Source: an uncultured archaeon (GTDB lineage Archaea > Thermoproteota > Nitrososphaeria > Nitrososphaerales > Gagatemarchaeaceae). From it: a stretch of 64,000 nt of DNA. The stretch lies in contig CAWFOU010000001.1 in NCBI GenBank assembly GCA_963817525.1, positions 320,001-384,000 on the forward strand, in the 5' to 3' direction. The position numbers and the translations under genes are program-made. This document shows, piece by piece, positions 1 to 64,000 of the stretch. How positions within the stretch are numbered: position 1 is the stretch's first letter; every line of letters starts with the position of its first letter. The notes beneath the pieces are model-generated. The model made no database searches, was not told the DNA's origin, and saw only the letters and a program-made list of their open reading frames with translations.

Positions 1-192
1 AAGGTCGAGAGGGACAGCGACATCGCCCAGCTCAGGGAGATCCACGGGGACTTTGGGTCCGGCTACCCCTCCGATCCCGACACGATAGCGTTCCTCGAGT
101 CGTGGGTCAAGGCCAACAGCTCGCAGCCAGAGTTCGCCAGGAAGAGCTGGAAGACCTGGGAAAGGATCTTCGTCTACGCTACCCTGGACTAG
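1..192 (+). CDS. rnhB: Ribonuclease HII, C-terminal part (truncated by window edge)
   Basis: Frame 1 reads KVERDSDIAQL...GDFGSGYPSDPDT...RKSWKTW...*, with the archaeal RNase HII GSGYPSDP and RxSWxT motifs; not in the ORF track. Confidence 0.93.
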   Translation, partial: KVERDSDIAQLREIHGDFGSGYPSDPDTIAFLESWVKANSSQPEFARKSWKTWERIFVYATLD

Positions 193-193
193 C

Positions 194-883
194 TCAGGGC
201 ATCTTCGCCGAGATCAGCGCGTGGTCCTTGTCAAAGGGGCGCAGGTCGATCACCCTCTCTACGACGAACCCCGCCTCGTTCAGCTTCTGCGCCTCCTCCC
301 TGAACACTAGCTTGGGGTCCTTGAGCTGGTCGATGCTCCTGGCCTTCACGATGAGAAGGAGCCTCCCTCCCTCCTTGAGGTGCCTCTTCGCGTTCTCCAT
401 GGCAATCTCCGTCTGGTCCCTCTGCGCGATGTCGCAGTAGACGACGTCCATCTTCCCGAACTCCCCGAACCTCTCCGTCTCCCGGGCGTCCGAGATGAAC
501 GGGATGACGTTCCCCCTCGCCTTCGCTACCTTCTCGAGGAACTCCCGGCCCACGCGGGCGGACATCTCCACGCCGACCACCAGCCCCTCGCCCCCCACGA
601 TGTCCGAGACGTGCGAGGCCGTGGTGCCCGTCGAGGCGCCCAGGTAGAGGACCTTGTCCCCCGCCTTGATGATGTCAGGGTCCAGCTCGCCCTTGAGGAT
701 GGCTCCGGCGAGCTTGCTCCTGTAGGGGTCCCAGCTGCGGTACTCACTGCCGTGGATCCTCAGAAGGTCTTCGTCGTATACCCTATTGCCCGGGACGAGG
801 TTTCTTGTAAAAACGCTTGTCCTTCCGTCCTCCCGGTTTCCTCTCCGCCCCCGGCCTTCCATAACGAGGACGTTGGTTGTCAT
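194..883 (-). CDS. flpA: Fibrillarin, C/D box RNP 2'-O-methyltransferase
   Basis: TRNLVPG..VY, YRSWDPYRSKLA, VLYLGASTGTTASHVSD, YCDIAQRDQ, KARSID motifs; downstream of nop5. Confidence 0.97.
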   Translation of the reverse strand: MTTNVLVMEGRGRRGNREDGRTSVFTRNLVPGNRVYDEDLLRIHGSEYRSWDPYRSKLAGAILKGELDPDIIKAGDKVLYLGASTGTTASHVSDIVGGEGLVVGVEMSARVGREFLEKVAKARGNVIPFISDARETERFGEFGKMDVVYCDIAQRDQTEIAMENAKRHLKEGGRLLLIVKARSIDQLKDPKLVFREEAQKLNEAGFVVERVIDLRPFDKDHALISAKMP

Positions 884-2024
884 TTCGGCGGAACTCTCTT
901 CGCTGCTCGGGTCGCGGCGGCGGTGGCTCCTTATACTTTATCTTGATCTCGGCGAGCCTCTTCTCGAACAGGCCCGTCAGCTCGTTGGCCTTGGTCCCCC
1001 TGTAGTAGTCGATCCGGGCGGCGATGGCTATCTTGTTGGCCAGGGTCCTAGCGATCTTGCCCCTCTGCCACTTCGGGGCCATGTGGACCGCCTCGTGCTG
1101 GAAGAGTATGCCGTGCTTCGGGGGCCTCGACCCCGTCCTTATGGCCCTGAAGAGCGCCTTCTCCGCGCCCAGTACCTGTATCGTGCTCGCGGGCAGCCTC
1201 GCCATCCTCTCGAGCCCCCCGGCCCTCGCGATGAGCCTCGCGCCGATCGTTGCCCCTGCGACCTGCGTGATGTTGGGGGCGATCTTGTTCATGGTCGAGT
1301 CGACGGTCTCTGCCATCTTCTCCCTCTCGTTGGCGGTCTTGACCGCGAGCTCGGCCAGGCCGACGATCCGATGCATGTCCTTCTCGGAGATCGTCCCTCC
1401 CTTGGACTTCTCCGACGCCAGCATTATCGCCTCTGCCTTCTTGCCGGCGTAGCCCTGCTTCTCAAGCGCCTCTTCGTCGAAGGTCCCGCGCCTCCCTATC
1501 TCGATTATCAGCTTGGCGAGGGCGAGGTTGTCCTTCAGGATGTCCTGCAGCTCGGGGAAGTGCAGGCTATACCATTCCATCGTCCTCTCCGTCGTGATAT
1601 TGAGGAAGCGGTCGAGCTCGTCGAGGGCCTGGATGGCGTTGACGAGGTGCAGGTCCTCCTTGGAGGAGGCCTCGCTCACCTCGTGCTCGGCCGCCGCGAT
1701 CGCGCGGGCCCTCGCCTCTCCTATGGCGCTCCCAGCGTCTCGAGCGAGCCCCGCCTTTGCCATTATCGCAGCCTTCCTAGAGTCGAGGTCGTCGCGCTCC
1801 TCGTCGGTCGCTATCGACGTCTCGATCCCGAACTCCTCCATCTTCTCCTTCGCAGGCATGCTGGAGACCTTGAGGCGGGAGATGCCCTTGCGCTTGACCC
1901 CCTCGGCGACCCTCTCCAGCTTCTCATCCCTCTCCATCGCCTCGGCCCTCTCCGAGACGAGGACGTCGTCCCCCTGGACGACTATGAACCCCGCCTCCGT
2001 CTCGTAGAGAATCGGCTCTGGCAA
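783..2024 (-). CDS. nop5: Nop5 (Nop56/58) C/D box RNP subunit
   Basis: EWYSLHFPEL, LPASTIQVLGAEKALF, PPKHGILFQH, RGKIARTLA motifs; basic C-terminal tail. Start placed at TTG 2024, ~30 nt from a TTTATC box. Confidence 0.96.
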   Translation of the reverse strand: MPEPILYETEAGFIVVQGDDVLVSERAEAMERDEKLERVAEGVKRKGISRLKVSSMPAKEKMEEFGIETSIATDEERDDLDSRKAAIMAKAGLARDAGSAIGEARARAIAAAEHEVSEASSKEDLHLVNAIQALDELDRFLNITTERTMEWYSLHFPELQDILKDNLALAKLIIEIGRRGTFDEEALEKQGYAGKKAEAIMLASEKSKGGTISEKDMHRIVGLAELAVKTANEREKMAETVDSTMNKIAPNITQVAGATIGARLIARAGGLERMARLPASTIQVLGAEKALFRAIRTGSRPPKHGILFQHEAVHMAPKWQRGKIARTLANKIAIAARIDYYRGTKANELTGLFEKRLAEIKIKYKEPPPPRPEQRREFRRNDNQRPRYGRPGAERKPGGRKDKRFYKKPRPGQ

Positions 2025-2159
2025 GAAAAATTCGATTCCAGCGTCCGCGGGGCACGGATAAAGGTTGTCGCTGCGGGTTGAACTCACGCTCTTCGCCAAT
2101 CGGCGGCTGAGGTCCTTCGAACCGACGTGGGCGGTTAAATCATCTGATTCGATGTGTTG

Positions 2160-2793
2160 ATGTTGGAACTGAGGTTCTGTGGGTCCTGTGGAAGGGCGCT
2201 GGAGAGGACGAAAAACGCCAAGTTTTGCGACAGGGCTTGCTATGCGCAGGCAGTCAGAGATGGCATCACCTCGAACAATGGCCGCTTTCGAAAGGGCAAC
2301 CCGTCCCCCAAAAAGGCAGGACGCTCGAATCTTGGGTCGGGGAGGAGAGAGCTCAAGAGATCAGAAACAGGATGTCTCAATCGTCGAAAGGGAAGGCCCC
2401 TTGGCTTAGAAGGTTGAACGAAGATGCGGAAGTCTTGGCGAAGAGAAAGGCTTCACGAAGATTCCACGAAGCCACCGTCCAAGAACTCGTCAAGCAATTC
2501 AGGAAGCTTGGTTGGAAGTGTTACACGCTGTCCGAATACGTCAGGGAAACGAGAACACCTGACGCGATTCTGTTTGACGGGAGAGAGCTCGTTGCGCTGG
2601 AGTGGAGCTGAAGAAGAAATGGAAGCCCAGCGCTGAGTTGATGACCCGGCGCCTGACCGATCTGAACGACCAATCGAGGTTCTTTGATAGGACAAGCCTG
2701 GTATTTCCAGACGAGAGGACTGAGCTGACCAAACAGATCCCCTCTTTCGTGGACGAGATATTGACTCACAAAAGATTATATCGGGACTCTTGA
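2160..2793 (+). pseudogene. Frameshifted homing-endonuclease-like nuclease (Zn finger + NUMOD3-like motif + PD-(D/E)xK-like domain)
   Basis: Three ORF pieces join by two single-base frameshifts (A-run 2310-2314; ~2602) into ~211 aa: CGSCG...FCDRAC, GRFRKGNPSPKKGRT...RMSQSSKGK, then PDAILFDGRELVALEVELKK. Lower GC than neighbours; TTAAAT box at ~2135. Confidence 0.65.
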
Positions 2794-2823
2794 TGCTCGG
2801 AATCGGAGGACTGAAAACAAAAC

Positions 2824-3019
2824 ATGCCGACCCACGGGAGTCAGCAGCTAAGAGCAAGTCTTACTGCCTCCAATCACTAAGGCCGGAAAAGTTCGCAGCC
2901 AAACGCCGAAAATTGAGGGAAAGCCCCACAAGGGTAAGATCCCCAAGGTCAGGAACACCCGGACCTACGTGAAGAGATTCACACTAAAGAGAAAGCCCGG
3001 ACAGAATTGGAGACTTTAG
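2824..3019 (+). CDS. rps30e: 30S ribosomal protein S30e, two exons (2824-2842 and 2874-3019)
   Basis: Spliced product [54 protein letters not shown] (54 aa) is a typical archaeal S30e; the unspliced frame stops at TAA 2878-2880. Confidence 0.93.
2843..2873 (+). other. 31-nt bulge-helix-bulge (BHB) intron in rps30e mRNA
   Basis: Central helix GGAG(2837-40)/CTCC(2868-71), 3-nt bulges TCA(2841-43) and AAT(2872-74), intron stem GCAG-c-TAAGA/TCTTA-CTGC; cutting after the second nt of each bulge creates the CTC (Leu) codon and restores frame. Confidence 0.88.
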
Positions 3020-4626
3020 ACTCCAATCCTCCCTCGGAAGGAGAGCTGGCGGCAGTCTCCTCGATTGTCGCCTCCATCCTCTCAGGGGACGTCACGTCCC
3101 GCCCCCACCTGGAGCGGGCCAAGAAGGAGGCCGCGAAGCGCTATCGTCTCGGCAAGTTCCTCAAGAACTCTCAGATCTACCTCGCGCTCTCACCAGAGGA
3201 GCGAGAAGGGAGGAAGGAGATGTTCCGCGTCCACCCCCGGAGGAGCGCCTCCGGAATCGTCATCGTCACTGTCTTCACGTCCCCTGCCAGCTGCCCCCAC
3301 GGCACCTGCGTCTACTGCCCGGGCGGCCCCTCCATGGGGACGCCCCAGAGCTACGTCCCTGACGGCCCCAGCATGAGAGGCGCGCGCGGGGTCGGCTTCG
3401 ACCCCTTCCTCCAGGCGCAGAAGATGCTCAGGAAGTACCTAGACCGCGGGCACGAGGCCTCGAAGGTCGAGCTGATGGTGGAGGGCGGGACCTTCCTCGC
3501 GATGCCGAGGGGATACCAGGAGTGGTTCATCAAGGGGGCGTTTGACGGCCTCAACTGCGCGCAGACTCCTTCTGTGTCTCTCGAGGAGGCACACACGGCA
3601 AACGAGTCGGCGGAGTACAGGTCAGTGGGCCTCACCATAGAGACCAAGCCTGACTGGTGCCGGCCCGAGCACGTCGACATGCTCCTCTCGTACGGGGTCA
3701 CCAAGGTGGAGATAGGGGTCCAAGCCCTAAGGGACGACATACTCGCGAGGAGCAACCGGGGCCACACCGTCCAGGACACGCTCGACGCGTTCCGCGTGGC
3801 GCGGGACGCCGGGCTCAAGGTCGCGGCCCACATGATGCCGGGGCTCCCCGGCTCCAACCCGGAGGACGACCTCGCCGACCTCCTGCGGCTGTTCGAGGAA
3901 GAGTCCCTCCGCCCCGACATGATGAAGCTCTACCCCACCACCGTCGTGAAGGGGACGGCCCTCGCGAAGATGTGCGAAGCGGGGCTCTACGAGCCCTACG
4001 ACCTCGAAACCGTCGTCAGCCTAATCGCCGAGATGAAGGTGCACGTCCCGCCCTGGCACAGGATAATGAGGATACAGCGGGAGATACCCGAGGCCGACAT
4101 CGCGGCCGGCAACAAGGCGGGGAACCTCAGGGAGCTCGTCCTCGCAAGGGTGAAGGCCGACGGCCACTCGTGCGGCTGCATAAGGTGCCGCGAGGTGGGC
4201 ATGGACACCCCCTCCGACCTCCAGGGCGGCGAAGAGGGCGACCTCGTCCTGCGCGTCACGAGCTATCCTGCCTCGGGAGGCGCCGAGGTCTTCGCCACCT
4301 ACGAGTACGAAAGGTCGGGCAAGCTCGCGGGGTTCGTCAGGATGCGCTCCCCGTCCGAGAGGTCGCACCGGCCGGAGATGGGCGGAGCTTGCATAGTGAG
4401 GGAGCTCAAGGTCTACGGGAGGGTGGTCTCTGTGGGCTCGAGGGACGAGCAGGCCTTCCAGCACCGGGGGCTGGGACGCTCCCTCCTCGAGGAGATGGAG
4501 AAGGAGGCCTCTGAGCGCTTCGACGCTCGCACGCTCCTGGTGATGAGCGCCGTGGGGACGAGGAACTACTATAGGAAGCACGGCTACGAGAGGTCGGGCC
4601 CCTACGTGGGCAAGAGTCTGAAATAG
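3007..4626 (+). CDS. elp3: Elp3-type radical SAM/GNAT tRNA wobble-uridine modifying enzyme
   Basis: CPHGTCVYCPGG, ETKPDW, HMMPGLPG, RIQREIP, RELKVYG, QHRGLG, SAVGTRNYY motifs. Confidence 0.96.
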   Translation: METLDSNPPSEGELAAVSSIVASILSGDVTSRPHLERAKKEAAKRYRLGKFLKNSQIYLALSPEEREGRKEMFRVHPRRSASGIVIVTVFTSPASCPHGTCVYCPGGPSMGTPQSYVPDGPSMRGARGVGFDPFLQAQKMLRKYLDRGHEASKVELMVEGGTFLAMPRGYQEWFIKGAFDGLNCAQTPSVSLEEAHTANESAEYRSVGLTIETKPDWCRPEHVDMLLSYGVTKVEIGVQALRDDILARSNRGHTVQDTLDAFRVARDAGLKVAAHMMPGLPGSNPEDDLADLLRLFEEESLRPDMMKLYPTTVVKGTALAKMCEAGLYEPYDLETVVSLIAEMKVHVPPWHRIMRIQREIPEADIAAGNKAGNLRELVLARVKADGHSCGCIRCREVGMDTPSDLQGGEEGDLVLRVTSYPASGGAEVFATYEYERSGKLAGFVRMRSPSERSHRPEMGGACIVRELKVYGRVVSVGSRDEQAFQHRGLGRSLLEEMEKEASERFDARTLLVMSAVGTRNYYRKHGYERSGPYVGKSLK

Positions 4627-4649
4627 CCCGCCCCGGCCACCCACGCGCC

Positions 4650-5315
4650 GTGCTCATAGGCAACTGCAGGTTCGCCGACGACGTCCTCTACGACACGGCA
4701 GCCAACACCTGGGTGCGCTTCGAGGAGGACGGGACGGCCACCGTCGGGATCAACACGGTGCTAGCCTACTTGGGAGGCCCCATCAACTCGGTCTCGTTCA
4801 AGGCCGTCGGCACGGTCGTCGAGAAGGGCAAGGCCCTCGGGGCCATCGAGAGCCCCCGGCACTTCGACACGGTCCGGAGCCCGATCACGGGCAAGGTCAT
4901 AGAGATGAACCCGGCCCTCGTGGGGAACCCCCTCCTGCTCAACCGCGACCCGTACGGCGGCGGGTGGTTCGCGAGGCTCGAGCCCCTCCACAAGCAGGAG
5001 GAGGTCGCGCTAAAGTCTCCGGCTCTCGCACGGGGCGACTTGCAGGCGAGGATCGCCGAACTGAAGATCCGCTGCTTCGCGGAGTTCCCCGACCGGGAGA
5101 TGTACGAGATAGGCACCGAGTGCTCGGCGGTGCTGGTGAGGCTCGACGAGCTCCTGTCGGGCTCCCCGACGGGCACGGTGGTGCACCTCGTCTCGGACGA
5201 CCCCGCGTCCGAGATAGAGATGATCCGCTGGACCGACAGGACGGGGAACCAACTCCTCGAGACGAGAAGGGAGGGGAGCCTGGTGCACTATGTGCTGAAG
5301 AAGACGCAGCCCTGA
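4650..5315 (+). CDS. GcvH/LbpA-like domain fused to a TusA/SirA-like sulfur-carrier domain
   Basis: N-part: WVRFEEDGTATVGI...IESPRHFDTVRSPITGKVIEMN...NRDPYGGGWF; C-part: GTECSAVL...VHLVSDDPASEIEMIRWTDRTGNQLL. Confidence 0.85.
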   Translation: MLIGNCRFADDVLYDTAANTWVRFEEDGTATVGINTVLAYLGGPINSVSFKAVGTVVEKGKALGAIESPRHFDTVRSPITGKVIEMNPALVGNPLLLNRDPYGGGWFARLEPLHKQEEVALKSPALARGDLQARIAELKIRCFAEFPDREMYEIGTECSAVLVRLDELLSGSPTGTVVHLVSDDPASEIEMIRWTDRTGNQLLETRREGSLVHYVLKKTQP

Positions 5316-5379
5316 GCCTTGCGCAGAAAGATGAGCGGACGGGGGCCCCGAAAAGGGGAGCCCCGCGCCCCTGGAAACC

Positions 5380-6234
5380 CTACTTCTCGACCGGCGTGCC
5401 CACCGAGTTGCCCCACTCCGTCCAAGAGCCGTCGTAGTTCTTGACGTTGGGGTAGCCCAGCAGGTACTTGAGGACGAACCACGAATGAGACGACCTCTCT
5501 CCTATCCTGCAGTAGGTGATCACTTCCTTGTCAGAGGTCACGCCCTTTGGTAGGTAGAGAGCCTCCAGGTCCTTACGGGCCTTGAACGTCCCGTCGGCGT
5601 CGTTCACCGCCTGCGCCCAGGGGATGTTCTTCGCTCCGGGGATGTGCCCTCCCCGCTGCGCGTGCTCCGTCGGGTACTCCGGGGGCGCGAGGATCTCGCC
5701 GCTGAACTCCTTCGGCCCTCTCACGTCGACCAGGACCTTGTCGCCCAGCCGGATGGCCTGCAGGACATAGTCCTTGTAGACCCTCAGGGAAGGGTCGGGG
5801 GCGCCGAGCTTGTAGCTGGTATTCTGCGGCGCGGGGACGTCCTTGGAGACAGGCTTGTCCTCGAGGAGCCACTTCTTCCTTCCCCCGTTCATGAGTCTGA
5901 CCTTCTCCACTCCGAGGTACTTGAAGACCCAGAACGCGAAGGTCGCGAACCAGTTGTTAAAGTCCCCGTAGAGGATGACCCAGGTGTCGTCGGTGATACC
6001 GGCGTTGCCGAACAGGGCCTCGAGCTGCTCCTTGCTCAGGATGTCTCTCCGCACGGGGTCGTTGATGTCCTTCTTCCAGTCGAACAGGACGGCCCCGGGG
6101 ATGTGACCCGTGTTGTAGTTTGCAGCCGGATCGTAGTCGACCTCGGCGATCCTCACGTTTGCGTCGTTGTGGTGCTGAAGCACCCAGTTGGTGTCTACGA
6201 GGACCTCAGGGTGCGCATATTCAACGGTACTCAT
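5380..6234 (-). CDS. Tandem-domain rhodanese / thiosulfate sulfurtransferase (CysA/SseA-like)
   Basis: GHIPGA twice, active-site YCRIGERS, YDGSWTEWG. Confidence 0.95.
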   Translation of the reverse strand: MSTVEYAHPEVLVDTNWVLQHHNDANVRIAEVDYDPAANYNTGHIPGAVLFDWKKDINDPVRRDILSKEQLEALFGNAGITDDTWVILYGDFNNWFATFAFWVFKYLGVEKVRLMNGGRKKWLLEDKPVSKDVPAPQNTSYKLGAPDPSLRVYKDYVLQAIRLGDKVLVDVRGPKEFSGEILAPPEYPTEHAQRGGHIPGAKNIPWAQAVNDADGTFKARKDLEALYLPKGVTSDKEVITYCRIGERSSHSWFVLKYLLGYPNVKNYDGSWTEWGNSVGTPVEK

Positions 6235-6275
6235 ATTTTCAGCAACCCCATTATTCTCTATATTAATACCATTGC

Positions 6276-6294
6276 TCGCAATATTCTATTGCGA
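6276..6294. promoter_or_regulatory. Palindromic operator upstream of the rhodanese promoter
   Basis: TCGCAATA-ttc-TATTGCGA, perfect 8-bp arms, just upstream of the minus-strand TATA-like box (6259-6268). Confidence 0.6.
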
Positions 6295-6408
6295 ATCGCC
6301 CTTGCCGGCGGGAGTCGGAGTTGGTGGGCGGCCGTCCGAAAGGGGCCCGACGAGGGGCGGATGAGACCTCAAACCTTTATGCGCACTTTGCGACCGGATG
6401 GTAGCGAC

Positions 6409-7728
6409 ATGTCAGGACTCACCGGCTACCGGGGGCCCTCGGAGAAAATCCTCGCCGAGGCGGGAGCGAGCATCGGCGACGTCCTCGAGGTCCAGGCAGG
6501 AGGGGAGACCGTCAGGGGGACGCTGGTCCCCAGGTACGAGCACGACGACGACAGGCACATCGTGATCAAGCTGAAGAGCGGCTACAACGTAGGCATCTCG
6601 GTAGAGAAGGTCTCGAAGGTCGTGAGGGTGGCCAAGGGCGAGGCCCCCAAGTTCGTCTCGCCCAAGAAGGTCGAGGGGAATGACCTCCCTCAGGTCTCGA
6701 TCCTGGGCACGGGAGGGACCATCGCCTCCAGGGTCGACTACCGGACGGGCGGGGTCCACCCGGCCACGACCGCGGAGGAGCTGTACTCCCTGTTCCCGGA
6801 GCTCTCCGAGATCGCGAGCGTCAGCCCGGAGATAGTAATGAGCGTCTTCAGCGAGAACCTGGAGCCCGGGCACTGGGAGACCATCGCGAAGAAGGCCACC
6901 GAAGTAGTCACGAAGGGGGTCAGGGGGATCATCGTGACGACCGGGACCGACACCATGGGGTACACCGCGGCGGGGCTCAGCTTCGCCCTCAGGGGGCTCC
7001 CGGTCCCCCTCTTCATCGTGGGCTCGCAGCGCTCCTCCGACAGGCCCTCCTCTGACGCCTTCCTCAACCTGATCGGGGCGGCCACGATGGCGGTCAAGGT
7101 CGACTTCTCGGGGGTGTACGTGGTGATGCACGCGGACTCGAGCGACGACAGGCTGGCGGTGCACAGGGGGACGAGGGTGCGCAAGAACCACACGAGCGCT
7201 AGGGACGCCTTCGAGTCCATGGGCGTCGAGCCGGTCGGCATTTGGTCAAGGCAGGGGTTCGAGCTGACGGCCAGGGATCCGCCGCCTCCGCGCGGCGACT
7301 CTGGAGGCTTCGCCTCGAAGCCCAAGTTCGACCCGCGCGCGGCTCTCGTGAAGTTCTACCCGTCGATGCCCACTGAGTACCTGGGAGCGCTCCTCTCGTC
7401 AGGCCTCCACGGGGTGGTCTTCGAAGGGACGGGGCTCGGGCACATCAACAGCAAGAACATCGACAACGTGAAGAAGTTCGTCTCTGGCGGAGGAGTCGCC
7501 TGCATGACATCCCAGTGCCTGTGGGGGAGGGTCGACATGAACGTCTACGACACGGGGAGGGATTTGCTAAAGGCGGGGGTCGTACCCCTCGAGGACATGC
7601 TCCCCGAGACAGCCATCGCGAAGCTGATGTGGGCGCTAGCGAACACAAAATCCGCGGAGGAGACGGCGAAGGTGATGCGCGAGAACCTAGCGGGCGAGAC
7701 GACCGTCAGGTCGGTCCAGAGGAGGTAG
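6409..7728 (+). CDS. gatD: Glu-tRNA(Gln) amidotransferase subunit D
   Basis: IKLKSGYNVG, GTGGTIASRVDYRTG, GTDTMGYTAA, GSQRSSDRPSSD motifs. Confidence 0.96.
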   Translation: MSGLTGYRGPSEKILAEAGASIGDVLEVQAGGETVRGTLVPRYEHDDDRHIVIKLKSGYNVGISVEKVSKVVRVAKGEAPKFVSPKKVEGNDLPQVSILGTGGTIASRVDYRTGGVHPATTAEELYSLFPELSEIASVSPEIVMSVFSENLEPGHWETIAKKATEVVTKGVRGIIVTTGTDTMGYTAAGLSFALRGLPVPLFIVGSQRSSDRPSSDAFLNLIGAATMAVKVDFSGVYVVMHADSSDDRLAVHRGTRVRKNHTSARDAFESMGVEPVGIWSRQGFELTARDPPPPRGDSGGFASKPKFDPRAALVKFYPSMPTEYLGALLSSGLHGVVFEGTGLGHINSKNIDNVKKFVSGGGVACMTSQCLWGRVDMNVYDTGRDLLKAGVVPLEDMLPETAIAKLMWALANTKSAEETAKVMRENLAGETTVRSVQRR

Positions 7729-7733
7729 CTAGC

Positions 7734-9650
7734 ACGGAGAGACCCACAGGCGCGAGCCTCCCCTTCGACCCCGAGGCCTGCCAGCTCAGGGTGGGCCTAG
7801 AGATCCATCAGCAGCTTGCTACCAGCACCAAGCTCTTCTGCCCCTGCCCTATCGTAAAGTCCGAGGAGCTCCCTCTCTCCTTCGAGAGGAGGCTGCGCCC
7901 GACCCAGAGCGAGCTCGGCCAGATAGACCCCGCCGCGGTCTTCGAGTTCAACAAGGGGCGGGTCAACCTCTACAAGTGGAACCCCGAGTCGGCGTGCCTC
8001 GTCGACGCAGACGAGGAGCCCCCCCACCCGCCCAACGGCGAGGCCATCGAGACCGCCATGCTCATGGCAGAGGTGCTGGGGTCGAGCACCGTCGACGAGG
8101 TGCACGTGATGCGCAAGCTGGTCATCGACGGGTCCAACACGTCGGGGTTTCAGAGGACCGCGATCATCGCGCTCGGGGGGGCGCTCCGCGTCCTCGCCCC
8201 CCGCCCGTTCAAGGTGGGAGTCCAGACGATCACCGTGGAGGAGGACTCTTCGCGGGTCCTGAGGGAGGGGAGCCGAGCGAGGGAGTACGCCCTCGACAGG
8301 ATGGGCGTCCCTCTCGTCGAGATAGCGCTCGACCACGTCGTCGGTATCCCGGAGGAAGTGGAGGCCGTCGCCCTCACGCTTGGCAGGTCCCTCCGCTCGA
8401 CGGGGCGGGTGACGAGGGGCCAGGGGACGATCCGGCAGGACCTGAACGTCTCGCTTCTTGGGGGCCAGGTGGTCGAGGTCAAGGGCGTCCAGAAGCTGAA
8501 CCTGATCGCGAAGGTCGTCCGCTACGAGGCGACCCGACAGATGGGGATGGTCAGGATCGCCGACGAGATCAAGAAGAAGATCGCGGAGGTCGAGTGCAGG
8601 TCGCTCGACGTCACCTCGGCCCTCAGGGGGACCGCCTCCCCGATCCTCAAGCGCATCGTCCAGAAGGGGGGCGTCGTCACCTGCGTCTCCGTCGCGGGCT
8701 TTCATGGCCTCCTCGGCTTCGAGCCGTTCCCCGGGATCCGTCTCGGTAAAGAGCTCGCGGAGATTGCCAGGACGAACGGCCTCGGCGGGGTGATACACTC
8801 CGACGAGTTCGCGAAGCAGGGGCTGACCGAGGAGGAGTCCGTGGCGCTGCGCGCCCTCACAGGGTCCGACTCCGGGGCGGGGCTCGTCCTCATCGCTGGG
8901 GAGCCAGAAAGCGTCGAGACCGTGTCCGCGCTCGTCATCGAGCGCCTCAAGAGGGCCCCCCTAGGCGTCCTGGGGGAGACCAGGGCGGCGACGGACGAAG
9001 GCGAGACGAGGTACCTGAGGCCCCGACCCGGCGCGGCGAGGATGTATCCGGAGACGGACATCCCCGAGATAGTCGTTGCGGAGGAGTGGAAGCAGAGGCT
9101 CAAGACGATGCTCCCCGTGCCGTGGAGGGAGAAGGTGGCCGGATACTCGAAGAAGTACTCGCTGAGCGAGGAGGCGGCCCTCCAGCTCTACGACTCCGAC
9201 AACGCGAAGCTATTCGAGGAGCTCGCGGGTCGGCTCGAGCTCGAGCCCTCGGTGATAGCCTCGATGTTGGTCGAGCTCCCGGTGCGCCTCTCGAGGGAGG
9301 GCGTGGACGAGTCTAAGATCACGCCCGAGACCCTCTCGTCGGTCCTCGAGGCGGTCGACGAGGAGAGGTTCGCGAAGGAGGCGGCGATCGAGGTCCTCCG
9401 GGCCATAGGGAGGGGCGACGCGCGAGGCGTCGACGAGGCGGTCTCGAAGCTCGGCCTGACCGGGATGAGCGACGAAGAGCTCAAGAAGATCATCGCCGGC
9501 GTGGTGAAAAGAAACAAGCAAGTCGTGAGGGAGAAGGGGGACCGCGCGTTCAGCGTCCTCATGGGCGAGGTGATGAAGCTCGCGAGGGGGAAGGTCGACG
9601 GAAAGAAGGTCAGCAAGATGCTGAAGCAAGCGATAGACGACGCCCGCTGA
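7734..9650 (+). CDS. gatE: Glu-tRNA(Gln) amidotransferase subunit E (start uncertain)
   Basis: GLEIHQQL..KLFC, DEEPPH, MRKLVIDGSNTSGFQRT, RPRPGAARMYPETD; no ATG/GTG/TTG in frame between GTG ~7629 and the conserved core. Confidence 0.94.
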   Translation, partial: TERPTGASLPFDPEACQLRVGLEIHQQLATSTKLFCPCPIVKSEELPLSFERRLRPTQSELGQIDPAAVFEFNKGRVNLYKWNPESACLVDADEEPPHPPNGEAIETAMLMAEVLGSSTVDEVHVMRKLVIDGSNTSGFQRTAIIALGGALRVLAPRPFKVGVQTITVEEDSSRVLREGSRAREYALDRMGVPLVEIALDHVVGIPEEVEAVALTLGRSLRSTGRVTRGQGTIRQDLNVSLLGGQVVEVKGVQKLNLIAKVVRYEATRQMGMVRIADEIKKKIAEVECRSLDVTSALRGTASPILKRIVQKGGVVTCVSVAGFHGLLGFEPFPGIRLGKELAEIARTNGLGGVIHSDEFAKQGLTEEESVALRALTGSDSGAGLVLIAGEPESVETVSALVIERLKRAPLGVLGETRAATDEGETRYLRPRPGAARMYPETDIPEIVVAEEWKQRLKTMLPVPWREKVAGYSKKYSLSEEAALQLYDSDNAKLFEELAGRLELEPSVIASMLVELPVRLSREGVDESKITPETLSSVLEAVDEERFAKEAAIEVLRAIGRGDARGVDEAVSKLGLTGMSDEELKKIIAGVVKRNKQVVREKGDRAFSVLMGEVMKLARGKVDGKKVSKMLKQAIDDAR

Positions 9651-9708
9651 TTTCTCGAATGTGTCGAAGGACGCTTAAATAACGATGAATCCCTTGTGGC
9701 GCTCGTCG

Positions 9709-10296
9709 ATGTCAGAAGACTCGAGGAACGTCAAGATAAGAGTAAGGTCAGGAGACAGCGAAGCGGAGATCGAAGCGTCGTTCTCCGACGTCATCGAAGC
9801 TATCGAGCTCATACCAAAGGTCCTTGCGAAGCTCCCGCAGCCAGGGACCGAGAGGAGACAGGCGCCTCTCGCCTCTGAGATGGACATCACCGCGCCGGCA
9901 CCGAGGGATTTCGCGCTAGCGACCACCTCCGCCTCGCAGTCGTCCATGCCGCTCGTGACGATAGAGAAGGGGGATTCGCTCAGCGAAGTGATCTCAAAGT
10001 TCTTCGCGGACTCGTGGGGGAGGAGCCCGAAGAAGTTGATGGAAGTGAGGGAGGCGCTCCAGTCGTACGGCCTGAACTACCCGAAGCAATCAGTCGCGGT
10101 CGCGCTGCTGCGCCTCGCCAAGGGCTCCAAGATAAGGCGCTTCAAGGGAGAGACGGGCGAGTACGTCTACACCGCCGCTACGGGCGCGGTGCGCGTCCCC
10201 GCGCCGGTGCAACTAGCGGTGGAGGCTCCTCCCGCGCTCGAGGATGTCGTCGTGCAAGAAGAGCAGCTCGACCTCGACGCGCCCGCGGCAAACTAA
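9709..10296 (+). CDS. Hypothetical protein: N-terminal beta-hairpin/helix module + C-terminal winged-helix-like domain (paralog A)
   Basis: VKIRVRSGDSEAEIEAS...; WGRSPKKLMEVREAL...VAVALLRLAKGSKIRRFK...YVY; genome-typical codon usage. Confidence 0.8.
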   Translation: MSEDSRNVKIRVRSGDSEAEIEASFSDVIEAIELIPKVLAKLPQPGTERRQAPLASEMDITAPAPRDFALATTSASQSSMPLVTIEKGDSLSEVISKFFADSWGRSPKKLMEVREALQSYGLNYPKQSVAVALLRLAKGSKIRRFKGETGEYVYTAATGAVRVPAPVQLAVEAPPALEDVVVQEEQLDLDAPAAN

Positions 10297-10337
10297 CAAA
10301 CATTTAATCGGGGTCGAATTTCTCCCAGCGTCCGCTC

Positions 10338-10865
10338 TTGTCGGCCGCTCAAGAAAGGCTGCTCTCAGTCTCCGTGAGCTACGGAGACGTGAAGGTCGAG
10401 TTCTCCGGTTCTCCCGATGTGGTCTTCCGGTCTCTCCACGAGTTCATCTCGAAGGAGGTCCCTAACATCGACCTAGCCAAGAGCATCTCGGTCAACTACT
10501 CCCTCAACGACCTGATACAGATGTTCAAGGACTACGTCAGGTTCACCGAGGAGGGCCCCCGGGTCTGGGCACAGGACAAGAGGCTGAGCGACAAGGACGT
10601 CATCGCGCTGCAGCTCGTCGCGGCGAAGGCGGCGATGCTGTCCGGCAGGGCGAAGAGCGACGACATGAACGTGGCGGAGCTCCAGGCGGCCACCAGCCTC
10701 CTAGCCAAGACGATAGGCTCGCGCCTATCAGAGCTGAACAAGTCGGGCGCCGTGGACAGGGTCGAGGGCGAGACCACCGGCAGGTACAGGATCACGACGA
10801 CCGGCGTGCACTGGCTGCACGCGCAGCTCTCGAAGAAGTTCCCGAGGTCGCCTCAGGGTCCCTGA
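10338..10865 (+). CDS. Hypothetical winged-helix protein (paralog B)
   Basis: LSVSVSYGDVKVEFSGSPDVV...; NVAELQAATSLLAKTIGSRLSELNKSGAVDR...YRITTTG. Confidence 0.8.
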   Translation: MSAAQERLLSVSVSYGDVKVEFSGSPDVVFRSLHEFISKEVPNIDLAKSISVNYSLNDLIQMFKDYVRFTEEGPRVWAQDKRLSDKDVIALQLVAAKAAMLSGRAKSDDMNVAELQAATSLLAKTIGSRLSELNKSGAVDRVEGETTGRYRITTTGVHWLHAQLSKKFPRSPQGP

Positions 10866-11284
10866 GGCTCGAGCGGCCGCTTCTGGACGTACCTGTAGTT
10901 CCTCATCGTCCCGTCCCTGAACAGGGTCCCCTCGCGGACGAGGTCCACCAGCGCGTGCGAGACCGCCGTGCGGTCGTAGTGGTATCCCCTGCGGGCAAGC
11001 TCCTCGTGCACCTCACCCAGGGTCTTCTCCGAGGCGAACCACCCCTCTCTCCACATCCTCTCGAGCAAGCCCCTGCAAGTGTCGAACCTCTTTCCCTCCT
11101 CTCCCGGGGCGGGCGCGTCCAGCGACGCCTCTATCGAGACCTGCTCCTTCGAGACCATCCCTGCGAGGACGCTCTCCACCGCCCGCTGCACCCTGTCGGG
11201 GGCGCACGTGATCTCTATCTCCCAGGTCCCGCGCTTGAGCCTTACCGTCACGCTGGGCGGGGGAGGCTCACCCGACAACTGCAT
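10853..11284 (-). CDS. Hypothetical winged-helix protein (paralog C)
   Basis: VTVRLKRGTWEIEITCAPDRV...; GWFASEKTLGEVHEELARRGYHYDRTAVSHALVDLVREGTL.R...YRY. Confidence 0.8.
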   Translation of the reverse strand: MQLSGEPPPPSVTVRLKRGTWEIEITCAPDRVQRAVESVLAGMVSKEQVSIEASLDAPAPGEEGKRFDTCRGLLERMWREGWFASEKTLGEVHEELARRGYHYDRTAVSHALVDLVREGTLFRDGTMRNYRYVQKRPLEPQGP

Positions 11285-11412
11285 CTTCCCCGGGCGTCAT
11301 CACAAGCGGCATGAGGTCCCTTCCTCGTCGATGTAAGACTTCACGCGTCGGGCCCGGAGCGGCATCGGCTCTTTGCCCCGTCCCGGGAGGAATCTCATCT
11401 TGCGCACTAGCA

Positions 11413-11464
11413 TGTTGCGCAACACTTATTAATTAAGTTGCGGATAGGCATGTTGCGCAACATG
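11413..11464. promoter_or_regulatory. Twin palindromic operators flanking an AT-rich TATA box
   Basis: TGTTGCGCAACA (11413-24) and CATGTTGCGCAACATG (11449-64) either side of TTATTAATTAA (11426-36). Confidence 0.75.
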
Positions 11465-12454
11465 AACAATCAATTGAGCGTCGCATCGGTCGTGAGCATG
11501 GACACGCTTGAGGCCCTGGCCAAGGAGTTCAAGCAGCGGTTTGAGCTCTCCTCGGGCCTCATACACGAGAGGCTGGCGGGCAAGGAGTTCATCTTCAACC
11601 ACGATGGGAAGGACGCCTACCCTTTCGCAGGGTGGAGCGAGGCCTGCGACGGGGAGCTCCATCCCATCCTCCCGGTGCAGGAGCAGGAGACAATCGCCTC
11701 CACCGACTCGTCGTGCATCCTCCTCGGCGAGTCCTTCGAGGGGGCGGTCTACGCAGTTAGGGCGGCGGTCGCTTTCAGCTGCGCCGGCCTCGTCAGGGGC
11801 TATTTCCGGGTCGGGCCCACCATCGTCTACCTCTCCGCGAAGGGGGCCTACGGCCTCCCCTCTGACCTCGAGCCGTTCGAGCTCCGCGTCGCATTGACCG
11901 ACCACCAGATAGCCGAGCGCATCATCAGGAACTCCGTGGAGCGAAAGATAGTCTCGGCGCTCGTCTCGTCCCCGCAGATCTCCATCGTGATGGCGGACGG
12001 GTCGCTGAAGCACCCCTTCGAGCTTTATCCCACGGAGATCGGCAAGTCCGAGTCCGACGCGTGCCTCGTCGGCTTTTCAAAGTCCAGCTCGCTGGTGGCC
12101 TCGAGCAGGCTCACCGGGACGGTCTCGAAGGCCATAGGGCCGGCCTACTGCGCCTCCCACGAGGGCCTCGTCCAGACGATAGTCGCGAAGTTCTCCAACG
12201 ACGGCCTCGTCTTCAGGCTCGACGTCGCGCGGCCCGTGGCACAGCTCCAGCGAGTCCTGGGGCTCGTCTTGTACAACGACGGCTTCTCGGTGGGCTACCC
12301 AGAGTCGCTCAGGGCGGCGCACCACCTCTCGGTCTTCTCCAGGTCGGAGGACACCGCCCTCAAGGCATACCTCAGCAAGCGCTACATGCTGAAGCACCTG
12401 CCCGCCTTCGGGCTGCGCAGGATGACCCTCGGCGGGCTGAGCAACTCGGGGTGA
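11462..12454 (+). CDS. nurA: NurA-family 5'-3' nuclease
   Basis: IASTDSS, IVMADGSL, GFSKSS, FRLDV, GYPESLRAAHHLS motifs; directly upstream of herA-like gene. Confidence 0.8.
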   Translation: MNNQLSVASVVSMDTLEALAKEFKQRFELSSGLIHERLAGKEFIFNHDGKDAYPFAGWSEACDGELHPILPVQEQETIASTDSSCILLGESFEGAVYAVRAAVAFSCAGLVRGYFRVGPTIVYLSAKGAYGLPSDLEPFELRVALTDHQIAERIIRNSVERKIVSALVSSPQISIVMADGSLKHPFELYPTEIGKSESDACLVGFSKSSSLVASSRLTGTVSKAIGPAYCASHEGLVQTIVAKFSNDGLVFRLDVARPVAQLQRVLGLVLYNDGFSVGYPESLRAAHHLSVFSRSEDTALKAYLSKRYMLKHLPAFGLRRMTLGGLSNSG

Positions 12455-12463
12455 ATCTGGGCG

Positions 12464-13981
12464 ATGAGAATCCTCAGAAAGGAAGGCGCGAACATCCTCG
12501 TTGTGGCCTCCCCCTCAGAGAACGTGAGGCTCGGCGACTACCTCATGGTCTCCGACAAGGACGAGAGGAGCCTGATCCTGCAGATCTACGACGAGCACTA
12601 CCTGGACGTGAGCGGGATCGAGGAGGAGGTGGCGAGGGAGGAGGTCCTCTTCTCGTCCACGCAGGGGGTGACCGAGGACCCCGCGGACGTCGGGACCATC
12701 TCCAAGGAGATACGCGACATGAGGCTCCTCCAGTGCAAGGCGAGGGGGAGCATCGAGCGCGGGACCTATAGCCCCCGCAACGACTGGATACCGTCGAGGA
12801 CCGCCTCAAAGGTCTCCAAGCTCGGCGTCAACGAGCTCCTCGACTTGGTGGGAAGGCCGGGCGAGAGGTTCATCAAGATAGGGAGGTCAGGCAGCAGGAA
12901 CCACCAGTTCAGTATCCCCGCCGAGGCGCTTGACGGCCGCGTCACGATAATCACGGGGAGGAAGGAGTCGGGCAAGTCGCACCTCGCGAAGATGCTCGTC
13001 AGGGGGCTCGTCCAGCAGGGGGCCTACTGCATAGTCTTCGACCTCAACGACGAGTACGGCAGCATCGGGATGAAGGCCGACGGGAGCAGCACGGAGATCG
13101 CGAAGAAGGTGGACGTCAGGCGGCCCGGGCGCAACCTGAAGTTCTCTCTCGCCGGGGCGGGCCTCCGCGCCATCACCTCGCTCCTCCAGCACTCGCTGGA
13201 CATGACGGGCACCTCGATCAGGGAGTTCATCCGCATCTGGGAGGCCATGGAGGCCAAGCAAGAGCTGGGGATGACGTCCCTCGGGAACTACATCCAGCAG
13301 TGGCGCTGCAACGAGTTCGTACGCGACGCGCTCTACTCGAGGTTCTTCACGCTCTCGAACTCTGGGATCTTTTACGAGGGGAAGGTCGGGGACCCGGACA
13401 CGAGGGACGACGACGCAATCGAGACCTTCTTCCAGACGCACCCCGAGGGCGGCGCCCTCGTCATCTCGCTGACCCGGACGTCCCCCCTCAACCGGAGGAT
13501 GACCGTGGAGCTCGTCCTCTCGAAGCTGGTGGACCTCCTCGAGCACCGCAAGATCCCGCCGGTCTTCCTCCTCTCAGAGGAGGCCCACCTATACCTCCGC
13601 GACACGTACTGGGAGGACCTCATCACCAGGATGAGGCACTTCGGGGTCTTTGCCACCTTCGTCACCAACCAGCCGGACGCCATCAAGCAGGAGATCTACA
13701 GGCAGGCAGACAACATCTTCCTCTACAACTTCTCGAACGACTCCGACCTATCGTTGGTCTCCCAGGCCTCGATGGTCGACACGGACACCGTAAGGTCCAT
13801 AGTCCGGACGCTCCCGCCGAGGATGTGCCTGGCCCTGGGGCACGCGGTCAGCAACCTCCCAATCCTGGTCAACGTGGACGCTTTCGACTCGCCGCCGACT
13901 GGCCTCACGAGGCTCTTCTTCCAGAAGGAGGCGGGCGCCGTGAGCGTGGCTGTCCGCGGCCGAAGGAGCGCCGAGCCATGA
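12464..13981 (+). CDS. herA: HerA/FtsK-family ATPase (DUF87-type)
   Basis: N-terminal HAS-barrel-like region, Walker A ITGRKESGKS, VFDLNDEY, Walker B LLSEEAH, RMRHFG, TNQP. Confidence 0.85.
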   Translation: MRILRKEGANILVVASPSENVRLGDYLMVSDKDERSLILQIYDEHYLDVSGIEEEVAREEVLFSSTQGVTEDPADVGTISKEIRDMRLLQCKARGSIERGTYSPRNDWIPSRTASKVSKLGVNELLDLVGRPGERFIKIGRSGSRNHQFSIPAEALDGRVTIITGRKESGKSHLAKMLVRGLVQQGAYCIVFDLNDEYGSIGMKADGSSTEIAKKVDVRRPGRNLKFSLAGAGLRAITSLLQHSLDMTGTSIREFIRIWEAMEAKQELGMTSLGNYIQQWRCNEFVRDALYSRFFTLSNSGIFYEGKVGDPDTRDDDAIETFFQTHPEGGALVISLTRTSPLNRRMTVELVLSKLVDLLEHRKIPPVFLLSEEAHLYLRDTYWEDLITRMRHFGVFATFVTNQPDAIKQEIYRQADNIFLYNFSNDSDLSLVSQASMVDTDTVRSIVRTLPPRMCLALGHAVSNLPILVNVDAFDSPPTGLTRLFFQKEAGAVSVAVRGRRSAEP

Positions 13982-14238
13982 CCACCGAGAGCCTCGCCCC
14001 TCCCATGGGCGGGGGCATCCAGCCGGAGCCGAGGGCGAACGCCGTGGCTTGCGCCTTCTGCAGGAGGAGGCTCGCGGAGGAGTACTACTTCACCTGCCGA
14101 AGGTGCGAGGAGTCGTACTGCTACATCCACATGTCACGCCACCTCCCCGCCCGCTGCGGACGTCGCATCCCCGTCGAGGTCTCCAGCCCCCTGCTCGTCG
14201 CGGGGGCGAGGCGCGGCCGCTCTTCGGCAAATGTTTAA
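13978..14238 (+). CDS. Small AN1-like zinc-finger protein
   Basis: CAFC...FTCRRCEESYCYIH..H...C; ATGA overlap with the herA stop. Confidence 0.7.
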   Translation: MTTESLAPPMGGGIQPEPRANAVACAFCRRRLAEEYYFTCRRCEESYCYIHMSRHLPARCGRRIPVEVSSPLLVAGARRGRSSANV

Positions 14239-14264
14239 TACTTATTCACTTTGTTTTCGGCGCT

Positions 14265-14972
14265 ATGGAGTCGTCCCGGCAGGAGTCCATCGCAAAGATA
14301 GCTGGCGAGGTGGTCGCCAGCGAGGAGCCGGGCAAGGCCCTAAAGTCCTGGAGAGAGAAGCTGGGCATCCGCCAGATCAACCTCGCCAGGCAGCTCAAGC
14401 TCTCCCCCTCGGTCCTGAGCGACTATGAGAGCGGGAGGAGGCCTTCTCCGGGCGTCCTCTTCGTGAGGAAGTACGTCGAGGCGATGGTCACCCTGGACGA
14501 GTCCCAGGGCAGGGTCGCCTCGAGGCTCCTGTCGAGGGAGGACAGCTCGGCGATATTGGCGATAAAGGAGTTCGTGGAGCCCATCAGCGCGGCCGACCTC
14601 CTCCACAGGGTAAAGGCCAAGGTACTCGTGGGCGACCCGTCGAGGCTCCACCTGTACGGCTACACCGTGGTCGACAGCATCAAGACGATCTACGCGCTTT
14701 CCGGCTACGACTTTTACCGCATCTTCGGCGCTACCACAGAGCGCGCGATAATCTTCACCAAGGTGGGGATGGGGAGGAGCCCACTCGTCGCCATCCGCGT
14801 CTCACAGCTAAAGCCGAGGGTGGTTGTGGTCCACGGCCCGGAGCACCTGGACCCGCTCGCCGTAGACCTGGCCAGGAAGGAGGGCCTCGTCCTCGCCCTC
14901 TCGCACAGCACGGACGAGGCGGACATCATCTCATCCCTCGCGTCCCTTGGCCGCGAGCGCTCCAAGCCCTGA
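14265..14972 (+). CDS. XRE-family HTH regulator with DRTGG-like C-terminal domain (COG1709-like)
   Basis: IAGEVVASEEPGKALKSWRE...SPSVLSDYESGRRPSPG; GYTVVDS; ERAIIFTKVGMGRSPLVAIRV. Confidence 0.85.
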   Translation: MESSRQESIAKIAGEVVASEEPGKALKSWREKLGIRQINLARQLKLSPSVLSDYESGRRPSPGVLFVRKYVEAMVTLDESQGRVASRLLSREDSSAILAIKEFVEPISAADLLHRVKAKVLVGDPSRLHLYGYTVVDSIKTIYALSGYDFYRIFGATTERAIIFTKVGMGRSPLVAIRVSQLKPRVVVVHGPEHLDPLAVDLARKEGLVLALSHSTDEADIISSLASLGRERSKP

Positions 14973-15033
14973 GGGTCCCGCGCCGGGAACCTTTTTAGGG
15001 CATGTCCGGGGCGCGTCGAAAAAGCGGCCTGCC

Positions 15034-15852
15034 GTGATTCACGTCACACCACTCTCTTCCCTAGTCGCCCTTGCCGTGGTGGTCGCCTTCGCGCTCGTCG
15101 CCATAGGGGCCAAGGCCATCGACAGGCGCGGCTTCCTCGCCAGCTTGGCGGTGGGCTATCCGATCATCCTCGGAGGGGGGTGGACCTGGTTCGCCATCGT
15201 CGCCACCTTCTTCGTCCTGGGGGTAGCCTTCACCTGGTATCGCTACGAGTACAAGAAGAGCATAGGGAGCGCACAGGAGAAGGGCGGCACGAGGAACTGG
15301 CCAAACATCCTCGCGAACGGGGGGATCGCCTCCCTCCTCGGGCTGGGAGAGCTCCTCGGCGGGGGACTCGTCTTCTCCGTCCTCTACGTGGGCGCCGTCT
15401 CCGCCGCCGCCAGCGATACCGTCGCGACCGAGCTCGGCCTACTCAACAAGGCCCCGCCTCGCCTCATCACCGACCTGAGGAAGAGCGTCTCTCCCGGGAC
15501 CTCCGGTGGAGTGAGCCCGATGGGGATGGCCGGGACGCTCCTCGCCTCCGCCCTGATAGGGGTGGTCGCCGCTGCCCTGGGGGTGGCGAGCGGCCTGCAG
15601 GCTCCCTACGTCGTGGCGGTGACCATCTCGGGAGGCGTCATCGGCTCCCTCGCCGACAGCGTCGCGGGCGCGACCATCCAGAGGAAGAGCTACTGCGTGG
15701 TTTGCGGCAAGCCCTCGGAGAACCTGGTCCATTGCGACGAGCCCACCAGGTACTCGTCCGGCCTAAAGCCGGTGGACAACCACGTGGTCAACATCATCGC
15801 GACGGTCTTCGGCGCCCTCGGGGCGCTCGGGCTGTTCCTGCTTCTCAGGTGA
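15034..15852 (+). CDS. DUF92/TMEM19 (COG1836) membrane protein
   Basis: GTRNWPNILANG, AASDTVATELG, PGTSGGVS, DSVAGATIQ, NHVVN motifs. Confidence 0.9.
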   Translation: MIHVTPLSSLVALAVVVAFALVAIGAKAIDRRGFLASLAVGYPIILGGGWTWFAIVATFFVLGVAFTWYRYEYKKSIGSAQEKGGTRNWPNILANGGIASLLGLGELLGGGLVFSVLYVGAVSAAASDTVATELGLLNKAPPRLITDLRKSVSPGTSGGVSPMGMAGTLLASALIGVVAAALGVASGLQAPYVVAVTISGGVIGSLADSVAGATIQRKSYCVVCGKPSENLVHCDEPTRYSSGLKPVDNHVVNIIATVFGALGALGLFLLLR

Positions 15853-15859
15853 GGCGCGG

Positions 15860-17323
15860 CTAGCGGAGGTTGGCCGTGAGCCACTCGCCCAGCTTGTCCT
15901 TGCCGACCTTGTCCTGCGACCTGTCGTCCCTGTGCCTCACCGTGACCTCCCCCTTGGCGAGGGTGTCCTGGTCGACGGTGACGCAGAAGGGGACCCCCGC
16001 CTCGTCGGCCCTCGCGTACCTCCTGCCTATCGAGCCCGACTCGTCGTAGAACAGGTCATAGTCCCCGCGCAGCGAGTTGTAGAGCCTCTCCGCCTCCACG
16101 TCTAGGCCGTCCTTCGAGACGAGGGGGAAGATGCCCGCCTGGATGGGGGCTATCCCGGGCCTGAGGGAGAGGTAGACCCTCTCCTGCCCCTTCGCGTCCT
16201 GCTCTGACCGGTAGGCCTTTTCCAGGATGACGTAGATGCTCCTGTCCACCCCCATCGAGAGCTCGAATATGTGGGGAAGGACCTTCTTCCCGTCGTCCTC
16301 GACGGTGTAGTCGGTCCCGCTCACCTCCGAGTGCCGCTTGAGGTCGTAGTCCGACCTGTAGTTGCACGCGACGAGCTCCAGCCACCCCACCGAGGTCCTG
16401 ACCTCCAGGTCGAACGCCACCTTGGAGTAGAACGCCTTCTCGACGTCCGTGAGCGTCCGGAGCCTGATGTCGCCCTTCGGTATCCCGACTGCCTCCTCGT
16501 AGAAGTTCTGGATGAGATAGAGGTAGTAGCCGATCAGCTTGTTGGGGACCGTCCCGGCCGCGATCGCGTCAGAGACCTTGGAGGGGGTGGGCTCGGCGTC
16601 CCCCTTCGAGATGGAGAGCGCAAAGTCAGACGCGACGTCGAATTTGGTGAGCGAGACGTTGTCGGGGTTGAAACAGACCTCTATCTCCGCCTGGTAGATT
16701 TCCCTGACCCGGAGGACCCCCTGCCTGGGGGCTATCTCGTTCCTGAAGCTCTTCCCGAACTGGGCGAACCCCTTCGGGAGCTTGAGGCGCTGCGTCTTGA
16801 AGAGGTAGGGGATGTCGGCGAAGATCCCCTGACAGGTCTCCGGGCGGAGATACGCTTCGTCCCCCTGGGGGCCTATCCCGAGCTTGAACATCATGTTGAA
16901 CCTCTTCGTCCCGCTCAGCTCGGCCTTGCACTTTGCGCAGCGTATCCCGTTCTCCTTGAGGAGCTCGTCGTATCTCTCGTCGGGCAGCCCCTCGGGCACG
17001 GGGTGGCCCGTATTCTCCTCGATGAGCTTGTCCGGCCTGTATAGCGAGTGGCAGTTCGCGCAGACGACTATGGGGTCGGTGAAGTTGGACAGGTGCCCGG
17101 AGGCCACGAACACGGCCTTGGGCATGATCTGGGCGGCGTCGATCTCCACCATCTCGTCGCGCTTGACCAGGTGCTTCCTCCAGAGCTCGACGTACCTGTT
17201 CTTGAGGGCGACCCCGAGCGGGCCGTAGTCCCAAAAGCCGGCCGGAGTGTTGGGATACGCCTCGGCGGACCTGATGAGGTAGCCGCGCCTCTGCGCGACG
17301 TTCATGACGTCTTCGTAGTTCAT
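15860..17323 (-). CDS. glyS: Glycine--tRNA ligase (alpha2 type)
   Basis: GFWDYGPLG, LRPETCQGIF, GKSFRNEIAPRQG, SGSIGRRYARADEAGVPFCVTVD. Confidence 0.96.
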   Translation of the reverse strand: MNYEDVMNVAQRRGYLIRSAEAYPNTPAGFWDYGPLGVALKNRYVELWRKHLVKRDEMVEIDAAQIMPKAVFVASGHLSNFTDPIVVCANCHSLYRPDKLIEENTGHPVPEGLPDERYDELLKENGIRCAKCKAELSGTKRFNMMFKLGIGPQGDEAYLRPETCQGIFADIPYLFKTQRLKLPKGFAQFGKSFRNEIAPRQGVLRVREIYQAEIEVCFNPDNVSLTKFDVASDFALSISKGDAEPTPSKVSDAIAAGTVPNKLIGYYLYLIQNFYEEAVGIPKGDIRLRTLTDVEKAFYSKVAFDLEVRTSVGWLELVACNYRSDYDLKRHSEVSGTDYTVEDDGKKVLPHIFELSMGVDRSIYVILEKAYRSEQDAKGQERVYLSLRPGIAPIQAGIFPLVSKDGLDVEAERLYNSLRGDYDLFYDESGSIGRRYARADEAGVPFCVTVDQDTLAKGEVTVRHRDDRSQDKVGKDKLGEWLTANLR

Positions 17324-17389
17324 GTGGTCCCCGTGCGCCCGGCTCGCCCGCACCATATTTTAGGAGTCGGTGGGGCGAGTGACCCTTTC

Positions 17390-17617
17390 TTAGATTGCCT
17401 TGATCTGCTTGACGACGCTGGGCCTTACCTTCCTGAAGACCCTGTAGCCGCAGATGCACTTCACCTCGGGAAGAGTGGAAAGCTCCTCCTGGGTCGTCCG
17501 CGTCCCGCACCTCACGCACTCGTAGACCGCCCCTGGGAAGACCTTGACCGGCTGCTCTGCCGCAGGCGCGACCTGGGTCGTCGCCTCGCCGGATTGCGGC
17601 GGTTGTGTTTCAGACAT
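17390..17617 (-). CDS. rpo12: RNA polymerase subunit Rpo12 (RpoP)
   Basis: YECVRCG...VKCICGYRVFRKVRP...IKAI zinc ribbon. Confidence 0.9.
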   Translation of the reverse strand: MSETQPPQSGEATTQVAPAAEQPVKVFPGAVYECVRCGTRTTQEELSTLPEVKCICGYRVFRKVRPSVVKQIKAI

Positions 17618-17719
17618 GTCACTTTGTCGCGCCCAAGGGTCGTATTTTTACATTGCCCCTCAAATCGGGGTTTTTTCAATGCGAACGGTTAAATTTCGCT
17701 CCTGCGACCCTCCGCTTGC

Positions 17720-17998
17720 ATGGCAAACGACCGGGCCCTTGGATGGGCGATACTCATCGTGAGCGCCCTGGGGATAATCGTCTACGGCGGGCTCCTATAC
17801 TTCTATTCGACTTTGATACTGGAGATCACTGCCTTCTTGGCCGTCGTGGTCCTTCTGGGGATCCTCGGCTGGATAGGCTGGACTATGGCGACCACTCCTC
17901 CGCCAGAGCCGATGCCCGACATGGCAGCGTCAGCAACTCAGGCGCCTCCCGCATCTGGCGCCCCCGCCACGGCCGGGGACAAGAAGCCCTCCAGCTGA
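17720..17998 (+). CDS. Small two-TM archaeal membrane protein
   Basis: Two hydrophobic helices ending WIGWTMATTPPP. Confidence 0.8.
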   Translation: MANDRALGWAILIVSALGIIVYGGLLYFYSTLILEITAFLAVVVLLGILGWIGWTMATTPPPEPMPDMAASATQAPPASGAPATAGDKKPSS

Positions 17999-18002
17999 AA
18001 GG

Positions 18003-18785
18003 CTAGTACTTCCTGAACCGGATGCTCAGGACCCCCACAAGGAACCCCCAGATCTCTCCTCCTCCCATCTTGGAGGCGCCCTTTGACCTCTCCTCGAAGG
18101 TGAACGGGACCTCCACCATCTTGAACCCGTTCTCCTTCATGATGTAGAGAGACTCCACTTGGAAGATGAACCCGCTCGAGCGAGGCGGGTGGGCGAGCAG
18201 GCACTCGACGGCGGTCCTCCTTAGCGCCTTGAACCCGGTGGTGGTGTCCTTGACCGGGAGGCCGAGGATCGTCCGCGAGAGCCAGCTCGCCCCCTTGCTG
18301 ATCATCTTCCGCCTCCAGTTCAGGCCCTTGAAGCTCCCCCCCTTGACGTGCCGAGACGCGATGGCCACGTCGGCGCCGCCCGTGGCGACCTTCGCCACGA
18401 GGGACTCGAGGATCTCCGGCGGGTGCTGCAGGTCTGCGTCCATCTGCACGACGACGTCAGTGTCCTTGTCCTGCATCACCTGCCTGAAGCCGTCCAGATA
18501 GGCCGTCCCGAGGCCTTTCTTCCCCTCCCTCTCCAGGAGCCGGAACGCGGGGGTGGTCGCCATCTGGCCCCTTATCTCTCCGCCCGTCCCGTCCGGGCTG
18601 TTGTCGTCCACGAAGAGGACGGTCATCCTGGGCCCCATTGACGCGAGGACCGGTGCGAGCCTGCGCTTGAACTCCGCGATGTTCTCCCTCTCGTTGTAGG
18701 TCGGGACGACGACCGCGACTCTCGGCTTGGCCCCGGACATCGCCGCGGGATCGACTCTCGGCTGGGGTCCCTTCTCCAGGGTCAA
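18003..18785 (-). CDS. Polyprenol-phosphate glycosyltransferase (GT2, DPM1-like)
   Basis: PTYNEREN, VDDNSPDGT, MDADLQHPP, DTTTGFK. Confidence 0.92.
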   Translation of the reverse strand: MTLEKGPQPRVDPAAMSGAKPRVAVVVPTYNERENIAEFKRRLAPVLASMGPRMTVLFVDDNSPDGTGGEIRGQMATTPAFRLLEREGKKGLGTAYLDGFRQVMQDKDTDVVVQMDADLQHPPEILESLVAKVATGGADVAIASRHVKGGSFKGLNWRRKMISKGASWLSRTILGLPVKDTTTGFKALRRTAVECLLAHPPRSSGFIFQVESLYIMKENGFKMVEVPFTFEERSKGASKMGGGEIWGFLVGVLSIRFRKY

Positions 18786-19888
18786 CCCTTGACCGCCTTC
18801 GCGAACTCCTCCGCGATGAGCTGGATGTCGGCCTCGCTCACCCCGGGGTGGACGGGGAGGGAGAGGACGTGAGCGGCGGCGCTCGCCGACATGGGGAGCT
18901 TCTTCTCCCCGTGTCCCAGCTGCTTGTAGAGGGGCATCTTGTTCACCGGGGTCTCCCAGTACGCGGCTGCCCCCACGCCCCTGGCCCTGAGCTTCTTCAT
19001 GACCTCGTCCCTCTTCTTGGAAAGGAACAAGGTGTAGAGGTACCAGACGTGAGTCCTGTCGGTCGGCTCCTGCCTGAGGTCCACGCCCTTCATCTGCGAG
19101 ATCGCCTCGGTGAGGGCCTTTGCGTTCCTCCTCCGCGCCCCGATGTAAGCGTCGAGCCTGTCCATCTGCACGGAGGCGATGGCGGCGGCCATCTCAGGGA
19201 GCCTGTAGTTGAAGCCGAGGACCCTCGTGTCGTAGCCTCCCCGCATCCCGTGGTTTCTCACGAGCCTGACGCGGTCGGCGAACTCGTCGTCGTCGGTGGT
19301 TATCGCGCCCCCCTCGCCCGACGTTATCACCTTCGTCGCGTATAGGCTGAAGCACCCAGAGTGGTCGGTCTTCCCCGCTGGCCTCCCGTGGTACTCCGCC
19401 CCGAGGGACTCTGCGGCGTCCTCTATCATCCTGATGGAGTGCCTGTCGGCGATCTCCCTCACCTCGTCCAGGTCGGCGGGGTACCCATAGACGTCGACCG
19501 GTATTATCGCCTTGGTCTTCTTGCCCACCTTCTTCCGGACGTCGGCCGAGTCGACGTTGTAGTCGGCCTTGATGTCGGCGAAGACCGGCTTGGCACCGCA
19601 CGCTAGAACCACGTTCGCCGTCGCCTCGAAGGTGAAGGCGGGCACGACGACCTCGTCTCCGGGGCCGACGCCGTACGCGACGAGCGAGGCGTGGAGAGCG
19701 GCCGTCCCAGAGTTTACGGCGATGGCATGCTTCGTCCCCACCTTGGCCTTCAGCTTCGCCTCGAACTCCTTGACGAACTTCCCGCCCTCGTAGCTGGCGT
19801 TGGTGAGGATGCCGCTCTCGAGCACCGACATCACCGCCTCCTTCTCCTCCTTCCCCAGTATGGGGATGTTTATCGGGATGAATCTCAT
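18782..19888 (-). CDS. DegT/DnrJ/EryC1/StrS sugar aminotransferase
   Basis: NSGTAALH, IEDAAESLG, FSLYATKVITSGEGG, LSLPVHP. Confidence 0.95.
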   Translation of the reverse strand: MRFIPINIPILGKEEKEAVMSVLESGILTNASYEGGKFVKEFEAKLKAKVGTKHAIAVNSGTAALHASLVAYGVGPGDEVVVPAFTFEATANVVLACGAKPVFADIKADYNVDSADVRKKVGKKTKAIIPVDVYGYPADLDEVREIADRHSIRMIEDAAESLGAEYHGRPAGKTDHSGCFSLYATKVITSGEGGAITTDDDEFADRVRLVRNHGMRGGYDTRVLGFNYRLPEMAAAIASVQMDRLDAYIGARRRNAKALTEAISQMKGVDLRQEPTDRTHVWYLYTLFLSKKRDEVMKKLRARGVGAAAYWETPVNKMPLYKQLGHGEKKLPMSASAAAHVLSLPVHPGVSEADIQLIAEEFAKAVKG

Positions 19889-19895
19889 GGTCTGG

Positions 19896-20987
19896 TCACC
19901 GCGCCGCCGGGGCCTTCGCCTCTTCGTGTATGGTCGCCACGACTTCCTCGAGGGCCTTCGTCCCCGCGAAGTGCTTCCTCACTGGCGCGACCACCTCGTC
20001 CAGGCTCTGGGCCACCGCCTTTTTTAGGTCAGTGGGGTGGAGCTTGCCCTGCAGGTACGCTGCTTCGAGCTCGGCATAGCTCCCGAACGACACCGTCCCG
20101 CCATATTTTTCCGGCCTGACCACCTCCAGGTGGTCCGCCTCGTGGAAGACGATTTGCTTCGCAAAGTCGAGCACGGGGTTGCCTTCCGCCTGCTTCTCGG
20201 GGCACCACGCCTTGCCCATCTTCCGGGCTATCTCCTCCGTGCTGTCGTGTATGAAGATCGCAGAGTCAGGCTTTGACTTGCTCATCTTGCTCGAGACTAC
20301 CTTGTCGGACTCGGCGTCCTCGTCGATCCCCACGCCCTCCGGCTTTTGTAGGCCCGCGAGGAGGTGGTGGTGGAGAGCGACCGGGACCTTCCACCCGAGG
20401 GACGGGAAGACCTCCCTCACGAGGACGTGCACCTTCCGCTGGTCCATCCCACTGTGCGCGATGTCGAGGTCCATCGCCCTGATGTCCGTCGCCTGCATCG
20501 GCGGGTAGACGTACTGCGCCACGTCCAGCTTCTCCTTCGTCGTCCTGCCCATTATCGTGAGGCAGCGCGTGTCGCGCGCCAGGGTTATCTGCTTCGAGAA
20601 GCGCAATAGGTCCATCCAGTACCGGTCGTTGCCTTTGTAGAGAGTGCTGCCCAGCTCGAACTCCACGCCGGGGCAGAAGAACCCGAAGGCCTGCTTATAG
20701 TATCTGGAAACCCGTTCTATCTTCTCAAAGTCGCCCCCCATCTTGTTGTTGATGTAGCTGTGCCAGTCGGCGAGGAAGACCTTACAGCGGATGCCCGCCT
20801 TCAGAAAGTCGTTTATCTTGAAGCCGAGGATGACGAGCGATCCAAGGTGCAGGAGCCCCGAGATCTCGAGGCCGATGTAATGCTTAGGGTGCGCCTCCCT
20901 CTCCAGGAGCGCGGCGAGCTCTGCCTCGGTCAGGACCTCCTCCGTCGGCGGCCTCCTCACGAGCGCGAGCCTTTCCTCTAGGTCCAA
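19896..20987 (-). CDS. tyrS: Tyrosine--tRNA ligase
   Basis: YIGLEISGLLHLG, YPPMQATDI, GMDQRK, KMSKS, LHPTDLK. Confidence 0.96.
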   Translation of the reverse strand: MDLEERLALVRRPPTEEVLTEAELAALLEREAHPKHYIGLEISGLLHLGSLVILGFKINDFLKAGIRCKVFLADWHSYINNKMGGDFEKIERVSRYYKQAFGFFCPGVEFELGSTLYKGNDRYWMDLLRFSKQITLARDTRCLTIMGRTTKEKLDVAQYVYPPMQATDIRAMDLDIAHSGMDQRKVHVLVREVFPSLGWKVPVALHHHLLAGLQKPEGVGIDEDAESDKVVSSKMSKSKPDSAIFIHDSTEEIARKMGKAWCPEKQAEGNPVLDFAKQIVFHEADHLEVVRPEKYGGTVSFGSYAELEAAYLQGKLHPTDLKKAVAQSLDEVVAPVRKHFAGTKALEEVVATIHEEAKAPAAR

Positions 20988-21124
20988 GATCTCTCGCCGT
21001 CTCTTTCCCTTCGCCGGTCGGCATTTAAGGGATTAATCAACACAGCACTGATTTGTTAGAGGATCGCACCTAGGACAGGGGTCGCAAACATCATGAGCGC
21101 GCCCACCTCGCAGGGCCGGTTGGT

Positions 21125-21733
21125 CTAGCCGATGCTGGTGACCTGGCAAACGCTGATTGGCGTGGTCCCGGATATTTCTGGTCGTCCGGTATACGGGTCG
21201 CATACCACGGTCAATGGCAATCCATTTGGGGTTCCGCAGTCAATAGGGCAGTTGGCACAGGACTCGTTGGGGTCACACACCGCGTTCCCACACGACTGTT
21301 GGAACACCGCGCAATCGGTGGCGTCCATGCCAGAAGGGCAGGGATAGTCTGGCGCGTACGGATAGTGTGGTGCCAGGGTGTATCCCTGGGGGATGTAGCC
21401 CAGGTAGTCTGCCCAGACGCCTTCCGGCACGATGCACTGGCCCGCCGAATTCCTCGCGCAAGTGCCGCCGGCCGGACCCAGCTGTGCGGTGGCACTCGTT
21501 TGAGTCTGCGTTGTGTTGCTCGAAGCAACACCGGTGCTGCCAGCGCTCGTGATGGTGCTCACACGTGTCGGTGGTGCTGCCGTGTAGTGGTATATCCCCA
21601 CCGCCCCCCCGAGCAGCAGGAGTCCGAGCAGCGCAATGACACTGGCCTTCGCAATCGCGCCACGATTGACCAAGTCAACCAGACTCTGCCAAAAGGATAG
21701 GTCCGAGCCATTAAAACCTTCAGGGTTAGACAT
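21125..21733 (-). CDS. Membrane-anchored Cys-rich surface protein (true start may be ~20 codons later)
   Basis: Signal anchor, Ser/Thr linker, CGNAVCDPNESCANCPIDC module; lower GC3 than core genes. Confidence 0.7.
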   Translation of the reverse strand: MSNPEGFNGSDLSFWQSLVDLVNRGAIAKASVIALLGLLLLGGAVGIYHYTAAPPTRVSTITSAGSTGVASSNTTQTQTSATAQLGPAGGTCARNSAGQCIVPEGVWADYLGYIPQGYTLAPHYPYAPDYPCPSGMDATDCAVFQQSCGNAVCDPNESCANCPIDCGTPNGLPLTVVCDPYTGRPEISGTTPISVCQVTSIG

Positions 21734-21941
21734 GGTTTTTGGGTTCTGGGATTACAGGTCCAGCTGAAAGCGCCCGCTGCCGAGAACACGGGCGACTCCA
21801 CTTGTTTTGCGGAAGCTCCAAGGGTCTGAATTGAGGGATTAAGGCGAAGGGGCCTCGGTCGCGCCGCGCGGCCGGTCGCCGGCGTCTGCCCCCTTCGAAA
21901 AACCCTTAAAGGAAAGTCAGGACGACTCCGAGACGATACGA

Positions 21942-22508
21942 ATGGAGCAGATGGACGAGCTCCGGCGTCCGGACGCAAGGACCCGACTGATGTACAAGAT
22001 AGTCTGCGGGGTCTCCGGCGTAGTCATCCTCGCGACCATAACCTACGGCGTCGCGACCTCCGCCCTCTACGCTAGCGGGAGCATACCAGTCATCGGTCAG
22101 AACATGATCAATGTCAGCTGGCCGCTCCCGTATCTGGCGCAGCCCGTCGACTATCTCAGCGTGGCTTCCGTCATATTCTTCTACACAGCGATCCGGCTGT
22201 GGCAGAACAAGGTCGCCCAGTGGTCGCACCTAGAGCTCGCTTCACTACAGCTGGTAGCCATCGTGGTCGCGTTCGCGTCTGCATACGAGATCATGTACAA
22301 CTTCATGTTGTGGGGTTCGTACTTCAGCGTGCAGGTTCTGACCGACAGCGTGACCGCAAACCCGAACTTCATCGTTAGCCCCGGGTCGACCCCGTGGAAC
22401 CTGGTCTTCGCGACCAAGGTCTTCTCTTCTCTCTTCGTGATAAGCGGATATACAGTGTACTTCCTGAGAAAGGTCCATCAGGTCCGGGGACTGCCAGACA
22501 CGCTCTGA
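21942..22508 (+). CDS. Hypothetical four-TM membrane protein
   Basis: Four hydrophobic segments; YEIMYNFMLW and PWNLVFATK motifs. Confidence 0.75.
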   Translation: MEQMDELRRPDARTRLMYKIVCGVSGVVILATITYGVATSALYASGSIPVIGQNMINVSWPLPYLAQPVDYLSVASVIFFYTAIRLWQNKVAQWSHLELASLQLVAIVVAFASAYEIMYNFMLWGSYFSVQVLTDSVTANPNFIVSPGSTPWNLVFATKVFSSLFVISGYTVYFLRKVHQVRGLPDTL

Positions 22509-22510
22509 GC

Positions 22511-22879
22511 CTACTTCGCGCCTGTCGTCTGGCTGCCCATCGAAAGGGTCGCTAGCTCGAGGTATGCGCAGATTATCGCAAACACCCCGAAGATCGCGCC
22601 CGTCGTGAGCCCGAGCGACCCCAGGCCGGTCCCGAAGAGCGTCGCCGCGACATAGACCTGGTATATCGTGAGCGTCAGCCCGAACAAGGCGCTGGCCCCT
22701 GCCAACGGTCTCGTGCCCCAGTTGCTCGGCATAGCGATGAGGAGTAGCCCGCTGAGGATGAACGCGAGGACGGCGAGGAGAAGGAGCAGGTCTCCGCCGG
22801 TGGCCACTATCCCCAGCCAGAAGACCCCCACCACGAGGAAGAGGATGGGGACTAGCAGTTCCTTCGGCGACTTCGCCAC
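22511..22879 (-). CDS. Hypothetical four-TM membrane protein
   Basis: Hydrophobic ORF with genome-typical codon usage. Confidence 0.7.
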   Translation of the reverse strand: MAKSPKELLVPILFLVVGVFWLGIVATGGDLLLLLAVLAFILSGLLLIAMPSNWGTRPLAGASALFGLTLTIYQVYVAATLFGTGLGSLGLTTGAIFGVFAIICAYLELATLSMGSQTTGAK

Positions 22880-22995
22880 GACTCCGACCGAAAAATGCAG
22901 AAGTTATAATCGTAGCGGTTCCCCGCGAGGCCAGCACGGCCTAGACCAGCGGGTTTTTGAGAGGCAGGAGCCGGGCCGGGCAGGGAGAGTTTACC

Positions 22996-24492
22996 ATGGC
23001 CGAAGCGTCTCACGCCGACAAGACTATCCAGGTCCAGGGAGGCCTCTCGCCCCCTGAGGTCCGCGGCGTGACGGATTACATCAAGAAGCACTACCTCGAC
23101 CTGAACCTGGACTCGCTCTCAGGAAAGGCCTACAGGGAGGCTTGGGCGAAGGACGGCGAGAGCGTCGAGCTCGACTGGGGCTTCTCTCCGCCAGAGACCC
23201 CGGGGAGGATAATAGAGCCCCTGCGCGGAAAGGCCGTGCGCCTGACCATCGCGCCGGCGTCTGTCTCGATCGGTTTCTCCGGGTTGGACGCCGCAGACGA
23301 GCCGGGACTGCAAGCGTGCCGAAGGGTGGCCGACGACCTCGACGTTCTTGTGAGCATGTTCCTCGCGAAGGCGAAGACCGCGAGCCTCTACTTCATCTTC
23401 TCCACAGAAGAGCCGGGGGCACTGAGGGACCTCCCCACCCCGTCCCCCTCGCTGTGGAAGGAGGCGCTGAGCAGGGTGACGAGGGGGAACATGATGAACC
23501 TCTACATCCTGATAATGGCCCTCAGCTTCGGGCTGTTCTTCCTGCTCGGCGACTCTGCGATATTCGCGGTGCTGGTGATCCAGCTCGGGGCGCTCTTCTA
23601 TTCAGACAGGATAGCCCTGCTGGTCGGCAGGGTCCGACCGACCTCCGAGAGGCCCAGGGTCACCATGGTGTGCGTGCCTGTCTCGATCGAGATGAAAGGC
23701 GAGGTGGCGAAACTGGCGAAGAGCGTCGTATCCGAGATCAGCGACAGGCTCGAGGGGAGGATCACCGGCGACGCGCTGCAGGGGCCTGCTGCGACGGAAG
23801 CCGTCCAGCAGGTGCTCACCAAGTCCGGGATCAAGTCCTCCACCGCGGAGATCAAGATAATCACGCGGAACGTCTATGGCCTGGTGAAGGACGTGGCAGA
23901 CCGGTTCAGGCTCCCGGTGCCAAAGATTACCATCCAGAACACCCTCGCGGACAACGCTGCAGCCACGGGCGTCTCTCCAGCAAGGTCGTCCATCGCCATC
24001 ACGGCTGGCTCTCTGGAGGACCTCGGTGACGCGGAGCTCTCTTCGGTCATAGGCCATGAGCTCGGCCACATAAAGGGAAGGGACTCCCTAATCCTGTTCT
24101 CGGCTACCTTCATCCTATACATCGGGGGCCTCTATCTCTGGTTCCCCGTTCTCCTCTTCCTGGGGCTCTTCTACTACATCCTGATCTTCGCCGTCATATT
24201 CTCGATCGGAAAGGTCCTCGAGACCCGTGCCGACACCGAGTCCGCGGCCACCTTGGGGGAGCCCGGGATGCTCGCCGCCGCGCTCACGAACATAGGCTTC
24301 AGGCAGCTCTACGCTGAAAAGTACTCCCGCGGGGCCCGGTTCATGGACTGGTTGACCTTCGACCCCCATCCGCCCATCTACTTCCGCGTCCAGCGCCTGT
24401 CGAAGCTCGCGGCGAGCGGGAAGGCGATCGGGAACACGTTGCTGGTCTCGATCAGGGACTGCGTCTCGGGCTTCTTCGACGCGATCCTCTGA
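22996..24492 (+). CDS. M48/HtpX-family zinc metalloprotease with extended N-terminal domain
   Basis: NAAATG, GHELGHIK, ETRAD, FDPHPP..FRV motifs. Confidence 0.9.
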   Translation: MAEASHADKTIQVQGGLSPPEVRGVTDYIKKHYLDLNLDSLSGKAYREAWAKDGESVELDWGFSPPETPGRIIEPLRGKAVRLTIAPASVSIGFSGLDAADEPGLQACRRVADDLDVLVSMFLAKAKTASLYFIFSTEEPGALRDLPTPSPSLWKEALSRVTRGNMMNLYILIMALSFGLFFLLGDSAIFAVLVIQLGALFYSDRIALLVGRVRPTSERPRVTMVCVPVSIEMKGEVAKLAKSVVSEISDRLEGRITGDALQGPAATEAVQQVLTKSGIKSSTAEIKIITRNVYGLVKDVADRFRLPVPKITIQNTLADNAAATGVSPARSSIAITAGSLEDLGDAELSSVIGHELGHIKGRDSLILFSATFILYIGGLYLWFPVLLFLGLFYYILIFAVIFSIGKVLETRADTESAATLGEPGMLAAALTNIGFRQLYAEKYSRGARFMDWLTFDPHPPIYFRVQRLSKLAASGKAIGNTLLVSIRDCVSGFFDAIL

Positions 24493-24533
24493 GCCCCTAC
24501 GTGCCCTGATTGAGGGTGTGGATTCGTTGGTCT

Positions 24534-24789
24534 GGTTCTGATGCGCCTCCGTGAGACGCGCCTTCCTGGCATCTGCTCCAAGGATCAGAGTCGTCGTCTC
24601 GTTCCCCGTCACAGCTTCACCCGCCAGGCCGAGCCTGATGGCGTCGTTGCACATGAGGCGGAACTCCTCGAAGAGGGAGGACAGCTCCTCGGAGGCCTCG
24701 TACCGGAAGCTGATTGCCTCGACCGATTCCATGCCTTGAAGGGAGATTTCAAGATATAACCGCCCTTCTCCCGAAGACGCACGAGAGCC
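24534..24789 (-). mobile_element. 256-bp internally deleted tnpB element (MITE-like) retaining promoter, tnpB 5' stub and omegaRNA-like region
   Basis: TIRs GGTTCTGATGCGCCT / GGCTCTCGTGCGTCT (11/15); 8-bp direct repeats GTTGGTCT at 24526-33 and 24790-97; both ends homologous to 52244-53458; deletion joined at a CAGG microhomology. Confidence 0.9.
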
Positions 24790-24842
24790 GTTGGTCTATA
24801 CGCTAAAATACTTCGGCGGCCGTCGTTCTGGCACTCGTCAAA

Positions 24843-25250
24843 TTGATGCCCGAAAGGCTCCAGGTTGATTTGCTGACCGGATTCGCAATCGTCCTCTCCG
24901 CGACGTTAGTCCTCGACAAGGCGGGTGACTTCTTCTATCACAGGGGAATCGCAAAGCCCTTCTACCTCTTCGGCTACCGCCTGCACCACAGGCACGTCCT
25001 GCTCTCCATCGTGCCCGCCACCTACGTCGCGGTGGCGAGCCTCCTGTACGTGCACTACGCACGGGTCCTCTGGAGCTCCTTCTGGCCGAGCGTGGAGATC
25101 ACGCTCTTCCTGGCGGGCGCGTGTCTCACGATAGACATGACGCTGGATGCGCTCTCCGGGGTCGAGAAGAAGCGGGCGCTCCTACACCACGAGTGGCTGT
25201 ACGTGGTCGTCCCCGCCTATGCGTTCACGCACCTCGTGGCCCTGGTCTGA
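24843..25250 (+). CDS. Hypothetical membrane protein with His-rich motifs
   Basis: Hydrophobic segments with RLHHRH and LHHEW motifs. Confidence 0.7.
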   Translation: MMPERLQVDLLTGFAIVLSATLVLDKAGDFFYHRGIAKPFYLFGYRLHHRHVLLSIVPATYVAVASLLYVHYARVLWSSFWPSVEITLFLAGACLTIDMTLDALSGVEKKRALLHHEWLYVVVPAYAFTHLVALV

Positions 25251-25282
25251 GCTCTTTCGGGCCGCCCCGAACGCTGCCTCTT

Positions 25283-26815
25283 CTAGGCCTTTACAAGCGG
25301 CGCCATTTCTGGGGCGCTCTCGACTGCTTGCTTCGTGGAGTCGACCTTCGGCTCGCGTGCCAGGTACCTCGACAGGCTCATGGACTTGAGCGTGAACATG
25401 CCGAACCCAACCAGCGACACCGACAGGAACCACACCCCCTGAACGAAGACCGGCACCGCGAGAGCTATCGCGGAGACGGCTAGCACCGCCTCCACTACTG
25501 CGTTGCGGTCGTTCGTGAGGTGCCTGAAGTAGGTCTTCCTGCTCGCCTTGCCTGTCCCCGAGTGGGGAGTTCGGTATTGGAAGAAGCCCGTCCTGTCGAA
25601 CACGCCGTAGAAGAAACCTATCGATGAGAGGCTGAGCATTGCGCCCGTTACGTATCCGAGCATTGGGATCATGACCACGTTCCTGGCCGTCATCAGCCCC
25701 TGCAGCCACAGGGCCCACGCGCCTGAAGCCATGGAGACCGCGAAAGGCACTGCGACAATCCCTATGTAGAGCGGGTTGTTGAATATCGAGTTGGCGGGCT
25801 CGATCACGCCCGCGACCACGGCGAACGCCGAGAGAAAGGTGACGAGTATCCAGCTAAAGCCCGAGAAGGGGCCTAGCAGCATCAGGAGGAGCCCCACCTT
25901 CTTCTGGAGGCTCACGTCCTTGGCAGTGGCTATGGTCTTCCAGTACTTTGCTATGCACCTCCACCACCCCTGCGACGTCCTCGCGACCTGCTTCTTCCAC
26001 GCCTCGAGGGTCGAGGGGTCCTCGCTCATTATCTTCACGCTGCTGAGGTATATCCCGCGCTTCCCCGCCAGGTAGAGCTTGATAGAGACGTCCCCGTCGT
26101 CCGCTATCCTCTCGTTTGACCACATCCCGACGTCCCTGAGGTCCTTTGTCCTGACGAGGGCGAACCCGCCCTGGAACGAGAACGGGGCGTCTATCTTGTA
26201 GGCCCCCATCTTGGAGAGCGTGTCCCCGATGTCCTGGGAGAGGGCGAAGAGCTTCGTGATCATGTTGTCGTTCCTGTTGTAGTGGCCGTACCTGAACGCG
26301 GCGAACGAGGCGCGTGGGTGGCTCTCGACCGCGGCGATCCCCTTCGTCAGGACGTCAGGTGGGACGACAGAGTCCGCGTCCAACAGGAGCACGAACTCCC
26401 CGACCACGCGCTCCATCGCCTTGTTGAGCGCCCCGCACTTGAAGTGCTCTCTGTTCGGCCGCCTGGACACGACTGTCGATATCCCAAGGTCGTTGAGCTC
26501 GCGGGCCTTCGCGTCGATCGCGTCGACGGTCTGATCGTTCGAGTCGTCCGCGACCACCACCTGGAGCCTGTCCTTTGGGTAGTCGATGAGCTTCACCGCG
26601 TCGAGCGTCTTCTCGATCACGAACTTCTCGTTGAAGCTCGCGATGAGGAGCGAGACCGTGGGGTGGCTCTCGAGCCGCACGTACTGGTTCGTCAGGTTCC
26701 TAGGGTAGCGCGTGGAAGTGGCGAGGAGAACGACCCAGTAGTACTCGAGCGCGAGGACAGGAATCGTGATGACAATAGTGATCGCTTCCACAAGTTGCCA
26801 TATCTGAATTACCAT
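25283..26815 (-). CDS. GT2 cellulose-synthase-like membrane glycosyltransferase
   Basis: FNEKFVIE, DDSND, KCGALN, LLLDADS, degenerate ADD and QVARTSQG motifs, C-terminal TMs. Confidence 0.9.
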   Translation of the reverse strand: MVIQIWQLVEAITIVITIPVLALEYYWVVLLATSTRYPRNLTNQYVRLESHPTVSLLIASFNEKFVIEKTLDAVKLIDYPKDRLQVVVADDSNDQTVDAIDAKARELNDLGISTVVSRRPNREHFKCGALNKAMERVVGEFVLLLDADSVVPPDVLTKGIAAVESHPRASFAAFRYGHYNRNDNMITKLFALSQDIGDTLSKMGAYKIDAPFSFQGGFALVRTKDLRDVGMWSNERIADDGDVSIKLYLAGKRGIYLSSVKIMSEDPSTLEAWKKQVARTSQGWWRCIAKYWKTIATAKDVSLQKKVGLLLMLLGPFSGFSWILVTFLSAFAVVAGVIEPANSIFNNPLYIGIVAVPFAVSMASGAWALWLQGLMTARNVVMIPMLGYVTGAMLSLSSIGFFYGVFDRTGFFQYRTPHSGTGKASRKTYFRHLTNDRNAVVEAVLAVSAIALAVPVFVQGVWFLSVSLVGFGMFTLKSMSLSRYLAREPKVDSTKQAVESAPEMAPLVKA

Positions 26816-26972
26816 GAATCGAGTCCCGGGAAAGCCTTCGTCAACCTTACGAATCGAGTATGTAAGTTTTGGGCCGGCTCCCTTCACCGCGGGGTCGCCT
26901 CGGCGGCCCGCCTCGAGGAGATGACGACCGGACTCCCCCCGGATATATAGGCGGCCAAGGCACCCAGCGAGA

Positions 26973-28157
26973 AAGACGACGGCAGCGCACAAGGTCTACT
27001 TTGCAATCTTCGGCTCGGGACTGGGCCACGCGACCAGGGTCATGGACATCGGCAAGCGCCTCTCGGCAGAGGAGTGCGCCCTGCGCTACTCCTGCTCGGG
27101 CCAAGGCTTCCGATACATCCGGACGCACAGTCCCGCCGCGGACACACTGGAGTGCCCTCCGCTCGACGTGGAATGGACGGAGGAGGGGAGCTTCTCCGGG
27201 AGGGACTTCATGGTGCACTTCCCCGTGATGCTCCGCTCCTTCGCCAAGCAGGTCGCCTTCGAGGCTGAGAGCATAGCAAAGTTCGACCCGGCGGTTGCCG
27301 CCTCCGACTCGAGGCTGTCGGCCGTCCTGGCGGCCAGGTCGAGGTCCTACCCTGTCGTCACCCTCCTGAACCAGTTCAAGGTCACCCTCCCCCCAAGATA
27401 CAGGGGCGACGCGCTGGGGGGCCTCTACGAGAGGATCGCAGGCAACGGCCTCGGGCTCTTGTGGTCGTTGAGCGAGCAGGTGCTGCTCACTGACCTTCCC
27501 CCGCCCTACACGATCGGGGAGGCCAACGTCGCCGGGACGGACCTCTCCAGGATAGTGAAGTACGTCGGTTTCACCTCCCCGGGCCTCGAGATCGACGAGG
27601 ACCGGCTTCTGAAGGCGAGAGAGGTCCTCGACAACGACCCGCGCCCCCTGATATTCTTCCAGATCAGCGGGCCCGACGCGACTAAGAAGAGGTTCATCGA
27701 GATCGTCCTTGGGTCGGTCGGGGGCCTCTCCGCGAGGTACAAGGTGGTCGTCTCAATGGGCTACCTGGGAGGCTCTGGAGAGCCCAGGAGGCTCGCCGGC
27801 GGGGCGCTCCTCTACGACTGGTGCCCCATCAAGGACGAGCTCTTCACCCTCTCTGAGGTGCTGGTGGGGAGGTCCGGCCATCGGACGATAGGTCAGTGCA
27901 TCGACGCGGGGAAGCCGGCCGTCCTCGTCCCCATCCACAACCACTCGGAGCAGATCGGGAACGCCGAGAAGTTCCAGAGCCTAGGGCTGGGGATCGCCAT
28001 CCTCCCGGGAGACCTCGAACCAGGTCGACTCATCGAGGCCATCGACTCGTGCGTCCAAGACCCGAAGTACAAGAGGAACCTAGAGTCGGTCGGGCGCGTC
28101 TCGAAGAGATACAGGGGCGTCGAGAGGTGCGCTGAGATCATCAGGTCGTACGCCTGA
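26973..28157 (+). CDS. GT-B glycosyltransferase (GT28/MJ1255-like); start codon not canonical
   Basis: In-frame KVYFAIFGSGLGHATRVM upstream of the ATG at 27042; GRSGHRTI, PIHNHSEQIGNA. Confidence 0.85.
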   Translation, partial: KTTAAHKVYFAIFGSGLGHATRVMDIGKRLSAEECALRYSCSGQGFRYIRTHSPAADTLECPPLDVEWTEEGSFSGRDFMVHFPVMLRSFAKQVAFEAESIAKFDPAVAASDSRLSAVLAARSRSYPVVTLLNQFKVTLPPRYRGDALGGLYERIAGNGLGLLWSLSEQVLLTDLPPPYTIGEANVAGTDLSRIVKYVGFTSPGLEIDEDRLLKAREVLDNDPRPLIFFQISGPDATKKRFIEIVLGSVGGLSARYKVVVSMGYLGGSGEPRRLAGGALLYDWCPIKDELFTLSEVLVGRSGHRTIGQCIDAGKPAVLVPIHNHSEQIGNAEKFQSLGLGIAILPGDLEPGRLIEAIDSCVQDPKYKRNLESVGRVSKRYRGVERCAEIIRSYA

Positions 28158-28169
28158 CCGCAGACCGCC

Positions 28170-28862
28170 TCACCCCTCGCCAGAGATGAAGCGCTCGAAC
28201 TCGCTCAGCGACGCGGGCGTCCCGATCTCGAAGAAACGTTCCCCCACGGAAAAGGCGAGGAGCTCCTCGCGCCTTATCAGCTCCCCGTAGAACGCCTCCT
28301 CGCCGAACTCCTTCCCCGTCGGGATCAACCCAAGGGCGCGCCTCGTCAGGGCCGACACTCCGAAGTTCACCCACTCCATGCCGTTCCCTCCGCCCTTGTC
28401 GTACCTGACTACCTGGCCGCCGCTCACGACGACGTCGCTCCTTCCGTGCCTCCCGTGGTTCTCGTACACGGCCATCACCCCCATCTTGCCCGACTCCACG
28501 AGCGCGTTCATCATCCCTCTATAGTCCATCCGCAGATAGGCGTCGCCGTACGTGACGAAGAAGCGCTCCGAGAGGAGGGGCTCGGCTCGCTTGAGCGCCC
28601 CGGCCGGCCCGAGAAGCTTCGGCCCGTCATAGCTATACCTCACCCTTACCCCCCACCCGCCGCCGTCCCCAAAGTGGGCCTCCACCTTCTCGCCCAAGTA
28701 CCCCACGCAGAGCACAAAGTCCTCAATCCCGCTCCGCCTCAGCAGGCCTATCTCATGCTCCAGGAAGGGCTTCCCTCCCACCAAGACCATCGGCTTGGGC
28801 ACCTGTTTGGTGAGGCTGCCCAGCCTCGTGCCAAGTCCCCCCACGAGTATCGCAGCCTGCAA
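28170..28862 (-). CDS. hddC: Sugar-phosphate nucleotidyltransferase, HddC-like
   Basis: LVGGLGTRL..PKPMV, LLGPAGAL, YGDAY, EIGTP; adjacent to an HddA-like kinase. Confidence 0.75.
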   Translation of the reverse strand: MQAAILVGGLGTRLGSLTKQVPKPMVLVGGKPFLEHEIGLLRRSGIEDFVLCVGYLGEKVEAHFGDGGGWGVRVRYSYDGPKLLGPAGALKRAEPLLSERFFVTYGDAYLRMDYRGMMNALVESGKMGVMAVYENHGRHGRSDVVVSGGQVVRYDKGGGNGMEWVNFGVSALTRRALGLIPTGKEFGEEAFYGELIRREELLAFSVGERFFEIGTPASLSEFERFISGEG

Positions 28863-28878
28863 GCGCGAGCCCTCCGTC

Positions 28879-29862
28879 TCAGACGTTGTAGATTACCTTG
28901 CTGCCTTCGAAGTCGAACCTGAACCTCATCTCCGTCAGTCCTTGTCGCGCGAGCGCCGCCCTGACCTTCTCCCTTCCCTCCTGGCAGAAGAGCATGAGGA
29001 AGCCCCCGCCTCCCGCCCCGACGAGCTTCCCACCGAGCGCCCCCGCCTTCCTCGCGGCAGAGTACCACGAGTCCACCTTGCCTGTGCTCATCCCCTCCGT
29101 GATCCCGCGCTTCACCGTCCAGTGCTCGTGGAGCAGCTCGCCGAACCTCCCGAGGTCTCCGGACTCGAGGGCCTTCTTGCTCTCCTGGCCTATCGCCTTT
29201 ATCGCATGCATCTTCTTGACCGCCTCCCCCGCGCTCTCCGAGACCTTCGCCTGCTGCCTTCCCAGGATTTCCGATGCGCTCCGCGTGATCCCCGTGTAGA
29301 ACATCATTATCCCGTACTCGAGTTCGGAGAGCGTGCTCTCTGAGATCTCGAGCTTCGTGGATGTGACTCGCCCACGGGCGTCTATCTCGTACGACCTTAT
29401 CCCTCCCAGGCTGGCGGTGTACTCGTCCTGCTTCCCCGAAGGCTCCCCCAGCCTGTTCATCGCGATGTCGCACGCCGCCTCGGCGACCTCCTCGGGGGTC
29501 TTGACTGTCCTCTCCCGCGCGTAGAGGGCGTTGAGCAGCCCGACGGTGAAGCTCCCCGACGACCCGAGGCCTGTCGAGGCGGGGACGTCTGCGAGGGAGA
29601 CTATCTCTAGCTTGTCCCTCATGCCCAGGAGCTTGAGCGACTCCCGCACGGAGGGATGGCGTATCTGCTCGACGGACTCGACGATCTCCGTCTTGCTATA
29701 GCTCAGCCTTATCCCGGGCTCGAACCTGTCGTTCAGGACGATGTGCATGTACTTGTCGACCGCCCCCGAGATGAAGAATCCGCCGTGCTGCTTGTAGTAC
29801 GCGGGCAGGTCCGTCCCGCCACCCCCGAGCGACAGTCTGAAAGGGGTCCTTGAGACGATCAA
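28879..29862 (-). CDS. hddA: GHMP kinase, D-glycero-alpha-D-manno-heptose-7-phosphate kinase-like
   Basis: RTPFRLSLGGGGTD, PASTGLGSSG, GKQDEY, GGKLVGAGGGGF. Confidence 0.85.
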   Translation of the reverse strand: MIVSRTPFRLSLGGGGTDLPAYYKQHGGFFISGAVDKYMHIVLNDRFEPGIRLSYSKTEIVESVEQIRHPSVRESLKLLGMRDKLEIVSLADVPASTGLGSSGSFTVGLLNALYARERTVKTPEEVAEAACDIAMNRLGEPSGKQDEYTASLGGIRSYEIDARGRVTSTKLEISESTLSELEYGIMMFYTGITRSASEILGRQQAKVSESAGEAVKKMHAIKAIGQESKKALESGDLGRFGELLHEHWTVKRGITEGMSTGKVDSWYSAARKAGALGGKLVGAGGGGFLMLFCQEGREKVRAALARQGLTEMRFRFDFEGSKVIYNV

Positions 29863-30115
29863 AGAAGGATGAGGCCGCTCCAATCCATCACGTTGTCGTG
29901 TTCTTCGACCGACTCAACCGATTCCATGTGTGATGTATAGAAAAATCAGTATTTACGGGCTTTTCTGTACGTAGAATCAGTAACCGAATGGCTCTTGTGG
30001 GTCATAGGGAGCTATCTCGTTTGGTCTCTCATGCTACATTGTCGGCGCAAGGCCGATTGTCTGTTCTACGAATTAGCATTATAACCCACAAGTAGGAGAT
30101 GTCCTCACTGAAGCA

Positions 30116-30709
30116 ATGTCACACCCGCCGAGCCCAATGATCTTTGTGGCGGCCTTCTCAACCGTCTCTATCCTCACACTGTTCTTCGTTCTCTCCCCTT
30201 ACGTCTTCCCCTATCATGACGCCGGAGCGCTCGTATTGAGCTCCTCCGCAGGCCCAGTAAACGTGGGGGAGAACCAGACGGTTACCGTGACGGTCACGGA
30301 ACGGAACACGCTCTGGTATCCAGACGTCCTCCCCTTCACTAACGCGCTAACATCGCAGAACCTCTCGTCGACGCCATGCGGAGGGCTCTTCCCATTCGGC
30401 ATCGCTGTCTTCGAGGGTCACGACACCCAGGCCAACCTCTCGTCGGTCAAAGCCGTCGAGGTCTTCGACGTGTTCTCCGTCTACTTCTGCCCCGCCTCGG
30501 CGGGGCCGCACCCTTTCACCTTCCAGCCCCAGCAGACGGTGACCAGACAGACCAGCTTCGATGGGTACTGGACGTCCGGTGAGACTCCGCATCCGGGCGG
30601 CGGCGTTTCGGAGGGCGTGCTTCACCCGTTCGAGCCGGGAGCGTATACCTTCCTTGTCGGCGACGAATGGGGCCACACGCAGCTGCTGTACTTTCAGGTA
30701 ACGTCCTAG
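30116..30709 (+). CDS. Anchored surface protein, 'PGAYT..DEWG' family copy 1
   Basis: N-terminal hydrophobic helix; GYWT...PFEPGAYTFLVGDEWGHTQLLYFQV. Confidence 0.8.
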   Translation: MSHPPSPMIFVAAFSTVSILTLFFVLSPYVFPYHDAGALVLSSSAGPVNVGENQTVTVTVTERNTLWYPDVLPFTNALTSQNLSSTPCGGLFPFGIAVFEGHDTQANLSSVKAVEVFDVFSVYFCPASAGPHPFTFQPQQTVTRQTSFDGYWTSGETPHPGGGVSEGVLHPFEPGAYTFLVGDEWGHTQLLYFQVTS

Positions 30710-31067
30710 CAGCCCGCTCAGGCCTCTTAGGCGCCCATCCTGAAGTGATGTCTCTTTGGACGCGTCATGAAGCAAAAGGCCCACCACGAAGCCGAAGAGC
30801 GTCATCAGGAAGTACTCCTCGTCCGGATGGAGGACGTATACTCTTTTTAGAACTTCCTGAGCGACGAGGGGAGGACGCTCTTCACGACCAAATCGAAGGG
30901 GGTTGCTCCCTGGCTGGGTTCTCGGGTGAAGGCAATGAACCCCTTCGAAATCTTCCAAGTTCTTGAAGATGCCCCCGGCGAATCTTGCAAAAAATTCGAT
31001 GTAGAAGGACTTCAAAACTCTAGAACTAAATAGAATCGGAGCTCTCTGGCCCTACCAGGCGACGAAG

Positions 31068-32101
31068 TTGTCTGAATATCGCGGTAGAATCGCAATAGGC
31101 GTGATAGTTGTCGTAGTCATTTCTGTAGGGTTCGCGGTCGAGTTGAACAACTTCCTGCCTGCCAATTCCGTCACGACGACGGGTTCTTCCAACTCGTCCT
31201 CACAGAGCGGGTCCACTTCAACGGTCACGGGAACCCTAGGAACCACGCCCGGCAACTGCCCCTCAGCTACCAATCAGACTTCAGAAGGATACCGGCTTGC
31301 CCTATATGCGCCCTCCACCGTCACCGCGGGGCAAACCGTGTGCATCAACACCAGTTTCATGAATATCTCCAACCAATCCGACCTGGCTCCAAAGAGCGAA
31401 TATGTGGTGGTGAGGAACTCGCCCTCGGGTGCACCTAGCTACATATTCCTCCAGACAACCTGCTTCTACTCGGGAGGGACCAGCAGCTTTGGCCCCGACA
31501 GTCTTGGCTGGAATTGCAGCGTGAGCTGGAACACAGCGAAGTCTTACGACGGTCTTGTCGCCACGAATGGCCTGTACACTGTCTGGGCGGTTGTGACCTA
31601 CTCGTGGGAGGCGACCCCAATCTTTGCAGTTGGCGACATAAACGTTAGGTCGACTGGCAATGAGTCGACGACCTCGACTTCGCAAACGGCGACCCAGCCT
31701 GTCAACGGGAGCAGCGGTGTCCCCACCTGCACGTTCCTAAACGGCCAGACTCACGTGCTGTTCCCGCCGCTTCAGCAGAGCGGCCCGATCTACCTCAAGG
31801 TGATCACATCGCAGGGGACTCTGACGAATGGGACGGTTTTCGCCGCACACCAGGCGTCGGCCTCTGACTCGCAGGGCTCCGCTGACTATTGCATCTCCCT
31901 GTCTGCGGATACCAACTCCACAGGATTCATGCAAATATCTGACACCGGAGCCGTCGAAACCAACGGGCTTCCTCTCGGCGGCGCGTACAACTTCACCGTG
32001 AGAGCTGGATATCAGGGCGAGACGTTCCAGGTTGCGGTGCCACAGATTGTGGTCCAACCCAATGCCATCACCTATATCACAATATCAATAGCCTCCGGCG
32101 A
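31068..32101 (+). pseudogene. Anchored surface protein interrupted near its 3' end by the IS6-family element (remainder at 34435-34527)
   Basis: Removing 32102-34442 restores ...ISIASGEVVELTVACEPGNACSSATATISGSGVG*; now terminates inside the TIR at 32117. Confidence 0.85.
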
Positions 32102-32179
32102 GGCTCTGGTAAGTTGATTGGACATTAGGCTTTCGACTTCTCCCTGTTAAGGCTCTGGACATGGCTCGCCTCGCAGAGC

Positions 32180-32467
32180 ATGTTTATTTTGGAGGGTGCA
32201 GATTCCGCCATCATGGAGCGGAGTCTGATATATCGCTCTGGATGGGCGATGGTCGTGGTAGGGTTGCTGCTCATTGTTGCAATCCCATACGAGAGTTTGA
32301 TTCCAGCCCCTAACGGCTCTGCCCGTAGCCCCCCTAACTTTGCGTTAGCATGGGTTGGGTTGGCAATTGTCGGGGTCGGCTTTCTGCTAACTCGCCTCAC
32401 AAAGTCAAAGCAGGAGGTCATTCCGTCTTCTCCTGAACCTTCTCAAGATGGCTCGCGTTCTGGATGA
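32180..32467 (+). CDS. Small two-TM passenger protein
   Basis: Two hydrophobic helices; converges on the transposase 3' end. Confidence 0.55.
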   Translation: MFILEGADSAIMERSLIYRSGWAMVVVGLLLIVAIPYESLIPAPNGSARSPPNFALAWVGLAIVGVGFLLTRLTKSKQEVIPSSPEPSQDGSRSG

Positions 32468-33571
32468 TTGTCAGCCATTTGTTGCGGCCCTCGACTGTTA
32501 TCCCGCAAGCCTCGGCGGGAGTCTTCCCATCAAGGCCCTCGTGCGGCCTAACGAAATTGTGGTAAATCTGGTAGCCCTTCAAGGCCGCCGAGTCTGTGGT
32601 CTTTAGGCCTCGCATGGTCTTCTCTCTGTCGCGTATCTCCCCATTCATGCGTTCCATCTTGTTGTTGTTCATGTCGCCCGCCATCCGGATGTGCTTGATG
32701 TGGATAGGGCTCTCTACCTCTCCGTAGGGGTGGGAGAACTCCTTCCGGTAGGCGTCGTGGAAGTTGTTGGCCCCGTCGCTGATGAAGGTCTTCGGAACCT
32801 TGCCCGTCCTCTGAATCGCGTCCTTGAACATGGGCCTTACATCGCTCGTCCCCTTGTTGTCGGCTACCTGTTGCGCTATCCAGAAGCGGCTCTCGTCGTC
32901 CATCATGGCGAAGAGATAATTCATGTTACCCTTCACTTTGAGATAGAGTTCGTCCGTCCTCCATGTGTCGGAGACGTTCGGGGTAATCTGGCTCAGATAC
33001 TTCTCCATCAGGCCGACATATTTCCTCATCCAGTTGAGGACGGTAACATGCGACACGTTCACGCCTTGCAGCCTCAGAAACTTCTGGACGTTGCGAAGGC
33101 TCTCTCCGGTGAAGTAGAGTTGCATCGCGGAGGTTATGGATTGGGGAGTCGCCCTCATCCCCTCGAACCCGAGATTGAGGGTGAACCGCTTGCCGCATTG
33201 CTTGCATGAGTATCGCTGGATGTCTCCGCTCTTGTTGTGGAGAAGGCCGTGCTTCACGACCCGCTCAGAGCCGCACGACAGGCAAGCCTGAAAGTCGAGC
33301 GGCACGATTCTCTTGGCGTTCTCTATTCGCCGCCGAATCTCAAGCGAGAGTTCGACGCCGAAGATGTGCTTGCACTTCTGCTCTCGGAAAACGAAGTCGG
33401 GGCAGGAGCAATTCCACCCCGATTCGGTGTGGAGAGGACGACATACTCTCCCGAGCCTGATTGGCTCTTGACGCGATACTCGTTAGCGTCAAGCCTTCTG
33501 ACGTTGCTCTCAGTCTGGGCTATTGTCTGGCCTCTCATCCTTCTAACCTCGGCTTCTTGTTGGGTCGCCAT
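32418..33571 (-). pseudogene. IS6-family DDE transposase with N-terminal SWIM finger and Zn ribbon, frameshifted
   Basis: WRTDE, FISDG, NNKMERMN, YHNFVRPH; CLSC..CKQC ribbon; in-frame upstream WNCSCPDF...KCKHI; 2-nt duplication at 33427-30 separates the ATG at 33571. Confidence 0.88.
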
Positions 33572-33576
33572 GTGCG

Positions 33577-33644
33577 TATCGACATCAATGGGTGTATATC
33601 GTATCTCTTATAAAGGTGTCTATACACACCTATTGCTGTCGATA
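33577..33644. promoter_or_regulatory. Symmetric divergent promoter/operator between transposase and RHH-like gene
   Basis: TATCGACATCAATGGGTGTATA (33577-98) is an imperfect inverted repeat of TATACACACCTATTGCTGTCGATA (33621-44), centred on CTTATAAAG. Confidence 0.7.
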
Positions 33645-33647
33645 AAG

Positions 33648-33782
33648 ATGATGAAACGCTACAACGTAGCCATGACCGAAGAGATGGAGGCCGCTCTTGA
33701 GAAGGAGCGGAGGAAACGCCTACTGGACTCGATACCAGAAACGATAAGGACGATTCTGAGTGAGCATTTAGCAAAGTCCTAA
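33648..33782 (+). CDS. Small ribbon-helix-helix-like regulator
   Basis: MMKRYNVAMTEEMEAALEKERRKRLLDSIPETIRTILSEHL: strand-helix-helix pattern. Confidence 0.7.
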   Translation: MMKRYNVAMTEEMEAALEKERRKRLLDSIPETIRTILSEHLAKS

Positions 33783-33784
33783 AA

Positions 33785-34237
33785 TTGAAGTTCACGCCCC
33801 TATACCTCTTCGGAAAGGCTCGTCTGCCTGCCGCAATAACGGCGATGTGGATTGCACTTTTCTTCATTGGAAGCGTCCTGTCAATTACCGTCTGGGCAGA
33901 GTTCGTCGCTTTCATCGTTGGATTCGTTGTTGCAGACCTCGTGTATGATTGGGTCATGAAGAAACGCGACCCTCGGACGCAGACCGATATGTTCCTGAAC
34001 TACTTTGTTGCTGTGATAGGCGGGTCGCTGATTGCCGAATACGCATCTTACAACTCCATCTCGACCCTGAATTTCTTTTACTCACTCGTCCCTACTCTCC
34101 CTCTCTGGGCTCGCAATGACTTTGTGGTTGCAATTGGGACGACTCTGGAGGTGATTCTTGGGTTTGGAGCGAGTTGGAGGCTTCTTGCAATCGATAGAAA
34201 GCTACGAAAGCGGCCCCCGAAACTGCTGCGGCAGTGA
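33785..34237 (+). CDS. Multi-TM passenger membrane protein
   Basis: Four hydrophobic segments, low GC, directly after the RHH-like gene. Confidence 0.7.
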   Translation: MKFTPLYLFGKARLPAAITAMWIALFFIGSVLSITVWAEFVAFIVGFVVADLVYDWVMKKRDPRTQTDMFLNYFVAVIGGSLIAEYASYNSISTLNFFYSLVPTLPLWARNDFVVAIGTTLEVILGFGASWRLLAIDRKLRKRPPKLLRQ

Positions 34238-34583
34238 TGTATAGCGTATCGCTGGACGACGCCCCGAGGTAGTTGCCGAGCAAAATTCCGGCTATCAGTC
34301 CGACACACCAACCCAGAAGTATTCCTATGAATGGCCCTGCCTGATTGAGCGGGTCATCCTCCCAATTGGGGCCATGTCCAGCCACTTAACAGGCCTCCTC
34401 CGTCTGGCCTGTGGCCAGACAACTTACCAGAGCCTCCGGCGAGGTGGTAGAGCTCACCGTAGCTTGCGAACCGGGAAACGCCTGCTCATCCGCAACAGCT
34501 ACCATCAGCGGCTCGGGCGTGGGCTGAAGATTCTACCAAAAGTGGATGTAGTGGGAAGGGCGTCAATCTCAGAGTGGAGAGCC

Positions 34584-35072
34584 GTGTCGACCAAGCCGTC
34601 CTCTCCAGACAAGCCGAATGACCAGAAGGGGCTCAAGCCTAAGCCAGAGTTCCCATCTCGAGACGCTCTGAGCGGGACGACACGCCGCGTCTTTCGCTAC
34701 ATCTACAGGAAGGGGCCCGTGAGGCTCCACGAGATCCAGCGCGATCTCGGGCTCTCTTCGCCGTCCCTCGCGGATTACCACGTGCAGAAGCTCCTCGAAA
34801 TGAAGATGATCCGTCGGGAAAACGAGGGCGACCTGCCTGGATTCGTAGCGGAGGAGGCGGTCTTCGAGGCGATGGTGAGGATACGACGGACGGTCATTCC
34901 CCTGCGGGCGACCTCTTCGGCGTTCTTCGCTTTGGCCCTGGTTCTGCTCTTGACGATACTCAGGCCAGGATACATCGGGTCGACATATGTGTTCTCGCTC
35001 TTGGTGGTGGCAGTCGCTCTCTTGATTTCGATATACGAGACGGTCAAAGGTCTGAGTAGCCAGGGCATCTGA
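34584..35072 (+). CDS. Winged-helix regulator with two C-terminal TM helices
   Basis: GTTRRVFRYI...EIQRDLGLSSPSLADYHVQKL followed by two hydrophobic helices. Confidence 0.85.
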   Translation: MSTKPSSPDKPNDQKGLKPKPEFPSRDALSGTTRRVFRYIYRKGPVRLHEIQRDLGLSSPSLADYHVQKLLEMKMIRRENEGDLPGFVAEEAVFEAMVRIRRTVIPLRATSSAFFALALVLLLTILRPGYIGSTYVFSLLVVAVALLISIYETVKGLSSQGI

Positions 35073-35097
35073 GACCGAGACATGAGTGAACCACTTG

Positions 35098-35143
35098 GGC
35101 GCGATGAACCCGTATGCACGGCAACTTAATCGCTTTCTCACAT
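35098..35143 (+). repeat. Intergenic repeat, copy B
   Basis: GGCGCGATGAACCCGTATGCACGGCAA...AATCGCTTTCTCAC, similar to copies at 36350 and 37842. Confidence 0.55.
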
Positions 35144-35200
35144 CGATGTTTGTTCTATCAGGTTCAATAGCCACCACTACATTCGAACCCTGAGGAAGCT

Positions 35201-36343
35201 ATGAGGAAGGAGGCAACAGCGGCGGTCATCGCGATTCTGGTCGTGGCGAGCCTTGGCATCGGCTATCTGGCCGAGAACCCAAGCCGGCAGACTCCCACCT
35301 CAACGTCGACTTCCCAGCAAACGACGGCCTCGACCTCCATCGAAGAGAGCTCCACGGCCTCCAGCGCCGCCATCTCGACCGTGTCTTCATCGGGGCTCGA
35401 ACTCGGGCTCGACCTCAACGCGACGGCGATGGAACCTGGGCAGACCCTCGGGGCGAACGTAACCCTCTTCAACACGTTCGACGAAAACCTCTCGCTTCCC
35501 CTCAGCGCCCCGGCGAACCTCAAAAGCCAAATCGCGGCCTGGAACGATGACGACTTTGAGTGCGGCAAGGGAGGCCCCGGCCTCGCTTCCTACGTGGCCG
35601 GCTTCGCGCTCTTCAAGGGCGATGTCTCTGCCGACAACCTCTCCTTAGCGCCCGCCCCCCTTCAGTTGGCTGAGGCGGTCCCGTTGTGCGACGTCTCCCT
35701 GCTCCTCACCGAGAACGAATCGATCGTGTTCCTGCCCCACAGCGAGAATGCTTTCATACCCGGAGCCGATCCCTTCGTGACCCCGACCACGCTCAACGTG
35801 ACGACGTCGTGTTACCAGGGGTGCTCCCGCGGCTCGGGGCTCTTCGGCTACTGGAACAGAACCAGCTACACATGCTGCGACCTGAGCGCGAACGCTCCGG
35901 ACCTCTTCCGCTACCTCACTCCCGGCGCGTACACCATCGCGGCCGAGGACCTCTGGGGCCAGACGGTCTTCGCGTATTTCGAGGTAACTGAAGCCCCCGG
36001 CCCGTCACTGGCCGTCTTGGCCCAAGAGTCTCCCTTCAGCAGCGAGGCACACCCCATCATCGGCATCACCTTGGCCGACTTCGCCGACGCGCCGATCACG
36101 TCCCTGAATGCGACCCTTCGATTCGTCGCCCCTTCGAACTCGACCGCGGGTCAGTTCACCTTCGGCGCGAACTCTTCCAACCCCTTGCTGCCCGGTCAGT
36201 ACGTTCAAGACGTCAGGACGTTTCAGGGCAACCTATTCGACATCGGCGTGAGCTACCCTCTGACGATATCTGGGACACTTGCGAACGGCACAGAGTTCGC
36301 TTACACCCAGCAAATCCAGTTCGTGAACTCGGCCCCTTCTTAG
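35201..36343 (+). CDS. Anchored surface protein, 'PGAYT..DEWG' family copy 2 with extra C-terminal domain
   Basis: Signal anchor, S/T linker, GYWN...LTPGAYTIAAEDLWGQTVFAYFEV. Confidence 0.82.
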   Translation: MRKEATAAVIAILVVASLGIGYLAENPSRQTPTSTSTSQQTTASTSIEESSTASSAAISTVSSSGLELGLDLNATAMEPGQTLGANVTLFNTFDENLSLPLSAPANLKSQIAAWNDDDFECGKGGPGLASYVAGFALFKGDVSADNLSLAPAPLQLAEAVPLCDVSLLLTENESIVFLPHSENAFIPGADPFVTPTTLNVTTSCYQGCSRGSGLFGYWNRTSYTCCDLSANAPDLFRYLTPGAYTIAAEDLWGQTVFAYFEVTEAPGPSLAVLAQESPFSSEAHPIIGITLADFADAPITSLNATLRFVAPSNSTAGQFTFGANSSNPLLPGQYVQDVRTFQGNLFDIGVSYPLTISGTLANGTEFAYTQQIQFVNSAPS

Positions 36344-36349
36344 TAGCAA

Positions 36350-36380
36350 CCGGCGGAGGCGCAATGAACCCTCTACACGG
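36350..36380 (+). repeat. Intergenic repeat, copy C
   Basis: CCGGCGGAGGCGCAATGAACCC, 21/22 identical to inverted copy D. Confidence 0.7.
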
Positions 36381-36390
36381 GTAGCCTATG

Positions 36391-37740
36391 TCAACGGAAG
36401 GCGAAGACGCCGTTGTTCCCATCCACGGCGATTAGGCCGCCGGCGACTATCGGCTCCGAGACGTAGCCCTCGCCCAGGCCGGTGAAGTGCCAAAGTTGGG
36501 CTCCGTTGCTTGCGTCGAACTGGTATAGGGTCCCGGTGGAGTCCGCGATGAAGACCGAACCGTCCACGACTGTCGGGGTGCTCGTCTGGAAGGATGCCAG
36601 GGGAGCCTTCCACGCTATCGAGCCATTGGAGGCGTCTATCGCGTAGAGCCCTCCCGAGGTCCCTAGGAACACCTTCCCATAGCCGACCGCAGAGGACGCC
36701 CTGAGGTTGACTATCCCCACGCCCAGGCTCCTGGCCCAGACCTCGTTCCCGTTGGTGGCGTTCAGGGCGAAGACGTGTCCGTCCGTAGTGGTCACGAAGA
36801 GCTCGCCGTATGCGAGAGGCGGGGTCTGCACGACGCCATTGGGGAGAGTGAGGTCTATTGTTGTCGTCCGGTTGCCCGAGGTGGTCACATACTGTGTCGT
36901 CGACGACGTGGAGTTGAGGCCCTGCGGGAAGGCCTTCTTCCAAAGGACCGCCCCGGAGTCCGCCGCGAAGGCGACGATCGTGCTATTGTCAACGACGGAA
37001 TAGACTATGCGGCCGTCAGTGGTCGGATAGCCCGCGAAAGACTGTGTGGCTAGGTCCACTTCCCAAAGGTTCTTGCCCGAGGTCAGGTTCACTGCAAGGA
37101 TCGAGCTTTCAGGGGCTGGCGGCTGGTCGAATTCTCCCCGCTCTGCGGTGATGTAAGCCGTGTCGCCGCAGATGGCGGCGCTACCGAGCGTCGTGACGTT
37201 CCCCACCGGTGCGCTCGCTCCGGTGGTCGCATTGAACGCGTAGAAGCCCCCGGTGTTCGCGCCCAGATACACTGTCTTGCCGTCCGAGGCGATTGGAGGG
37301 GCAGGCCCCGCGCCGGTCGTCTCCGTCCAGAGTCCCCTTCCGCTAGACATGTTGATCGCGAAGAGCCAGTAGCCTGCCACGAAGAGCTCCGTCTGCGTCG
37401 CCGCCATCTCTGAGAAGCCGCTCTTGTTCTGCCAGACTAGCTGCCCCGCAAATCTCCCCGCAGCCGATGACGAGAAGTTGAAGGGAGAGTAACCCGTCCT
37501 TTGTGAGTCGTGCTTGAACGTCAGCCACTCGTCAGCAAAGGCAGCGCCGACGCTGCAGTTTCCGTTCTCGGGTGACGGGGCGCCGCTCGCCTGTGAGGCG
37601 GACGAACCCGTGCTGGTCTTGGTTCCACCTCGCGGTGCTCCCAGGTAGGAAGAGGCGATGACGCCGGCCAAGACCACGATTGCGACGACCGCAATGGCTG
37701 CCGCAGACCTGCCGATGGCATCCCGGGATTGTGTGAGCAT
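36391..37740 (-). CDS. Anchored PQQ/BamB-like beta-propeller protein
   Basis: W..FKHDSQRTG and repeated A.(N/D)A.(T/N)G...W blade motifs. Confidence 0.88.
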   Translation of the reverse strand: MLTQSRDAIGRSAAAIAVVAIVVLAGVIASSYLGAPRGGTKTSTGSSASQASGAPSPENGNCSVGAAFADEWLTFKHDSQRTGYSPFNFSSSAAGRFAGQLVWQNKSGFSEMAATQTELFVAGYWLFAINMSSGRGLWTETTGAGPAPPIASDGKTVYLGANTGGFYAFNATTGASAPVGNVTTLGSAAICGDTAYITAERGEFDQPPAPESSILAVNLTSGKNLWEVDLATQSFAGYPTTDGRIVYSVVDNSTIVAFAADSGAVLWKKAFPQGLNSTSSTTQYVTTSGNRTTTIDLTLPNGVVQTPPLAYGELFVTTTDGHVFALNATNGNEVWARSLGVGIVNLRASSAVGYGKVFLGTSGGLYAIDASNGSIAWKAPLASFQTSTPTVVDGSVFIADSTGTLYQFDASNGAQLWHFTGLGEGYVSEPIVAGGLIAVDGNNGVFAFR

Positions 37741-37819
37741 ATAATTCTGTGGGCAGAAGCGCCTGAATCTCATTAATACATTTGTCCGAACGCCATGGAG
37801 TTCTGTGGCAGCGTGAAGA

Positions 37820-37863
37820 GGAGCGATTTCGCCATGCATAGGGGTTTATTGCGCCTCCGCCGG
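37820..37863 (-). repeat. Intergenic repeat, copy D (inverted)
   Basis: Minus strand CCGGCGGAGGCGCAATAAACCCCTATGCATGGCGAAATCGCTC. Confidence 0.7.
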
Positions 37864-37883
37864 AGCCTGAGCTGCGGGCTGGA

Positions 37884-37988
37884 CTAAGGACCCGCCGCTA
37901 TTGCGCTCCCGACCACGACGATAATTACGACGACTAGAATTGCTACGATGACGCCAATCACGACCAATGACTTGGCCCACTCCTTCAC
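37884..37988 (-). pseudogene. 34-aa signal-anchor-only ORF or gene remnant
   Basis: MKEWAKSLVVIGVIVAILVVVIIVVVGSAIAAGP*, resembling the N-termini of neighbouring surface proteins. Confidence 0.5.
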
Positions 37989-38132
37989 GAAATACTTGAG
38001 ACCGGCGTTCACACTGACCGCCACTCGCCGCGAAGATCCGAGCAGAAGCATGATGTTGGCCGACCTGTCCGGACTTCGGCACGACGCTTCACGACGGTTT
38101 TACGACGCACGGCCCTATATACCTCATGGCGA

Positions 38133-38786
38133 CTAAGGGAAGCTGAACGGTGCCTCGATCGTCGTTGCATTCGGGAAATCGGTCGGGTTGGTGCTCGCTC
38201 CAGCGTTCGTCGTGTCGTTGAACTCTAAACTCGCGATGAGGCTCCCGACCACGCCTTGCTCATACTCGAAGCCGTCCCCGCAGGATGGAGCATAAATCGT
38301 GTAGTTCTGGCCGTGGTTCAATCGCACGATCTGATAGGTTCCAGCGCATCGCAGGGAGGAGACTTGGAGGAGGACTGAAGAGTTTTGGGGAATTGAAGAG
38401 GCGAGCCCCGCGGAGCCGTCCGGGATATAGATGGGCGAGTTCCCCACGTTCTCGAAGGTGACCGCGAACTCGACGTAGGGCTCCCCGTTCCCGCCGCTGC
38501 AAGCCCCGCAGCTCGCACTCATCGCCTCTACGGATTCAATCTTCACCGAGTCGGTCGAGGTGGACACGAACACCGTGCAAGGCGTGTCGAAGGGACAGGG
38601 ACCCGGGAACGACGCAAAAGTGGCGGAGCTTGTTGTGGAGGAGCCTCCAGGGTTAGTTGCAGCTGCCTCGACAGAACTGGCTTTCGATTCGAGGTTGGCG
38701 ACCTGATAGTATTCTCCCAGCGCCAGCGAAGCGAAGACAAGCGTCGCGGCCACGAAGACGATGAGGGCGACGTTCTTGAGGTTCAT
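38133..38786 (-). CDS. Anchored Cys-containing surface protein
   Basis: Signal anchor, paired cysteines, Ig-like FAVTFENVGNSPIYI segment. Confidence 0.75.
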   Translation of the reverse strand: MNLKNVALIVFVAATLVFASLALGEYYQVANLESKASSVEAAATNPGGSSTTSSATFASFPGPCPFDTPCTVFVSTSTDSVKIESVEAMSASCGACSGGNGEPYVEFAVTFENVGNSPIYIPDGSAGLASSIPQNSSVLLQVSSLRCAGTYQIVRLNHGQNYTIYAPSCGDGFEYEQGVVGSLIASLEFNDTTNAGASTNPTDFPNATTIEAPFSFP

Positions 38787-38911
38787 GTGCTTGGAAGGCT
38801 TGCCCGATTTTCTTTTATACCTTTGTCCGAACGTGCCTGGTCGCAATTTGGGGATCATGAACAAAGCATCCAAAGCTTGAAGAGCCGCCCGACGATTCAA
38901 CGCAGCCAGAG

Positions 38912-39601
38912 TTGAACTTCAGGTCCGCGGTGCTGGGTCTCTTCGTGGCGCTGACGATAGTTCTTGCATCGACCACAGTCTACGAGTCGGGCATCAGAAC
39001 CACGCTGACGTCGACGAGCACGTCTACGAATACCCTGACGCTGTCTTCTGTCGTTCTCGGAAGCACGGCAGTCGCCTTGAACTCCTCGGACCACCTGGGC
39101 CTCAGCGCTCAAGTCGAGCCCGGCCTCAACGGGAGCTACACATTCATTGTCAGGGAATCAAACCTCCTGAACTCTGTGGACAATGTCACGGGGGCCACGG
39201 CCATCGAATGGAGGTATCCCCAGAATTCGTTGGAGCCGTACCCTCCCGTTCTCTACGGGGAAGTCGTGGAACTTGCAGTCGTCCAGGGGCACTACGGGGG
39301 AAACAACTACACTTCGAGTAAAGCCCTGATGTTCTACAGCGGCCCATGTACATGCGCCCCACAGACGGAACTCGGTGGCAGCCCAGCCGTGTACCACTTC
39401 CTGCCTCTGAATGACACCGTCTCGACCTATCCGGGGTCATACAGCTTTGCGGCATCTGCGAGTGTCACGACTACCGGGTATTGGACCATCGGCCAGAATG
39501 GTGTCGGCGGGGGCTTCAAGCCCTTCCCTCCGGGGGCCTACACCGTGATCGGGGCAGACGAGTGGGGGGACGTGGTGCTCCTCCAAGCCTTCCTGGAGTG
39601 A
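38912..39601 (+). CDS. Anchored surface protein, 'PGAYT..DEWG' family copy 3
   Basis: GYWT...PFPPGAYTVIGADEWGDVVLL. Confidence 0.8.
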   Translation: MNFRSAVLGLFVALTIVLASTTVYESGIRTTLTSTSTSTNTLTLSSVVLGSTAVALNSSDHLGLSAQVEPGLNGSYTFIVRESNLLNSVDNVTGATAIEWRYPQNSLEPYPPVLYGEVVELAVVQGHYGGNNYTSSKALMFYSGPCTCAPQTELGGSPAVYHFLPLNDTVSTYPGSYSFAASASVTTTGYWTIGQNGVGGGFKPFPPGAYTVIGADEWGDVVLLQAFLE

Positions 39602-39678
39602 CTGCAAGGAGCCCAGAAACAAGTTCCTAGCGTGTACCAAAATTGCGTGGCAAAACCGCTAATACCGCCCGTGCGTAA

Positions 39679-40626
39679 ATGAGGCCAATGCGCAAAGGGG
39701 AAGGGTCGAGTCTGAAGGACCGGGCCGCGCTGGTCTTCGCCCTCGTGGTGATTGCGGGCGTCGCGCTCGTGGGCGCCTATTCGGCCGTCAACCCGACGGC
39801 TTCGTCGTCCTCGAATGGTCAATCCTGCGAGAATCCAGCCGCCGTGAGCCAGTCCTCGCCTTCCCAGGGCGGACTGCAGATCACGGTGGGCGGTCCCGTG
39901 ACGACGACCTTGCATCCCGAGTTCTTCAATACGTCGGTAGGTCCGCAGATCACGTTCACGGGGTGGGAAGCACTATCCGTCTACGTCCGCTCGAACGTGA
40001 CCGCGGACGTCTCCCTTGGCGTGTCGGACGTCCCGTGCGGAGTCTGGGCCGAGTTCGACCCATCGAGCCTCCAGAACGTGGGCATTGCCGGGGCGAGGAC
40101 GTCGCTGCTCCTGGCCGGAGCGGTGTCACTCTTGCCGCAGACCTCGAATCCAAGGAATTCCTCCTTGATAATCAACGCCTGGAGGGGAAACGGAGCATCA
40201 TCCGCGATAATACTCCCGGTAGTGCAGCAGGAAAACTTGACCGTTCTCCGATCCCCGGGTCCCGTGATCGAGGCGGGAATCCAAACCTCCTGGGGCGCCT
40301 ACACCACTGGTAACACGAGTGACGTCTTCGGCGTCGTGTACGATCCCGCAAACCCTCAGCAAGATCCGACGCTCAACGTGAGCCTTTCGGCGGCGGGGTT
40401 GATCCAGAACGGGTCCTTGGTCCGCCTGCCGAGCTGGATGCGAGTGAGCCTGCCCACGCCGTCCTTCATCCTTAACGCAAGCGAGCCGTACTACTTCGAG
40501 GTGGGAATCGCCACGCAACCGGCCCATTTCGGGAACTACGCGATATCACTGAGGGAAGACGTGAACGGGCAGCCCTTCACTGAGAGCGTGACGATCGAGA
40601 CCCACAACCCTCCTTCGTTTGGGTGA
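39679..40626 (+). CDS. Anchored surface protein, 'LPSW..PYYF' family copy 1
   Basis: VYDP...LNVSLSAAGLIQNG..V.LPSW...PYYF...E.VNGQPF shared with 42951-44408. Confidence 0.8.
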   Translation: MRPMRKGEGSSLKDRAALVFALVVIAGVALVGAYSAVNPTASSSSNGQSCENPAAVSQSSPSQGGLQITVGGPVTTTLHPEFFNTSVGPQITFTGWEALSVYVRSNVTADVSLGVSDVPCGVWAEFDPSSLQNVGIAGARTSLLLAGAVSLLPQTSNPRNSSLIINAWRGNGASSAIILPVVQQENLTVLRSPGPVIEAGIQTSWGAYTTGNTSDVFGVVYDPANPQQDPTLNVSLSAAGLIQNGSLVRLPSWMRVSLPTPSFILNASEPYYFEVGIATQPAHFGNYAISLREDVNGQPFTESVTIETHNPPSFG

Positions 40627-41030
40627 GGACAGAGATGGGTAAGCGCCTCAGCGGAAGGAGACGTTGGGCCGTTGGGATTGTCATCGTCCTCGTCATCGCA
40701 ATGTTCGGCGTCAGCTCGTTCATCACGACCTCCAAGATGATTGGTGATACCATCACCTGCGTCGATTCCAGCCTGACATATCCTGATTGCGGCGGAGCGG
40801 GCGAGCTCATAGCCACAGAATCCGTGACTTGCACGGGGTTCTGGACGCCATCGTATACGGTGGAAGGAAGCGGAGGGTATCCCTACGCCTACAGTAGCTA
40901 CTCTTATGGAATTTGCCTCATTGGCCACTGGTTCTCAAATGGGGTCTGCTCGACGATCTGCACAGAGACGGTCGCGACTACGCTTTCTTGGACAGTGGTG
41001 AACGGGACAACTCACCTGCTGCCCCGATAG
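40623..41030 (+). CDS. Small anchored Cys-rich protein
   Basis: Signal anchor plus six Cys; GTGA overlap with the upstream stop. Confidence 0.65.
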   Translation: MRTEMGKRLSGRRRWAVGIVIVLVIAMFGVSSFITTSKMIGDTITCVDSSLTYPDCGGAGELIATESVTCTGFWTPSYTVEGSGGYPYAYSSYSYGICLIGHWFSNGVCSTICTETVATTLSWTVVNGTTHLLPR

Positions 41031-41293
41031 TGACCGTCTGGAATACCCGAAGAAATAGGAGTCAACTGATTCCGTGCAAAAGTCAAGGTATGAATTCCCA
41101 CCTTTCTGGAAGCCTCCTTCCGGCGTCGCGGTTGAGCCGTCCTGTAAGCCGCCGAAGTCTGATTCGCCACGTTCGGAGGGAGGATACTAACGGTCAGGGT
41201 AGACCCAATCTTCCAGGAAGAATGGGAACAGAAGATTCAAAAGAATCTCAACGCCCAAGAATATCCTATCATGCCGAAACCCGGCGGTGCGGT

Positions 41294-41755
41294 ATGGGGA
41301 GGCGAAGGACAGCGGTAAAGCACCTCGTCATGCTTGCGGGCATAGCCGTCGTTGCAATCCTCGCTGTTAGCGGCGCTTTGTACTTCTTCGCGCCAGCCCG
41401 CTCTGCAAGCAGCTCGGTGACCTGGACGACAGTGAGCCTATCGTTGGCATCTGGCCCTGATTCGGAAAATGTCTTTGATGATTTCTCGCCCCAGAACTTC
41501 ACAGTCACGGAGGGGCAGCACATCACTCTCGTATTTCGTAACACTGATGACACCCCTCACGAGTTGGCAATTCCTGCACTAAATCTGGCCACAGGGGTGG
41601 TACCGGGCGGACAGGTAGTGAGGATAGTTTTCGTCCCCGATAGGGTCGGCACCTTCGGTTTCGGTCAGCCGAGTGGAATGTGCGACTTGAACGTACCCAA
41701 AGGGACAGTCTGCACCGACTTGATGAACGGGAACGTTACGGTTTTAGCCCCTTAG
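41294..41755 (+). CDS. Anchored cupredoxin-fold protein with atypical ligand loop
   Basis: FSPQNFTVTEGQHITLVFRNTDDTPHEL...FVPDRVGTF...MNGNVTV. Confidence 0.78.
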   Translation: MGRRRTAVKHLVMLAGIAVVAILAVSGALYFFAPARSASSSVTWTTVSLSLASGPDSENVFDDFSPQNFTVTEGQHITLVFRNTDDTPHELAIPALNLATGVVPGGQVVRIVFVPDRVGTFGFGQPSGMCDLNVPKGTVCTDLMNGNVTVLAP

Positions 41756-41884
41756 CATAAGCCGTCGCGTGAAACGCTCAGAAATCACCTCCAAACGGGA
41801 CAGAACCCCGCCGAGTACAACTGGGGCGCGGACGCCATTTTCACAAGCCTTAGAAGCGCCGAGTCGTTCTTCCACCACGGACTC

Positions 41885-42832
41885 TTGAAGCTACGAAGCA
41901 GGGGCGCCGCGGGGGCGATAGCTGTAATAGCCGCTTTTGTAGTCGGCGTACTGGCGATAACGGTCTTCCCGACTGGTCTCGGTCACAGCTCCACGACAGT
42001 CAGTACAAGTAGTACAATTGCTCCCGTCATAGAACTCGGTGGTCCATGGTTGGATGGATCGGTATCTGGACAGAATGCGTCGTGTTCCCTGGCGAGCGGC
42101 GTCTGCATCTTCACGATCGTGAACAACAGTACCACGCCATTGGACCCGGTAGGCTGCCAAATGCTGGTGGTCGTGGCCGCCAATGTGACCTCCATAACGA
42201 CCCTCACGGCCAACAGCGAATTGGCCACCACGACCATCACTTTTGCAAACGGGTCGAGGTCGACGGAGGTCTCCACGCCCACCAACTCAATCGCGGCCAA
42301 TTCCACCGTCACCGAGACCTTTACAGTAGTCAACAACATCAACGGCACGTTGAGCGGTCCTGCCACGACGAGCATCCCCGCCAGTTCTCAAGTGACAATG
42401 ACTTGCACCATCCCCCCAGCGCAACTTACACAACAGCCAACTGGCTCGCGGGCTGACGGAACCGTCTGGATGAAAACAGCCGGCAGTTCGGAGGCCACCC
42501 CTGCCGGCACCCAAATACCCGTCGGCTTCGAAGGCGTGTGGTCACTCGCTGATACCGTGCTCGCGACCGCCACTGTGACGGAGACCCTTACTACGCTGGC
42601 TTCCCAGGCTACGACGACTTACGCCATTCCAACCACCGACTGCACGTACATGCCGGTCACTACGACGGAAACCACCACGATTACAGTGGGGCCGACGCCC
42701 CCGGCCTCGACGACCACGACCACGGTGACGTCGACCTCGACGAGCTACACACAGACGGTCACCGTGACCAGTTGCACGTTCAGCGCGCTGCCGATCGTCA
42801 CTTCTACCGTCACCACCACAGAGAACCCGTAG
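41885..42832 (+). CDS. Anchored Thr-rich (mucin-like) surface protein
   Basis: Signal anchor, very Thr-rich C-terminal third, multiple N-x-S/T sequons. Confidence 0.75.
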   Translation: MKLRSRGAAGAIAVIAAFVVGVLAITVFPTGLGHSSTTVSTSSTIAPVIELGGPWLDGSVSGQNASCSLASGVCIFTIVNNSTTPLDPVGCQMLVVVAANVTSITTLTANSELATTTITFANGSRSTEVSTPTNSIAANSTVTETFTVVNNINGTLSGPATTSIPASSQVTMTCTIPPAQLTQQPTGSRADGTVWMKTAGSSEATPAGTQIPVGFEGVWSLADTVLATATVTETLTTLASQATTTYAIPTTDCTYMPVTTTETTTITVGPTPPASTTTTTVTSTSTSYTQTVTVTSCTFSALPIVTSTVTTTENP

Positions 42833-42950
42833 GCTCAGGAAGGATCTGCACCGGTCCAAACTCTTTCAGGCTGAGGGATCCGACGAATACCTCGAATGCG
42901 ACTAGCGTTCCACAGGGGTTATAGCAGTCCGACCCCTCTCCAAAAGTCGA

Positions 42951-44408
42951 ATGAAGCGCAAGGAAGGCGCGTTCTGGGTCGCGCAGGCGCTGATGGTAGT
43001 TGGCGTCCTGGCGCTGGTCTCCCTGCCCGTGCAGTCCACCATTGAAACCAGCACTCAGAGCTCAGCCATCTCCGGTCCGGGAGCAGTCGGGTTGTCGAGC
43101 CCATTCCTGGGCGCCAGCCCGATTTCCGTAATGCACACGACCTGTGGAACCGCCATCAGGGGTTTCGGAGCCGCCTGCTGGTCTTCCGACTCTAGTGCCG
43201 GGATCCCGCAGTCCTTCAACATGACCAGTGCGACCACGATCTTCTCCGATTACTTTGCCATCTCAGTGAGGCAGGGTGATTCGGTCGACTTCTCCATGAA
43301 GGCCACCAATAGCACGACCTTCCAGGGGTACTTCGACGCCGGGGCCAACGCGTCATCCGCGGCTTCATCGATGGCGAGTGGGGGACAGATGCTCTTCAAC
43401 CAGACCGGCAACTTCCAGACCTATAGCGGAAGCGCCACTGCCCCTGCGGCGGGTGCATACGCGTTCGCCTTCACCGTTCCGAGTCCAGAGTTCAACGACT
43501 CGGTGACCTTCCTCCTCATGGACTCGGCGGCATACGACACCGGCATCACGCTCAAGGTGGGCGCTCCCGAGACGCAGCAAGTCTCGATCAGCGAGAGCTT
43601 CCCCAACGGAGGCGGCGCCGGCGGGGGAGGCGGCTGGGACAAGGTGCCGATTACCGTCTACGCGCCCAAGACCACCGCGGTGAACCTCACCTCGCTCACC
43701 GTCGAACAGGGCGGCTGGCTCAAGATCCTCCCGTCCTACCTTCCCGCGGTCGGGCCACAGGGGGCGAACGCGACCCTCTACATGGTGGATGTAGGCCCGA
43801 CGACGAACCAGTTCAACAGCTCCCTCTTCATCGGCGCTTCGGGGACGGACGGGCTCACGGGCGACGCGGTCATCCCGGTCGAGGGGTCGATCGGCCCGAC
43901 CGTGATCAGCGGACCGGGACCCATCAGCCTCTCCGGCGGCGCTCTTCCATACATAGTGACCCTGATCTACGACCCCTCCAGCGTTGCCGTGTCCGCGCCT
44001 TCGCTCCGCGTCAGCATCTCCGTTGCGGGCATCCTGGAGCAGAACGGCTGCGTGGTCCCGCTTCCCAGCTGGCTCAACGTAAGCTATCCAGAGCAGCACA
44101 TAGTCTTCGGCAACGGGACCAACGCAGCCAGCACGACGACGCTCGGTCCCGGTTCCACTCTCGTCAACCCCTATGGATACGAGACCGACGACGTCACGTA
44201 CAACCCGGAGTCTTCGAACTTCAGCCTCGTCCTGCAGCCCTACAACCCGTACTACTTCGTCCTCGTCGTTGACGGGTCATCAGCTCCAAATGCCGACCAA
44301 GGTGTGTACACGGTGGTGTTCGACGAGACCGTCGGGGGGCAGCATTTCGTAAGCTACCTCACGGTCGACGCATACCCCCTTAGTCTGCCGGGAAGCCTCC
44401 CCGGGTAA
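42951..44408 (+). CDS. Surface protein, 'LPSW..PYYF' family copy 2 with extra N-terminal domain
   Basis: IYDP...LRVSISVAGILEQNG.VVPLPSW...PYYF...ETVGGQHF. Confidence 0.8.
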   Translation: MKRKEGAFWVAQALMVVGVLALVSLPVQSTIETSTQSSAISGPGAVGLSSPFLGASPISVMHTTCGTAIRGFGAACWSSDSSAGIPQSFNMTSATTIFSDYFAISVRQGDSVDFSMKATNSTTFQGYFDAGANASSAASSMASGGQMLFNQTGNFQTYSGSATAPAAGAYAFAFTVPSPEFNDSVTFLLMDSAAYDTGITLKVGAPETQQVSISESFPNGGGAGGGGGWDKVPITVYAPKTTAVNLTSLTVEQGGWLKILPSYLPAVGPQGANATLYMVDVGPTTNQFNSSLFIGASGTDGLTGDAVIPVEGSIGPTVISGPGPISLSGGALPYIVTLIYDPSSVAVSAPSLRVSISVAGILEQNGCVVPLPSWLNVSYPEQHIVFGNGTNAASTTTLGPGSTLVNPYGYETDDVTYNPESSNFSLVLQPYNPYYFVLVVDGSSAPNADQGVYTVVFDETVGGQHFVSYLTVDAYPLSLPGSLPG

Positions 44409-44453
44409 TACAGGTGACTCGACGCTAAATGGCGGAATCGGCTTCTTTGCGTG

Positions 44454-44595
44454 GATGCGAATCGCGGCTATCGAGGTGGACAACTATGGCAGCTACACCT
44501 TCACCAGCTGGTCCGGCGGCGCAACAGCTAATCCCATGAGCTTCACCGCGACAAGCTCCGCCCAGACGTTCACAGCGGAATACAACCGCGGATAG
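44454..44595 (+). pseudogene. Orphan C-terminal fragment of a surface repeat domain (InlB B-repeat/Flg_new-like)
   Basis: IEVDNYGSYTFTSWSGGATANPMSFTATSSAQTFTAEY*; no signal peptide. Confidence 0.5.
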
Positions 44596-44676
44596 GGCGG
44601 AACCGGACCGCGCCAAATGATTCGAGCGGAAGCATGGCCCCCTTGCATGGCTCTCGACTGAGAGGGCCGGGAGGAG

Positions 44677-45330
44677 CTAGTTGAGACCGGGAAAGGGAAA
44701 GCAATCGGGGAGGGGCGGTTCGTCTAATTGGGTGAAGTTCCAAGTCTCTCTCGTAATGAGCCATGATGATGAAGAGTTGTTGGAGACGTGCGCGTAGAAG
44801 TCCTGAGCGATTACCGTCCCGCTCAGGTGGCCCACCACAAGGACAGATCCGTTCACGTCGCCCACAAATATGGGGCTGCTCGTGCCGCAGTATTCCCACC
44901 CCTGAAGGTCAAGCGTCGAATTGACCACGTAGACATCGCCCTTGCTGACCCCTATGGATTCATTTTCAATCGAAACGGACGCATTCTTGGACCTACTGAT
45001 AGTGCTGCCCCACAGAATTACGATGTTTCCCCCGCCGGAGTAGGTCCCTTGTACCCCGTAAGTTTGCCCATTCCCATTCCACTCCAATGTTGCGTTGCTC
45101 TCGTAATCACCTCGGATTGCGGTTGCATTGGTTCTGGCGCTCAAATGCGCCAAGTGGGCCGCATACGCGTTGGCGACCTGCACCGCATGAGCATCCGAAG
45201 TCGTCACTGTCAGGGTTACAGTCCTCGTGCTGAGGGGACCGATGTCGATGACCGACTGCAGCACCAGCAAAACGATGATCGCAAGCGCCGCGCCCACGGT
45301 GACGAGTAAGCCATCTCTGCCTCGACGCAT
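44677..45330 (-). CDS. Anchored protein, probable NTF2/SnoaL-like fold
   Basis: AYAAHL...DYESNATLEW...GTYSG..NI...WLITRETWNF pattern. Confidence 0.65.
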   Translation of the reverse strand: MRRGRDGLLVTVGAALAIIVLLVLQSVIDIGPLSTRTVTLTVTTSDAHAVQVANAYAAHLAHLSARTNATAIRGDYESNATLEWNGNGQTYGVQGTYSGGGNIVILWGSTISRSKNASVSIENESIGVSKGDVYVVNSTLDLQGWEYCGTSSPIFVGDVNGSVLVVGHLSGTVIAQDFYAHVSNNSSSSWLITRETWNFTQLDEPPLPDCFPFPGLN

Positions 45331-45705
45331 TCCTCCTACGCTCCGCATACCGGCTCTCTTGACTCTGAAGAAGATGACTTCCCGCTTTATTGTTTCCTTT
45401 CTTGATTTGCCCGCAGAATCTAAGTCGGCCTCCGTCCAAAAGGCGGATCTGAGCAACAGCAAGCGCAGGCAACAGTCGATTCCGGCACTAAAAACGGGCA
45501 TAATCGCCCGTAAACGGGGACGGCCCTGGCCGAGCAACAGGCATCCAAGAGGACGGAGAGCCGCTTTCGGTCAGAAACCTCGACTGAGTGTATGGCTACC
45601 AATGGGCGGGCTTGGAGGCCGACTTGAGCGGACAAAGAGGAACTGAACCCACAGGGCAAGGCCGACATCCTGGTTCACCTGGCTTGCGCTCGCCGGGACC
45701 ATTTG

Positions 45706-46875
45706 TCAAGGAAGGAGAATCGTTATGCTTCTCAGCGTCAATACGTAGCCGTTCGAGTTCGCAAGGTAGATCATCTGGTTGCTAGGATCGAAGGCTACGC
45801 CCATGGGTGAGCCATTGTCGGCAAACGAGTTCAGGATGTTATCATTCGTGCCGTCGACAATGAAGAAGGAAGGCAGACCCTGTCCATTCCCGCAAGCGAC
45901 GTAGACTTCGTCGGTGGAAGAGTTCACAGCGAGCCCACGACACTCCAGAGCATACGCGCTCAATCTCGTGTTTGAGACCGAGCCGGTGGTCCCGTTGATG
46001 GAGACCAGCAGATTCTGCGACGTCGTCACGTAGATCATGTTCGTGACCTGATTGACAGCTATCGCAAATGGGAGACCTATGGGGATCGACGAAACTATCG
46101 AGTTGGTCCTGCCGTTGATGACATAAACGAAGGCAGGTGAGCAGGCGAAGTTGGTCGTGCAGACAGGCACATAGACCATGTTCGTCTTTGAATCGACGGC
46201 CACGCCCATGGCGCTGCCGTTCAGCCGGATGCTCTTGGTGAGCGAGTTGGTCGCACCATTTATCACATACAACGTGTCGGTATCTGCGCTGCTCGCGTAT
46301 ACCGTATTGGTATCTGTGTTCACAGCCAATCCATCAATATACGCTCCCAGGTTTACTCCTCCAATAACGTGGTTTGACGAGCCATTGACAGCTACTACGG
46401 ACTCGCTGCACGGTCCACATGAATCGTTATTGGCGTAGATAGTATCGGTCTCAGGGTCTACCGCTAAGTAGAGGAAGCCGCCAGGTATCGGGACGCTCGA
46501 TGTGTGGCCAGATGTCGCGTTTATCACAACCATGCCGCCAGAGGCACCACCCACATAGACTTCGTTGGTCGAAGGGTCGACCGCTATGTCCCAAGGGCTC
46601 CCGCCCACGGTCGTATTCGCCAGCGTTATCGCCGAGATACTTGGCGATTCATAGCCGCCCACCGATGTCACATTACCCGTTGCTGTACCGGTCAGGGTCA
46701 AAGTGCTGTCGGCGGTGACGGTGGTATCGAAGGTCGAGGTAATGGTCGAAATCTCCGTCACCGTCATCCTGTTCCCAAGGTACGACGAACCGAGTATTGC
46801 CGAAGCGATCACTGCTGCGGCAATGATTATGGCCGCCGAGAGCGAGGTGTAACTTCGAGATGGCTGAGCTTCCAT
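45706..46875 (-). CDS. Anchored YVTN/YncE-like beta-propeller protein
   Basis: Repeated AV(D/N)..TN.(V/I)YV and VING.TN blades. Confidence 0.9.
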   Translation of the reverse strand: MEAQPSRSYTSLSAAIIIAAAVIASAILGSSYLGNRMTVTEISTITSTFDTTVTADSTLTLTGTATGNVTSVGGYESPSISAITLANTTVGGSPWDIAVDPSTNEVYVGGASGGMVVINATSGHTSSVPIPGGFLYLAVDPETDTIYANNDSCGPCSESVVAVNGSSNHVIGGVNLGAYIDGLAVNTDTNTVYASSADTDTLYVINGATNSLTKSIRLNGSAMGVAVDSKTNMVYVPVCTTNFACSPAFVYVINGRTNSIVSSIPIGLPFAIAVNQVTNMIYVTTSQNLLVSINGTTGSVSNTRLSAYALECRGLAVNSSTDEVYVACGNGQGLPSFFIVDGTNDNILNSFADNGSPMGVAFDPSNQMIYLANSNGYVLTLRSITILLP

Positions 46876-46995
46876 TCAACCCTGCCTGTTTCAGATTTAG
46901 ATGAATAATGGGATTAATACCCTTGTCGGCCCGCTCTGAAGACCCGGTTGCGCCGCTCCGACTTTTCGCCTCCCTCCCAGGCATTCAAACAGTCC

Positions 46996-47631
46996 TCATG
47001 TCGAGGCCGGGGCAGAGGGCTGCGAGGACGTGAGGGAGAATAGCTTCCCGACTCTCGCCGCAATCGGTCCCCAGTTCATCTTGTAAGTGGCGATGCCGAG
47101 GACGACGAACGCCGCGGAGCCTGCTATCGAGAGCTCAAGGCGCGTGAGACCGAGGAAGTGGTGGGTCAGGCGTGAGATCTCGAGGAGGCCCGAGAGCTCT
47201 AGGAGGATCTCGAAGGCGCTCTTGAGGAGCTTCGCCAGGAATGTGACCCCGAGCATGGGGGCGAGCCTGCCGCGGTTAGCGCCCGCTCCGAGGTAGACGT
47301 AGTCGTCGAAGGGCAGGAAGGGCAGCAGGGCCGTGATGAACAAGCCCAGATAGAACCCGGTCTTCCCGATCCACGTCCCCAGAAGCCTGACGTTCCTGTT
47401 CTTGAGGAGGCTGCTCTTGAGCCCCACGGCCGTGAAGTAGATCACGATCTTCCCCAGGGTGGCTCCGAGCGCCGTGACGAAGACGACGAGCAGGAAGCTC
47501 TCGATGTTGACCCCAAAGGCCGAGAGCTCGGCGGTGGCCAGGAGCGTGTACGATGCGCCGAAGAACGCCGTGGCGTTGGAGACCAGCGAAAACAGGAAGA
47601 GAAGGAAGAGGCGTACCAGGACCGAGATCAA
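46996..47631 (-). CDS. DedA/VTT-like membrane protein
   Basis: GATLGKIVIY, ALLPFLPFDD, FLAK motifs. Confidence 0.7.
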   Translation of the reverse strand: MISVLVRLFLLFLFSLVSNATAFFGASYTLLATAELSAFGVNIESFLLVVFVTALGATLGKIVIYFTAVGLKSSLLKNRNVRLLGTWIGKTGFYLGLFITALLPFLPFDDYVYLGAGANRGRLAPMLGVTFLAKLLKSAFEILLELSGLLEISRLTHHFLGLTRLELSIAGSAAFVVLGIATYKMNWGPIAARVGKLFSLTSSQPSAPAST

Positions 47632-47760
47632 CGGAGGCTCCGTGGGCCGCCCCCTTCGGCCCTCTTATAGACGGTGCGGGCCTCCCGTCGACTGACTCCA
47701 ACAGCCTAAAATACGCTGACGGCCCCCTTCGCTTGGGAACCTTCTGCGGGGTGTGAACAT

Positions 47761-49269
47761 TTGCCATCGCACAAGCTGATAATAATCGGGATCGACGCGG
47801 CTGACCTGCAGCTCACCCAGGACTACATGGGGGAGGGGGACCTGCCCACCCTCACCTCAATCGGAGACAGAAGCTGCTTCTCACGTCTAAAGTCGGGCAT
47901 CCCCCCGCAGACCGCCCCGGCATGGACCTCGATCACGACCGGGGTGAACCCGGGCAAGCACGGCATATACTACTTCTACAACTTCTCGACCTCCCCCATC
48001 ACGATAACAAACTCCACCGACTCTTCTACCCCGAGGGTCTGGGACTACGTGCAGGCGCTGGGCGAAAAGTCGGTCGTCGTCAACCTTCCCGTCACCTATC
48101 CCGTCCGCGAGATGTCAGGGTCGATAGTCTCCGGGATACCCCCTTGGTTCGTCGACGAGAGGTCGGTCTACCCGAAGGAGCTGATGGGGAGGCTGAAGGC
48201 CATCGGCTACGAGATCGACGCGCCGATGAGTAGGGGCCTCGAAAAGCGCCCCGACGCCCTGGTCGGCCGGGCCTTGGCGACCGAGGAGAAGAGGGTGGAC
48301 CTCTTCCTCGAGCTCCTCAAGGAGGGCGAGTGGACCTTCGGCATGATCGTCCTCACCGCGCTCGACCGCGTCCAGCACAAGCTCCTGGGGAAGGGGGATA
48401 AGGAGAGGGCCGCGGTCCGGAAGGCATACGGCGGGGTCGACTCCCTCGTCGAGAAGATAATCGAAACCGTCGGGGGCGGGGTCAACTTCCTGATAGTCTC
48501 TGACCACGGCTTCAACGAGAGGCCGGTCGCCTTCTACCCCAACTCGTGGCTACACGAACAGGGTCTGCTCCTCAGGAAGTCCTCCCTAAGGTATCGCCTG
48601 ACGAGGATGGCGCACGACCTCTTCGACGGCCACCTCCTTTGGCTCCCTCAGAGCTTGACGAAGAGATACCAGGGCGCGACCACGGTCATACGCACCATAG
48701 ACGCCGTGGACCTGGAGAGGTCGCGGGCATATGTGCCAGGAACGGACGGAGTCATCGTGGTAAAGTCCAAGGAGGACGAGAAGTCGATAATATCGGGCCT
48801 CTCCGCATTGAAGGACGAGTCCGGGAAGGAGATCTGCAAGGTCTACACGAGGGACCAGGTCTACAAGGGCGACAGGCTAGACTCAGCGCCCGAACTCCTG
48901 ATCGTCCCGCGCGACGACATCAACATCAAGACCGACCCGTTCAAGAGCGGCATCCTGTCCAGGTCTGGGAACTTCCCCAAGGCCAACCACAGCTCAAACG
49001 GGATCTTCTTCGCCCTCGGCCCCGACGTGAAGAGGTCGAGGGCGTTAGACGTCTCTCTCGAGGACGTGACGCCGACCTCGCTCACGCTGATGGGAATCAG
49101 GCCCCCCGACTGGATGGACGGGCACGCCATCCAGGAGATCATGGCCTCGCCGCACCCGACGCAGAATCTCAGGGTCGCCGACGTGAAGCGCGTCGACCGC
49201 AGCTACGCCTTCTCAGAGAAAGAAGAAAAGGCAGTGATGGACAACCTGAAGCGCCTTGGCTACACGTGA
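47761..49269 (+). CDS. AlkP-superfamily (type I phosphodiesterase-like) protein
   Basis: IGIDAA, PPQTAPAWTSITTGVNPGKHG, LDRVQH, VSDHGF, C-terminal LKRLGY. Confidence 0.9.
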   Translation: MPSHKLIIIGIDAADLQLTQDYMGEGDLPTLTSIGDRSCFSRLKSGIPPQTAPAWTSITTGVNPGKHGIYYFYNFSTSPITITNSTDSSTPRVWDYVQALGEKSVVVNLPVTYPVREMSGSIVSGIPPWFVDERSVYPKELMGRLKAIGYEIDAPMSRGLEKRPDALVGRALATEEKRVDLFLELLKEGEWTFGMIVLTALDRVQHKLLGKGDKERAAVRKAYGGVDSLVEKIIETVGGGVNFLIVSDHGFNERPVAFYPNSWLHEQGLLLRKSSLRYRLTRMAHDLFDGHLLWLPQSLTKRYQGATTVIRTIDAVDLERSRAYVPGTDGVIVVKSKEDEKSIISGLSALKDESGKEICKVYTRDQVYKGDRLDSAPELLIVPRDDINIKTDPFKSGILSRSGNFPKANHSSNGIFFALGPDVKRSRALDVSLEDVTPTSLTLMGIRPPDWMDGHAIQEIMASPHPTQNLRVADVKRVDRSYAFSEKEEKAVMDNLKRLGYT

Positions 49270-50857
49270 TCCGGCGCCAGGTCAAACTGCCGAGGCAGCG
49301 CGCGCCCTAGTCCAGCCGGGGGCTCCCGCGAGCGGCGCGGGCAAGGAGGTCGCTTCAGAGAGGACGAAGCACATCGCATCGGGGATCAGGTCCCTGACCG
49401 TACAGAACATGGTCAACAGCATCCTGGGCTTCGTCTTCCTCAGCATGCTCCTCCGCCTGCTGTCGCCCTCCGACTATGGCCTCTACTCAGCGGCCCTCCT
49501 GGTGACCACCATCGGCTCTGCGGTGGCGGTCTTCGGGCTGCAGTTCGCCGCGACCAGGTTCGTCGCCTTCATGGCGCACGACGAGGGCGAGTCCAGGGTC
49601 GTCTCCAGGGCGATAGTGATCCTCTCGCTCGTCTTCACTTCTACGGCGACCGTTGTCTACGTCGTGCTCTCCCCGGCGCTCTCGATGTACTTCACCAAGA
49701 GCACAGCCGACGCGTGGGTCTTCGCCGCCTCCGGCGCCTGGCTCTTCTCTATCACGATCTCGGGGATATTCCAGGGGCTCGTCCAGGGTATGAAAAAGTA
49801 CCAGACTCTCGCGCGGATACTCGTCAGCGCGAACTTCGCCACCGTGGGCCTCACCGTGCTCGGGCTGCTAGAGTTCCACAGCGTGATCGTCCCCATCGTC
49901 GCCTGGGTCGCCTACGGCGCGGTCATAACGGTCTGGTCGCTCGCCATCACCCGCAAGCCGCTCCTCGTCGCGGCGCCTTCGGCCGCCTCTGGAATGAAAG
50001 TAGGGCAGGTTCTTAGGTACTCCATACCTCTCGGCATCGCGGGCATAGTCACGGTCGCGACCGGCGCGGCCGACCCCATCGTGGTGGGCGGGTTCATGAG
50101 CCAGTCACAGCTCGGGGCGTACTACGCCGCCATCGCGATCTCAGGCGGGCTCGGCGTCATGCTGTTCACCCCGCTGAACACCGCGTTCTTCCCCGAGACG
50201 TCGTCCTACGCCGACGACCCCAGCAAGCTCACCGCAGGCCTGAGGCTCGCCTTCCGCTACACCGCCCTCGCCCTGATCCCAGTGTCCTTCGCGCTCGTGG
50301 GCCTCTCCAAGCAGATGATCCGCCTCTTCTCGGGCGGCGTCACGAGCTATCTCGTGGCCAACCCGTCCCTGCAGATGATGTCCGCCTTCTTCCTCTTCGT
50401 CGCTATGCAGGGGATACTCACCTCGCTCCTGCTCTCGACCGGGAAGACGACCCAGGTGATGCTGATCGGGCTAGTGACCGTGGCGCTGGACCTCGTCCTC
50501 TCGCTGCTGCTGGTCCCGAGCTTCGGCCTCCTCGGGGCAGCGACGAGCAGGACGCTCGTGGACGTCGCCGGGTTCCTGATGGCCGTGTACCTCACCAGGA
50601 GCTACCTCAGGGGCATCGCTGACATCGGCTTCCAGGTGAAGCTCATCGGCTCCTCGCTCGTGATGCTCGGGGTCCTGTTCGGGATGTCCAAGTTCATCTC
50701 CAACAGGGCGGTGACGCTTCTCCCCTACAGTCTGATCGGGGTGGCGGTCCTCCTCGTCTGCGCGCGCGGCCTCCGCCTCCTCACCGAGGAAGACAAGCGC
50801 TACATAGAGCACTTCGTGCCCTCCGCAATGGGGAAGCTGGTGCGCCAGCTCCTCTAG
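49256..50857 (+). CDS. Wzx/MOP-family oligosaccharide flippase
   Basis: Many TM helices; RLLSPSDYGLY, LGAYYAA, LVPSFGLLGAA. Confidence 0.9.
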   Translation: MATRDPAPGQTAEAARALVQPGAPASGAGKEVASERTKHIASGIRSLTVQNMVNSILGFVFLSMLLRLLSPSDYGLYSAALLVTTIGSAVAVFGLQFAATRFVAFMAHDEGESRVVSRAIVILSLVFTSTATVVYVVLSPALSMYFTKSTADAWVFAASGAWLFSITISGIFQGLVQGMKKYQTLARILVSANFATVGLTVLGLLEFHSVIVPIVAWVAYGAVITVWSLAITRKPLLVAAPSAASGMKVGQVLRYSIPLGIAGIVTVATGAADPIVVGGFMSQSQLGAYYAAIAISGGLGVMLFTPLNTAFFPETSSYADDPSKLTAGLRLAFRYTALALIPVSFALVGLSKQMIRLFSGGVTSYLVANPSLQMMSAFFLFVAMQGILTSLLLSTGKTTQVMLIGLVTVALDLVLSLLLVPSFGLLGAATSRTLVDVAGFLMAVYLTRSYLRGIADIGFQVKLIGSSLVMLGVLFGMSKFISNRAVTLLPYSLIGVAVLLVCARGLRLLTEEDKRYIEHFVPSAMGKLVRQLL

Positions 50858-50901
50858 CGTGAGGCGCGACAGACAAACTTAAAGCGATTACGAGGCTGAA
50901 G

Positions 50902-51522
50902 TTGGCCGACTTGGCCAGAACGCAGGAATATCTCGAGGAGGTCTCCCAGATTGCGGCGAAGCTCGACCGAGGCTCGATCGACAAGGCGATAGGGGTCCTA
51001 TACGAGGGGTGGAAGAACGACAGCCAGGTCTTCGTGATAGGCAACGGGGGCTCGGCCTCCACCTCCACGCACTTCGCCTGCGACCTCAACAAGTGGGTCT
51101 CGGACGAGTCGGACAGGAAGTTCCGCGCGTTCTCGCTCGTGGACAACATCCCGCTCGTGAGCGCCCTCACCAACGACAACGGCTGGGGCGACATCTACTA
51201 CGAGCAGCTGAGGAACTTCTTCAGGAAAGGAGACGTCCTCGTCGCCATCAGCGTCCACGGGGGCTCTGGGAGCGACAAGGCCGGGCCCTGGTCCCAGAAC
51301 CTCCTGAAGGCGGTGAAGTACGCCAAGGACAACGGCGGCAAGGTCGTGGGCCTCTCGGGGTTCGACGGCGGAGTGCTCAAGACCGCCTCCGACGCGTGCA
51401 TCGTCGTCCCCGCGAACTCCACACCCCACGTCGAGGGGATGCACCTGGTCCTCACGCACCTCATGGCGGAGCAGCTCCGCGGAATGATTTCGTCCAAGGA
51501 CAAGAAGCCTTCGAGGTACTGA
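50902..51522 (+). CDS. gmhA: Phosphoheptose isomerase (SIS domain)
   Basis: IGNGGSASTSTHF, TND, SGFDGG, VEGMH. Confidence 0.85.
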   Translation: MADLARTQEYLEEVSQIAAKLDRGSIDKAIGVLYEGWKNDSQVFVIGNGGSASTSTHFACDLNKWVSDESDRKFRAFSLVDNIPLVSALTNDNGWGDIYYEQLRNFFRKGDVLVAISVHGGSGSDKAGPWSQNLLKAVKYAKDNGGKVVGLSGFDGGVLKTASDACIVVPANSTPHVEGMHLVLTHLMAEQLRGMISSKDKKPSRY

Positions 51523-51524
51523 CC

Positions 51525-52187
51525 TCAGCCGGATGTTCTGCTCGCGCGGCCTTTCACTCGGGCTCGCTTCGTCTCACTCTCGATCCTCGCAAGGAGGTCT
51601 GGGACCTGCTTCAGCGAGGGCAGCATGTAGTCCGGCTGCGCGTCCTGCTCCTCCATCAGCCGGGTGAGGAAAGTCGTGACGTGCCCTAACAGGATGGTCT
51701 TGCACCCTGCCGCATTGCCAGCCTTTACGTCGTCCAGCGCGTCGCCCACGAAGAAGGAGCTGCTAATGTCGACGCCGTTCTCCTTGGCCGCCCGAAGCAG
51801 AAGCCCTGGCTTCGGCTTCCTGCACTCGCAGTCCGCCTTGTACTTCTTGACCAGCGCGTCGGGGTGGTGGAGGCAATAGTACTCCCCGTCCAGCGCGCCT
51901 CCGCGCCTGGCCAGCTCTGCCCTGACCATCGCGTTCATCTTCTCGAACTCCGAGTAAGTGAGCTGGCGCTTCGCCACCCCTGGCTGGTTGGAGACAAGGA
52001 TCGCCTTGAAGCCTAGCCCCTTGATCTTCCTCACAGAGTCCCCCGCGTAGGGGTGGACCCTGAGCTGCTTCGCCGACAGGGGGCTGCCGATGCGCCCTTC
52101 GTCAGGGTTGTACTCGAGGTCGTTGAGCACCCCGTCCCGGTCGATGAAAACGGCCCTTTTTCGTCTCATTTCACGCGCGCCAGGCAT
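51525..52187 (-). CDS. gmhB: Heptose-1,7-bisphosphate phosphatase (HAD IIIA); alternative start 52169
   Basis: FIDRDGVLN, SNQPG, CLHHP...CECRKPKPG, VGD..DD. Confidence 0.88.
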   Translation of the reverse strand: MPGAREMRRKRAVFIDRDGVLNDLEYNPDEGRIGSPLSAKQLRVHPYAGDSVRKIKGLGFKAILVSNQPGVAKRQLTYSEFEKMNAMVRAELARRGGALDGEYYCLHHPDALVKKYKADCECRKPKPGLLLRAAKENGVDISSSFFVGDALDDVKAGNAAGCKTILLGHVTTFLTRLMEEQDAQPDYMLPSLKQVPDLLARIESETKRARVKGRASRTSG

Positions 52188-52300
52188 TTTTCAGGACGTC
52201 TGGGAGGAGACGACCCGTAACCGACTTATGCCTTTCGCAGGCGTGCTTTGGTGCGTCTTAGGGAGATGGGTGGTTATATCGTGGAATCGCCTTTCAAGGC

Positions 52301-53375
52301 GTGGAGTCCGTCAGGGCAATCCGATTCAGGTACGAGGCCTCCGAGGAGCTCTCGTCCCTCTTCGAGGAGTTCCGCCTCATGTGCAACGACGCCATCAGGA
52401 TAGCCTTGAAGGAAGCCCAAGAGCAGGTTCAGGCTCATCGAGCTCGCCTACCCCCGGCTCAAGGAGTACGGGCTCCACACGCACTACATCCTCTCGGCCT
52501 GCGAGGTCGCCTATACCGCCTGCAAGAACCGGAAGAGAAAGTCCACACCCCGCATCACGAGGCCGTTCATCAAGCTCGACAGCCAGACGTACACGCTGAA
52601 CCACCTCATCTTGAGGATCCCGACGCGGCCAAGGCACTTGATCTATCTGACCCTTCACGCGTCCAACTACCACCTCTCCTTCGTGGACGACCCTGCTCTG
52701 AAGCGGGGTTCCATCACCATTACCGACACAGCGCCCGCGGTAGCTTTCACTAGGAAGACCGCCGAGATCGAGCCCCGCGGGAGGATGGGGATAGACATCA
52801 ACGAGAGGAACGTGACGTGGGCCGACTCGGCAGGGACAGTACTGAAAGAGGACACGTCGGCGGTCGCGGAGCTAAAGGAGAGATACAAGGCGCTCAGGGC
52901 GAAGATCGCCGAGCGGACGAGCAAGGATAGGCGGATAATGCGAGAGCTTCTCTCAAAATATGGAAGGCGCGAGAGGGACAGGACGACCCAGGCTCTTCAC
53001 CGCGTCACGAAGAAGATCGTCGAACACGCGAAGGCGAACGGCCTGGCGATCGTCATGGAGAACCTCAAGGGAATAAGGAAGCTCTATCGCCGGGGGAACG
53101 GACAAGGCGCGTCGTTCAGGGGGCGGATGAACTCATGGGCCTTCCGTGAGGTCCAACGACAGATCGAGTACAAGGCGCGGTGGGCAGGGATGCCCGTCAA
53201 CTACGTCAACCCGAGAGGCACGTCCCGAAAATGCCCGAAGTGTGGCTCCTCTCTCATACGACTCGAAGGGCGCAGGCTCTTGTGCCCTTCGTGCAAGCAG
53301 GTCCAGGATAGGGACGACATTGCCGCGATGAACATAATGGCCTGCGCGGTTCCGCAGGCTCGGCCTGGCGGGTGA
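52301..53375 (+). pseudogene. tnpB: TnpB/Cas12f-like RNA-guided nuclease, one frameshift at ~52412
   Basis: RuvC-I GIDIN, RuvC-II VMENL, CPKC..CPSC, RuvC-III DRDDIAAMNI all intact; the 3' frame is open from 52413. Confidence 0.9.
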
Positions 53376-53458
53376 AGCTGTGATGTGGAACGAGACGACG
53401 ACTCTAATCCTCGGAGCAGATGCCAGGAAGGCGCGTCTCCCGAAGGGGCACCAGAATC
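53355..53458 (+). ncRNA. Putative omegaRNA/reRNA scaffold
   Basis: Overlaps the tnpB 3' end; pairings CCTGGC/GCCAGG and GAGACG/CGTCTC (pseudoknot-like); conserved in the deleted copy at 24534-24635. Confidence 0.65.
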
Positions 53459-53516
53459 CGCAGGCGCAGTAAATCTTATACCCTCGCCCGCCACACCACG
53501 GGACAGGCGCGCGAAC

Positions 53517-54197
53517 GTGGTCCAGTTCTTCTTAGACACGGCCTCTCTGAACGAGATCGAGGAGGTCTCACGGCAGGGTGTGACCGAAGGGGTCACCACC
53601 AACCAGATGATCATCTTGAAGGAGGGGAAGGTCGACTTCAAGCGACGGATCCTGGAGATCTGCCGTCAGGTAAAGGGCCCCGTCAGCGTCGAGACCACAA
53701 AGAACAGCGTCTCCGACCTACTTGCGCAGGGCAGGGAGTTCGCCTCGTGGCACAAGAACATAGTCGTCAAGGTGGCGATGCACGGCGACGGCAGGGGGCT
53801 CGAGGTGGTGCACCAGCTGACCAAGGAGCACATCAAGACGAACATGACCTGCATGATGACCTTCAACCAGCTCGTCCTCGCGTCCAAGGCAGGCGCGACC
53901 TACGTCTCTCTCTTCTACAACAGGGCCATAGAGGCGCGCGAGAACCCTCTACAGATAATCAAGGACTACGTCGCCCTGGCCAAGGAGAACGAACCCATGG
54001 GCAGGCTGATTGTCGGGAGCATCAGGAAGCCGGAGGACGTCGCCCAGGCCGTCGCGGCTGGGGCACACATCATCACCGTGCCCTTCAAGATCCTGAAGCA
54101 GATGCCTTTCAACAAGCGGACCGAGGAGACCATCGAGGAGTTCGACAAGGCGTGGGGCGAGTTCGAATCGATGAAGAAGGCTGCGATTGTCCGGTGA
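53517..54197 (+). CDS. tal: Transaldolase (small FSA/TalC type)
   Basis: FFLDTA, GVTTNQ, GPVSVE, NIVVKV, GATYVSLF.NR, GSIR. Confidence 0.88.
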   Translation: MVQFFLDTASLNEIEEVSRQGVTEGVTTNQMIILKEGKVDFKRRILEICRQVKGPVSVETTKNSVSDLLAQGREFASWHKNIVVKVAMHGDGRGLEVVHQLTKEHIKTNMTCMMTFNQLVLASKAGATYVSLFYNRAIEARENPLQIIKDYVALAKENEPMGRLIVGSIRKPEDVAQAVAAGAHIITVPFKILKQMPFNKRTEETIEEFDKAWGEFESMKKAAIVR

Positions 54198-54323
54198 GGA
54201 CGACTAGCCACTCCCAGTCGAAACACAGGGCCTAGCCCGGCGCGCACTGGAGCTAGATGACCGCTTTGCAACGTCAACCTTCCAGCCCGCGCACACGAAG
54301 CGGGGGAGGGGAGTGATTCGCCC

Positions 54324-55274
54324 AGGAGAGCGCTTGTCACCGGCGGCCAGGGGTTCATCGGGAGCCACCTCGTCGACCGCCTCCTGAAGGACGACTGGGA
54401 CGTGGCGGTGCTCGACAGCCTCCTTACTGGGCGCCGCTCCAACCTGGGCCAACACAAGGGCAACCGCAGCCTCAAGATCATCGAGGGGGACATCAGGGAC
54501 CCGGAGACCGTGTCGAAGAGCTCGAAGGGGTGCGACGCCGTATTCCACCTCGCTGCACACGCGCTGATGCGGGTAAGCCTCGGAGACCACCGGGCCGACC
54601 TCGAGCACAACATCGTGGGCACCCTGAACGTCTTGGATAGCATGGTGGCCAACGGCGTCCCGGACTTTGTGTTCGCCTCCACCTCCGCGCTCTACGGGGA
54701 GGCCGAGGTCGTCCCAACGCCCGAGACCTACGCGGGCATCCAGACCTCCATCTACGGGGCAGCCAAGCTCGCGGGAGAGGGCTACGCCTCCGCCTTCGCC
54801 GAGTTCAGCCCCATCAAGGTATGGGCCTACAGGTTCGGGACAGTGCTGGGCGAGAGGTGCAGGAGGGGGGCCATATGGGACTTTACCCACAAGCTGCTCG
54901 CCGACCCTTCCAAGCTTGAGATACTGGGCAACGGGAGGCAAAGCAAGGACTACATGTCGGTGAAGGACTGCGTCGACGGGATCATGATCGGCCACCAAAA
55001 GGCAAAGGGCCGCGTGAACATCTTCAACCTGGGCCTCCAGGAGCAGACCACCGTGGACCAGCTCGCCGACATCGTCATCGAGGAGATGGGGCTGCCCGGG
55101 GTCAAGAAGGCCTACACGGGCGGGGCGAGGGGGTGGGTGGGCGACAACCCTGTGGTCTACCTCTCTACGAAGAAGATCAAGGCCCTGGGGTGGAGGCCGA
55201 AGACATCGCCGACAGAGGCGATAAGGCAGACCGCAAGGTGGACCCTGAAAGAAGTGGGCTGGCGCGGGAAGTAG
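54324..55274 (+). CDS. NAD-dependent epimerase/dehydratase (start unresolved)
   Basis: In-frame RRALVTGGQGFIGSHL upstream of the track start; HLAA, FASTS, YGAAK. Confidence 0.9.
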   Translation, partial: RRALVTGGQGFIGSHLVDRLLKDDWDVAVLDSLLTGRRSNLGQHKGNRSLKIIEGDIRDPETVSKSSKGCDAVFHLAAHALMRVSLGDHRADLEHNIVGTLNVLDSMVANGVPDFVFASTSALYGEAEVVPTPETYAGIQTSIYGAAKLAGEGYASAFAEFSPIKVWAYRFGTVLGERCRRGAIWDFTHKLLADPSKLEILGNGRQSKDYMSVKDCVDGIMIGHQKAKGRVNIFNLGLQEQTTVDQLADIVIEEMGLPGVKKAYTGGARGWVGDNPVVYLSTKKIKALGWRPKTSPTEAIRQTARWTLKEVGWRGK

Positions 55275-55280
55275 GACAGG

Positions 55281-56270
55281 ATGTCGAGAGTCGCGGTCAC
55301 CGGAGGCGCGGGCTTCCTCGGAAGCCACATCGTTAGGAGGCTCGTCGACGACGGTCACGAGGTCTCGATAGTCGACGACTTTTCGTCCGGCCTCGTCCAG
55401 AACCTGACCGACCTGGGAGTCAAGCGCAAGTGCTCCGTGGGCGACCTACGCGACTACCGCTTCGCCAAGGCCTCGCTGCGCAAGGCGGAGACCGTCTACC
55501 ACTTCGCCGCCGAGGTGGGGAGCGTGAGCTACCTCCACGGGTCCAACGCGCAGGAGCTCGCCGCGATGGAGTCCAACCTGGTCATCGACGCCAACGTCTT
55601 CAAGGCCTGCCTCGAGAACCACGTCAAGACCGTCATCTACGCGTCCAGCGTCTCGGTCTACCCATTCGACGAGCAGCTCGGCTCGAACACCCGCTTCCGC
55701 GAGGAGGACACCGAGAGGAAGGTCAACCCGGAGGGAGGCTACGGGTGGTCGAAGTACATCGCCGAAAAGCAGCTCGCCCTCATGCCAGGGGTCTCCTACG
55801 GCGTCGCCCGGATCTTCCACGCCTATGGCAAGAACATCTACCTGAGGTCCGACCGGAGCCAGGTCATCGCCTCGCTGATCAGGAAGGCGGTGAGGTACCC
55901 AGAGGAGGACTTTGTGGTCTGGGGAGACGGGAGCCAGAGGCGCTGCTTCGTCTACATAGACGACGCCATCGACGCGCTCATGAGGCTCGAGAAGCACGCG
56001 GTCGAGCGGGGGAGCCTCACCGTCAACGTGGGGTCGACGGAGGAGACGACCGTCCGGGAGCTCGCCGAACGGGTCGTGGCTTTGTCCAACAAGGACATCC
56101 CCCTCAAGTTCGACCTCTCAAAGCCCACCGGGGCCTTGAACAGGACCCCCGACCTCGCGAGGGCGAAGCGGGTCCTCGGCTGGAGCCCCACCACGCCGCT
56201 TTCCAAGGGCCTCGAGAAGACGTTCGACTGGGCCAAGGGAAGGCTGAGGAAGCGGGGGGAGCGTCGCTGA
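55281..56270 (+). CDS. NAD-dependent epimerase, GDP-sugar epimerase-like
   Basis: VTGGAGFLGSH, HFAAEVG, YGWSK, VWGDGSQRRCFVYIDD. Confidence 0.9.
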   Translation: MSRVAVTGGAGFLGSHIVRRLVDDGHEVSIVDDFSSGLVQNLTDLGVKRKCSVGDLRDYRFAKASLRKAETVYHFAAEVGSVSYLHGSNAQELAAMESNLVIDANVFKACLENHVKTVIYASSVSVYPFDEQLGSNTRFREEDTERKVNPEGGYGWSKYIAEKQLALMPGVSYGVARIFHAYGKNIYLRSDRSQVIASLIRKAVRYPEEDFVVWGDGSQRRCFVYIDDAIDALMRLEKHAVERGSLTVNVGSTEETTVRELAERVVALSNKDIPLKFDLSKPTGALNRTPDLARAKRVLGWSPTTPLSKGLEKTFDWAKGRLRKRGERR

Positions 56271-56316
56271 CTGTCGTCGAGCGCCGTGAGAAACATCCTA
56301 GGTCGGATATCACCCA

Positions 56317-57324
56317 TTGAGGAGGGCCGGCGCGAGCAGGACACGGACTGCCGCCGCGCTGCTGGTAGTGGCGCTCCTAGCAATCGGCGCCGCGTACGTC
56401 CTTACCTCGTCCCCGAGGCAGGTCGTCTCGACGACCGGGAGCTCGACATCCTCTGCCTCCTCGACCGCCTCTTCGGAGCGCATCTCTCACGTCATCGTCA
56501 TCCTCATGGAGAACGAGGAGGAGAGCAGCGTCATAGGGAACGCCTCCGCCCCGTACGAGAACGCCCTCGCCACGAGGTATGCTCTGGCGGCCGACTACTT
56601 CGGGGTCGCCCATCCCTCCCTCCCCAACTACATGGCGCTCATCGCGGGAAGCACGTTCGGAGTCAACAGCGACTGCCTCCCCGCACAGTGCAGCCTCCCT
56701 GCCAACGTGACCACCGTGGCCAGCCTGCTCGACTCCCACGGCCTCACGTGGAGGGAGTACGCAGAGTCGATGCCCACGAACTGCTCGCAGGTGAACAGCC
56801 CGGACGGCCTCTACTGGACCAAGCACAATCCCTTCGTCTTCTTCGGGTCCATAACCGGGAACAACGGGACCGGCCAGACCTCGAGCTACTGCGACTCCCA
56901 CGTCGTCTCCATGGCCCAATTCTACCTGGACCTCCAGTCCGGGGACCTCCCCAACTACTCCTTCATCACCCCGAACATTTGCGACGACGCCCACAGCTGC
57001 GCCCTCTCGGTCGGCGACCAGTGGCTCTCTACCCTCGTCCCCAAGATAATCAACTCCAGCTCCTTCTCGACGACCGCCCTCTTCATCACGTACGACGAGG
57101 GAGCCACCAGCGACATCCGAGGGGGCGGGGGCGAGGTGCCCTGCATCCTCGTCTCCCCGTTCGCAAAGCCCGGTTACGTCTCTACCGTGGAGTATTCGCA
57201 CTACTCGCTGCTCGCCACCGTCGAGAGCATCTTCGGGCTGGGGACGCTCGGGCGAAACGACTCAACAGCCTCGCCCATGTCCGACCTCTTCACCCCGCAG
57301 GCGGGGCTCACGCAAAACCCGTGA
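56317..57324 (+). CDS. Anchored phosphoesterase (acid phosphatase/phospholipase C family)
   Basis: HVIVILMEN, HPSLPNY, KHNPF, FITPNICDDAH, ITYDE, HYSLLAT.E. Confidence 0.9.
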   Translation: MRRAGASRTRTAAALLVVALLAIGAAYVLTSSPRQVVSTTGSSTSSASSTASSERISHVIVILMENEEESSVIGNASAPYENALATRYALAADYFGVAHPSLPNYMALIAGSTFGVNSDCLPAQCSLPANVTTVASLLDSHGLTWREYAESMPTNCSQVNSPDGLYWTKHNPFVFFGSITGNNGTGQTSSYCDSHVVSMAQFYLDLQSGDLPNYSFITPNICDDAHSCALSVGDQWLSTLVPKIINSSSFSTTALFITYDEGATSDIRGGGGEVPCILVSPFAKPGYVSTVEYSHYSLLATVESIFGLGTLGRNDSTASPMSDLFTPQAGLTQNP

Positions 57325-57405
57325 AGATCGCCCCTGAAATTAGCAACTGAGGGTCAATTCTCCGCCGAACTTCTTAATACCTCGAAGAAGCAGTTTGGCA
57401 ACAGC

Positions 57406-57819
57406 ATGGCCGTCGCAAGAGGGAAGGGCACAAAAGCGGCTCCCTGGGTCCTGAAGACCCCGCCGGGGACGTCCGAGTTTCAGGCGTACAGGGACGAGGC
57501 CCTCTCGCCTCCCGCCCTCGTGGTCTGGGTGGGCAAGACGGAGCTGCGCTACGACCTCAGGTGCCTGGCCGACCTCCACGCGATGCTCGAGGAGCGCGGC
57601 GACTGGATGCTCCTCGGGAGCGCTGACGAGCAGAAGCCCGCCGCTCCCGCGACGGTCGAGGAATGGGGGCGCTCGCCCAAGAACCCTGTGGGCGGTTGGT
57701 ACGGGCTCAAGAAGGGGCTGAGGGGTAGGTTCGCGATGTATATCCCCCCGGTCATGGAGGCCTTGGGGACGGCCGAGGTCGAGCACAACCCCAAGAACAA
57801 CCGGATGAGAGCGCTCTAG
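57406..57819 (+). CDS. Conserved hypothetical protein (recalled as a mostly bacterial family)
   Basis: PWVLKTPPG, LGSADEQK, NPVGGWYGLKKGLRGRF, EHNPKNNRMRA; clean ORF with upstream TATA-like box. Confidence 0.75.
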   Translation: MAVARGKGTKAAPWVLKTPPGTSEFQAYRDEALSPPALVVWVGKTELRYDLRCLADLHAMLEERGDWMLLGSADEQKPAAPATVEEWGRSPKNPVGGWYGLKKGLRGRFAMYIPPVMEALGTAEVEHNPKNNRMRAL

Positions 57820-57865
57820 ACCCGGACACGCTTCAAATACGGGGCGCTTCTCGGGAGGCATCGGT

Positions 57866-60800
57866 TTGCAGGAGACGACAACCAAACAACTCGACCTAGC
57901 CGAGAGGCTTCGCGCGCTCACCACTCCCGCGACCGACCTCGAGGAGGGCTTGCTGGTCTCGGCCACCTACGACGGCGACACCCGGAGGGCCGTGCTCAAG
58001 TTCTACGACGCGAAGCAGGAGCGGGTCTGGCTCTGGGAGGACAAGAGCGGGCACAAGCCCTACTGCTACACCAAACTCTCAGACCAGGAGATTGCTTCCG
58101 CTGGAGTCGAGGTCGGCAAAAGCGGGATAACCGGGATTGTGCCGGAGAAGAGGCGTGACCTCCTCAACGACGCGGAGATAACGGTCAAGAAGATCACCGC
58201 GACCGACCCTCTCGCCATCGGAGGGTCGCCCACGTCCCTCCGGGAGAAGATGGAGTGCTGGGAGGCCGACATCAAGTACTTTGAGAACTACGTCTACGAC
58301 AGGGGGCTCAGGGTCGGGACCTACTACAAGATCGCCCAGGGGGAGGTCACTCCCGTGCAGAAGGAGGTCGCCGGCGAAGTCAAGCGCTCGCTCGATGCTA
58401 TCGTAGCCAAGGCATCCGGGGACGCCGCCCTCTACATCAAGGACTGGGCGGAGCTCCTGGGGCAGCCCCTCTCGAACTTCAAGCGGATCGCCTGTGACAT
58501 CGAGGTCGCGAACGAGGAGAACCGCATCCCCGACCCCGAGATAGCGGACAGAGAGGTCATCGCAGTCTCCTTCTACAACGACAGGGAGTCGATAGTCTAC
58601 CTCATCGACAAGTCGGGGGAGGACAGGTCGCTCGACGGAGCGCTCACGGGCTACACCCCGACGGTCTTCGCCGACGAGGCGTCGCTCCTCCGCGCGACCT
58701 TCGCGAAGATGATGGAGTACCCATTCCTGATCACGTTCAACGGAGACGACTTCGACCTCCGCTATCTGAAGCACCGCGCGATGAGGAAGGAGATCGGCAT
58801 CAGGGAGGAGGAGATACCCATCGCCCTCCAGAGGCAGGAGGCGTCGCTCAAGCATGGCGTCCACATCGACCTATACCGCTTCTTCAACAACCGATCGATA
58901 CAGGTCTACGTCTACAACAACAGGTACACCGAGCACACGCTCAATGGGATAGCGGAGGCCCTCCTCGGCAAGGAGAAGATCCCCTTCGAGGGGAACATCG
59001 CGGAGCTCCCACTTGTCGAGCTCGCGGACTACTGCCTCAACGACTCGACGCTCACCTACGACCTTACCGCGGCCAACGACTCCCTCCTCATGAAGATGCT
59101 GCTGGTCATCGCGAGGATCGCCAAGATGCCCATGAACGACGTCGCCCGCCTGGGCGTCTCCAACTGGATCCGGAGCATGATCTTCTACGACCACCGCCGG
59201 ATAGGCGCGCTCATCCCACGCTCGGACGAGCTCAGGCAGAAGGGCGGGGCCTCCTCCGAGGCGATAATCAAGGGGAAGAAGTACAAGGGAGGGCTCGTCA
59301 TCGAGCCCAAGCCGGGCATCTACTTCGGGGTATCCGTCCTCGACTTTGCGTCCCTCTACCCCAGCATCATCAAGGTCCACAACCTCTCATACGAGACTGT
59401 GAACTGCATCCACGAGGAGTGCAGGTCCAACAGGGTCCCCGACACGGACCACTGGATATGCACGAAGCGCAGCGGGATAGAAAGCCTCCTCATCGGCTCG
59501 CTTCGCGACCTCAGGGTGGGGCACTACAAGGCGCTCTCCAAGGACAAGGCCCTCCCGAAGGAGAGCAAGGACCTCTACAGCACGGTGACGCAGGGGCTCA
59601 AGGTCATCCTCAACGCGTGCTTCACAGGAGACACGCTGGTGGTCACCCCGACCGGGATCAAGAACATCAAGGACTTTAGGGTGGGAGACCAAGTCATCAA
59701 CGTCAACCCTGAGACCCTCGAGGTCGAGATGGACAAGGTCGTGGCTGTCCAGGCCTATCACTACGATGGAGACATCTACCACTTCCAGGACAAGAGGTTC
59801 GTCGACCTCATGGTCACCCCCAACCACAGACTCCTCACCATCGATAGGCGCAAGTCCTCAAAGAGCGGGGCAATCTTTAGGTCGGCGGAGGAGGTACGGG
59901 ACCTCGCGAACGTCGCGATCCCGAAACTGCGAACGGGTGTGGGACGGGACTCGGCCAACAACAGAGTCTCGATGCTAAAGGTTGCCAAGGAGATTGGCGT
60001 ATTTGCCAGCGTCTATCCGCCCTCGGGAATTCGCTTGATCAACTGGTTCAGGACGCTTCCATCCGAGCTGCAGAAGAATATCCGCGAGAACGGACGCGTC
60101 AGGAAACTCGGAACCCAACCCACATTGGAAAAGCCGGTAAAGAACCGGCAGTCCCGCTACGAGCTGCCTGCCGACGCGGTCGAAGAGGTCGACGTCGACG
60201 CCGTCGAGGCTGCCGGGGGCCGGGTCCTACTCGGGGAGTCGCACTCAAGGCAAGTCCCGGCTCGCTACCTTGCGGCGGACCTCGCCTCGCTCAGCGGTTG
60301 GTTCGTCTCCGCAGGCAACCCACACTCTTCGCAGATGAAGATATACGCGAGCGGCCGAGTCCGCGGCAAGACCTCGGGCATCATGATCTCACAAGGGTTC
60401 GGGAAAGGGAATGTCATGGGAACCCAATACAGGGCGGAGATACAAGGTCTCCTCGGCAGGCTCGGGCTCAGAAGTATCCAAGATTCGGGCCGAAACAAGT
60501 ACTTCAAGGTCAGCAGCTCGATCCTAAACCGCTGGGTTCTCTCGCAGTGCTACGTCGAAGGTGAGGGTCACGGCGCCACCGCGAAGAGGATCCCTGACTT
60601 CGTGTTCGAGTCGAGCGACACGATGAAGGAATTCCTCGCCTCGGTGTACAAGGGCGACGGCAACAGAAGGCGTGTCAGATACTCCACGGTGAGCACGCGT
60701 CTTGCGAATGACATGGTCGTCCTGCTGAGTCTCCTTGGGTACAAGGCCAAGCTGTCCTACGAGAGCGAGTCACACATCTACAGGATTGTCTTCAAGAACG

Positions 60801-63250
60801 TCAGTTCGAAGCTCACTTTTTCAGGGCAGGAGAAGCTCAAGCAGCTGAACATCCTGCCCTTCGAAGGGACCGTCTTCTGTGTGACCACCGAGAGAAACCA
60901 CACGGTCATCGCAGGTAGGAACGGTAGGTTCGTCCCGGTCGGTCAGTCCTACGGGGTGATGGGATTCGAGACCTTCGCCCTTTACTGTCTCCCGGTAGCG
61001 GACGCGACGGCGGCGTTCGGGAGGGACGCGATCACCAGGACGATAGAGAAATGTAAAAATGAAGGGGTTTCTGTGATATATTCTGATACTGACAGCCTTT
61101 TTATTGAAAATCCTAACAAGGACAAAATCGCGGATGTCCTAAGGTGGGCGGACAAGGAGCTCGGGGTCGAGCTCGAGGTAGACAAGACCTACCGATACGT
61201 CGCCTTCAGCCAGCTCAAGAAGAACTACTTCGGGGTGCTCCAGGACGGGACCGCGGACATCAAAGGTTTGACGGGGAAAAAATCGGTCGACGGGGAAACC
61301 CCCATTCTCGCGCGCATCGACGGGATCACTACGTTCACAACCGTGGCGGACGTCTATAGCAAGTTCGTCGAGAAACATTCTGTGGAACTCATCAGCGTCG
61401 GCGACGATTTGCGCTCAAACTGGGCACCTATCAACGATGCAACGCGGCACGAAGTTGACGACGTCTATGTGATTCGAACCAGCAAGGGCAGGATCCTGAA
61501 GCTGTCCGGGGATCACAGTGCGTTCTTCATTGATGCTTGTGGCCGTCTGCACAGTAAGGAAACAAGAAACGCCCTTGTGGGCGACGTCCTCGTGGGAACT
61601 CGATTCTTCCCCCAAGTCGCTCCTTCGAAAAGCGTCGATTTGAAACGGTATTTGCCAGAAACGACCGACCGGAATGGAATGCTTTTCTCCTCGAAAGCTC
61701 ACTCGACGACTGGCGTTCCGATTCCTAGGACCTTGGCGCTGACCAAAGACGTCGGAATGATTTTCGGAGTGTTCGTTGCGGAAGGATCTACGGCCAAGGA
61801 CCGTGCTTCAAGGTCGAACGACATCTCGCAGAACGAAATCTCAAATCCGGAGGTTTGTCGTGCTTTGGTAGCCGCGTGGTCTGCGACCTTTGGACGGCGA
61901 ATCAAACAGTTTGGCCCCCCAAACAAACGCGTATTCTATCTCCCGATACTCTACGCCGAACTCTTCAGGGAAACATGCGGCACAAGAAGCGCAGACAAGC
62001 ACGTCCCTGATTTCATCTTCAACGCGCCTTTGGAAGTCATCGAGAGCTTCCTTCGCGGGCTCTTCTCTGGAGATGGCTTCAGTAATGGAAGAAAGATCTC
62101 AATTGCTTCCGAGAGTAAGAGATTGATTGAAGAGACCGGCTACCTTCTTGGCTATTTTGACATCGATACGAGGATCCGAGTGTGCTACAACTCACGTTTC
62201 AACATAGAGTACTATCAACTCAGCGTAATTGGGACGTCAAGCAGGAGGAGGTTCCAAGCGCGGATTGGGTTCCTCCAGCCAAGGTCCCAGAAGATGCCCG
62301 ATAACGGACCACGCAACAAGGAACTACTCCCCATTTCCACCGTGGGGTTGGTGGAAGTGAAGGCAAGCATACTCAAGAGATTGGGACTGAAAAGATTCAG
62401 GCACGTAAACATGCATGATATCAGATTCTTCAACCTGAGCCTTCTCCAGCACTACAACGAAGTGATCGATTCCTTGGCCAGACATGCGAATGACGTAGAG
62501 TCTGCCACGCTGGCGAGAATCAGGAGAATGTTGAACACTCAGGATGTCACATATGATGAGATTATCGAGCTGAAACGAGTTCCCGGAAGCTGCGTGATGT
62601 ACGATTTCTCGGTTCCGAGTACAGAGCGATTCGTTGCGGGAAACCTCCCGACGCTGCTCCACAACAGCCAGACCCCCGAATTCTTGAAGAATGAGTTCTA
62701 CCAGGTGCTCGACATCCTCGGCGCGGTCTACAGCCAGGCAGACTTCGACCAGGCCAAATCGAGGATCAAGAAGCTCCTCACCGACATGGTGACCTCGCTG
62801 AAGGATAGGAAGGTCCCCATCGAGGACCTCTCGTTCAACGTGATGATGGGCAAGTCCATCAGCGGGTACAAGTCAACAAGGTCCCCCGAGCCTCCCAGGA
62901 AAGACGCCCAGGCCCGGCAGGCTCAGGGCTTGCTCCACGAGAGGCCGGAGGCGCCCCAGGAGAGCGGTTTCAACGCGATATCTATGGATGGGAAGCCCCA
63001 GCACGTCAAGGCCGCGATCCTCCTCGCCAGGAGCTCCAATCGCGAGGTGAAGGCAGGCGAGCTGATATCGTTCGTGAAGACCAAGGGCGGGGAGGGGGTC
63101 AAGCCCACGAGCCAGGCCAAGCCGGAGGACATCGATGTCGACAAGTACATCGAGTATGCGAGCTCGATGTTCGATCAGGTGCTCAGCGCCCTCGACCTCT
63201 CCTTCGAGTCTGTGGTCCCGAAGACCAGCCTCGACGCGTTCTGGTCCTAG
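57866..63250 (+). CDS. polB1: Family B DNA polymerase (PolB1) with two inteins
   Basis: Exo motifs DIEV, FNGDDFD, YCLND; DFASLYPS, KVILNA/SYG, YSDTDS, KGLTGKK/S; C-terminal PIP-like TSLDAF. Confidence 0.96.
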   Translation: MQETTTKQLDLAERLRALTTPATDLEEGLLVSATYDGDTRRAVLKFYDAKQERVWLWEDKSGHKPYCYTKLSDQEIASAGVEVGKSGITGIVPEKRRDLLNDAEITVKKITATDPLAIGGSPTSLREKMECWEADIKYFENYVYDRGLRVGTYYKIAQGEVTPVQKEVAGEVKRSLDAIVAKASGDAALYIKDWAELLGQPLSNFKRIACDIEVANEENRIPDPEIADREVIAVSFYNDRESIVYLIDKSGEDRSLDGALTGYTPTVFADEASLLRATFAKMMEYPFLITFNGDDFDLRYLKHRAMRKEIGIREEEIPIALQRQEASLKHGVHIDLYRFFNNRSIQVYVYNNRYTEHTLNGIAEALLGKEKIPFEGNIAELPLVELADYCLNDSTLTYDLTAANDSLLMKMLLVIARIAKMPMNDVARLGVSNWIRSMIFYDHRRIGALIPRSDELRQKGGASSEAIIKGKKYKGGLVIEPKPGIYFGVSVLDFASLYPSIIKVHNLSYETVNCIHEECRSNRVPDTDHWICTKRSGIESLLIGSLRDLRVGHYKALSKDKALPKESKDLYSTVTQGLKVILNACFTGDTLVVTPTGIKNIKDFRVGDQVINVNPETLEVEMDKVVAVQAYHYDGDIYHFQDKRFVDLMVTPNHRLLTIDRRKSSKSGAIFRSAEEVRDLANVAIPKLRTGVGRDSANNRVSMLKVAKEIGVFASVYPPSGIRLINWFRTLPSELQKNIRENGRVRKLGTQPTLEKPVKNRQSRYELPADAVEEVDVDAVEAAGGRVLLGESHSRQVPARYLAADLASLSGWFVSAGNPHSSQMKIYASGRVRGKTSGIMISQGFGKGNVMGTQYRAEIQGLLGRLGLRSIQDSGRNKYFKVSSSILNRWVLSQCYVEGEGHGATAKRIPDFVFESSDTMKEFLASVYKGDGNRRRVRYSTVSTRLANDMVVLLSLLGYKAKLSYESESHIYRIVFKNVSSKLTFSGQEKLKQLNILPFEGTVFCVTTERNHTVIAGRNGRFVPVGQSYGVMGFETFALYCLPVADATAAFGRDAITRTIEKCKNEGVSVIYSDTDSLFIENPNKDKIADVLRWADKELGVELEVDKTYRYVAFSQLKKNYFGVLQDGTADIKGLTGKKSVDGETPILARIDGITTFTTVADVYSKFVEKHSVELISVGDDLRSNWAPINDATRHEVDDVYVIRTSKGRILKLSGDHSAFFIDACGRLHSKETRNALVGDVLVGTRFFPQVAPSKSVDLKRYLPETTDRNGMLFSSKAHSTTGVPIPRTLALTKDVGMIFGVFVAEGSTAKDRASRSNDISQNEISNPEVCRALVAAWSATFGRRIKQFGPPNKRVFYLPILYAELFRETCGTRSADKHVPDFIFNAPLEVIESFLRGLFSGDGFSNGRKISIASESKRLIEETGYLLGYFDIDTRIRVCYNSRFNIEYYQLSVIGTSSRRRFQARIGFLQPRSQKMPDNGPRNKELLPISTVGLVEVKASILKRLGLKRFRHVNMHDIRFFNLSLLQHYNEVIDSLARHANDVESATLARIRRMLNTQDVTYDEIIELKRVPGSCVMYDFSVPSTERFVAGNLPTLLHNSQTPEFLKNEFYQVLDILGAVYSQADFDQAKSRIKKLLTDMVTSLKDRKVPIEDLSFNVMMGKSISGYKSTRSPEPPRKDAQARQAQGLLHERPEAPQESGFNAISMDGKPQHVKAAILLARSSNREVKAGELISFVKTKGGEGVKPTSQAKPEDIDVDKYIEYASSMFDQVLSALDLSFESVVPKTSLDAFWS
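59618..60946 (+). mobile_element. Intein 1 (443 aa), Cys start, Gly-Gln end, LAGLIDADG-type domain
   Basis: CFTGDT..., block B VTPNHRL, GWFVSAG, ASVYKGDG, VFCVTTERNH...VGQ/S. Confidence 0.92.
61283..62665 (+). mobile_element. Intein 2 (461 aa), Ser start, His-Asn end, LAGLIDADG-type domain
   Basis: SVDGET..., LSGDHS, GVFVAEG, FLRGLFSGDG, MYDFSV..LLHN/S; markedly lower GC. Confidence 0.92.
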
Positions 63251-64000
63251 GAGAACTTCGATACCTTCTCGCGGACCTCCGAGAGGAAGTCCTCGAGCTT
63301 CACCCCGTACCTCACGTCCCCGTCCCTAGCCCTGACCGCGACGGAGCCTGCCCGCTCCTCCTTCGAGCCGATGACGAGCATGTAGGGGACCTTCTGGATC
63401 TGGGCGTCCCTGATCTTCCCCCCGATAGTGCCGCTCGCGTAGTCGCCCTCGACCCTTATGCCCGCTTCCACGAGGGTCCGTGCGACCTTCTCCGCGTAGG
63501 CCCTGCTCTCGTCAGAGACCGGCATGACCCTCACCTGGACCGGAGACGCCCAGACGGGGAGCCTCCCCTGCACGTGCTCGAGGTAGACGCCGATGAACCT
63601 CTCGAGGGAACCTAGAATCGCCCGGTGTATCACCACGGGGGTGTGCTCCTTCCCGTCGGAGCCCGCGTAGGTCAGCTTGAACCTCTGCGGGAGCTGGTAG
63701 TCGAGCTGGATCGTCGAGTTCTGCCACTCCCTGCCCATCGAGTCCTTGATGTCGACGTCGATTTTGGGACCGTAGAAGGCGCCGTCCTTCTCCTTCACCT
63801 TGTACTGGAGCCCCTTCGCCTCCATCACGCGTGAGAGGATCGACTCGGCTTTCTCCCAGAACTCCCTGGTCCCAAGGTGCTCGTCGGGCATCGTGGAGAG
63901 GTTGAGCTTGTACTCGAGCCCGAATATCTTGAAGACCCTGTCCATGAGGTCGATCATCCCCTTCACCTCGCCCTCGACCTGCTCGTCCGTGGCGAAGATG
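63247..64000 (-). CDS. thrS: Threonine--tRNA ligase, C-terminal part (truncated by window edge)
   Basis: GAFYGPKID, STIQLD, IHRAILGSLERF, KIRDAQ..KVPY. Confidence 0.96.
   Translation of the reverse strand, partial: IFATDEQVEGEVKGMIDLMDRVFKIFGLEYKLNLSTMPDEHLGTREFWEKAESILSRVMEAKGLQYKVKEKDGAFYGPKIDVDIKDSMGREWQNSTIQLDYQLPQRFKLTYAGSDGKEHTPVVIHRAILGSLERFIGVYLEHVQGRLPVWASPVQVRVMPVSDESRAYAEKVARTLVEAGIRVEGDYASGTIGGKIRDAQIQKVPYMLVIGSKEERAGSVAVRARDGDVRYGVKLEDFLSEVREKVSKFS

Follow-up and report, generated by a model that had tools for sequence, protein, structure and literature searches.

Within the 64,000-nucleotide stretch of DNA analyzed here (the window), a nuclease-like ORF is located between nop5, a divergently oriented gene for a Nop56/58 homologue (783–2099, minus strand; Pfam Nop, E 6.6e-65), and rps30e. 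The fibrillarin gene (194–883; Pfam Fibrillarin, E 1.3e-73) follows nop5. The nuclease-like ORF comprises ∼211 codons, beginning with ATG at 2160 (a GTG at 2154 is also in frame) and ending with the stop codon at 2791–2793. It is preceded by a putative promoter (2128–2150, plus strand) with the TATA-like element GTTAAAT (2134–2140) ∼20 nt before the ATG; its position and conservation suggest this function, and the alignment revealed a block, GGGCGG-T/C-TAAAT...TCTGA, common to the window and the stretch directly 5′ of the intact nuclease gene in the related genome G018. Within the 3′ end of the ORF lies the putative promoter of rps30e (AAAAGATTATAT, 2770–2781, plus strand), recognized by its conservation, followed by an equally conserved Shine-Dalgarno-like GGAGG (2805–2809). 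The AAGATTA-A/T-AT block and the GGAGG are kept 5′ of all rps30e alleles containing the intron described below (intron A), irrespective of whether the nuclease gene is present or absent. Comparison with intronless orthologues placed exon 1 of rps30e at 2824–2842 (plus strand), 19 nt encoding M-P-T-H-G-S and the first base of a Leu codon. Intron A, a 31-nt bulge-helix-bulge (BHB) mini-intron, occupies 2843–2873 (plus strand), as indicated by comparison with relatives, pairing, and covariation; the nuclease-like ORF thus ends 50 nt from the intron, in agreement with the preliminary description of this DNA. Exon 2 (2874–3019, plus strand; L-T-K-A-G-K-V-R ..., stop codon at 3017–3019) was assigned by translation and by a match to Pfam PF04758 at 2873–3007 (32.7 bits, cut-off 27). 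Downstream follows elp3 (3007–4626, plus strand; radical SAM and GNAT; Pfam Radical_SAM_C, Radical_SAM, ELP3_N, and GNAT), which served as the marker for the local tree.

The nuclease-like ORF is distributed over three successive reading frames (2154/2160–∼2312, 2312–2608, and 2602–2790), and the three pieces, aligned with four intact homologues (204–215 aa), tile the entire protein end to end. The first (2160–2312, plus strand) aligns with columns 1–53 of the intact homologues and contains a Cys4 zinc ribbon and the start of a NUMOD3-like segment. The second (2312–2602, plus strand) contains the NUMOD3-like helices, two long helices, and the first half of a PD-(D/E)xK core (S-E-Y, P-D), as judged from the alignment, invariant columns, a structure model, and hhalign to the nuclease P0108. 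The third (2602–2793, plus strand) provides, according to the alignment and the secondary structure of the model, the rest of the core (V-E-x2-K-x2-K), a helix, strand 4, and the C-terminal helix. The two 1-nt deletions suspected from the sequence could both be located by alignment on the plus strand: one in the A-run at 2310–2314, where the homologues read S-P-N-K-G-R, the other a lost G at 2600–2602 in the conserved A-L-E-V-E, inside the catalytic E-V-E motif. After this second break, the second frame stops at 2609–2611.

Only the second of the two deletions was reproduced in other contigs of the same sequence. It was present, with 0 differences, in contigs from three public soil runs (X1 record 2, X2 record 4, and X4 record 11), and a fourth contig begins just 21 nt before the deletion; the four runs behind these contigs come from a single study, and the source sample may be among them. 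The first deletion was covered solely by a contig of a variant strain (19 differences), which has one extra base behind 2314 and an intact frame; contigs of the window's own strain covered neither 2228–2309 nor the site of this deletion. When stop-to-stop ORFs of the 64-kb window were compared with those of the syntenic 70 kb in G018, a method too crude to yield a rate of frame breaks, eight frame changes were flagged on the window side. The second break of the nuclease gene accounts for two of these (once per strand), and at least one more proved on inspection (9634–9643) to be an ordinary gene boundary; two candidate frame changes elsewhere lie near 27,207 and 28,880. Programmed frameshifting was set aside; both shifts are −1, but the first site alone is slippery. 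The GC content of the ORF is, as had been noticed before, lower (0.51–0.56) than that of its flanks (0.61–0.70), and the same dip relative to the flanks was found in 13 of 13 homologous nuclease genes. The decay of the nuclease gene proposed for the window is even more advanced in the relative G031, where a gutted remnant persists as C-terminal and NUMOD3-like fragments in two frames.

The encoded protein belongs to a small, unnamed family restricted to Nitrososphaerota. The 52 homologues, all at least 50% identical, carry no Pfam domain and are named "hypothetical protein" only; all 13 genome loci stem from Nitrososphaerota MAGs, and the viral contigs searched contained no relative of the family. 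Searches of Pfam, PHROGs, and NCBIfam with the three pieces and the four intact homologues returned sub-threshold or spurious matches only, and a profile search of PDB sequences yielded nothing below E 0.58. Among 29 family sequences, 42 columns are invariant. The zinc finger of the preliminary description (C-x2-C...F-C-x3-C) is present and nearly invariant, with sub-threshold Pfam matches only (DUF2116 "probable treble clef", E 0.03). Its NUMOD3-like motif was recovered at the profile level and not as a Pfam match: the family profile finds NUMOD3-bearing nucleases (hhalign against P0108: probability 96.6%, E 6.9e-10), whereas Pfam NUMOD3 (PF07460) was matched neither by the window pieces (to E 1) nor by the four intact homologues (to E 5). 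The distant relatives found with the family profile are modular nucleases in which NUMOD3 is joined to DUF559/Vsr-like, GIY-YIG, or Hjc-like domains, and such a combination of NUMOD3 with a nuclease domain is typical of homing endonucleases. Three other relatives, P0073, P0083, and P0116, combine C2H2 with a PD core.

Of the proposed PD...EVE core, P132, D133, E146, V147, E148, K151, and K154 are invariant in the 29 sequences, and P132-D133 and E146-V-E148 are located, by strand placement from a model, at the strands expected of the PD-(D/E)xK signature, in which Asp begins strand 2 and (D/E)-x-K lies on strand 3. The E-V-E motif is non-canonical: where (D/E)-x-K has its Lys, the family has Glu, and Lys residues follow three and six positions further on (K151 and K154). 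The AlphaFold2 model of the intact homologue P0003 (mean pLDDT 78.6) has an alpha-beta-beta-beta-alpha-beta core (H88–114, E118–121, E134–137, E142–147, H157–171, and E176–180). Its best Foldseek matches in the PDB were all PD-(D/E)xK nucleases (Hjc/Hje resolvases, the R2 restriction-like endonuclease domain, HincII, Cas4 SSO0001, and VRR-NUC), with E-values between 3.1e-3 (best) and 5e-2, none at or below 1e-3, and TM-scores by target of 0.43–0.50. A nuclease fold was thus recovered, if at modest E-values, which supports assignment of the modeled protein to the PD-(D/E)xK superfamily by its core fold; metal-dependent cleavage of DNA is predicted.

In the BHB structure of intron A, a central 4-bp helix (2837–2840/2868–2871), in which GGAG of exon 1 pairs with CTCC of the intron, is flanked by two 3-nt bulges (2841–2843 and 2872–2874) and encloses an inner hairpin (2844–2867); the outer helix has just 1 bp, which corresponds to the relaxed BHB form. 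Cutting after the second bulge base on both sides would release exactly 31 nt, and their removal restores H-G-S-L-T-K-A-G-K. In 19 intron-A sequences, 97.2% of cells conform to the pairing, compared with 30–51% when it is slid; compensatory changes on both sides were present in 6 of its 13 base pairs, and 0 of 500 shuffles reached as much. The intron is found at the same site in 19 genomes (31–32 nt) and is absent in 37 of 48 relatives. Judged by geometry and covariation, intron A is a real structured element of the BHB type, and its splicing is predicted; the genome encodes two EndA-domain proteins and RtcB.

Nuclease gene and intron had been suggested to form a pair, and their distribution across genomes did not turn out to be independent. 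In every genome (13 of 13) and metagenome contig (47 of 47) that could be read downstream, the nuclease gene immediately preceded an intron-A rps30e. Beside an intronless rps30e it was encountered in 0 cases, though 30 of the 48 relatives' rps30e genes have no intron. What lies upstream of the nuclease gene differs between loci (nop5, a PyrK-like gene, an additional ORF of 181 aa, or a gene for a membrane protein); the nuclease gene is fixed in position relative to rps30e, not to the gene upstream. Strong nuclease matches occurred in 5 of 61 relatives' genomes. On the Elp3 tree, the 30 ingroup genomes demand a minimum of at least 9 state changes for the nuclease, 6 for intron A, and 8 for intron B (see below), and three allele classes coexist among genomes with Elp3 82–90% identical. 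Of the window's nearest relatives by Elp3, L012 (90% identical) has neither intron nor nuclease, and L042 has intron B and the other nuclease gene described below. The traits are very labile.

Five of the 11 intron-A relatives possess intron A without any trace of the nuclease, and a sixth retains a remnant only: when the six intron-A relatives without a nuclease ORF (five with intron A only, and G025 with both introns) were searched for remnants, G031 alone contained one. Intron A does not need the nuclease. Transfer between genera is not evident, because the nuclease tree agrees broadly with that of Elp3 and the two proteins diverge in proportion (nuclease versus Elp3 identity, 69% versus 86% between the window and L050, the G018 locus, and 58% versus 78% between the window and L051); deep inheritance looks largely vertical. 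Basal lineages of the organism family already contain intron A, with the nuclease present or absent. In a paired-lineage sign test of five independent pairs differing in the nuclease, intron A differed in the same way in three to four and in the opposite way in none (median p 0.25). Nuclease gene and intron A lie ∼50 nt apart, a distance at which co-inheritance is expected anyway.

The same slot harbors a parallel case. In relatives, rps30e contains a second mini-intron, intron B (19–20 nt), and in 7 of 7 genomes with intron B only, a free-standing gene combining C2H2 and LAGLIDADG parts is located directly 5′ of rps30e, intact in three and interrupted in four of the seven loci. Pfam LAGLIDADG_1 matched one of these genes narrowly (L044:3150–3752, 23.7 bits, cut-off 23.1, E 9.4e-5); two other orthologues remained below the cut-off (L041, 14.2 bits) or without a match (L043). 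The gene is unrelated to the PD-(D/E)xK family, yet it too is lower in GC than its flanks (3 of 3 loci). A gene of 52 codons is host to introns A (31 nt) and B (19–20 nt), at sites 19 nt apart, that of intron B being at about coding nt 38.

The apparent footprint of an insertion was detected in G018, which, like G014, has an intact nuclease gene (L050:2501–3133). There, a segment upstream of the nuclease gene (L050:2359–2436) resembles the 5′ portion of the intronless G017 allele, matching its working promoter, its leader, and the first 19 nt of its rps30e with 87% identity (E 7e-23). It is followed by an insert of 774 nt (2437–3210) consisting of the nuclease promoter and gene, a new promoter, a new exon 1, and intron A, and past the insert rps30e resumes from nt 20. 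The cassette is thus located exactly at the intron site (coding nt 19/20) of an allele of the intronless type, with the old promoter and the first ∼19 nt left upstream. Such a footprint was seen at 1 of 68 loci, on one metagenome-assembled contig, and at none of the other 67, 55 metagenome loci included; nor were old-exon remnants found upstream of the LAGLIDADG genes in the seven loci. The first 15 nt of the G018 exon 2 match intron-A alleles at 13–14 of 15 positions versus 11 of 15 for intronless ones, and further on the comparison does not discriminate (71–73 of 82 for intron-A versus 74–75 of 82 for intronless alleles), which is a weak hint that this exon may be a mosaic. A candidate old-exon remnant 5′ of the nuclease gene in the window (∼2050–2075) was discarded; the block recurs in L044, there preceding the LAGLIDADG gene, and is therefore part of the nop5 side.

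The ORF at 2160–2793 is probably a degenerate free-standing homing endonuclease gene that collaborated with a BHB intron, with cleavage and splicing being putative. The linkage, the LAGLIDADG parallel, the G018 cassette, and the signs of decay all favor the collaborative, now decaying pair of nuclease and mini-intron envisaged in the preliminary description, and suggest that nuclease gene and intron A travel together as one selfish cassette. This cassette would comprise the nuclease gene, the rps30e promoter, exon 1, and the 31-nt BHB intron A. Its enzyme would recognize intronless rps30e and cut it no more than a few nt from coding position 19/20, and repair with a cassette-bearing allele as the template would then transfer nuclease gene and intron to the broken copy. 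A carrier would be immune, the recognition site in its own DNA being split by the intron, while the host splicing endonuclease and RtcB ligase would remove the intron from the RNA and keep rps30e functional. Because of the G018 junction and the lack of a nuclease gene beside intronless alleles, we infer that the enzyme cuts at the intron site and that the intron blocks self-cleavage; immunity of the carrier is also what the analogy with F-CphI and psbA, as described in PMC6083498, would predict. Once the cassette is fixed in a lineage, nothing would maintain the nuclease, which would decay; here, it would have been inactivated by the two 1-nt deletions, of which the second hits the catalytic motif, while the intron persists. 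A wider reading, which we find conceivable but would not yet call probable, is that rps30e has been a battleground of two cassettes within one family of Nitrososphaerota, PD-(D/E)xK nuclease with intron A and C2H2-LAGLIDADG protein with intron B. Each would bring its own promoter and 5′ gene end, invade its own intron site, and then decay, which would amount to gain of BHB introns at the level of DNA.

Several observations would also suit a gene that never moved. A lineage-specific host nuclease or regulator binding DNA could have arisen once beside rps30e in an ancestor of this archaeal family, been inherited vertically, and often been lost, its link to the intron reflecting no more than ancestry and the distance of 50 nt. 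The congruence of the nuclease and Elp3 trees with proportional divergence, the 42 invariant columns in 29 sequences, which point to purifying selection, the presence of intron A with or without nuclease already in basal lineages, and a sign test that is not significant are all compatible with this. Such a history would leave unexplained why the G018 cassette coincides precisely with the intron site of an intronless allele and has the old 5′ end upstream of it, and why a second, unrelated gene of the homing endonuclease type occupies the same slot next to a second intron. The same applies to the at least nine state changes among 30 genomes with three allele classes at 82–90% Elp3 identity, to the modular relatives of the NUMOD3 type, and to the persistent GC deficit. 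We therefore consider a non-mobile host gene unlikely, although it is the most serious competitor of the homing endonuclease.

Less probable still is that the gene in the window is not broken, its frame changes being assembly errors or bypassed by ribosomal frameshifting, so that its genome (G000) makes the full protein. The first site is indeed an A-run of the C-AAA-AAG type, where both sequencing error and −1 slippage are plausible and where independent contigs of the same strain are missing, and frame breaks occur even in elp3 of some relatives' MAGs. The second deletion, in contrast, is identical in contigs of three runs, has no slippery sequence, and is located inside the catalytic motif with the frame stopping 9 nt further on; moreover, two breaks fall within 640 nt, as opposed to at most two to three other candidates in 64 kb in the comparison with G018. 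Strict adjacency to intron-A alleles and the overlap of the 3′ end of the nuclease ORF with the rps30e promoter might point to a role in rps30e expression, either as a helper acting on the pre-mRNA (a maturase-like factor or a nuclease for intron-A RNA) or as a regulator. Yet 5 of 11 intron-A relatives lack the gene, a sixth keeps only a remnant, and G000 has a broken copy, with rps30e, a ribosomal protein gene, complete except for the intron; EndA and RtcB are supplied by the host, and both fold and relatives of the protein are those of DNA nucleases. A function at the RNA level or in regulation is thus, of all readings considered, the one to which we give the least credence.

The proposed homing endonuclease resembles several known systems in part. 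In cyanophage S-PM2, according to PMC6083498, the gene for the free-standing endonuclease F-CphI adjoins an intron-containing psbA; the enzyme cuts the intronless homologue, the group I intron of psbA prevents self-cleavage, and F-CphI gives mobility to an ORF-less intron. Common to both cases is a free-standing nuclease gene next to an intron-containing target gene. There, the setting is a phage genome with a self-splicing group I intron, an Endo VII-motif enzyme, and psbA as the target, and cleavage was demonstrated; here, it is an archaeal chromosome with a 31-nt BHB intron requiring host enzymes, a PD-(D/E)xK fold, and a ribosomal protein gene, with cleavage being predicted, and the cassette, unlike that of psbA, also carries a promoter and a replacement exon 1. 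Collaborative homing of F-CphI and psbA was reportedly first described by Zeng et al. in 2009. Free-standing homing endonucleases of T4-like phages (Seg and Mob; "intronless homing") are described as cutting a neighboring conserved gene in genomes without them (PMC6083498, PMC2790892). As in the present locus, they are optional nuclease genes inserted between conserved genes; in contrast to it, they belong to the GIY-YIG and HNH catalytic families, reside in other hosts, and require no intron for immunity. DNA-binding modules of the NUMOD type are found in such phage enzymes as well.

PD-(D/E)xK enzymes are counted among the six families of homing endonucleases (PMC6083498). The proposed enzyme would share with them a restriction-endonuclease-like fold used for homing. 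Their type example, I-Ssp6803I, has its gene within a bacterial group I intron and lacks both a zinc ribbon and a NUMOD3-like part. Hjc/Hje resolvases are the best structural matches of the model core (2eo0, 2wcw, 4tkd, and 1gef; probability 0.95–1.00), with 12–18% identity. Hjc has the motif E-x-K instead of E-V-E and, unlike the family, possesses no zinc ribbon, NUMOD3-like segment, or pair of long helices; Pfam Hjc did not match the nuclease family, which is patchy and locus-bound, unlike a housekeeping resolvase. Among archaeal introns, the BHB intron in the cbf5 pre-mRNA of Crenarchaeota was gained and lost among lineages according to PMC2738675. It likewise splits a protein-coding archaeal gene, albeit a different gene in a different phylum, whereas here two introns are found in one gene of 52 codons. 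We know of no nuclease gene associated with the cbf5 intron. Archaeal rRNA genes harbor BHB introns that owe their mobility to a homing endonuclease, in that case a LAGLIDADG enzyme encoded within a long intron. For SSU rRNA genes of Caldiarchaeum, transfer of an intron by the homing endonuclease that it encodes was inferred (PMC3082918). The introns in rps30e are 19–32 nt long, and the nuclease genes are outside, upstream of the host gene.

BHB introns neither self-splice nor reverse-splice, and most encode nothing. To our knowledge, they have no mobility of their own, and collaboration of nuclease and intron in this sense is so far documented only for phage group I introns. A full-text literature search retrieved no paper on rps30e introns or on free-standing nucleases paired with BHB introns, though supplements may list such introns. 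The locus bears on the question of how ORF-less BHB introns reach new sites in archaeal genes: if the proposed mechanism is true, a nuclease that attacks intronless alleles, its own allele being protected by the intron, would offer these introns a route of spread at the level of DNA. For its study, sequenced relatives offer two nuclease families and two introns in an essential gene, together with one fresh insertion footprint and every intermediate state of the allele. The locus also supplies candidate site-specific nucleases with new recognition modules, and it would extend the so far very small set of archaeal pre-mRNAs with BHB introns to a ribosomal protein gene. Because of its split ORF and non-canonical start, rps30e is easily mis-annotated in these genomes.

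The first genes within positions 1-5000 of the window are fibrillarin (194-883) and nop5 (783-2099), both on the minus strand. They are followed by 640 nt of lower GC, then by rps30e (the short gene for ribosomal protein S30e) and elp3 (3007-4626). GC is 0.51-0.56 across 2100-2900, compared with 0.61-0.70 in the flanks. The homing-endonuclease-like gene located here is open (2154/2160-2793) solely as three overlapping frames, and these pieces tile a protein of 204-215 aa without gap or overlap when aligned with four intact homologues from related genomes (alignment A1). Thus, two 1-nt deletions, and no others, separate the nuclease gene as assembled from an intact frame. Break 1 falls in the A-run at 2310-2314; break 2 is the loss of one G at 2600-2602, within the conserved A-L-E-V-E motif, and the frame then runs into a stop at 2609-2611. 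The frames and the alignment bore out the preliminary description in its coordinates, in both breaks, and in the distance of 50 nt to the intron.

To judge the breaks, positions 1900-3100 were compared with contigs assembled from four public runs of a single soil study (X1-X4, which may include the sample of origin; library type not on record). Break 2, for which inspection of reads had been proposed, was corroborated by contigs of three runs (X1 record 2, X2 record 4, and X4 record 11), which span it with zero differences; X3 record 8 starts 21 nt before it. Break 1, in contrast, was crossed by X4 record 10 alone, a related strain with 19 differences, in which one extra base behind 2314 places S-P-N-K-G-R-T-L in an intact frame. 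A crude comparison with the syntenic region of the related genome G018 gave at most two or three other candidate frame changes in 64 kb, which makes it unlikely that two breaks in one 640-nt gene arose as random error. Homing endonuclease genes pass through a cycle of invasion, degeneration, and loss; the window's copy is, judging by its frames, inactive and decaying, as predicted by this life cycle. Elsewhere in the window, at about 27,200-27,215 and 28,865-28,890, a single G018 ORF in each case matches in two frames, which may reflect further frame breaks or gene-boundary differences. Matches to elp3 are split into pieces at the relatives' loci L004/L054 (G021), L014, L042, and L045, which suggests frame errors in those MAGs and caution when genes there are called broken.

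A word-indexed search with the intact G018 protein retrieved 52 proteins with identities of 50% or more; they lack Pfam domains, and their sole name is "hypothetical protein". No significant family was found for the nuclease in Pfam, NCBIfam, or PHROGs, and no significant match among PDB sequences. Among 29 aligned family proteins (A2), 42 columns are invariant, including S-E-Y (E124), P132-D133, E146-V147-E148, K151, and K154, and a C-x2-C...F-C-x3-C pattern is nearly so. In the AlphaFold2 model based on A2 (mean pLDDT 78.6, pTM 0.59), a small ribbon at the N-terminus and a pair of long helices accompany a core in which a helix, three strands, a second helix, and a last strand follow one another. 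In line with the anticipated nuclease fold, the best Foldseek matches (E 3e-3 to 5e-2, probability up to 1.00) were all PD-(D/E)xK nucleases, namely Hjc/Hje resolvases, the R2 retrotransposon endonuclease domain, HincII, EcoT38I, Cas4 SSO0001, and a VRR-NUC domain, but none in the PDB reached E 1e-3 or better.

Of 1.84 billion representatives covered by an exhaustive profile search, 122 scored E 1e-3 or better (33 at 1e-10, 9 at 1e-30), and many of the distant ones match profile positions 35-80 repeatedly. Twenty of the 122, selected by multiple stretches or long core matches, were scanned for domains. Pfam NUMOD3 was above cut-off in four (P0093, P0098, P0099, and P0108), as was DUF559 in four, together with Vsr or MTES_1575 matches (restriction-endonuclease-like domains); GIY-YIG was present in one, and C2H2 fingers were joined to the nuclease core in three. 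P0108, which also has a sub-threshold Hjc match, aligned with A2 in hhalign (probability 96.6%, E 6.9e-10) over the K-G-x-T-x-E...E-I-x2-K-x-S segment plus the P-D...E-V-E core. The Zn finger, NUMOD3-like motif, and PD...EVE core noticed at the outset therefore stand, but Pfam NUMOD3 itself does not match the nuclease, in which the canonical Lys is Glu. In P0073, P0083-P0085, and P0116, the nuclease core is accompanied by C2H2 fingers that replace the Cys4 ribbon and NUMOD3-like part; these may be further free-standing nucleases.

When 31 nt (2843-2873) are removed, the window's rps30e regains the N-terminus M-P-T-H-G-S-L-T-K-A-G-K-V-R, uninterrupted in intronless orthologues. The flanks of this insert, intron A, fold as a bulge-helix-bulge (BHB): exon GGAG pairs with intron CTCC to give a 4-bp helix, each strand has a 3-nt bulge with a predicted cut after its second base, and a hairpin lies inside; as the outer helix is just 1 bp, the form is relaxed. 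The insert measures 31 nt in 17 genomes and 32 nt in 2; across all 19, 97.2% of cells are paired, compared with 30-51% with a slid partner. Both sides have changed in 6 of 13 pairs, and 0 of 500 shuffles reached the observed values. The window's genome (G000) encodes two EndA-domain genes and RtcB, and we infer that intron A is spliced from rps30e RNA. The RtcB match (C1:1102130-1104943, outside the window) is split (profile 1-50 and 49-426), its two parts lying ∼1.4 kb apart in a single open frame of 996 codons, a pattern expected of an intein.

In 61 genomes (60 relatives and the window's own), rps30e was readable in 48. Nine carry intron A only (G000, G008, G014, G018, G027, G028, G031, G032, and G036), two carry it together with a second mini-intron, intron B (G021 and G025), seven carry intron B only (G003, G004, G006, G007, G009, G012, and G016), and 30 have no intron (9 of the same family, 21 from the order's other readable families). 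The nuclease gene was found in G000, G014, G018, G021, and G027, whereas G031 retains only a gutted copy of it; intron A is present in each of these six genomes. The remnant (L038, ∼300 nt upstream of rps30e exon 1) consists of a NUMOD3-like fragment and, in another frame, the C-terminal F-F-D-E-T..., the middle of the gene being missing. A scan with one genome per species yielded 13 nuclease loci, all in Nitrososphaerota MAGs by record titles and 4 of them in genomes already named; metagenomes added 55, of which 8 stop at a contig edge and 47 have at least 113 nt downstream. The proposed co-occurrence of nuclease and intron held at every nuclease locus readable downstream: an intron-A rps30e lies directly downstream in 12/12 readable species-scan loci (with intron B in 6) and in 47/47 metagenome loci (43 by pattern, 4 by eye). 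This neighbor is constant in all loci readable downstream, whereas the upstream one varies (nop5, an extra 181-aa ORF, a PyrK-like gene, or a membrane protein). The GC of the nuclease gene is below that of its surroundings in 13/13 loci.

Intron B, missed in the preliminary description, measures 19-20 nt, lies inside the A-G-K-V-R codons of rps30e, 19 nt from intron A within one 52-codon gene, and shares the BHB geometry of intron A, with a 4-bp helix in the center, bulges of 3 nt, and a covarying inner helix (TGCC/GGCA, TGCG/CGCA, CTCT/AGAG). It occurs in 9/48 relatives and 6/12 readable species-scan loci, one being G021 again (loci outside the window: L041-L046, L054, L055, L057-L060, L067, and L068, e.g., L043:2970-3017). 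In 7/7 intron-B-only genomes, the gene immediately 5′ of rps30e, in the same orientation, is a different ORF of ∼200 aa that combines a LAGLIDADG motif with a C2H2-like finger at its N-terminus (L044:3150-3752, minus; L043:2357-2998, plus; L041:3165-3797, minus; also in G006, G009, G016, and G004). Pfam LAGLIDADG_1 scored 23.7 bits in the G012 copy (cut-off 23.1) and below cut-off in two other copies tested. The ORF is open in G012, G006, and G007, and has stops or frame changes in G009, G003, G016, and G004; its GC is below that of its surroundings in 3/3 loci. The rps30e promoter of intron-B-only alleles lies within the 3′ end of this gene, and in five intronless genomes of the same genus this promoter-bearing end of ∼60 nt is all that is left of the gene.

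On an Elp3 tree of 35 rows (omitting duplicates L002-L005, L015 without elp3, and L035 and L055 with <130 columns), members of the three allele classes lie intermingled, even among closely related genomes. The rows closest to the window's are L012 (90% identical, with neither intron nor nuclease), L042 (intron B and LAGLIDADG), and L010 (none), followed by L050, the G018 locus (intron A and nuclease). At least 9 changes in the state of the nuclease, 6 in that of intron A, and 8 in that of intron B are needed across the 30 ingroup genomes. In five independent pairs differing in the nuclease, intron A differed the same way in 3-4 and the opposite way in none (sign test median p 0.25, with few pairs). 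The nuclease evolves faster than Elp3, and the two trees are broadly congruent at depth, so prolonged residence and repeated losses also belong to its history.

G018 provides the best individual evidence of movement. There, the 78 nt of L050:2359-2436 match, with 87% identity (E 7e-23), the intronless G017 rps30e from its working promoter through the leader to coding nt 19; similarity ends at L050:2436 and returns at L050:3211-3213 with coding nt 20-22. The 774 nt in between hold the nuclease's own promoter, the nuclease gene, a promoter and ribosome-binding site of the intron-A type, a new exon 1, and intron A. The former 5′ part of an intronless-type rps30e (promoter, leader, and first ∼19 nt) sits isolated on the upstream side of the nuclease gene. 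This arrangement indicates that an intronless allele received a copied cassette whose left junction falls 0-3 nt from the intron insertion site, the outcome expected if a break there had been mended by one-sided homologous repair. Such a footprint was seen in 1 of 68 loci, on a metagenome-assembled contig.

These data fit the collaborative homing first suggested for this locus better than any rival: a free-standing homing endonuclease would target the intron insertion site of rps30e, and the BHB intron would protect the allele carrying it. Activity, target site, immunity, and splicing are predictions of this model, which is known from F-CphI and psbA of cyanophage S-PM2 (PMC6083498). Unlike in that case, the host is an archaeal chromosome, the intron depends on host enzymes to be removed, the nuclease fold differs, the cassette brings a replacement promoter and exon 1, and two unrelated nuclease-intron pairs would compete for one 52-codon gene. 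No description of rps30e introns, or of free-standing nucleases paired with BHB introns, was found in the main texts of the literature searched; the only archaeal pre-mRNA BHB intron to surface there was that of cbf5 (PMC2738675).

In many relatives (L010, L011, L013-L015, L020, L022-L024, L041-L045, L067, and L068), rps30e starts with ACG where others have ATG. These genes have no in-frame ATG, GTG, or TTG, and in L020 and L024 an in-frame stop lies 2-3 codons upstream; either ACG would be the start codon, or the 5′ end is as yet misunderstood.

What the first reader, a model, noticed from the sequence alone, without database searches (positions are those of the whole stretch)
2824..3019. Ribosomal protein S30e mRNA carries a tRNA-type bulge-helix-bulge intron
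Seen: MPTHGS and [12 protein letters not shown] are separated by 31 nt that break the frame and fold as a BHB (helix GGAG/CTCC, bulges TCA and AAT, 9-bp intron stem; exon-side stem only ~1 bp). Canonical cleavage after the second nt of each bulge builds CTC, giving the conserved [10 protein letters not shown]. Established: BHB introns are cut by EndA and ligated by RtcB; the classic mRNA example is crenarchaeal cbf5. I do not recall a reported rps30e case but cannot search. Inference: S30e synthesis depends on splicing, which may be regulatory, and gene callers will miss this gene.
Basis: partly seen in the sequence, partly recalled or inferred. Interest (0 to 1): 0.92.

Follow-up and report, generated by a model that had tools for sequence, protein, structure and literature searches.

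The report
tRNA-type intron in S30e mRNA
The only gene for ribosomal protein S30e in this soil archaeon (Nitrososphaerota) is broken by a 31-base insert shaped like a tRNA intron, so its messenger RNA very probably has to be cut and rejoined by the tRNA-splicing enzymes before the protein can be made.

Summary
rps30e (2824-3019, +) is split by a 31-nt insert (2843-2873) that folds as a relaxed bulge-helix-bulge (HBh') motif. Cutting after the second base of each bulge restores a 54-codon frame and the conserved Leu7.

It is the only S30e locus in the genome. The same intron occurs in 34 of 81 genomes sampled from the family, 31 or 32 nt long. In a 20-sequence alignment 97.1% of cells pair and 7 of 14 pairs show compensatory changes, including one pair of the central helix that involves an exon codon.

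A second, 19-20-nt BHB intron sits in the Lys11 codon in relatives (13 variants, 99.3% paired, all four inner-stem pairs covary). One congener carries both. Spliced reading frames are under strong purifying selection.

The genome encodes a crenarchaeal-type EndA alpha subunit with the specificity loop lysine, a non-catalytic paralogue, and RtcB. No RNA evidence could be obtained.

New here: each intron travels with its own free-standing homing-endonuclease-like gene directly upstream of rps30e.

In the papers searched, splicing inside an archaeal coding sequence is documented only for cbf5. This scan had already noted S30e introns on other DNA (e1-5716575, e1-3972603, e1-356515, e1-5516860). 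Verdict: real, a new member of a known kind.

The parts
2824..2842 (+). rps30e exon 1: ATG, five further codons and the first base (C) of the Leu7 codon
   Evidence: All 19 bases are identical in 15 of the 20 intron-1 alleles of alignment A1; the other five differ at one base (col 1, 9 or 15).
2843..2873 (+). Intron 1, 31 nt, removed by cuts between 2842/2843 and 2873/2874
   Evidence: Its removal gives a 54-codon ORF.
2837..2840 (+). 5' strand of the central 4-bp helix (GGAG, exon; Gly5/Ser6 codons)
   Evidence: Pairs with 2868-2871. In the family scan GGA goes with CTTC in 10 of 10 genomes and GGG with CTCC or CTCT in 24 of 24. In A1 the col 15/48 pair is G-C in 17 sequences and A-U in 3.
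2841..2843 (+). 5' bulge TCA (cut after the second base)
   Evidence: Invariant in A1.
2844..2867 (+). Intron hairpin: GCAG/CTGC plus TAAGA/TCTTA, bulged C2848, loop 2854-2858
   Evidence: 6 of its 9 pairs show changes on both sides across 20 sequences.
2868..2871 (+). 3' strand of the central helix (CTCC, intron)
2872..2874 (+). 3' bulge AAT (cut after the second base; T2874 is exonic)
   Evidence: It is AAT or AGT in relatives.
2874..3019 (+). rps30e exon 2: the last two bases of Leu7, 47 codons, and the stop TAG at 3017-3019
   Evidence: PF04758. It is the only S30e match in the genome.
2771..2781 (+). TATA-like box (AAAGATTATAT) about 45 nt upstream of the ATG; a GGAGG Shine-Dalgarno-like motif sits at 2805-2809
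   Evidence: Read. The same motifs stand at the same distance in relatives. No promoter scan was run.
2154..2793 (+). Broken copy (three frame pieces) of a nuclease-like gene with a zinc ribbon and a PD-(D/E)xK fold, directly upstream of rps30e
   Evidence: Intact 201-215-aa homologues stand in the same place in G018, G014, G021, L060 and L072. The fold model resembles Hjc resolvases.

Best explanation
Bases 2843-2873 are an archaeal bulge-helix-bulge intron of the relaxed HBh' type inside the coding sequence of the single rps30e gene.

Proposed mechanism:
1. The pre-mRNA folds so that the Gly5/Ser6 codons (GGAG) pair with the intron's 3' end (CUCC). This helix is flanked by two 3-nt bulges and a 9-bp intron hairpin.
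2. The heterotetramer-type splicing endonuclease cuts between the second and third base of each bulge. Here that enzyme would be a catalytic alpha subunit carrying the crenarchaeal specificity loop plus a non-catalytic paralogue.
3. RtcB joins the exons. This creates the Leu7 codon (C + UC) and a 54-codon S30e reading frame.
4. The 31-nt intron is released, probably as a circle.

Unspliced RNA can only give an 18-residue peptide, so S30e synthesis depends on the tRNA-splicing machinery.

Shown here: the motif, its conservation with compensatory changes, frame and residue restoration, purifying selection, the single gene copy, and the presence of the enzymes. Inferred: the cleavage and ligation events themselves.
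For: 1.

2. Canonical cut sites restore the frame and Leu7. Leu stands there in all 8 intronless congeners. After in-silico splicing, all 20 genes of the genus give 54-55-codon ORFs. The rule 'between second and third bulge residue' is stated for cbf5 in PMC2738675 (passage).

3. Covariation for intron 1, on 20 distinct sequences: 97.1% of 280 cells pair, 7 of 14 pairs have changes on both sides, 0 of 500 shuffles reach the covariation score, and slid controls pair at only 27-49%.

4. Family scan: the exact motif is in 34 of 81 genomes (7 of 10 genera), one hit each, with 0 hits for the reversed control. The exon base GGA or GGG tracks the intron's CTTC or CTCC/CTCT in 34 of 34. Intron length is 31 or 32 nt.

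5. A second BHB intron of 19-20 nt lies in the Lys11 codon. It was found in 12 of 81 family genomes by exact pattern, plus three variants. On 13 distinct sequences 99.3% of cells pair, 5 of 11 pairs have double changes, and 0 of 500 shuffles reach the score. The MFE fold gives the hBHBh' motif in G007 and G003. G021 carries both introns.

6. Function: there is one S30e locus in G000, and in the single-contig genome G007 one significant locus. Mean pS is 0.61 against pN 0.075 over the 20 genes.

7. Enzymes:
- Two PF01974 genes are present.
- The 187-aa one is closest to solved crenarchaeal EndA chains 3p1z_B, 2cv8_A, 3ajv_B and 2zyz_B (E 1e-38 to 1e-42).
- Its K42 aligns without gaps to K44 of the A. 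pernix specificity loop (PMC6379350 passage).
- The paralogue has Lys where the catalytic His stands.
- RtcB is present.

8. The insert is not an assembly artefact. Logan contigs of two DNA runs carry it with 0 differences (X1 covers 2717-3392, X2 covers 2791-2901). Many independently assembled genomes carry homologues.

9. The same genome has a second split gene. rnhB lacks Pfam positions 1-7, and a 29-nt insert with CGGG/CCCG and 3-nt bulges restores them.
Against: - There is no RNA evidence. The only two RNA runs holding related words gave contigs of a roughly 88%-identical relative, not of this organism.
- The fold energy of the window sequence alone is unremarkable (z = -1.39).
- The exon-side helix is a single pair (G2836-C2875) plus an invariant distal GCC/GGC. 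Cleavage therefore presupposes a broad-specificity enzyme, which is inferred from sequence only.
- A register one base earlier at both bulges would also keep the frame, giving Ile or Val instead of Leu. This cannot be excluded without RNA.
- Related sequences are not independent, so shuffle counts overstate significance.
Confidence: 0.9

Rival explanations
1. Translational recoding: the ribosome bypasses (hops over) or frameshifts across the insert, as in phage T4 gene 60, and the RNA is not spliced.
For: The insert is short, begins six codons after the start, and is followed by a stop in the zero frame. A hairpin lies at the take-off region.
Against: - There is no matched take-off and landing codon. 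AGU (Ser6) has no AGU/AGC before exon 2.
- Landing would read AUC or GUC rather than the conserved Leu codon, which is assembled from both sides of the insert.
- The length varies between 31 and 32 nt.
- The second insert offers no matching landing codon either: AAA against UUA, CUA or CAA.
- Compensatory changes preserve precisely the 3-4-3 bulge-helix-bulge geometry in two unrelated inserts, which bypassing does not require.
Confidence: 0.03
2. The gene is a decaying pseudogene, disrupted by a small insertion, and S30e is dispensable or supplied from elsewhere.
For: S30e is missing from many archaea: in the control set only Sulfolobus matched. The genome is 95% complete, so a second copy could be unassembled. 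The neighbouring nuclease gene is itself broken.
Against: - There is a single locus in G000 and in the one-contig genome G007.
- Interrupted genes in 12 of the 20 genomes of the genus that hold S30e keep full-length frames after removal of the inserts.
- pN/pS is about 0.12. For example, G000 against G012 gives pS 0.58 and pN 0.008.
- The insert is conserved in 34 of 81 family genomes with structure-preserving changes.
Confidence: 0.03
3. The BHB is a processing or decay site only. EndA (or another nuclease) cuts the transcript to down-regulate it, and exons are not ligated into a translatable mRNA; or the insert is removed by a machinery other than EndA/RtcB.
For: EndA also processes non-tRNA substrates such as rRNA precursors and a 5' UTR in Haloferax (PMC7714728 passages).
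Against: Cleavage without ligation would leave these organisms without S30e, despite strong purifying selection on exon 2. The canonical cut positions restore the frame and the conserved residue in two different introns. RtcB is encoded.
Confidence: 0.03
4. Assembly or binning artefact: the 31 nt do not exist in the organism's DNA.
For: The genome is a metagenome-type assembly (15 contigs, 8.75% contamination).
Against: Contigs made by another assembler from two public DNA runs carry the insert with 0 differences, although these may come from the same sample. Homologous inserts occur in dozens of independently assembled genomes and metagenome contigs.
Confidence: 0.005

Closest known systems
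BHB intron of the cbf5 (pseudouridine synthase) pre-mRNA of Crenarchaeota (Watanabe 2002, Yoshinari 2006, Yokobori 2009; PMC2738675 read as passages, the two older papers seen only as references)
   Same: - A short ORF-less intron (16-44 bp there) inside a coding sequence.
- An unconventional BHB that needs the hetero-oligomeric endonuclease.
- Cuts between the second and third bulge residues.
- A patchy gain/loss pattern among relatives, and gene callers are confused by it.
   Different: - A different gene (ribosomal protein S30e) and a different phylum (Nitrososphaerota/Thaumarchaeota; record titles).
- The intron sits 19 nt after the start codon.
- There are two alternative or combined intron sites in one 165-nt gene.
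- Each intron is linked to a free-standing endonuclease gene.
- No cDNA evidence yet.
Non-canonical (HBh'/hBH) tRNA introns of TACK archaea, cut by (alpha-beta)2 EndA with the crenarchaea-specific loop (PMC6379350 and PMC5829648, passages)
   Same: The same motif class and the same predicted enzymes. The genome is rich in tRNA intron calls: 19 of 41 ARAGORN calls, some surely spurious.
   Different: The substrate is an mRNA. One strand of the central helix is made of codons, so codon choice (GGG/GGA) and intron sequence co-evolve.
46-nt BHB intron in the 5' UTR of Haloferax volcanii HVO_1309 (PMC7714728, passages)
   Same: An EndA substrate in an mRNA. That paper states that cbf5 was the only other mRNA case reported.
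   Different: It lies in the untranslated leader and does not interrupt the reading frame. It is a euryarchaeal case with a strict BHB.
Collaborative or trans homing of ORF-less introns with free-standing homing endonucleases in T4-like phages and cyanophages (PMC2790892, seen as search listing and start of abstract only; the rest recalled)
   Same: A free-standing endonuclease gene stands next to a target gene whose conserved site is interrupted by an ORF-less intron. Both show patchy distribution and decaying endonuclease copies.
   Different: Those introns are self-splicing group I introns in phage genomes. Here they are protein-spliced BHB micro-introns in a cellular ribosomal protein gene. 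No cleavage activity or target site is known for these nucleases.

Membership tests
Archaeal BHB (EndA-dependent) intron | Two 3-nt bulges on opposite strands separated by a 4-bp helix | tested here: met
   GGAG/CTCC with bulges TCA and AAT. Helix cells pair at 100% in 20 sequences.
Archaeal BHB (EndA-dependent) intron | Flanking helices on both sides (strict hBHBh') | tested here: not met
   The intron-side helix is 9 bp, but the exon-side helix is one invariant G-C pair plus a distal invariant GCC/GGC. It is therefore the relaxed HBh' class, not the strict motif. Intron 2 in relatives has 2-3 exon-side pairs.
Archaeal BHB (EndA-dependent) intron | Cuts between bulge residues 2 and 3 give a functional product | tested here: met
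   The frame and Leu7 (intron 1) or Lys11 (intron 2) are restored in all 12 interrupted genes of the genus; all 20 genes give 54-55-codon ORFs.
Archaeal BHB (EndA-dependent) intron | Structure conserved through compensatory changes | tested here: met
   Intron 1: 7 of 14 pairs show double changes, 0 of 500 shuffles reach the score. Intron 2: 5 of 11 pairs, 0 of 500.
Archaeal BHB (EndA-dependent) intron | Host encodes an endonuclease able to cut relaxed motifs, and RtcB | tested here: met
   EndA alpha carries the loop Lys. The paralogue lacks the catalytic His. RtcB is present. Activity itself was not tested.
Archaeal BHB (EndA-dependent) intron | Excision and exon ligation seen in RNA (junction reads, circular intron) | not testable with these tools
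   No RNA run holds this organism. The tools do not accept a joined junction sequence for a run search.
Programmed translational bypass (T4 gene 60 type) | Matched take-off and landing codons flanking the gap | tested here: not met
   No AGU/AGC landing codon precedes exon 2. At intron 2 the codons are AAA against UUA, CUA or CAA.
Homing-endonuclease-associated mobile intron (collaborative homing) | An endonuclease gene of a homing family adjacent to the intron-bearing target | tested here: met
   Intron 2: the ORF profile matches I-MsoI, I-CreI and an rRNA-intron endonuclease (E 1e-11 to 1e-5). 10 of 11 loci with close homologues carry intron 2. Intron 1: a nuclease-like ORF with an Hjc-like fold (Foldseek E 2.7e-3) occurs in 9 family loci, all with intron 1.
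Homing-endonuclease-associated mobile intron (collaborative homing) | The endonuclease cuts intron-less alleles at or near the insertion site, and the intron protects its own allele | not testable with these tools
   This needs enzyme assays. Indirect hints only: allele-specific exon-1 markers and incongruence with the neighbour-gene tree.

The most novel reading that the evidence does not exclude
The rps30e micro-introns may not be passive relics. They may be the 'immunity half' of two-part selfish elements.

Each BHB intron travels with its own free-standing homing-endonuclease gene inserted directly upstream of rps30e. For intron 1 this is a zinc-ribbon/PD-(D/E)xK-like nuclease. For intron 2 it is an I-CreI-type LAGLIDADG enzyme that even overlaps the gene's 5' end.

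In this reading, the nuclease cuts intron-less alleles in the ultra-conserved [11 protein letters not shown]-coding stretch. Repair then copies nuclease gene, promoter, exon 1 and intron together. The intron, harmless because the host's tRNA-splicing enzymes remove it, keeps the carrier's own gene uncut.

A third such pair stands 3.3 kb upstream in the same genome: a LAGLIDADG-like ORF plus the 29-nt rnhB intron. If true, this would be a route by which ORF-less BHB introns invade archaeal protein-coding genes.
Probability: 0.45. Interest if true: 0.85.

Novelty: new member of a known kind. Interest (0 to 1): 0.75.

Why it matters
In the papers I could search, splicing of an archaeal coding sequence by the tRNA-splicing enzymes is documented for one gene only, cbf5. 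PMC7714728 says so explicitly, and PMC2738675 says that other cases were only predicted.

Here a ribosomal protein of a widespread soil and peat lineage of Nitrososphaerota depends on such splicing, at two sites. The comparative material is rich: 34 of 81 family genomes carry the first intron, and there are four allele states (no intron, either one, or both) within one genus. That makes this a natural system for studying the gain and loss of archaeal mRNA introns.

Practical consequences:
- The gene is invisible to ORF-based gene callers, so S30e will be scored as missing in these genomes.
- Codon choice in exon 1 is constrained by RNA structure.

The tight pairing of each intron with a distinct homing-endonuclease-like gene offers a testable explanation of how ORF-less micro-introns enter conserved protein genes.

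Tried and rejected
- **RNA evidence.** The look-up of sequencing runs listed 20 runs, of which 2 were RNA (share 0.05). Read laying on X19, X20, X1 and X2 found no joints. The RNA contigs (131-134 nt laid, 15 differences) start at 2879 with loose 5' ends of 20 and 17 letters that read on as an uninterrupted S30e. They match none of my loci. They therefore come from an unknown relative and say nothing about splicing here.

- **Fold energy as evidence.** Not significant for the window sequence. The L065 sequence even prefers another fold at 37 C.

- **Class-wide Pfam scan (301 genomes, 293 with a match).** Only the best 150 matches are listed, and all start at model position 2-3. The 144 lower-scoring ones, where split genes would fall, are not shown, so no frequency can be derived. 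Four long matches or matches with a stop (G185, G066, G267, G272) turned out to be intact genes with C-terminal tails.

- **cbf5.** Its TruB_N domain is uninterrupted in this genome, so there is no cbf5 intron in that part.

- **The nuclease-like ORF upstream of rps30e.** It has no Pfam or PHROG family. Its nuclease nature rests on a medium-confidence model (pLDDT 72.9), weak Foldseek hits (E about 3e-3) and a conserved PD...ExE..K motif. Pfam gives only sub-threshold LAGLIDADG hits for the other ORFs; the PDB profile search settled that one.

- **Pairwise blastn of G021/G003, G000/G017, G000/G012 and G018/G022.** Homology resumes right after intron 1, but the upstream segments are replaced rather than simply inserted, so no clean insertion boundaries were obtained.

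- **A search for papers on ACG starts in archaea.** Nothing relevant.

- **Not attempted.** A genome-wide scan for further mRNA introns; a covariance-model search.
Full report
**The observation.**
The + strand carries ATG at 2824 followed by five codons (MPTHGS). The same frame then runs into TAA at 2877-2879. From 2876 a different frame reads [12 protein letters not shown]... up to TAG at 3017-3019. That 47-residue stretch matches Pfam Ribosomal_S30 positions 7-57 of 58 (E 1.6e-7, above the cut-off).

- central helix GGAG (2837-2840) paired with CTCC (2868-2871);
- bulges TCA (2841-2843) and AAT (2872-2874);
- a 9-bp intron hairpin with one bulged C;
- a single exon-side pair, G2836-C2875.

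The minimum-free-energy fold of 2824-2890 is exactly this structure. Its energy is not exceptional, however (z -1.39; 20 of 200 shuffles fold as well). Cutting after the second base of each bulge removes 2843-2873 (31 nt). It joins C2842 to T2874-C2875, which creates a Leu codon and one 54-codon frame. The ORF list holds no ORF with a canonical start in the exon-2 frame, so ordinary gene callers will not find the gene.

**Gene and organism.**
This is the only Ribosomal_S30 match in the 2.82-Mb, 95%-complete genome. Neighbours are nop5 (783-2099, minus strand) and an Elp3-type radical-SAM/GNAT gene (3007-4626). Record titles of close relatives name them Nitrososphaerales, Nitrososphaerota or Thaumarchaeota genomes assembled from metagenomes.

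**Intron 1 in relatives.**
The genus holds 23 genomes, and 20 of them have an S30e locus. Their states:

| State | Count | Genomes |
|---|---|---|
| 31-nt insert at the same place only | 4 | G000, G008, G014, G018 |
| That insert plus a second one | 1 | G021 |
| Second insert only | 7 | G003, G004, G006, G007, G009, G012, G016 |
| Uninterrupted | 8 | G001, G002, G010, G011, G015, G017, G020, G022 |

All 14 relatives from other families of the order that I inspected are uninterrupted. Searches of genome and metagenome contigs with the intact G022 protein added 15 more intron-1 loci.

In the resulting 20-sequence alignment:
- 97.1% of 280 cells form standard pairs;
- 7 of 14 pairs show changes on both sides;
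- none of 500 column shuffles reaches the covariation score;
- sliding the 3' partners by 1-3 columns drops pairing to 27-49%.

An exact-pattern scan of 81 genomes of the family found the motif once in each of 34 genomes (7 of 10 genera). The reversed control pattern gave none.

In that list the third base of the Gly5 codon and the intron base opposite to it always match. GGA goes with CTTC in 10 of 10, and GGG with CTCC (22) or CTCT (2) in 24 of 24. The pattern would have accepted any combination. This may be a single evolutionary event, because relatives are not independent, but it shows that an exon codon pairs with the intron's 3' end. Intron length is 31 nt, or 32 nt in a few.

**Intron 2.**
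The second insert lies within the Lys11 codon. It consists of:
- helix GGGG/CCCT (GGGT/GCCC or GCCT in three genomes);
- bulges AAA and NNA;
- a 4-5-bp hairpin;
- 2-3 exon-side pairs.

The MFE folds of G007 and G003 give exactly this hBHBh' shape (z -2.27). An exact pattern found it in 12 of 81 family genomes: genus g1 8 of 22, g98 3 of 3, g20 1 of 39. Three further variants turned up next to LAGLIDADG genes.

Thirteen distinct sequences give 99.3% pairing. Changes on both sides occur in 5 of 11 pairs, including all four hairpin pairs (TGCC/GGCA, TGCG/CGCA, CTCT/AGAG, CACC/GGTG, CATC/GATG). No shuffle of 500 reaches the score. The canonical cuts restore AAA (Lys) and the frame in every case.

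So there are two unrelated inserts in one 165-nt gene. Both have the 3-4-3 geometry, and both restore conserved residues at the canonical cut sites. This is hard to explain except by EndA-type splicing.

**Selection.**
With the inserts removed in silico, all 20 genes of the genus give 54-55-codon ORFs. Mean pairwise pS is 0.61 and pN 0.075. G000 against G008 gives 0.27 and 0.021; G000 against G012 (intron 2 type) gives 0.58 and 0.008. The G000 product differs from the intact G022 protein at one residue. The one-contig genome G007 has a single significant S30e locus, and it carries intron 2. These are working genes, not pseudogenes.

**Enzymes.**
Two genes carry the EndA N- and C-terminal domains.
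- The 187-aa protein is most similar to solved EndA chains 3p1z_B, 2cv8_A, 3ajv_B and 2zyz_B (E 1e-38 to 1e-42). From memory and from the review PMC6379350, these are the catalytic subunits of Aeropyrum, Sulfolobus and Pyrobaculum enzymes.
- Its alignment to 3p1z_B is gap-free across the specificity loop and places K42 opposite K44. That lysine is the one the review singles out as needed for broad specificity.
- The second paralogue keeps the Tyr and Lys but has Lys in place of the catalytic His. This is as expected for a structural beta-type subunit. The identity of the triad residues is partly recalled.
- RtcB is present.
- ARAGORN tRNA genes, 19 with an intron, some with implausibly long ones.

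**Rivals.**
- *Ribosomal bypassing.* There are no matching take-off and landing codons at either insert. Bypassing would not produce the Leu codon, which is assembled from both sides. It does not require the conserved bulge geometry.
- *Pseudogene.* This is contradicted by single-copy status and purifying selection.
- *Assembly artefact.* This is contradicted by contigs of two DNA runs with 0 differences across the insert and by the many independent assemblies.
- *Alternative cut register.* A register one base earlier at both bulges would keep the frame but give Ile or Val. The canonical register gives the Leu seen in all 8 uninterrupted congeners. Only RNA can settle this.

**Context: endonuclease genes.**
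Following notes of this scan on the same genome, I checked the stretch 2154-2793. It is a copy, broken into three frames, of a gene that is intact (201-215 aa) directly upstream of rps30e in G018, G014, G021, L060 and L072. The copy in L134 is cut by a contig end, and the copy in L088 is broken.

All eight of these loci carry intron 1, that is 8 of the 20 intron-1 loci of alignment A1. None of the 15 loci of the genus without intron 1 has the gene.

The protein has an N-terminal zinc ribbon and an invariant PD...ExE..K motif. It matches no Pfam or PHROG family. Its model (pLDDT 72.9) is closest to archaeal Hjc resolvases, the R2 restriction-like endonuclease domain and VRR-NUC (E about 3e-3). 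G000 has only this one copy.

In a sample of 121 genomes of the order, 7 have a homologue; one of them, G391, is unpublished and was not inspected. All five newly inspected ones stand directly upstream of rps30e:
- G317, which is the L060 locus;
- G375, broken, with both introns;
- three from another family with no intron 1: two with an uninterrupted gene (G393, G379), and G374, whose gene has a 1-nt frame break.

The intron-2-only genomes carry a different gene in the same place. It is a C2H2-finger plus single-motif LAGLIDADG protein of 161-211 aa whose 3' end overlaps the first 17-56 nt of rps30e. It is found in all 7 of these genomes, with frameshifts in G004 and G016. Its profile matches I-MsoI (E 1e-11), an rRNA-intron-encoded endonuclease and I-CreI.

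In the family scan, close homologues (E at most 1e-20) occur in 11 genomes, always at rps30e. Ten of these carry intron 2. The eleventh (G438) has a broken copy and no intron. The five intron-2 loci without it are exactly those that also carry intron 1 (G021, G375, G397, G403, G407).

A third pair lies 3.3 kb upstream in G000. rnhB lacks Pfam positions 1-7. A 29-nt insert with helix CGGG/CCCG and bulges AGA and CGA restores the DEAGRG-type motif. The ORF just upstream has LAGLIDADG-like motifs (Pfam E 5.9e-4, below the cut-off).

**Allele history.**
A tree of the neighbouring Elp3 gene (34 rows; 13 of 31 inner branches well supported) resolves three ingroup clades:

| Clade | Intron 1 | Intron 2 |
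|---|---|---|
| First | 13 of 13 | not tallied |
| Second | 4 of 10 | 3 of 10 |
| Third | 1 of 8 (G021) | 4 of 8 |

G021 is sister to G003, which has intron 2 only. Yet all 20 intron-1 alleles share exon-1 markers that play no part in the BHB: ATG (TTG once) and CCG. All 15 other alleles of the genus have CCA, and 14 of them have ACG at the start position.

Intron state thus follows allele class rather than the neighbour-gene tree. This means lateral exchange or gene conversion at this locus, in one direction or the other. Together with the endonuclease genes and their decaying copies, this fits homing with co-conversion. It does not prove it, and I put that reading at about 0.45.

**Literature and novelty.**
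Five searches listed no paper that holds S30e or eS30 together with archaeal intron terms. Both terms had 0 occurrences in every listed paper.
- PMC7714728 (passages) states that cbf5 is the only reported BHB intron in an mRNA besides its own 5'-UTR case.
- PMC2738675 (passages) says that splicing was confirmed for no gene other than cbf5, although introns in other genes had been predicted.

This scan had already noted S30e introns on other DNA: a 19-nt one in a peat Nitrososphaeria genome (e1-5716575), e1-3972603, e1-356515, and Asgard cases e1-5516860 and e1-5516858. It has also noted many other mRNA BHB introns. I therefore class this as a new member of a known kind. The linkage to two endonuclease families is the part that goes beyond earlier descriptions.

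**What is missing.**
There is no RNA from this organism. The two metatranscriptome runs gave contigs of an unidentified relative only. Splicing, cut positions, circle formation and any regulatory role remain to be shown.

Noticed in passing
Loci L040, L045, L047, L030, L031, L048-L051, L006, L027, L052, L053, L033 (start of rps30e); also L087, L226, L243, L137, L151/L152: 14 of the 20 rps30e genes of the genus have ACG where the others, and all 14 order-level relatives, have ATG or GTG. No canonical start stands in frame in the 80 nt upstream, 9 of the 14 have an in-frame stop there, and a TATA box lies about 45 nt upstream. Other lineages show GCG, GTA, ATA or TCG at that position. This could be near-cognate initiation, re-initiation after the overlapping upstream ORF, or C-to-U editing; it is unresolved. 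All intron-1 alleles have ATG (TTG once).
   Followed up: partly
window 2154-2793 (+): Broken copy (three frames) of a zinc-ribbon/PD-(D/E)xK-like nuclease gene between nop5 and rps30e. Its 3' end contains the rps30e promoter. Intact copies stand in the same place in G018, G014, G021, L060 and L072.
   Followed up: yes
L027:1665-2294(-), L033:866-1498(+), L047:1663-2235(-), L030:1659-2240(-), L031:982-1464(+): An I-CreI-type LAGLIDADG gene with an N-terminal C2H2 finger overlaps the 5' end of rps30e in all intron-2-only genomes. In G007, G004 and G016 its frame ends at the TAG of the intron's 3' bulge.
   Followed up: yes
G000:C1:319480-320156 (L217:1440-1560), about 400-500 nt before the window start: rnhB (RNase HII) is split after the DEAG-coding bases by a 29-nt BHB-shaped insert. 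A LAGLIDADG-like ORF (L217:443-1162, apparently frameshifted further on) ends at its start.
   Followed up: partly
G000:C1:1102130-1104943 (L214, L215): The RtcB match is split between model positions 50 and 49 by about 1.4 kb within one 996-codon open frame. This is probably an intein.
   Followed up: no
L227:1937-1980 (G374): rps30e of this genome of another family has one extra C after the Leu7 codon (a frame break). Its upstream nuclease homologue has two TGA codons. This is either joint decay or assembly errors.
   Followed up: no
L224:1870-1960 (G375); L239-L241 (genus g98): Genomes outside the genus carry both introns. G375's intron 2 is 20 nt long, with a completely different hairpin (CTCTC/GAGAG).
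   Followed up: yes
window 3007-3019: The longest Elp3 ORF (TTG at 3007) overlaps the last 13 nt of rps30e. The true start may lie further downstream.
   Followed up: no
G000 whole genome: ARAGORN tRNA genes, 19 of them with introns (14 to 1694 nt). The very long ones are probably false or contain other elements. The 64-kb window itself holds no tRNA gene.
   Followed up: no

Follow-up and report, generated by a model that had tools for sequence, protein, structure and literature searches.

A decayed archaeal TnpB element that probably uses the terminal repeats of a co-resident IS6-like transposon family

Introduction

The accepted role of TnpB is to assist transposons whose excision leaves no scar, namely those of the IS605 and IS607 types. 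Canonical TnpB elements of the IS200/IS605 and IS607 groups (the ISDra2 type) have neither terminal inverted repeats (TIRs) nor target-site duplications (TSDs), and their TAM abuts the left end. In the canonical TnpB-omegaRNA mechanism, which reportedly goes back to the work of Karvelis in 2021 and Meers in 2023, the guide is said to be the sequence that follows the right end on its 3' side.

TnpB is also found in DDE transposons. Altae-Tran 2023 (PMC10691335) described six TnpB branches that are associated with DDE transposases and bounded by inverted terminal repeats, along with solo TnpBs whose ends are like those of transposase-bearing elements and for which mobilisation in trans was suggested; for DDE-5, the supplementary information mentions a short motif that precedes the transposon end by 8 bp, and the available portions of the text name a single transposase family, IS630, for DDE-6. 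A 2026 review (PMC13565253) lists ISL2, IS630 and IS1031 as the DDE families of TnpB, IS6 being absent from the accessible part, and poses the question of why TnpB rides DDE transposons. Members of the IS6 family follow, according to the sections at hand of Varani 2021 (PMC7986276), a rule of 8-bp direct repeats, and transpose replicatively via cointegrates.

Here, we describe an element from the genome of an uncultured archaeon of the Gagatemarchaeaceae, located in a stretch of 64,000 nucleotides that we refer to, at its full length, as the window. We think it probable that this element is a decayed, non-autonomous archaeal transposon with TnpB and an omegaRNA as cargo, the ends of which are the TIRs of a co-resident IS6-like (DDE_Tnp_IS240-type) family. 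As far as the excerpts of PMC10691335 go, it resembles the DDE-1 to DDE-6 branches in being a TIR-bounded prokaryotic TnpB element, in the position of tnpB, whose 3' end is close to the end of the transposon, and in having ends common to transposase elements, and it differs from them in four features that this text does not contain: an IS6/IS240-type partner, 8-bp TSDs, proof from empty sites and statistics on a CGTTT-like motif. The likeness to the canonical IS200/IS605 and IS607 elements lies in a RuvC triad and a zinc ribbon that are intact in a paralogue, a structured RNA that extends to the right end, a guide from the flank and a left-side TAM, the last two being predictions here; the partner, however, is a DDE transposase and not a Y1 or serine recombinase, and 8 variable, duplicated bases, which would be guide nucleotides 1-8, stand between the motif and the left end.

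The original prediction for this locus, made from the letters of the window, had called the partnership probably undescribed. This went too far, inasmuch as DDE-linked TnpBs with inverted ends and a suggested mobilisation in trans are already present in the portions of PMC10691335 cited above, and the TnpB clade described here may be one of the published branches DDE-1 to DDE-5. The IS6-type partner and the geometry may be new, though the kind is known; text searches of the literature for TnpB with IS6 in archaea returned no relevant report, and those for TnpB with TSD, TAM and DDE returned none on IS6.

The element, its insertion site and its copies

The element had been predicted at 52236..53466 as a tnpB element with TIRs and an 8-bp TSD, and this is confirmed by a perfect CGCAGGCG pair and by empty sites (Table 1). 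Its termini read TGCTTTGGTGCGTCT at the start and, as the reverse complement, GATTCTGGTGCCCCT at the end, forming imperfect TIRs of about 23 bp. The insertion site is part of a conserved intergenic region flanked by divergent genes, and the orthologous site is empty in four congeners, with exactly one octamer between conserved flanks, an observation that comes from other species and not from reads of the source population. Because the empty orthologous sites hold one octamer, the window copy is an insertion with a genuine 8-bp duplication, and the CCTTT next to its left octamer is conserved host sequence in those empty sites. Contigs of four DNA runs (depth about 3-6) gave fragmentary cover over 51000-54700, with no joint across the element; loose ends from other element copies were seen there. 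Among the sequencing runs listed, no RNA run contains the locus.

Table 1. Features of the TnpB element, its deletion derivative and the IS6-like element, in window coordinates
Feature	Position	Strand	Description and basis
Non-autonomous TnpB element, decayed copy	52244..53458	+	1215 bp; blastn and end comparison with own-genome copies
Left 8-bp TSD copy CGCAGGCG	52236..52243	+	Read directly; lone octamer in empty orthologous sites
Right 8-bp TSD copy CGCAGGCG	53459..53466	+	Read directly; perfect match to left copy
Left TIR, tip mutated (TG for GG)	52244..52266	+	Aligned with other copies; subfamily consensus GGYTCTGGTRCGYCTTCSGRAGA
Right TIR, tip mutated (GATTC for GGTTC)	53436..53458	-	Read directly, compared with other copies
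tnpB pseudogene	52301..53375	+	GTG start, single frameshift near 52408-52412, stop 53373-75
omegaRNA-like structured scaffold	53340..53458	+	Overlaps tnpB 3' end, reaches right end; covariation
Candidate TAM CCTTT	52231..52235	+	Abuts left TSD on its 5' side; putative TAM function
Predicted guide-encoding flank	53459..53478	+	TSD plus about 12 nt downstream; predicted from canonical TnpB and the position of the CGTTT-like motif
MITE-like deletion derivative	24534..24789	-	256 bp; about 150 bp from the left end fused to about 105 bp from the right end with the omegaRNA
8-bp TSD GTTGGTCT beside MITE, right-end side of element	24526..24533	.	Read, compared with copies
8-bp TSD GTTGGTCT beside MITE, left-end side	24790..24797	.	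Followed by ATACG at 24798-24802, which is CGTAT on the element strand
IS6-like DDE element	32102..34434	-	2333 bp; ends GGCTCTGGTAAGTTG; extra ORFs; TIR identity 20/24
Left 8-bp TSD TCCGGCGA of IS6-like element	32094..32101	.	Perfect
Right 8-bp TSD TCCGGCGA of IS6-like element	34435..34442	.	Perfect

The window copy is dead, with a frameshifted tnpB and mutations in both terminal GG/CC tips, and translation shows that the tnpB frame is open from the frameshift to the stop codon. Two more full copies at 89% identity, plus fragments, were found in the same genome by blastn, and an intact tnpB paralogue is encoded elsewhere in it (G000 C1:207046-208122). The MITE-like derivative in the window matches the full element at 88% and 92% identity in its two parts (blastn). 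Both tnpB-derived elements had been credited with 8-bp direct repeats of their own, and the CGCAGGCG and GTTGGTCT pairs are indeed perfect. A comparison of TSDs across copies and with empty sites, proposed at the same time, found in addition to the four empty congeneric sites flanking octamers that match at 8/8, 7/8 and 8/8 positions in three of four end-to-end own-genome copies; copy C7 has no matching flanking duplication.

The TnpB protein and its structured RNA

Judged by its sequence, the encoded protein belongs to TnpB, as indicated by a match to a curated model, a RuvC triad and a C4 zinc ribbon. The intact paralogue (P0001, 358 aa) scores 120.5 bits against the NCBIfam model NF040570 (guided_TnpB; cut-off 100), the tnpB of the window matches Pfam Cas12f1-like_TNB at 1.3e-20, and the PDB relatives of the protein are TnpB and Cas12f. 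Residues D166 (in GIDxNE), E254 (in xVxExL) and D339 (in DRD), as well as C312, C315, C329 and C332, are invariant in four members with 43-64% identity; GIDxNE, E254 and DRD are what we take, from known motifs, to be the catalytic D-E-D triad of RuvC. The window copy keeps the triad and the zinc-ribbon residues, downstream of its frameshift.

The right TIR had been proposed to form the 3' end of an omegaRNA-like scaffold, which agrees with the covariation seen in an alignment of 26 elements, where 13 of 21 predicted pairs show compensatory changes (one of the helices pairs 53364-70 with 53421-27). In this alignment 94.7% of the scaffold cells are paired, compared with 77.2% in shuffles, and none of 500 shuffles scored as high; no Rfam family matched either of two element loci at E values up to 1. 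By these comparisons, there is a conserved structured RNA at the 3' end of the element. The predicted guide begins with the 8 duplicated bp that adjoin the right end: since the scaffold stops at the right TIR, a guide produced by read-through would consist of the duplicated octamer, followed by the right flank.

Ends and duplications across relatives

Related elements are present in Nitrososphaerota and Bathyarchaeia genomes and in soil metagenomes. Ends were located by a duplication-anchored search and, separately, by a repeat-only search of 111 full-length tnpB loci, most of which were too decayed or too near a contig edge to score, and 16 loci qualify on inverted-repeat identity alone. The flanking octamers of eight of these 16 are at least 7/8 identical, six of them perfectly so; a ninth locus has an 8-9-bp repeat that is offset by one base, and seven are without a matching duplication. 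With a chance of about 4e-4 per pair for a 7/8 octamer match, the duplications at repeat-defined loci exceed what chance would produce. Of 24 related elements, 21 have GAACC as the last bases of their right end; this sequence differs from the CGTTT-like motif at all five positions. The consensus GGYTCTGGTGCGYCT, proposed earlier for the ends, holds for the subfamily of the window and not family-wide, where the common core is GGYTCTG.

A one-sided motif beside the left duplication

T-rich bases 5' of the two TSDs (CGTAT and CCTTT) had been mentioned as a weak hint, and this hint has since gained in substance: of 27 independent insertions, 17 have the motif [CT][CG]T[TA][TGA], referred to here as CGTTT-like, immediately 5' of the left duplication, as against a background of 1.3%, and none of the 27 has it on the right side. 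It always occupies the tnpB-upstream side and strand, at an exact and fixed position relative to the duplication. The first dozen cases had already been seen when the motif was defined; in the metagenome subset, which was not used to define it, 7 of 15 insertions match. The strict motif is missing from 10 of the 27 insertions, and L045, L059, L146 and L164 have nothing like it.

Such a pattern fits a TAM for a guide that would have the duplicated 8 bp as its first bases. In eukaryotic DDE transposons, Fanzor is likewise a TnpB homologue within TIRs and target duplications, and there, according to the accessible part of PMC13565253, the short duplication, whose sequence is fixed (TA, TTAA), counts as a portion of the TAM, its 3' copy lying in the scaffold. 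Unlike in Fanzor, the duplication described here cannot be the TAM, because the octamer is variable and the conserved motif lies outside it.

The motif could instead reflect a target preference of transposition or be a by-product of promoter-side selection, so that there would be no TAM and TnpB would be irrelevant to the location of copies. The IS6-like elements also sit near non-random sequence, as an AT-rich, TATA-like box is found 6-16 nt from the duplication in 15 of 36 of their flanks (14 of 18 elements; background 8.5%) and on the left side of 17 of 27 TnpB elements, and a promoter context is plausible since divergent genes flank the conserved intergenic region that holds the motif in the window. 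With respect to the transposase gene of the IS6-like elements, the box is in sense orientation in about 7 cases and antisense in 3, numbers too small to conclude from. The CGTTT part itself, however, is absent from all 36 flanks of transposase-bearing elements with like ends, as opposed to its frequency beside TnpB elements, and a one-sided, strand-fixed, in-register motif is what a TAM for an octamer-first guide would require and is unexpected from promoter selection. We therefore regard this explanation as unlikely.

IS6-like elements as the probable source of the ends

The IS6-like element of the window has a transposase that is split over two frames (about 33571-33389 and 33434-32433) and is recovered in two pieces by tblastn with an intact paralogue; its ORF matches Pfam DDE_Tnp_IS240 at 1.1e-14. 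The partner transposase scores 46.6-55.1 bits against this Pfam model (cut-off 27) and 116.4 bits against NCBIfam transpos_IS6, which is under the cut-off of 125 and yet makes IS6 the best-scoring family. The transposase elements are 2-4 kb long and have passenger ORFs and an N-terminal zinc-finger extension; one IS6-like transposase, P0002, measures 378 aa. We presume that their ends, and those of the TnpB elements, resemble the ends of IS257/IS26. Features in common with IS6/IS26, as characterised in the sections at hand of PMC7986276, are the 8-bp direct repeats, short TIRs starting with GG, the IS240 Pfam DDE domain and MITE derivatives; classical members measure 0.7-0.9 kb, against 2-4 kb here, with a single known member that has a passenger gene, and TnpB is not mentioned in that review. 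The TnpB elements differ in encoding no transposase, and are at most non-autonomous derivatives.

Several observations connect the two kinds of element. The MITE of the TnpB element and the IS6-like element in the window both have perfect 8-bp TSDs and GGYTCTG ends, and duplications flank 18 elements that encode a transposase between GGYTCTG ends: in 17 they are perfect over 8 bp, and in one (L043) they match at 7/8. The ends of TnpB elements match those of IS6-like elements over about 24-30 nt, subgroup by subgroup: over end positions 8-30, the match with the best IS6-like end averages 14.9/23, compared with 10.0 +/- 1.4 in shuffled controls, and 15 of 32 TnpB-element ends score at least 15/23, compared with 0.19% of the controls. 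Near-identical pairs of TnpB and IS6-like ends include L063 with L086 and L058 with L203.

Within their own ends, none of the 111 full-length tnpB loci scanned for ends contains a transposase. The tblastn search with the transposase covered 77 loci (TnpB loci from the collected genomes and from the search for relatives, with L021 added), 80 metagenome loci, mostly on short contigs, being left out. It matched L043 as the only TnpB locus, where the transposase belongs to a distinct element next to it that has ends and a duplication of its own. A TnpB tblastn against 13 IS6-like elements found nothing, so that an autonomous element with both an IS6 transposase and TnpB, for which a search had been proposed, did not turn up in either set. 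Because no transposase lies inside their ends, the TnpB elements are non-autonomous; given also the homology of their ends to those of IS6-like elements, they are probably moved in trans, as the original prediction had it.

That another transposase (of a different DDE family, or a dedicated enzyme since lost) moves the elements, and that the IS6-like resemblance reflects only a common ancestry of the ends, appears very unlikely to us. Such a view could draw on the Pfam IS240 DDE match, which is present in three of five TnpB-bearing congeners and absent from the two others, G021 (69% complete) and G011 (84%), on the position of the transposase under the NCBIfam IS6 cut-off, and on the window subfamily, whose ends match the IS6-like element of the window over the first 10-11 nt only. 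Against it, several TnpB/IS6 pairs match at 17-19 of 23 end positions beyond the common heptamer, different TnpB subfamilies match different IS6-like subfamilies, the duplication length is equal and both kinds of element occur in the same genomes; moreover, no other transposase was found inside or consistently beside TnpB loci in searches for which the IS6-like protein was the sole query. TnpB-only elements are common in archaea and usually classed under IS200/IS605 (Altae-Tran 2023, PMC10691335, in the parts available), but it is hardly credible that the present element is an ordinary IS200/IS605- or IS607-type tnpB-only (IS1341-like) element with coincidental TIRs and octamers, as octamer duplications recur at independent insertions, in half of the 16 repeat-defined elements, empty sites hold exactly one octamer, and there are TIRs of about 24 nt that DDE elements have as well. 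The duplications and the empty sites already contradict such a type.

A model for insertion and maintenance

If the TnpB element is a non-autonomous passenger of the IS6-like family, as we think probable, the IS6-like transposase encoded by separate 2-4-kb elements would recognise the GGYTCTG... ends in trans and insert the TnpB element by the 8-bp staggered cut typical of its family. The pre-insertion allele would have the order motif, octamer, right flank, and insertion beside the CGTTT-like presumed TAM would let TnpB cut empty alleles, the repair of which would copy the element in (homing or drive). The filled site would be spared, as its left junction would offer the TAM plus 8 matching bases only and its right junction would show GAACC in the TAM position. 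That surviving insertions are enriched for the motif may then be the trace of a homing advantage. The known benefit of TnpB, the restoration of excised copies, is not obviously applicable here, because replicative IS6 transposition leaves the donor unexcised, and a homing benefit would require empty alleles in the same cell, provided by polyploidy or DNA exchange.

In a more far-reaching version, the one-sided motif would come from targeted insertion and not from a bias among survivors: TnpB (or TnpB with its omegaRNA) at the TAM would recruit or position the IS6-like transpososome, with integration exactly at the TAM-proximal 8 bp or, put more mildly, a DDE transposon that moves replicatively would become a gene drive through TnpB; we consider this quite unlikely.

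Implications

In this family, dozens of insertions that arose independently and can be delimited exactly are combined with empty sites, a likely partner transposase, a structured RNA and a candidate TAM 8 bp from the end, which makes it a natural data set for the question of why TnpB rides DDE transposons. It also provides a compact archaeal TnpB of 358 aa with, as its flanking sequences suggest, a likely 5-nt T-rich TAM. Should the IS6-type partnership be absent from the published DDE branches, TnpB would have been captured by DDE transposons independently for a seventh time. If targeted insertion were true, the system would parallel Cas12k-guided transposition as a pre-CRISPR analogue with an active nuclease, and if the gene-drive version were true, in polyploid or DNA-exchanging archaea, TnpB would have a role that does not involve excision.

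Insertion with an 8-bp target duplication

The TnpB element of the window, read directly from the sequence, is a 1215-bp stretch between two copies of one octamer, composed of imperfect inverted ends, a tnpB frame (Pfam Cas12f1-like_TNB, 1.3e-20) and ~85 nt of non-coding DNA past the stop codon. In congeners, the same pair of host genes encloses this site; in four of these species (loci L209, L212, L213 and L214) it is empty, with exactly eight bases between the conserved flanks (left ...TATGCCTTT, right CAG(T/C)AA..TCTTATA); the window copy thus arose through insertion with an 8-bp target duplication. When element ends across relatives were set by inverted-repeat identity alone, for which 16 of 111 tnpB loci qualified, the octamers were at least 7/8 identical at 8/16 (six of them perfect), with ~0.006 such pairs expected by chance; one further element has an 8-9-bp repeat offset by one base, and seven have no matching duplication. 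Octamers and empty sites bear out the original observation of a TnpB element with inverted ends and 8-bp duplications.

Since a single frameshift near 52408-52412 breaks tnpB (downstream, the frame is open up to the stop at 53373-75) and the terminal dinucleotides are mutated at both ends (left TG... versus GG..., right ...TC versus ...CC), the window copy is a recently dead one. One contig of run X2 has two extra bases (GA) after window position 52411, where the frameshift lies, and could be either an in-frame allele of the window copy or a paralogue aligned at 90% likeness. Towards the window end, a very long ORF (1794 aa) occupies 57866-63250 on the + strand.

Copies and distribution

In the genome of the window, blastn found two further full copies at 89% identity, plus several fragments. 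On NCBIfam guided_TnpB (cut-off 100), the TnpB of the copy on contig C1 reaches 120.5 bits, and it has TnpB and Cas12f as PDB relatives; the flanking octamers of the copy on contig C7 do not match. A 352-bp MITE of another subfamily (C8:66489-66840, ends GGCTCTGGTAACTCTTCGG...) has a right part resembling an omegaRNA scaffold, a left flank with an AT-rich box and then GCTTG at its end, and flanking octamers that match at only 5/8 positions.

Element DNA was matched in 20/24 other genomes of the same family (19/22 within the genus) and in 0/16 genomes belonging to the order's other families. A protein-guided search of the genome collection gave 54 loci, titled Thaumarchaeota/Nitrososphaerota, with a few Bathyarchaeia and one Jordarchaeales, and 248 stretches were confirmed in metagenomes, 80 of them being retained. 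Related genomes also contain many short solo matches that cover nothing but the omegaRNA part of the element (positions ~1118-1194), among them most of the 10 matches in genome G009; these may represent MITEs or further TnpB families with a common scaffold.

Features of the TnpB and IS6-like elements (C, contigs of the genome of the window, G000)
Feature	Position	Description
TnpB insertion, both duplications included	52236-53466	direct reading
Octamers of the TnpB element	52236-43 and 53459-66	CGCAGGCG
Motif at the window copy	52231-35	CCTTT
Structured RNA region (predicted)	~53340-53458	starts within tnpB 3' end, stops at right inverted repeat
Full copy with intact 358-aa TnpB	C1:206989-208205	flanking octamers ACGAGTGT and ACGAGCGT
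256-bp internal-deletion derivative (MITE)	24534-24789	left ~150 bp joined to right ~105 bp; perfect duplications GTTGGTCT on both sides; flank motif CGTAT
IS6-like DDE element, 2333 bp	32102-34434	ends GGCTCTGGTAAGTTG, perfect duplication TCCGGCGA
Other IS6-like elements	C7:735011-737128, C2:11656-14025, C7:465011-468102; loci L079-L205	

A structured RNA at the right end

From the 3'-terminal 180 nt of 26 aligned elements, RNAalifold predicted 21 pairs, 13 of which show compensatory changes. On this structure, 94.7% of cells pair, compared with 77.2% in shuffles (0/500 as high), and sliding the partners lowers pairing to 39-46%. Rfam has no match to the region, which, like an omegaRNA scaffold, begins in the 3' end of tnpB and runs up to the right end of the transposon. 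The proposal that the right inverted repeat forms the 3' end of an omegaRNA-like scaffold agrees with this prediction; transcription and the 3' boundary of the RNA are predicted.

The IS6-like partner and mobilization in trans

The transposase of the IS6-like element in the window is of the DDE_Tnp_IS240 type and split over two frames. P0002, its intact 378-aa paralogue, combines N-terminal zinc-finger regions with a DDE core and scores 46.6 bits on Pfam IS240 (cut-off 27) and 116.4 bits on NCBIfam transpos_IS6, its best-scoring family, although under the cut-off of 125. With its N-terminal zinc-finger extension, the transposase scores 29.2 bits on NCBIfam IS1_IS1595_Zn (cut-off 28), and a SWIM-like CxC...CxH pattern is visible by eye. 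This genome and its relatives yielded 18 elements, 2-4 kb long and with GGYTCTG ends, that carry a transposase, 17 with perfect 8-bp duplications and one (L043) with 7/8. Extra ORFs occur in the IS6-like elements, several resembling small membrane proteins. A partial second transposase fragment (C7:737494-737676; L021 2987-3118), ~370 bp past the right end of the C7 element, points to clustered or nested insertions.

Past the heptamer (positions 8-30), TnpB-element ends match the best transposase-element end at a mean of 14.9/23 positions, compared with 10.0 +/- 1.4 in shuffled controls, and at least 15/23 match in 15/32 ends versus 0.19% of controls. TnpB subfamilies pair with distinct transposase-element subfamilies (L063/L086, L058/L203 and L028/L079). 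In a search of 77 loci, a transposase was found inside none of the TnpB elements, and TnpB was found within none of 13 IS6-like elements; the search for autonomous elements encoding both thus came back empty, and L043, considered as one element holding both genes, was rejected as two separate neighbours, each with its own ends. The simplest reading of the sequences is that TnpB elements are non-autonomous cargo mobilized in trans, as originally proposed and as the end homology also suggests. Against it stand the occurrence of IS240 DDE (Pfam) in only 3/5 TnpB-bearing congeners, whose assemblies are incomplete, the partner score just below the NCBIfam IS6 cut-off, and the length of the transposase-bearing elements: the IS6-like elements span 2.0-4.0 kb, whereas classical IS6 members, as described in part of a family review, span 0.7-0.9 kb with one known passenger gene (PMC7986276).

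A candidate TAM beside the duplication

Flanks were compared over 27 independent insertions with duplications of at least 7/8, including three own-genome copies, with left ends anchored by the octamer directly after the right end. L127 (= L126) was dropped as a duplicate, as were L179 and L186: these two metagenome contigs have the same insertion as L157 (duplication GTTTTTGA, near-identical flanks), which is common to related strains and was counted once. The strict motif [CT][CG]T[TA][TGA] at -5 to -1, outside the duplication, is present on 17/27 left (tnpB-upstream) sides and 0/27 right sides, on 0/36 flanks of transposase-bearing elements and at 1.3% of genome positions, strengthening an earlier hint of a T-rich motif 5' of the duplication. 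Its consensus is CGTTT, with T at -3 in 23/27 insertions. The pattern was fixed after about a dozen cases had been viewed; in the metagenome subset, which had no part in its definition, 7/15 match strictly and several more nearly. Ten of the 27 insertions lack the strict motif, four of them having nothing similar.

If the guide starts at the duplicated octamer, this motif-octamer-flank geometry is what a TAM requires. TnpB would cut the empty allele; the filled left junction would keep only eight matching bases, and the filled right junction would lack the motif, the right end closing with GAACC in 21/24 elements and differing from the motif at every position. As a candidate, this TAM geometry is well supported by the compared insertions. 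In Fanzor-bearing eukaryotic DDE transposons, by contrast, the duplication is itself part of the TAM, according to sections of Kojima 2026 (PMC13565253); here it is variable and lies between motif and element end.

A weaker signal of the flanks, an AT-rich and TATA-like box, lies 6-16 nt outside the duplication; it accompanies 17/27 left and 7/27 right sides of TnpB elements, and 15/36 flanks of transposase elements (background 8.5%), on one side of 14/18, with inconsistent orientation relative to the transposase gene among these 18. It may stem from elements generally favouring, or surviving in, DNA near promoters.

Relation to known systems and role of TnpB

In the text available, Altae-Tran et al. 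2023 report six branches of DDE-associated TnpBs bounded by inverted terminal repeats, together with solo TnpBs whose ends resemble those of transposase-bearing elements, and suggest mobilization in trans (PMC10691335); DDE-linked TnpB is therefore a known kind, and one of the branches DDE-1 to DDE-5 may already contain the clade of the window copy. That text names IS630 as the only DDE family, sections of Kojima 2026 list ISL2, IS630 and IS1031 (PMC13565253), and TnpB goes unmentioned in the available part of the IS6 review (PMC7986276). Literature searches for TnpB together with IS6 found nothing relevant. The anatomy and mechanism originally proposed largely stand; calling the IS6-TnpB partnership 'probably undescribed' was an overstatement.

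For the motif enrichment, we favour a drive-like advantage where empty and filled alleles coexist, followed by a part for TnpB in site choice; a transposase preference, which would have to be peculiar to these TnpB cargo elements, ranks last. The established benefit of TnpB is the restoration of an excised copy. As IS6-type transposition is replicative, according to the review sections available (PMC7986276), this benefit is not obviously applicable here. With the candidate TAM geometry, what TnpB does in DDE transposons can be tested directly.
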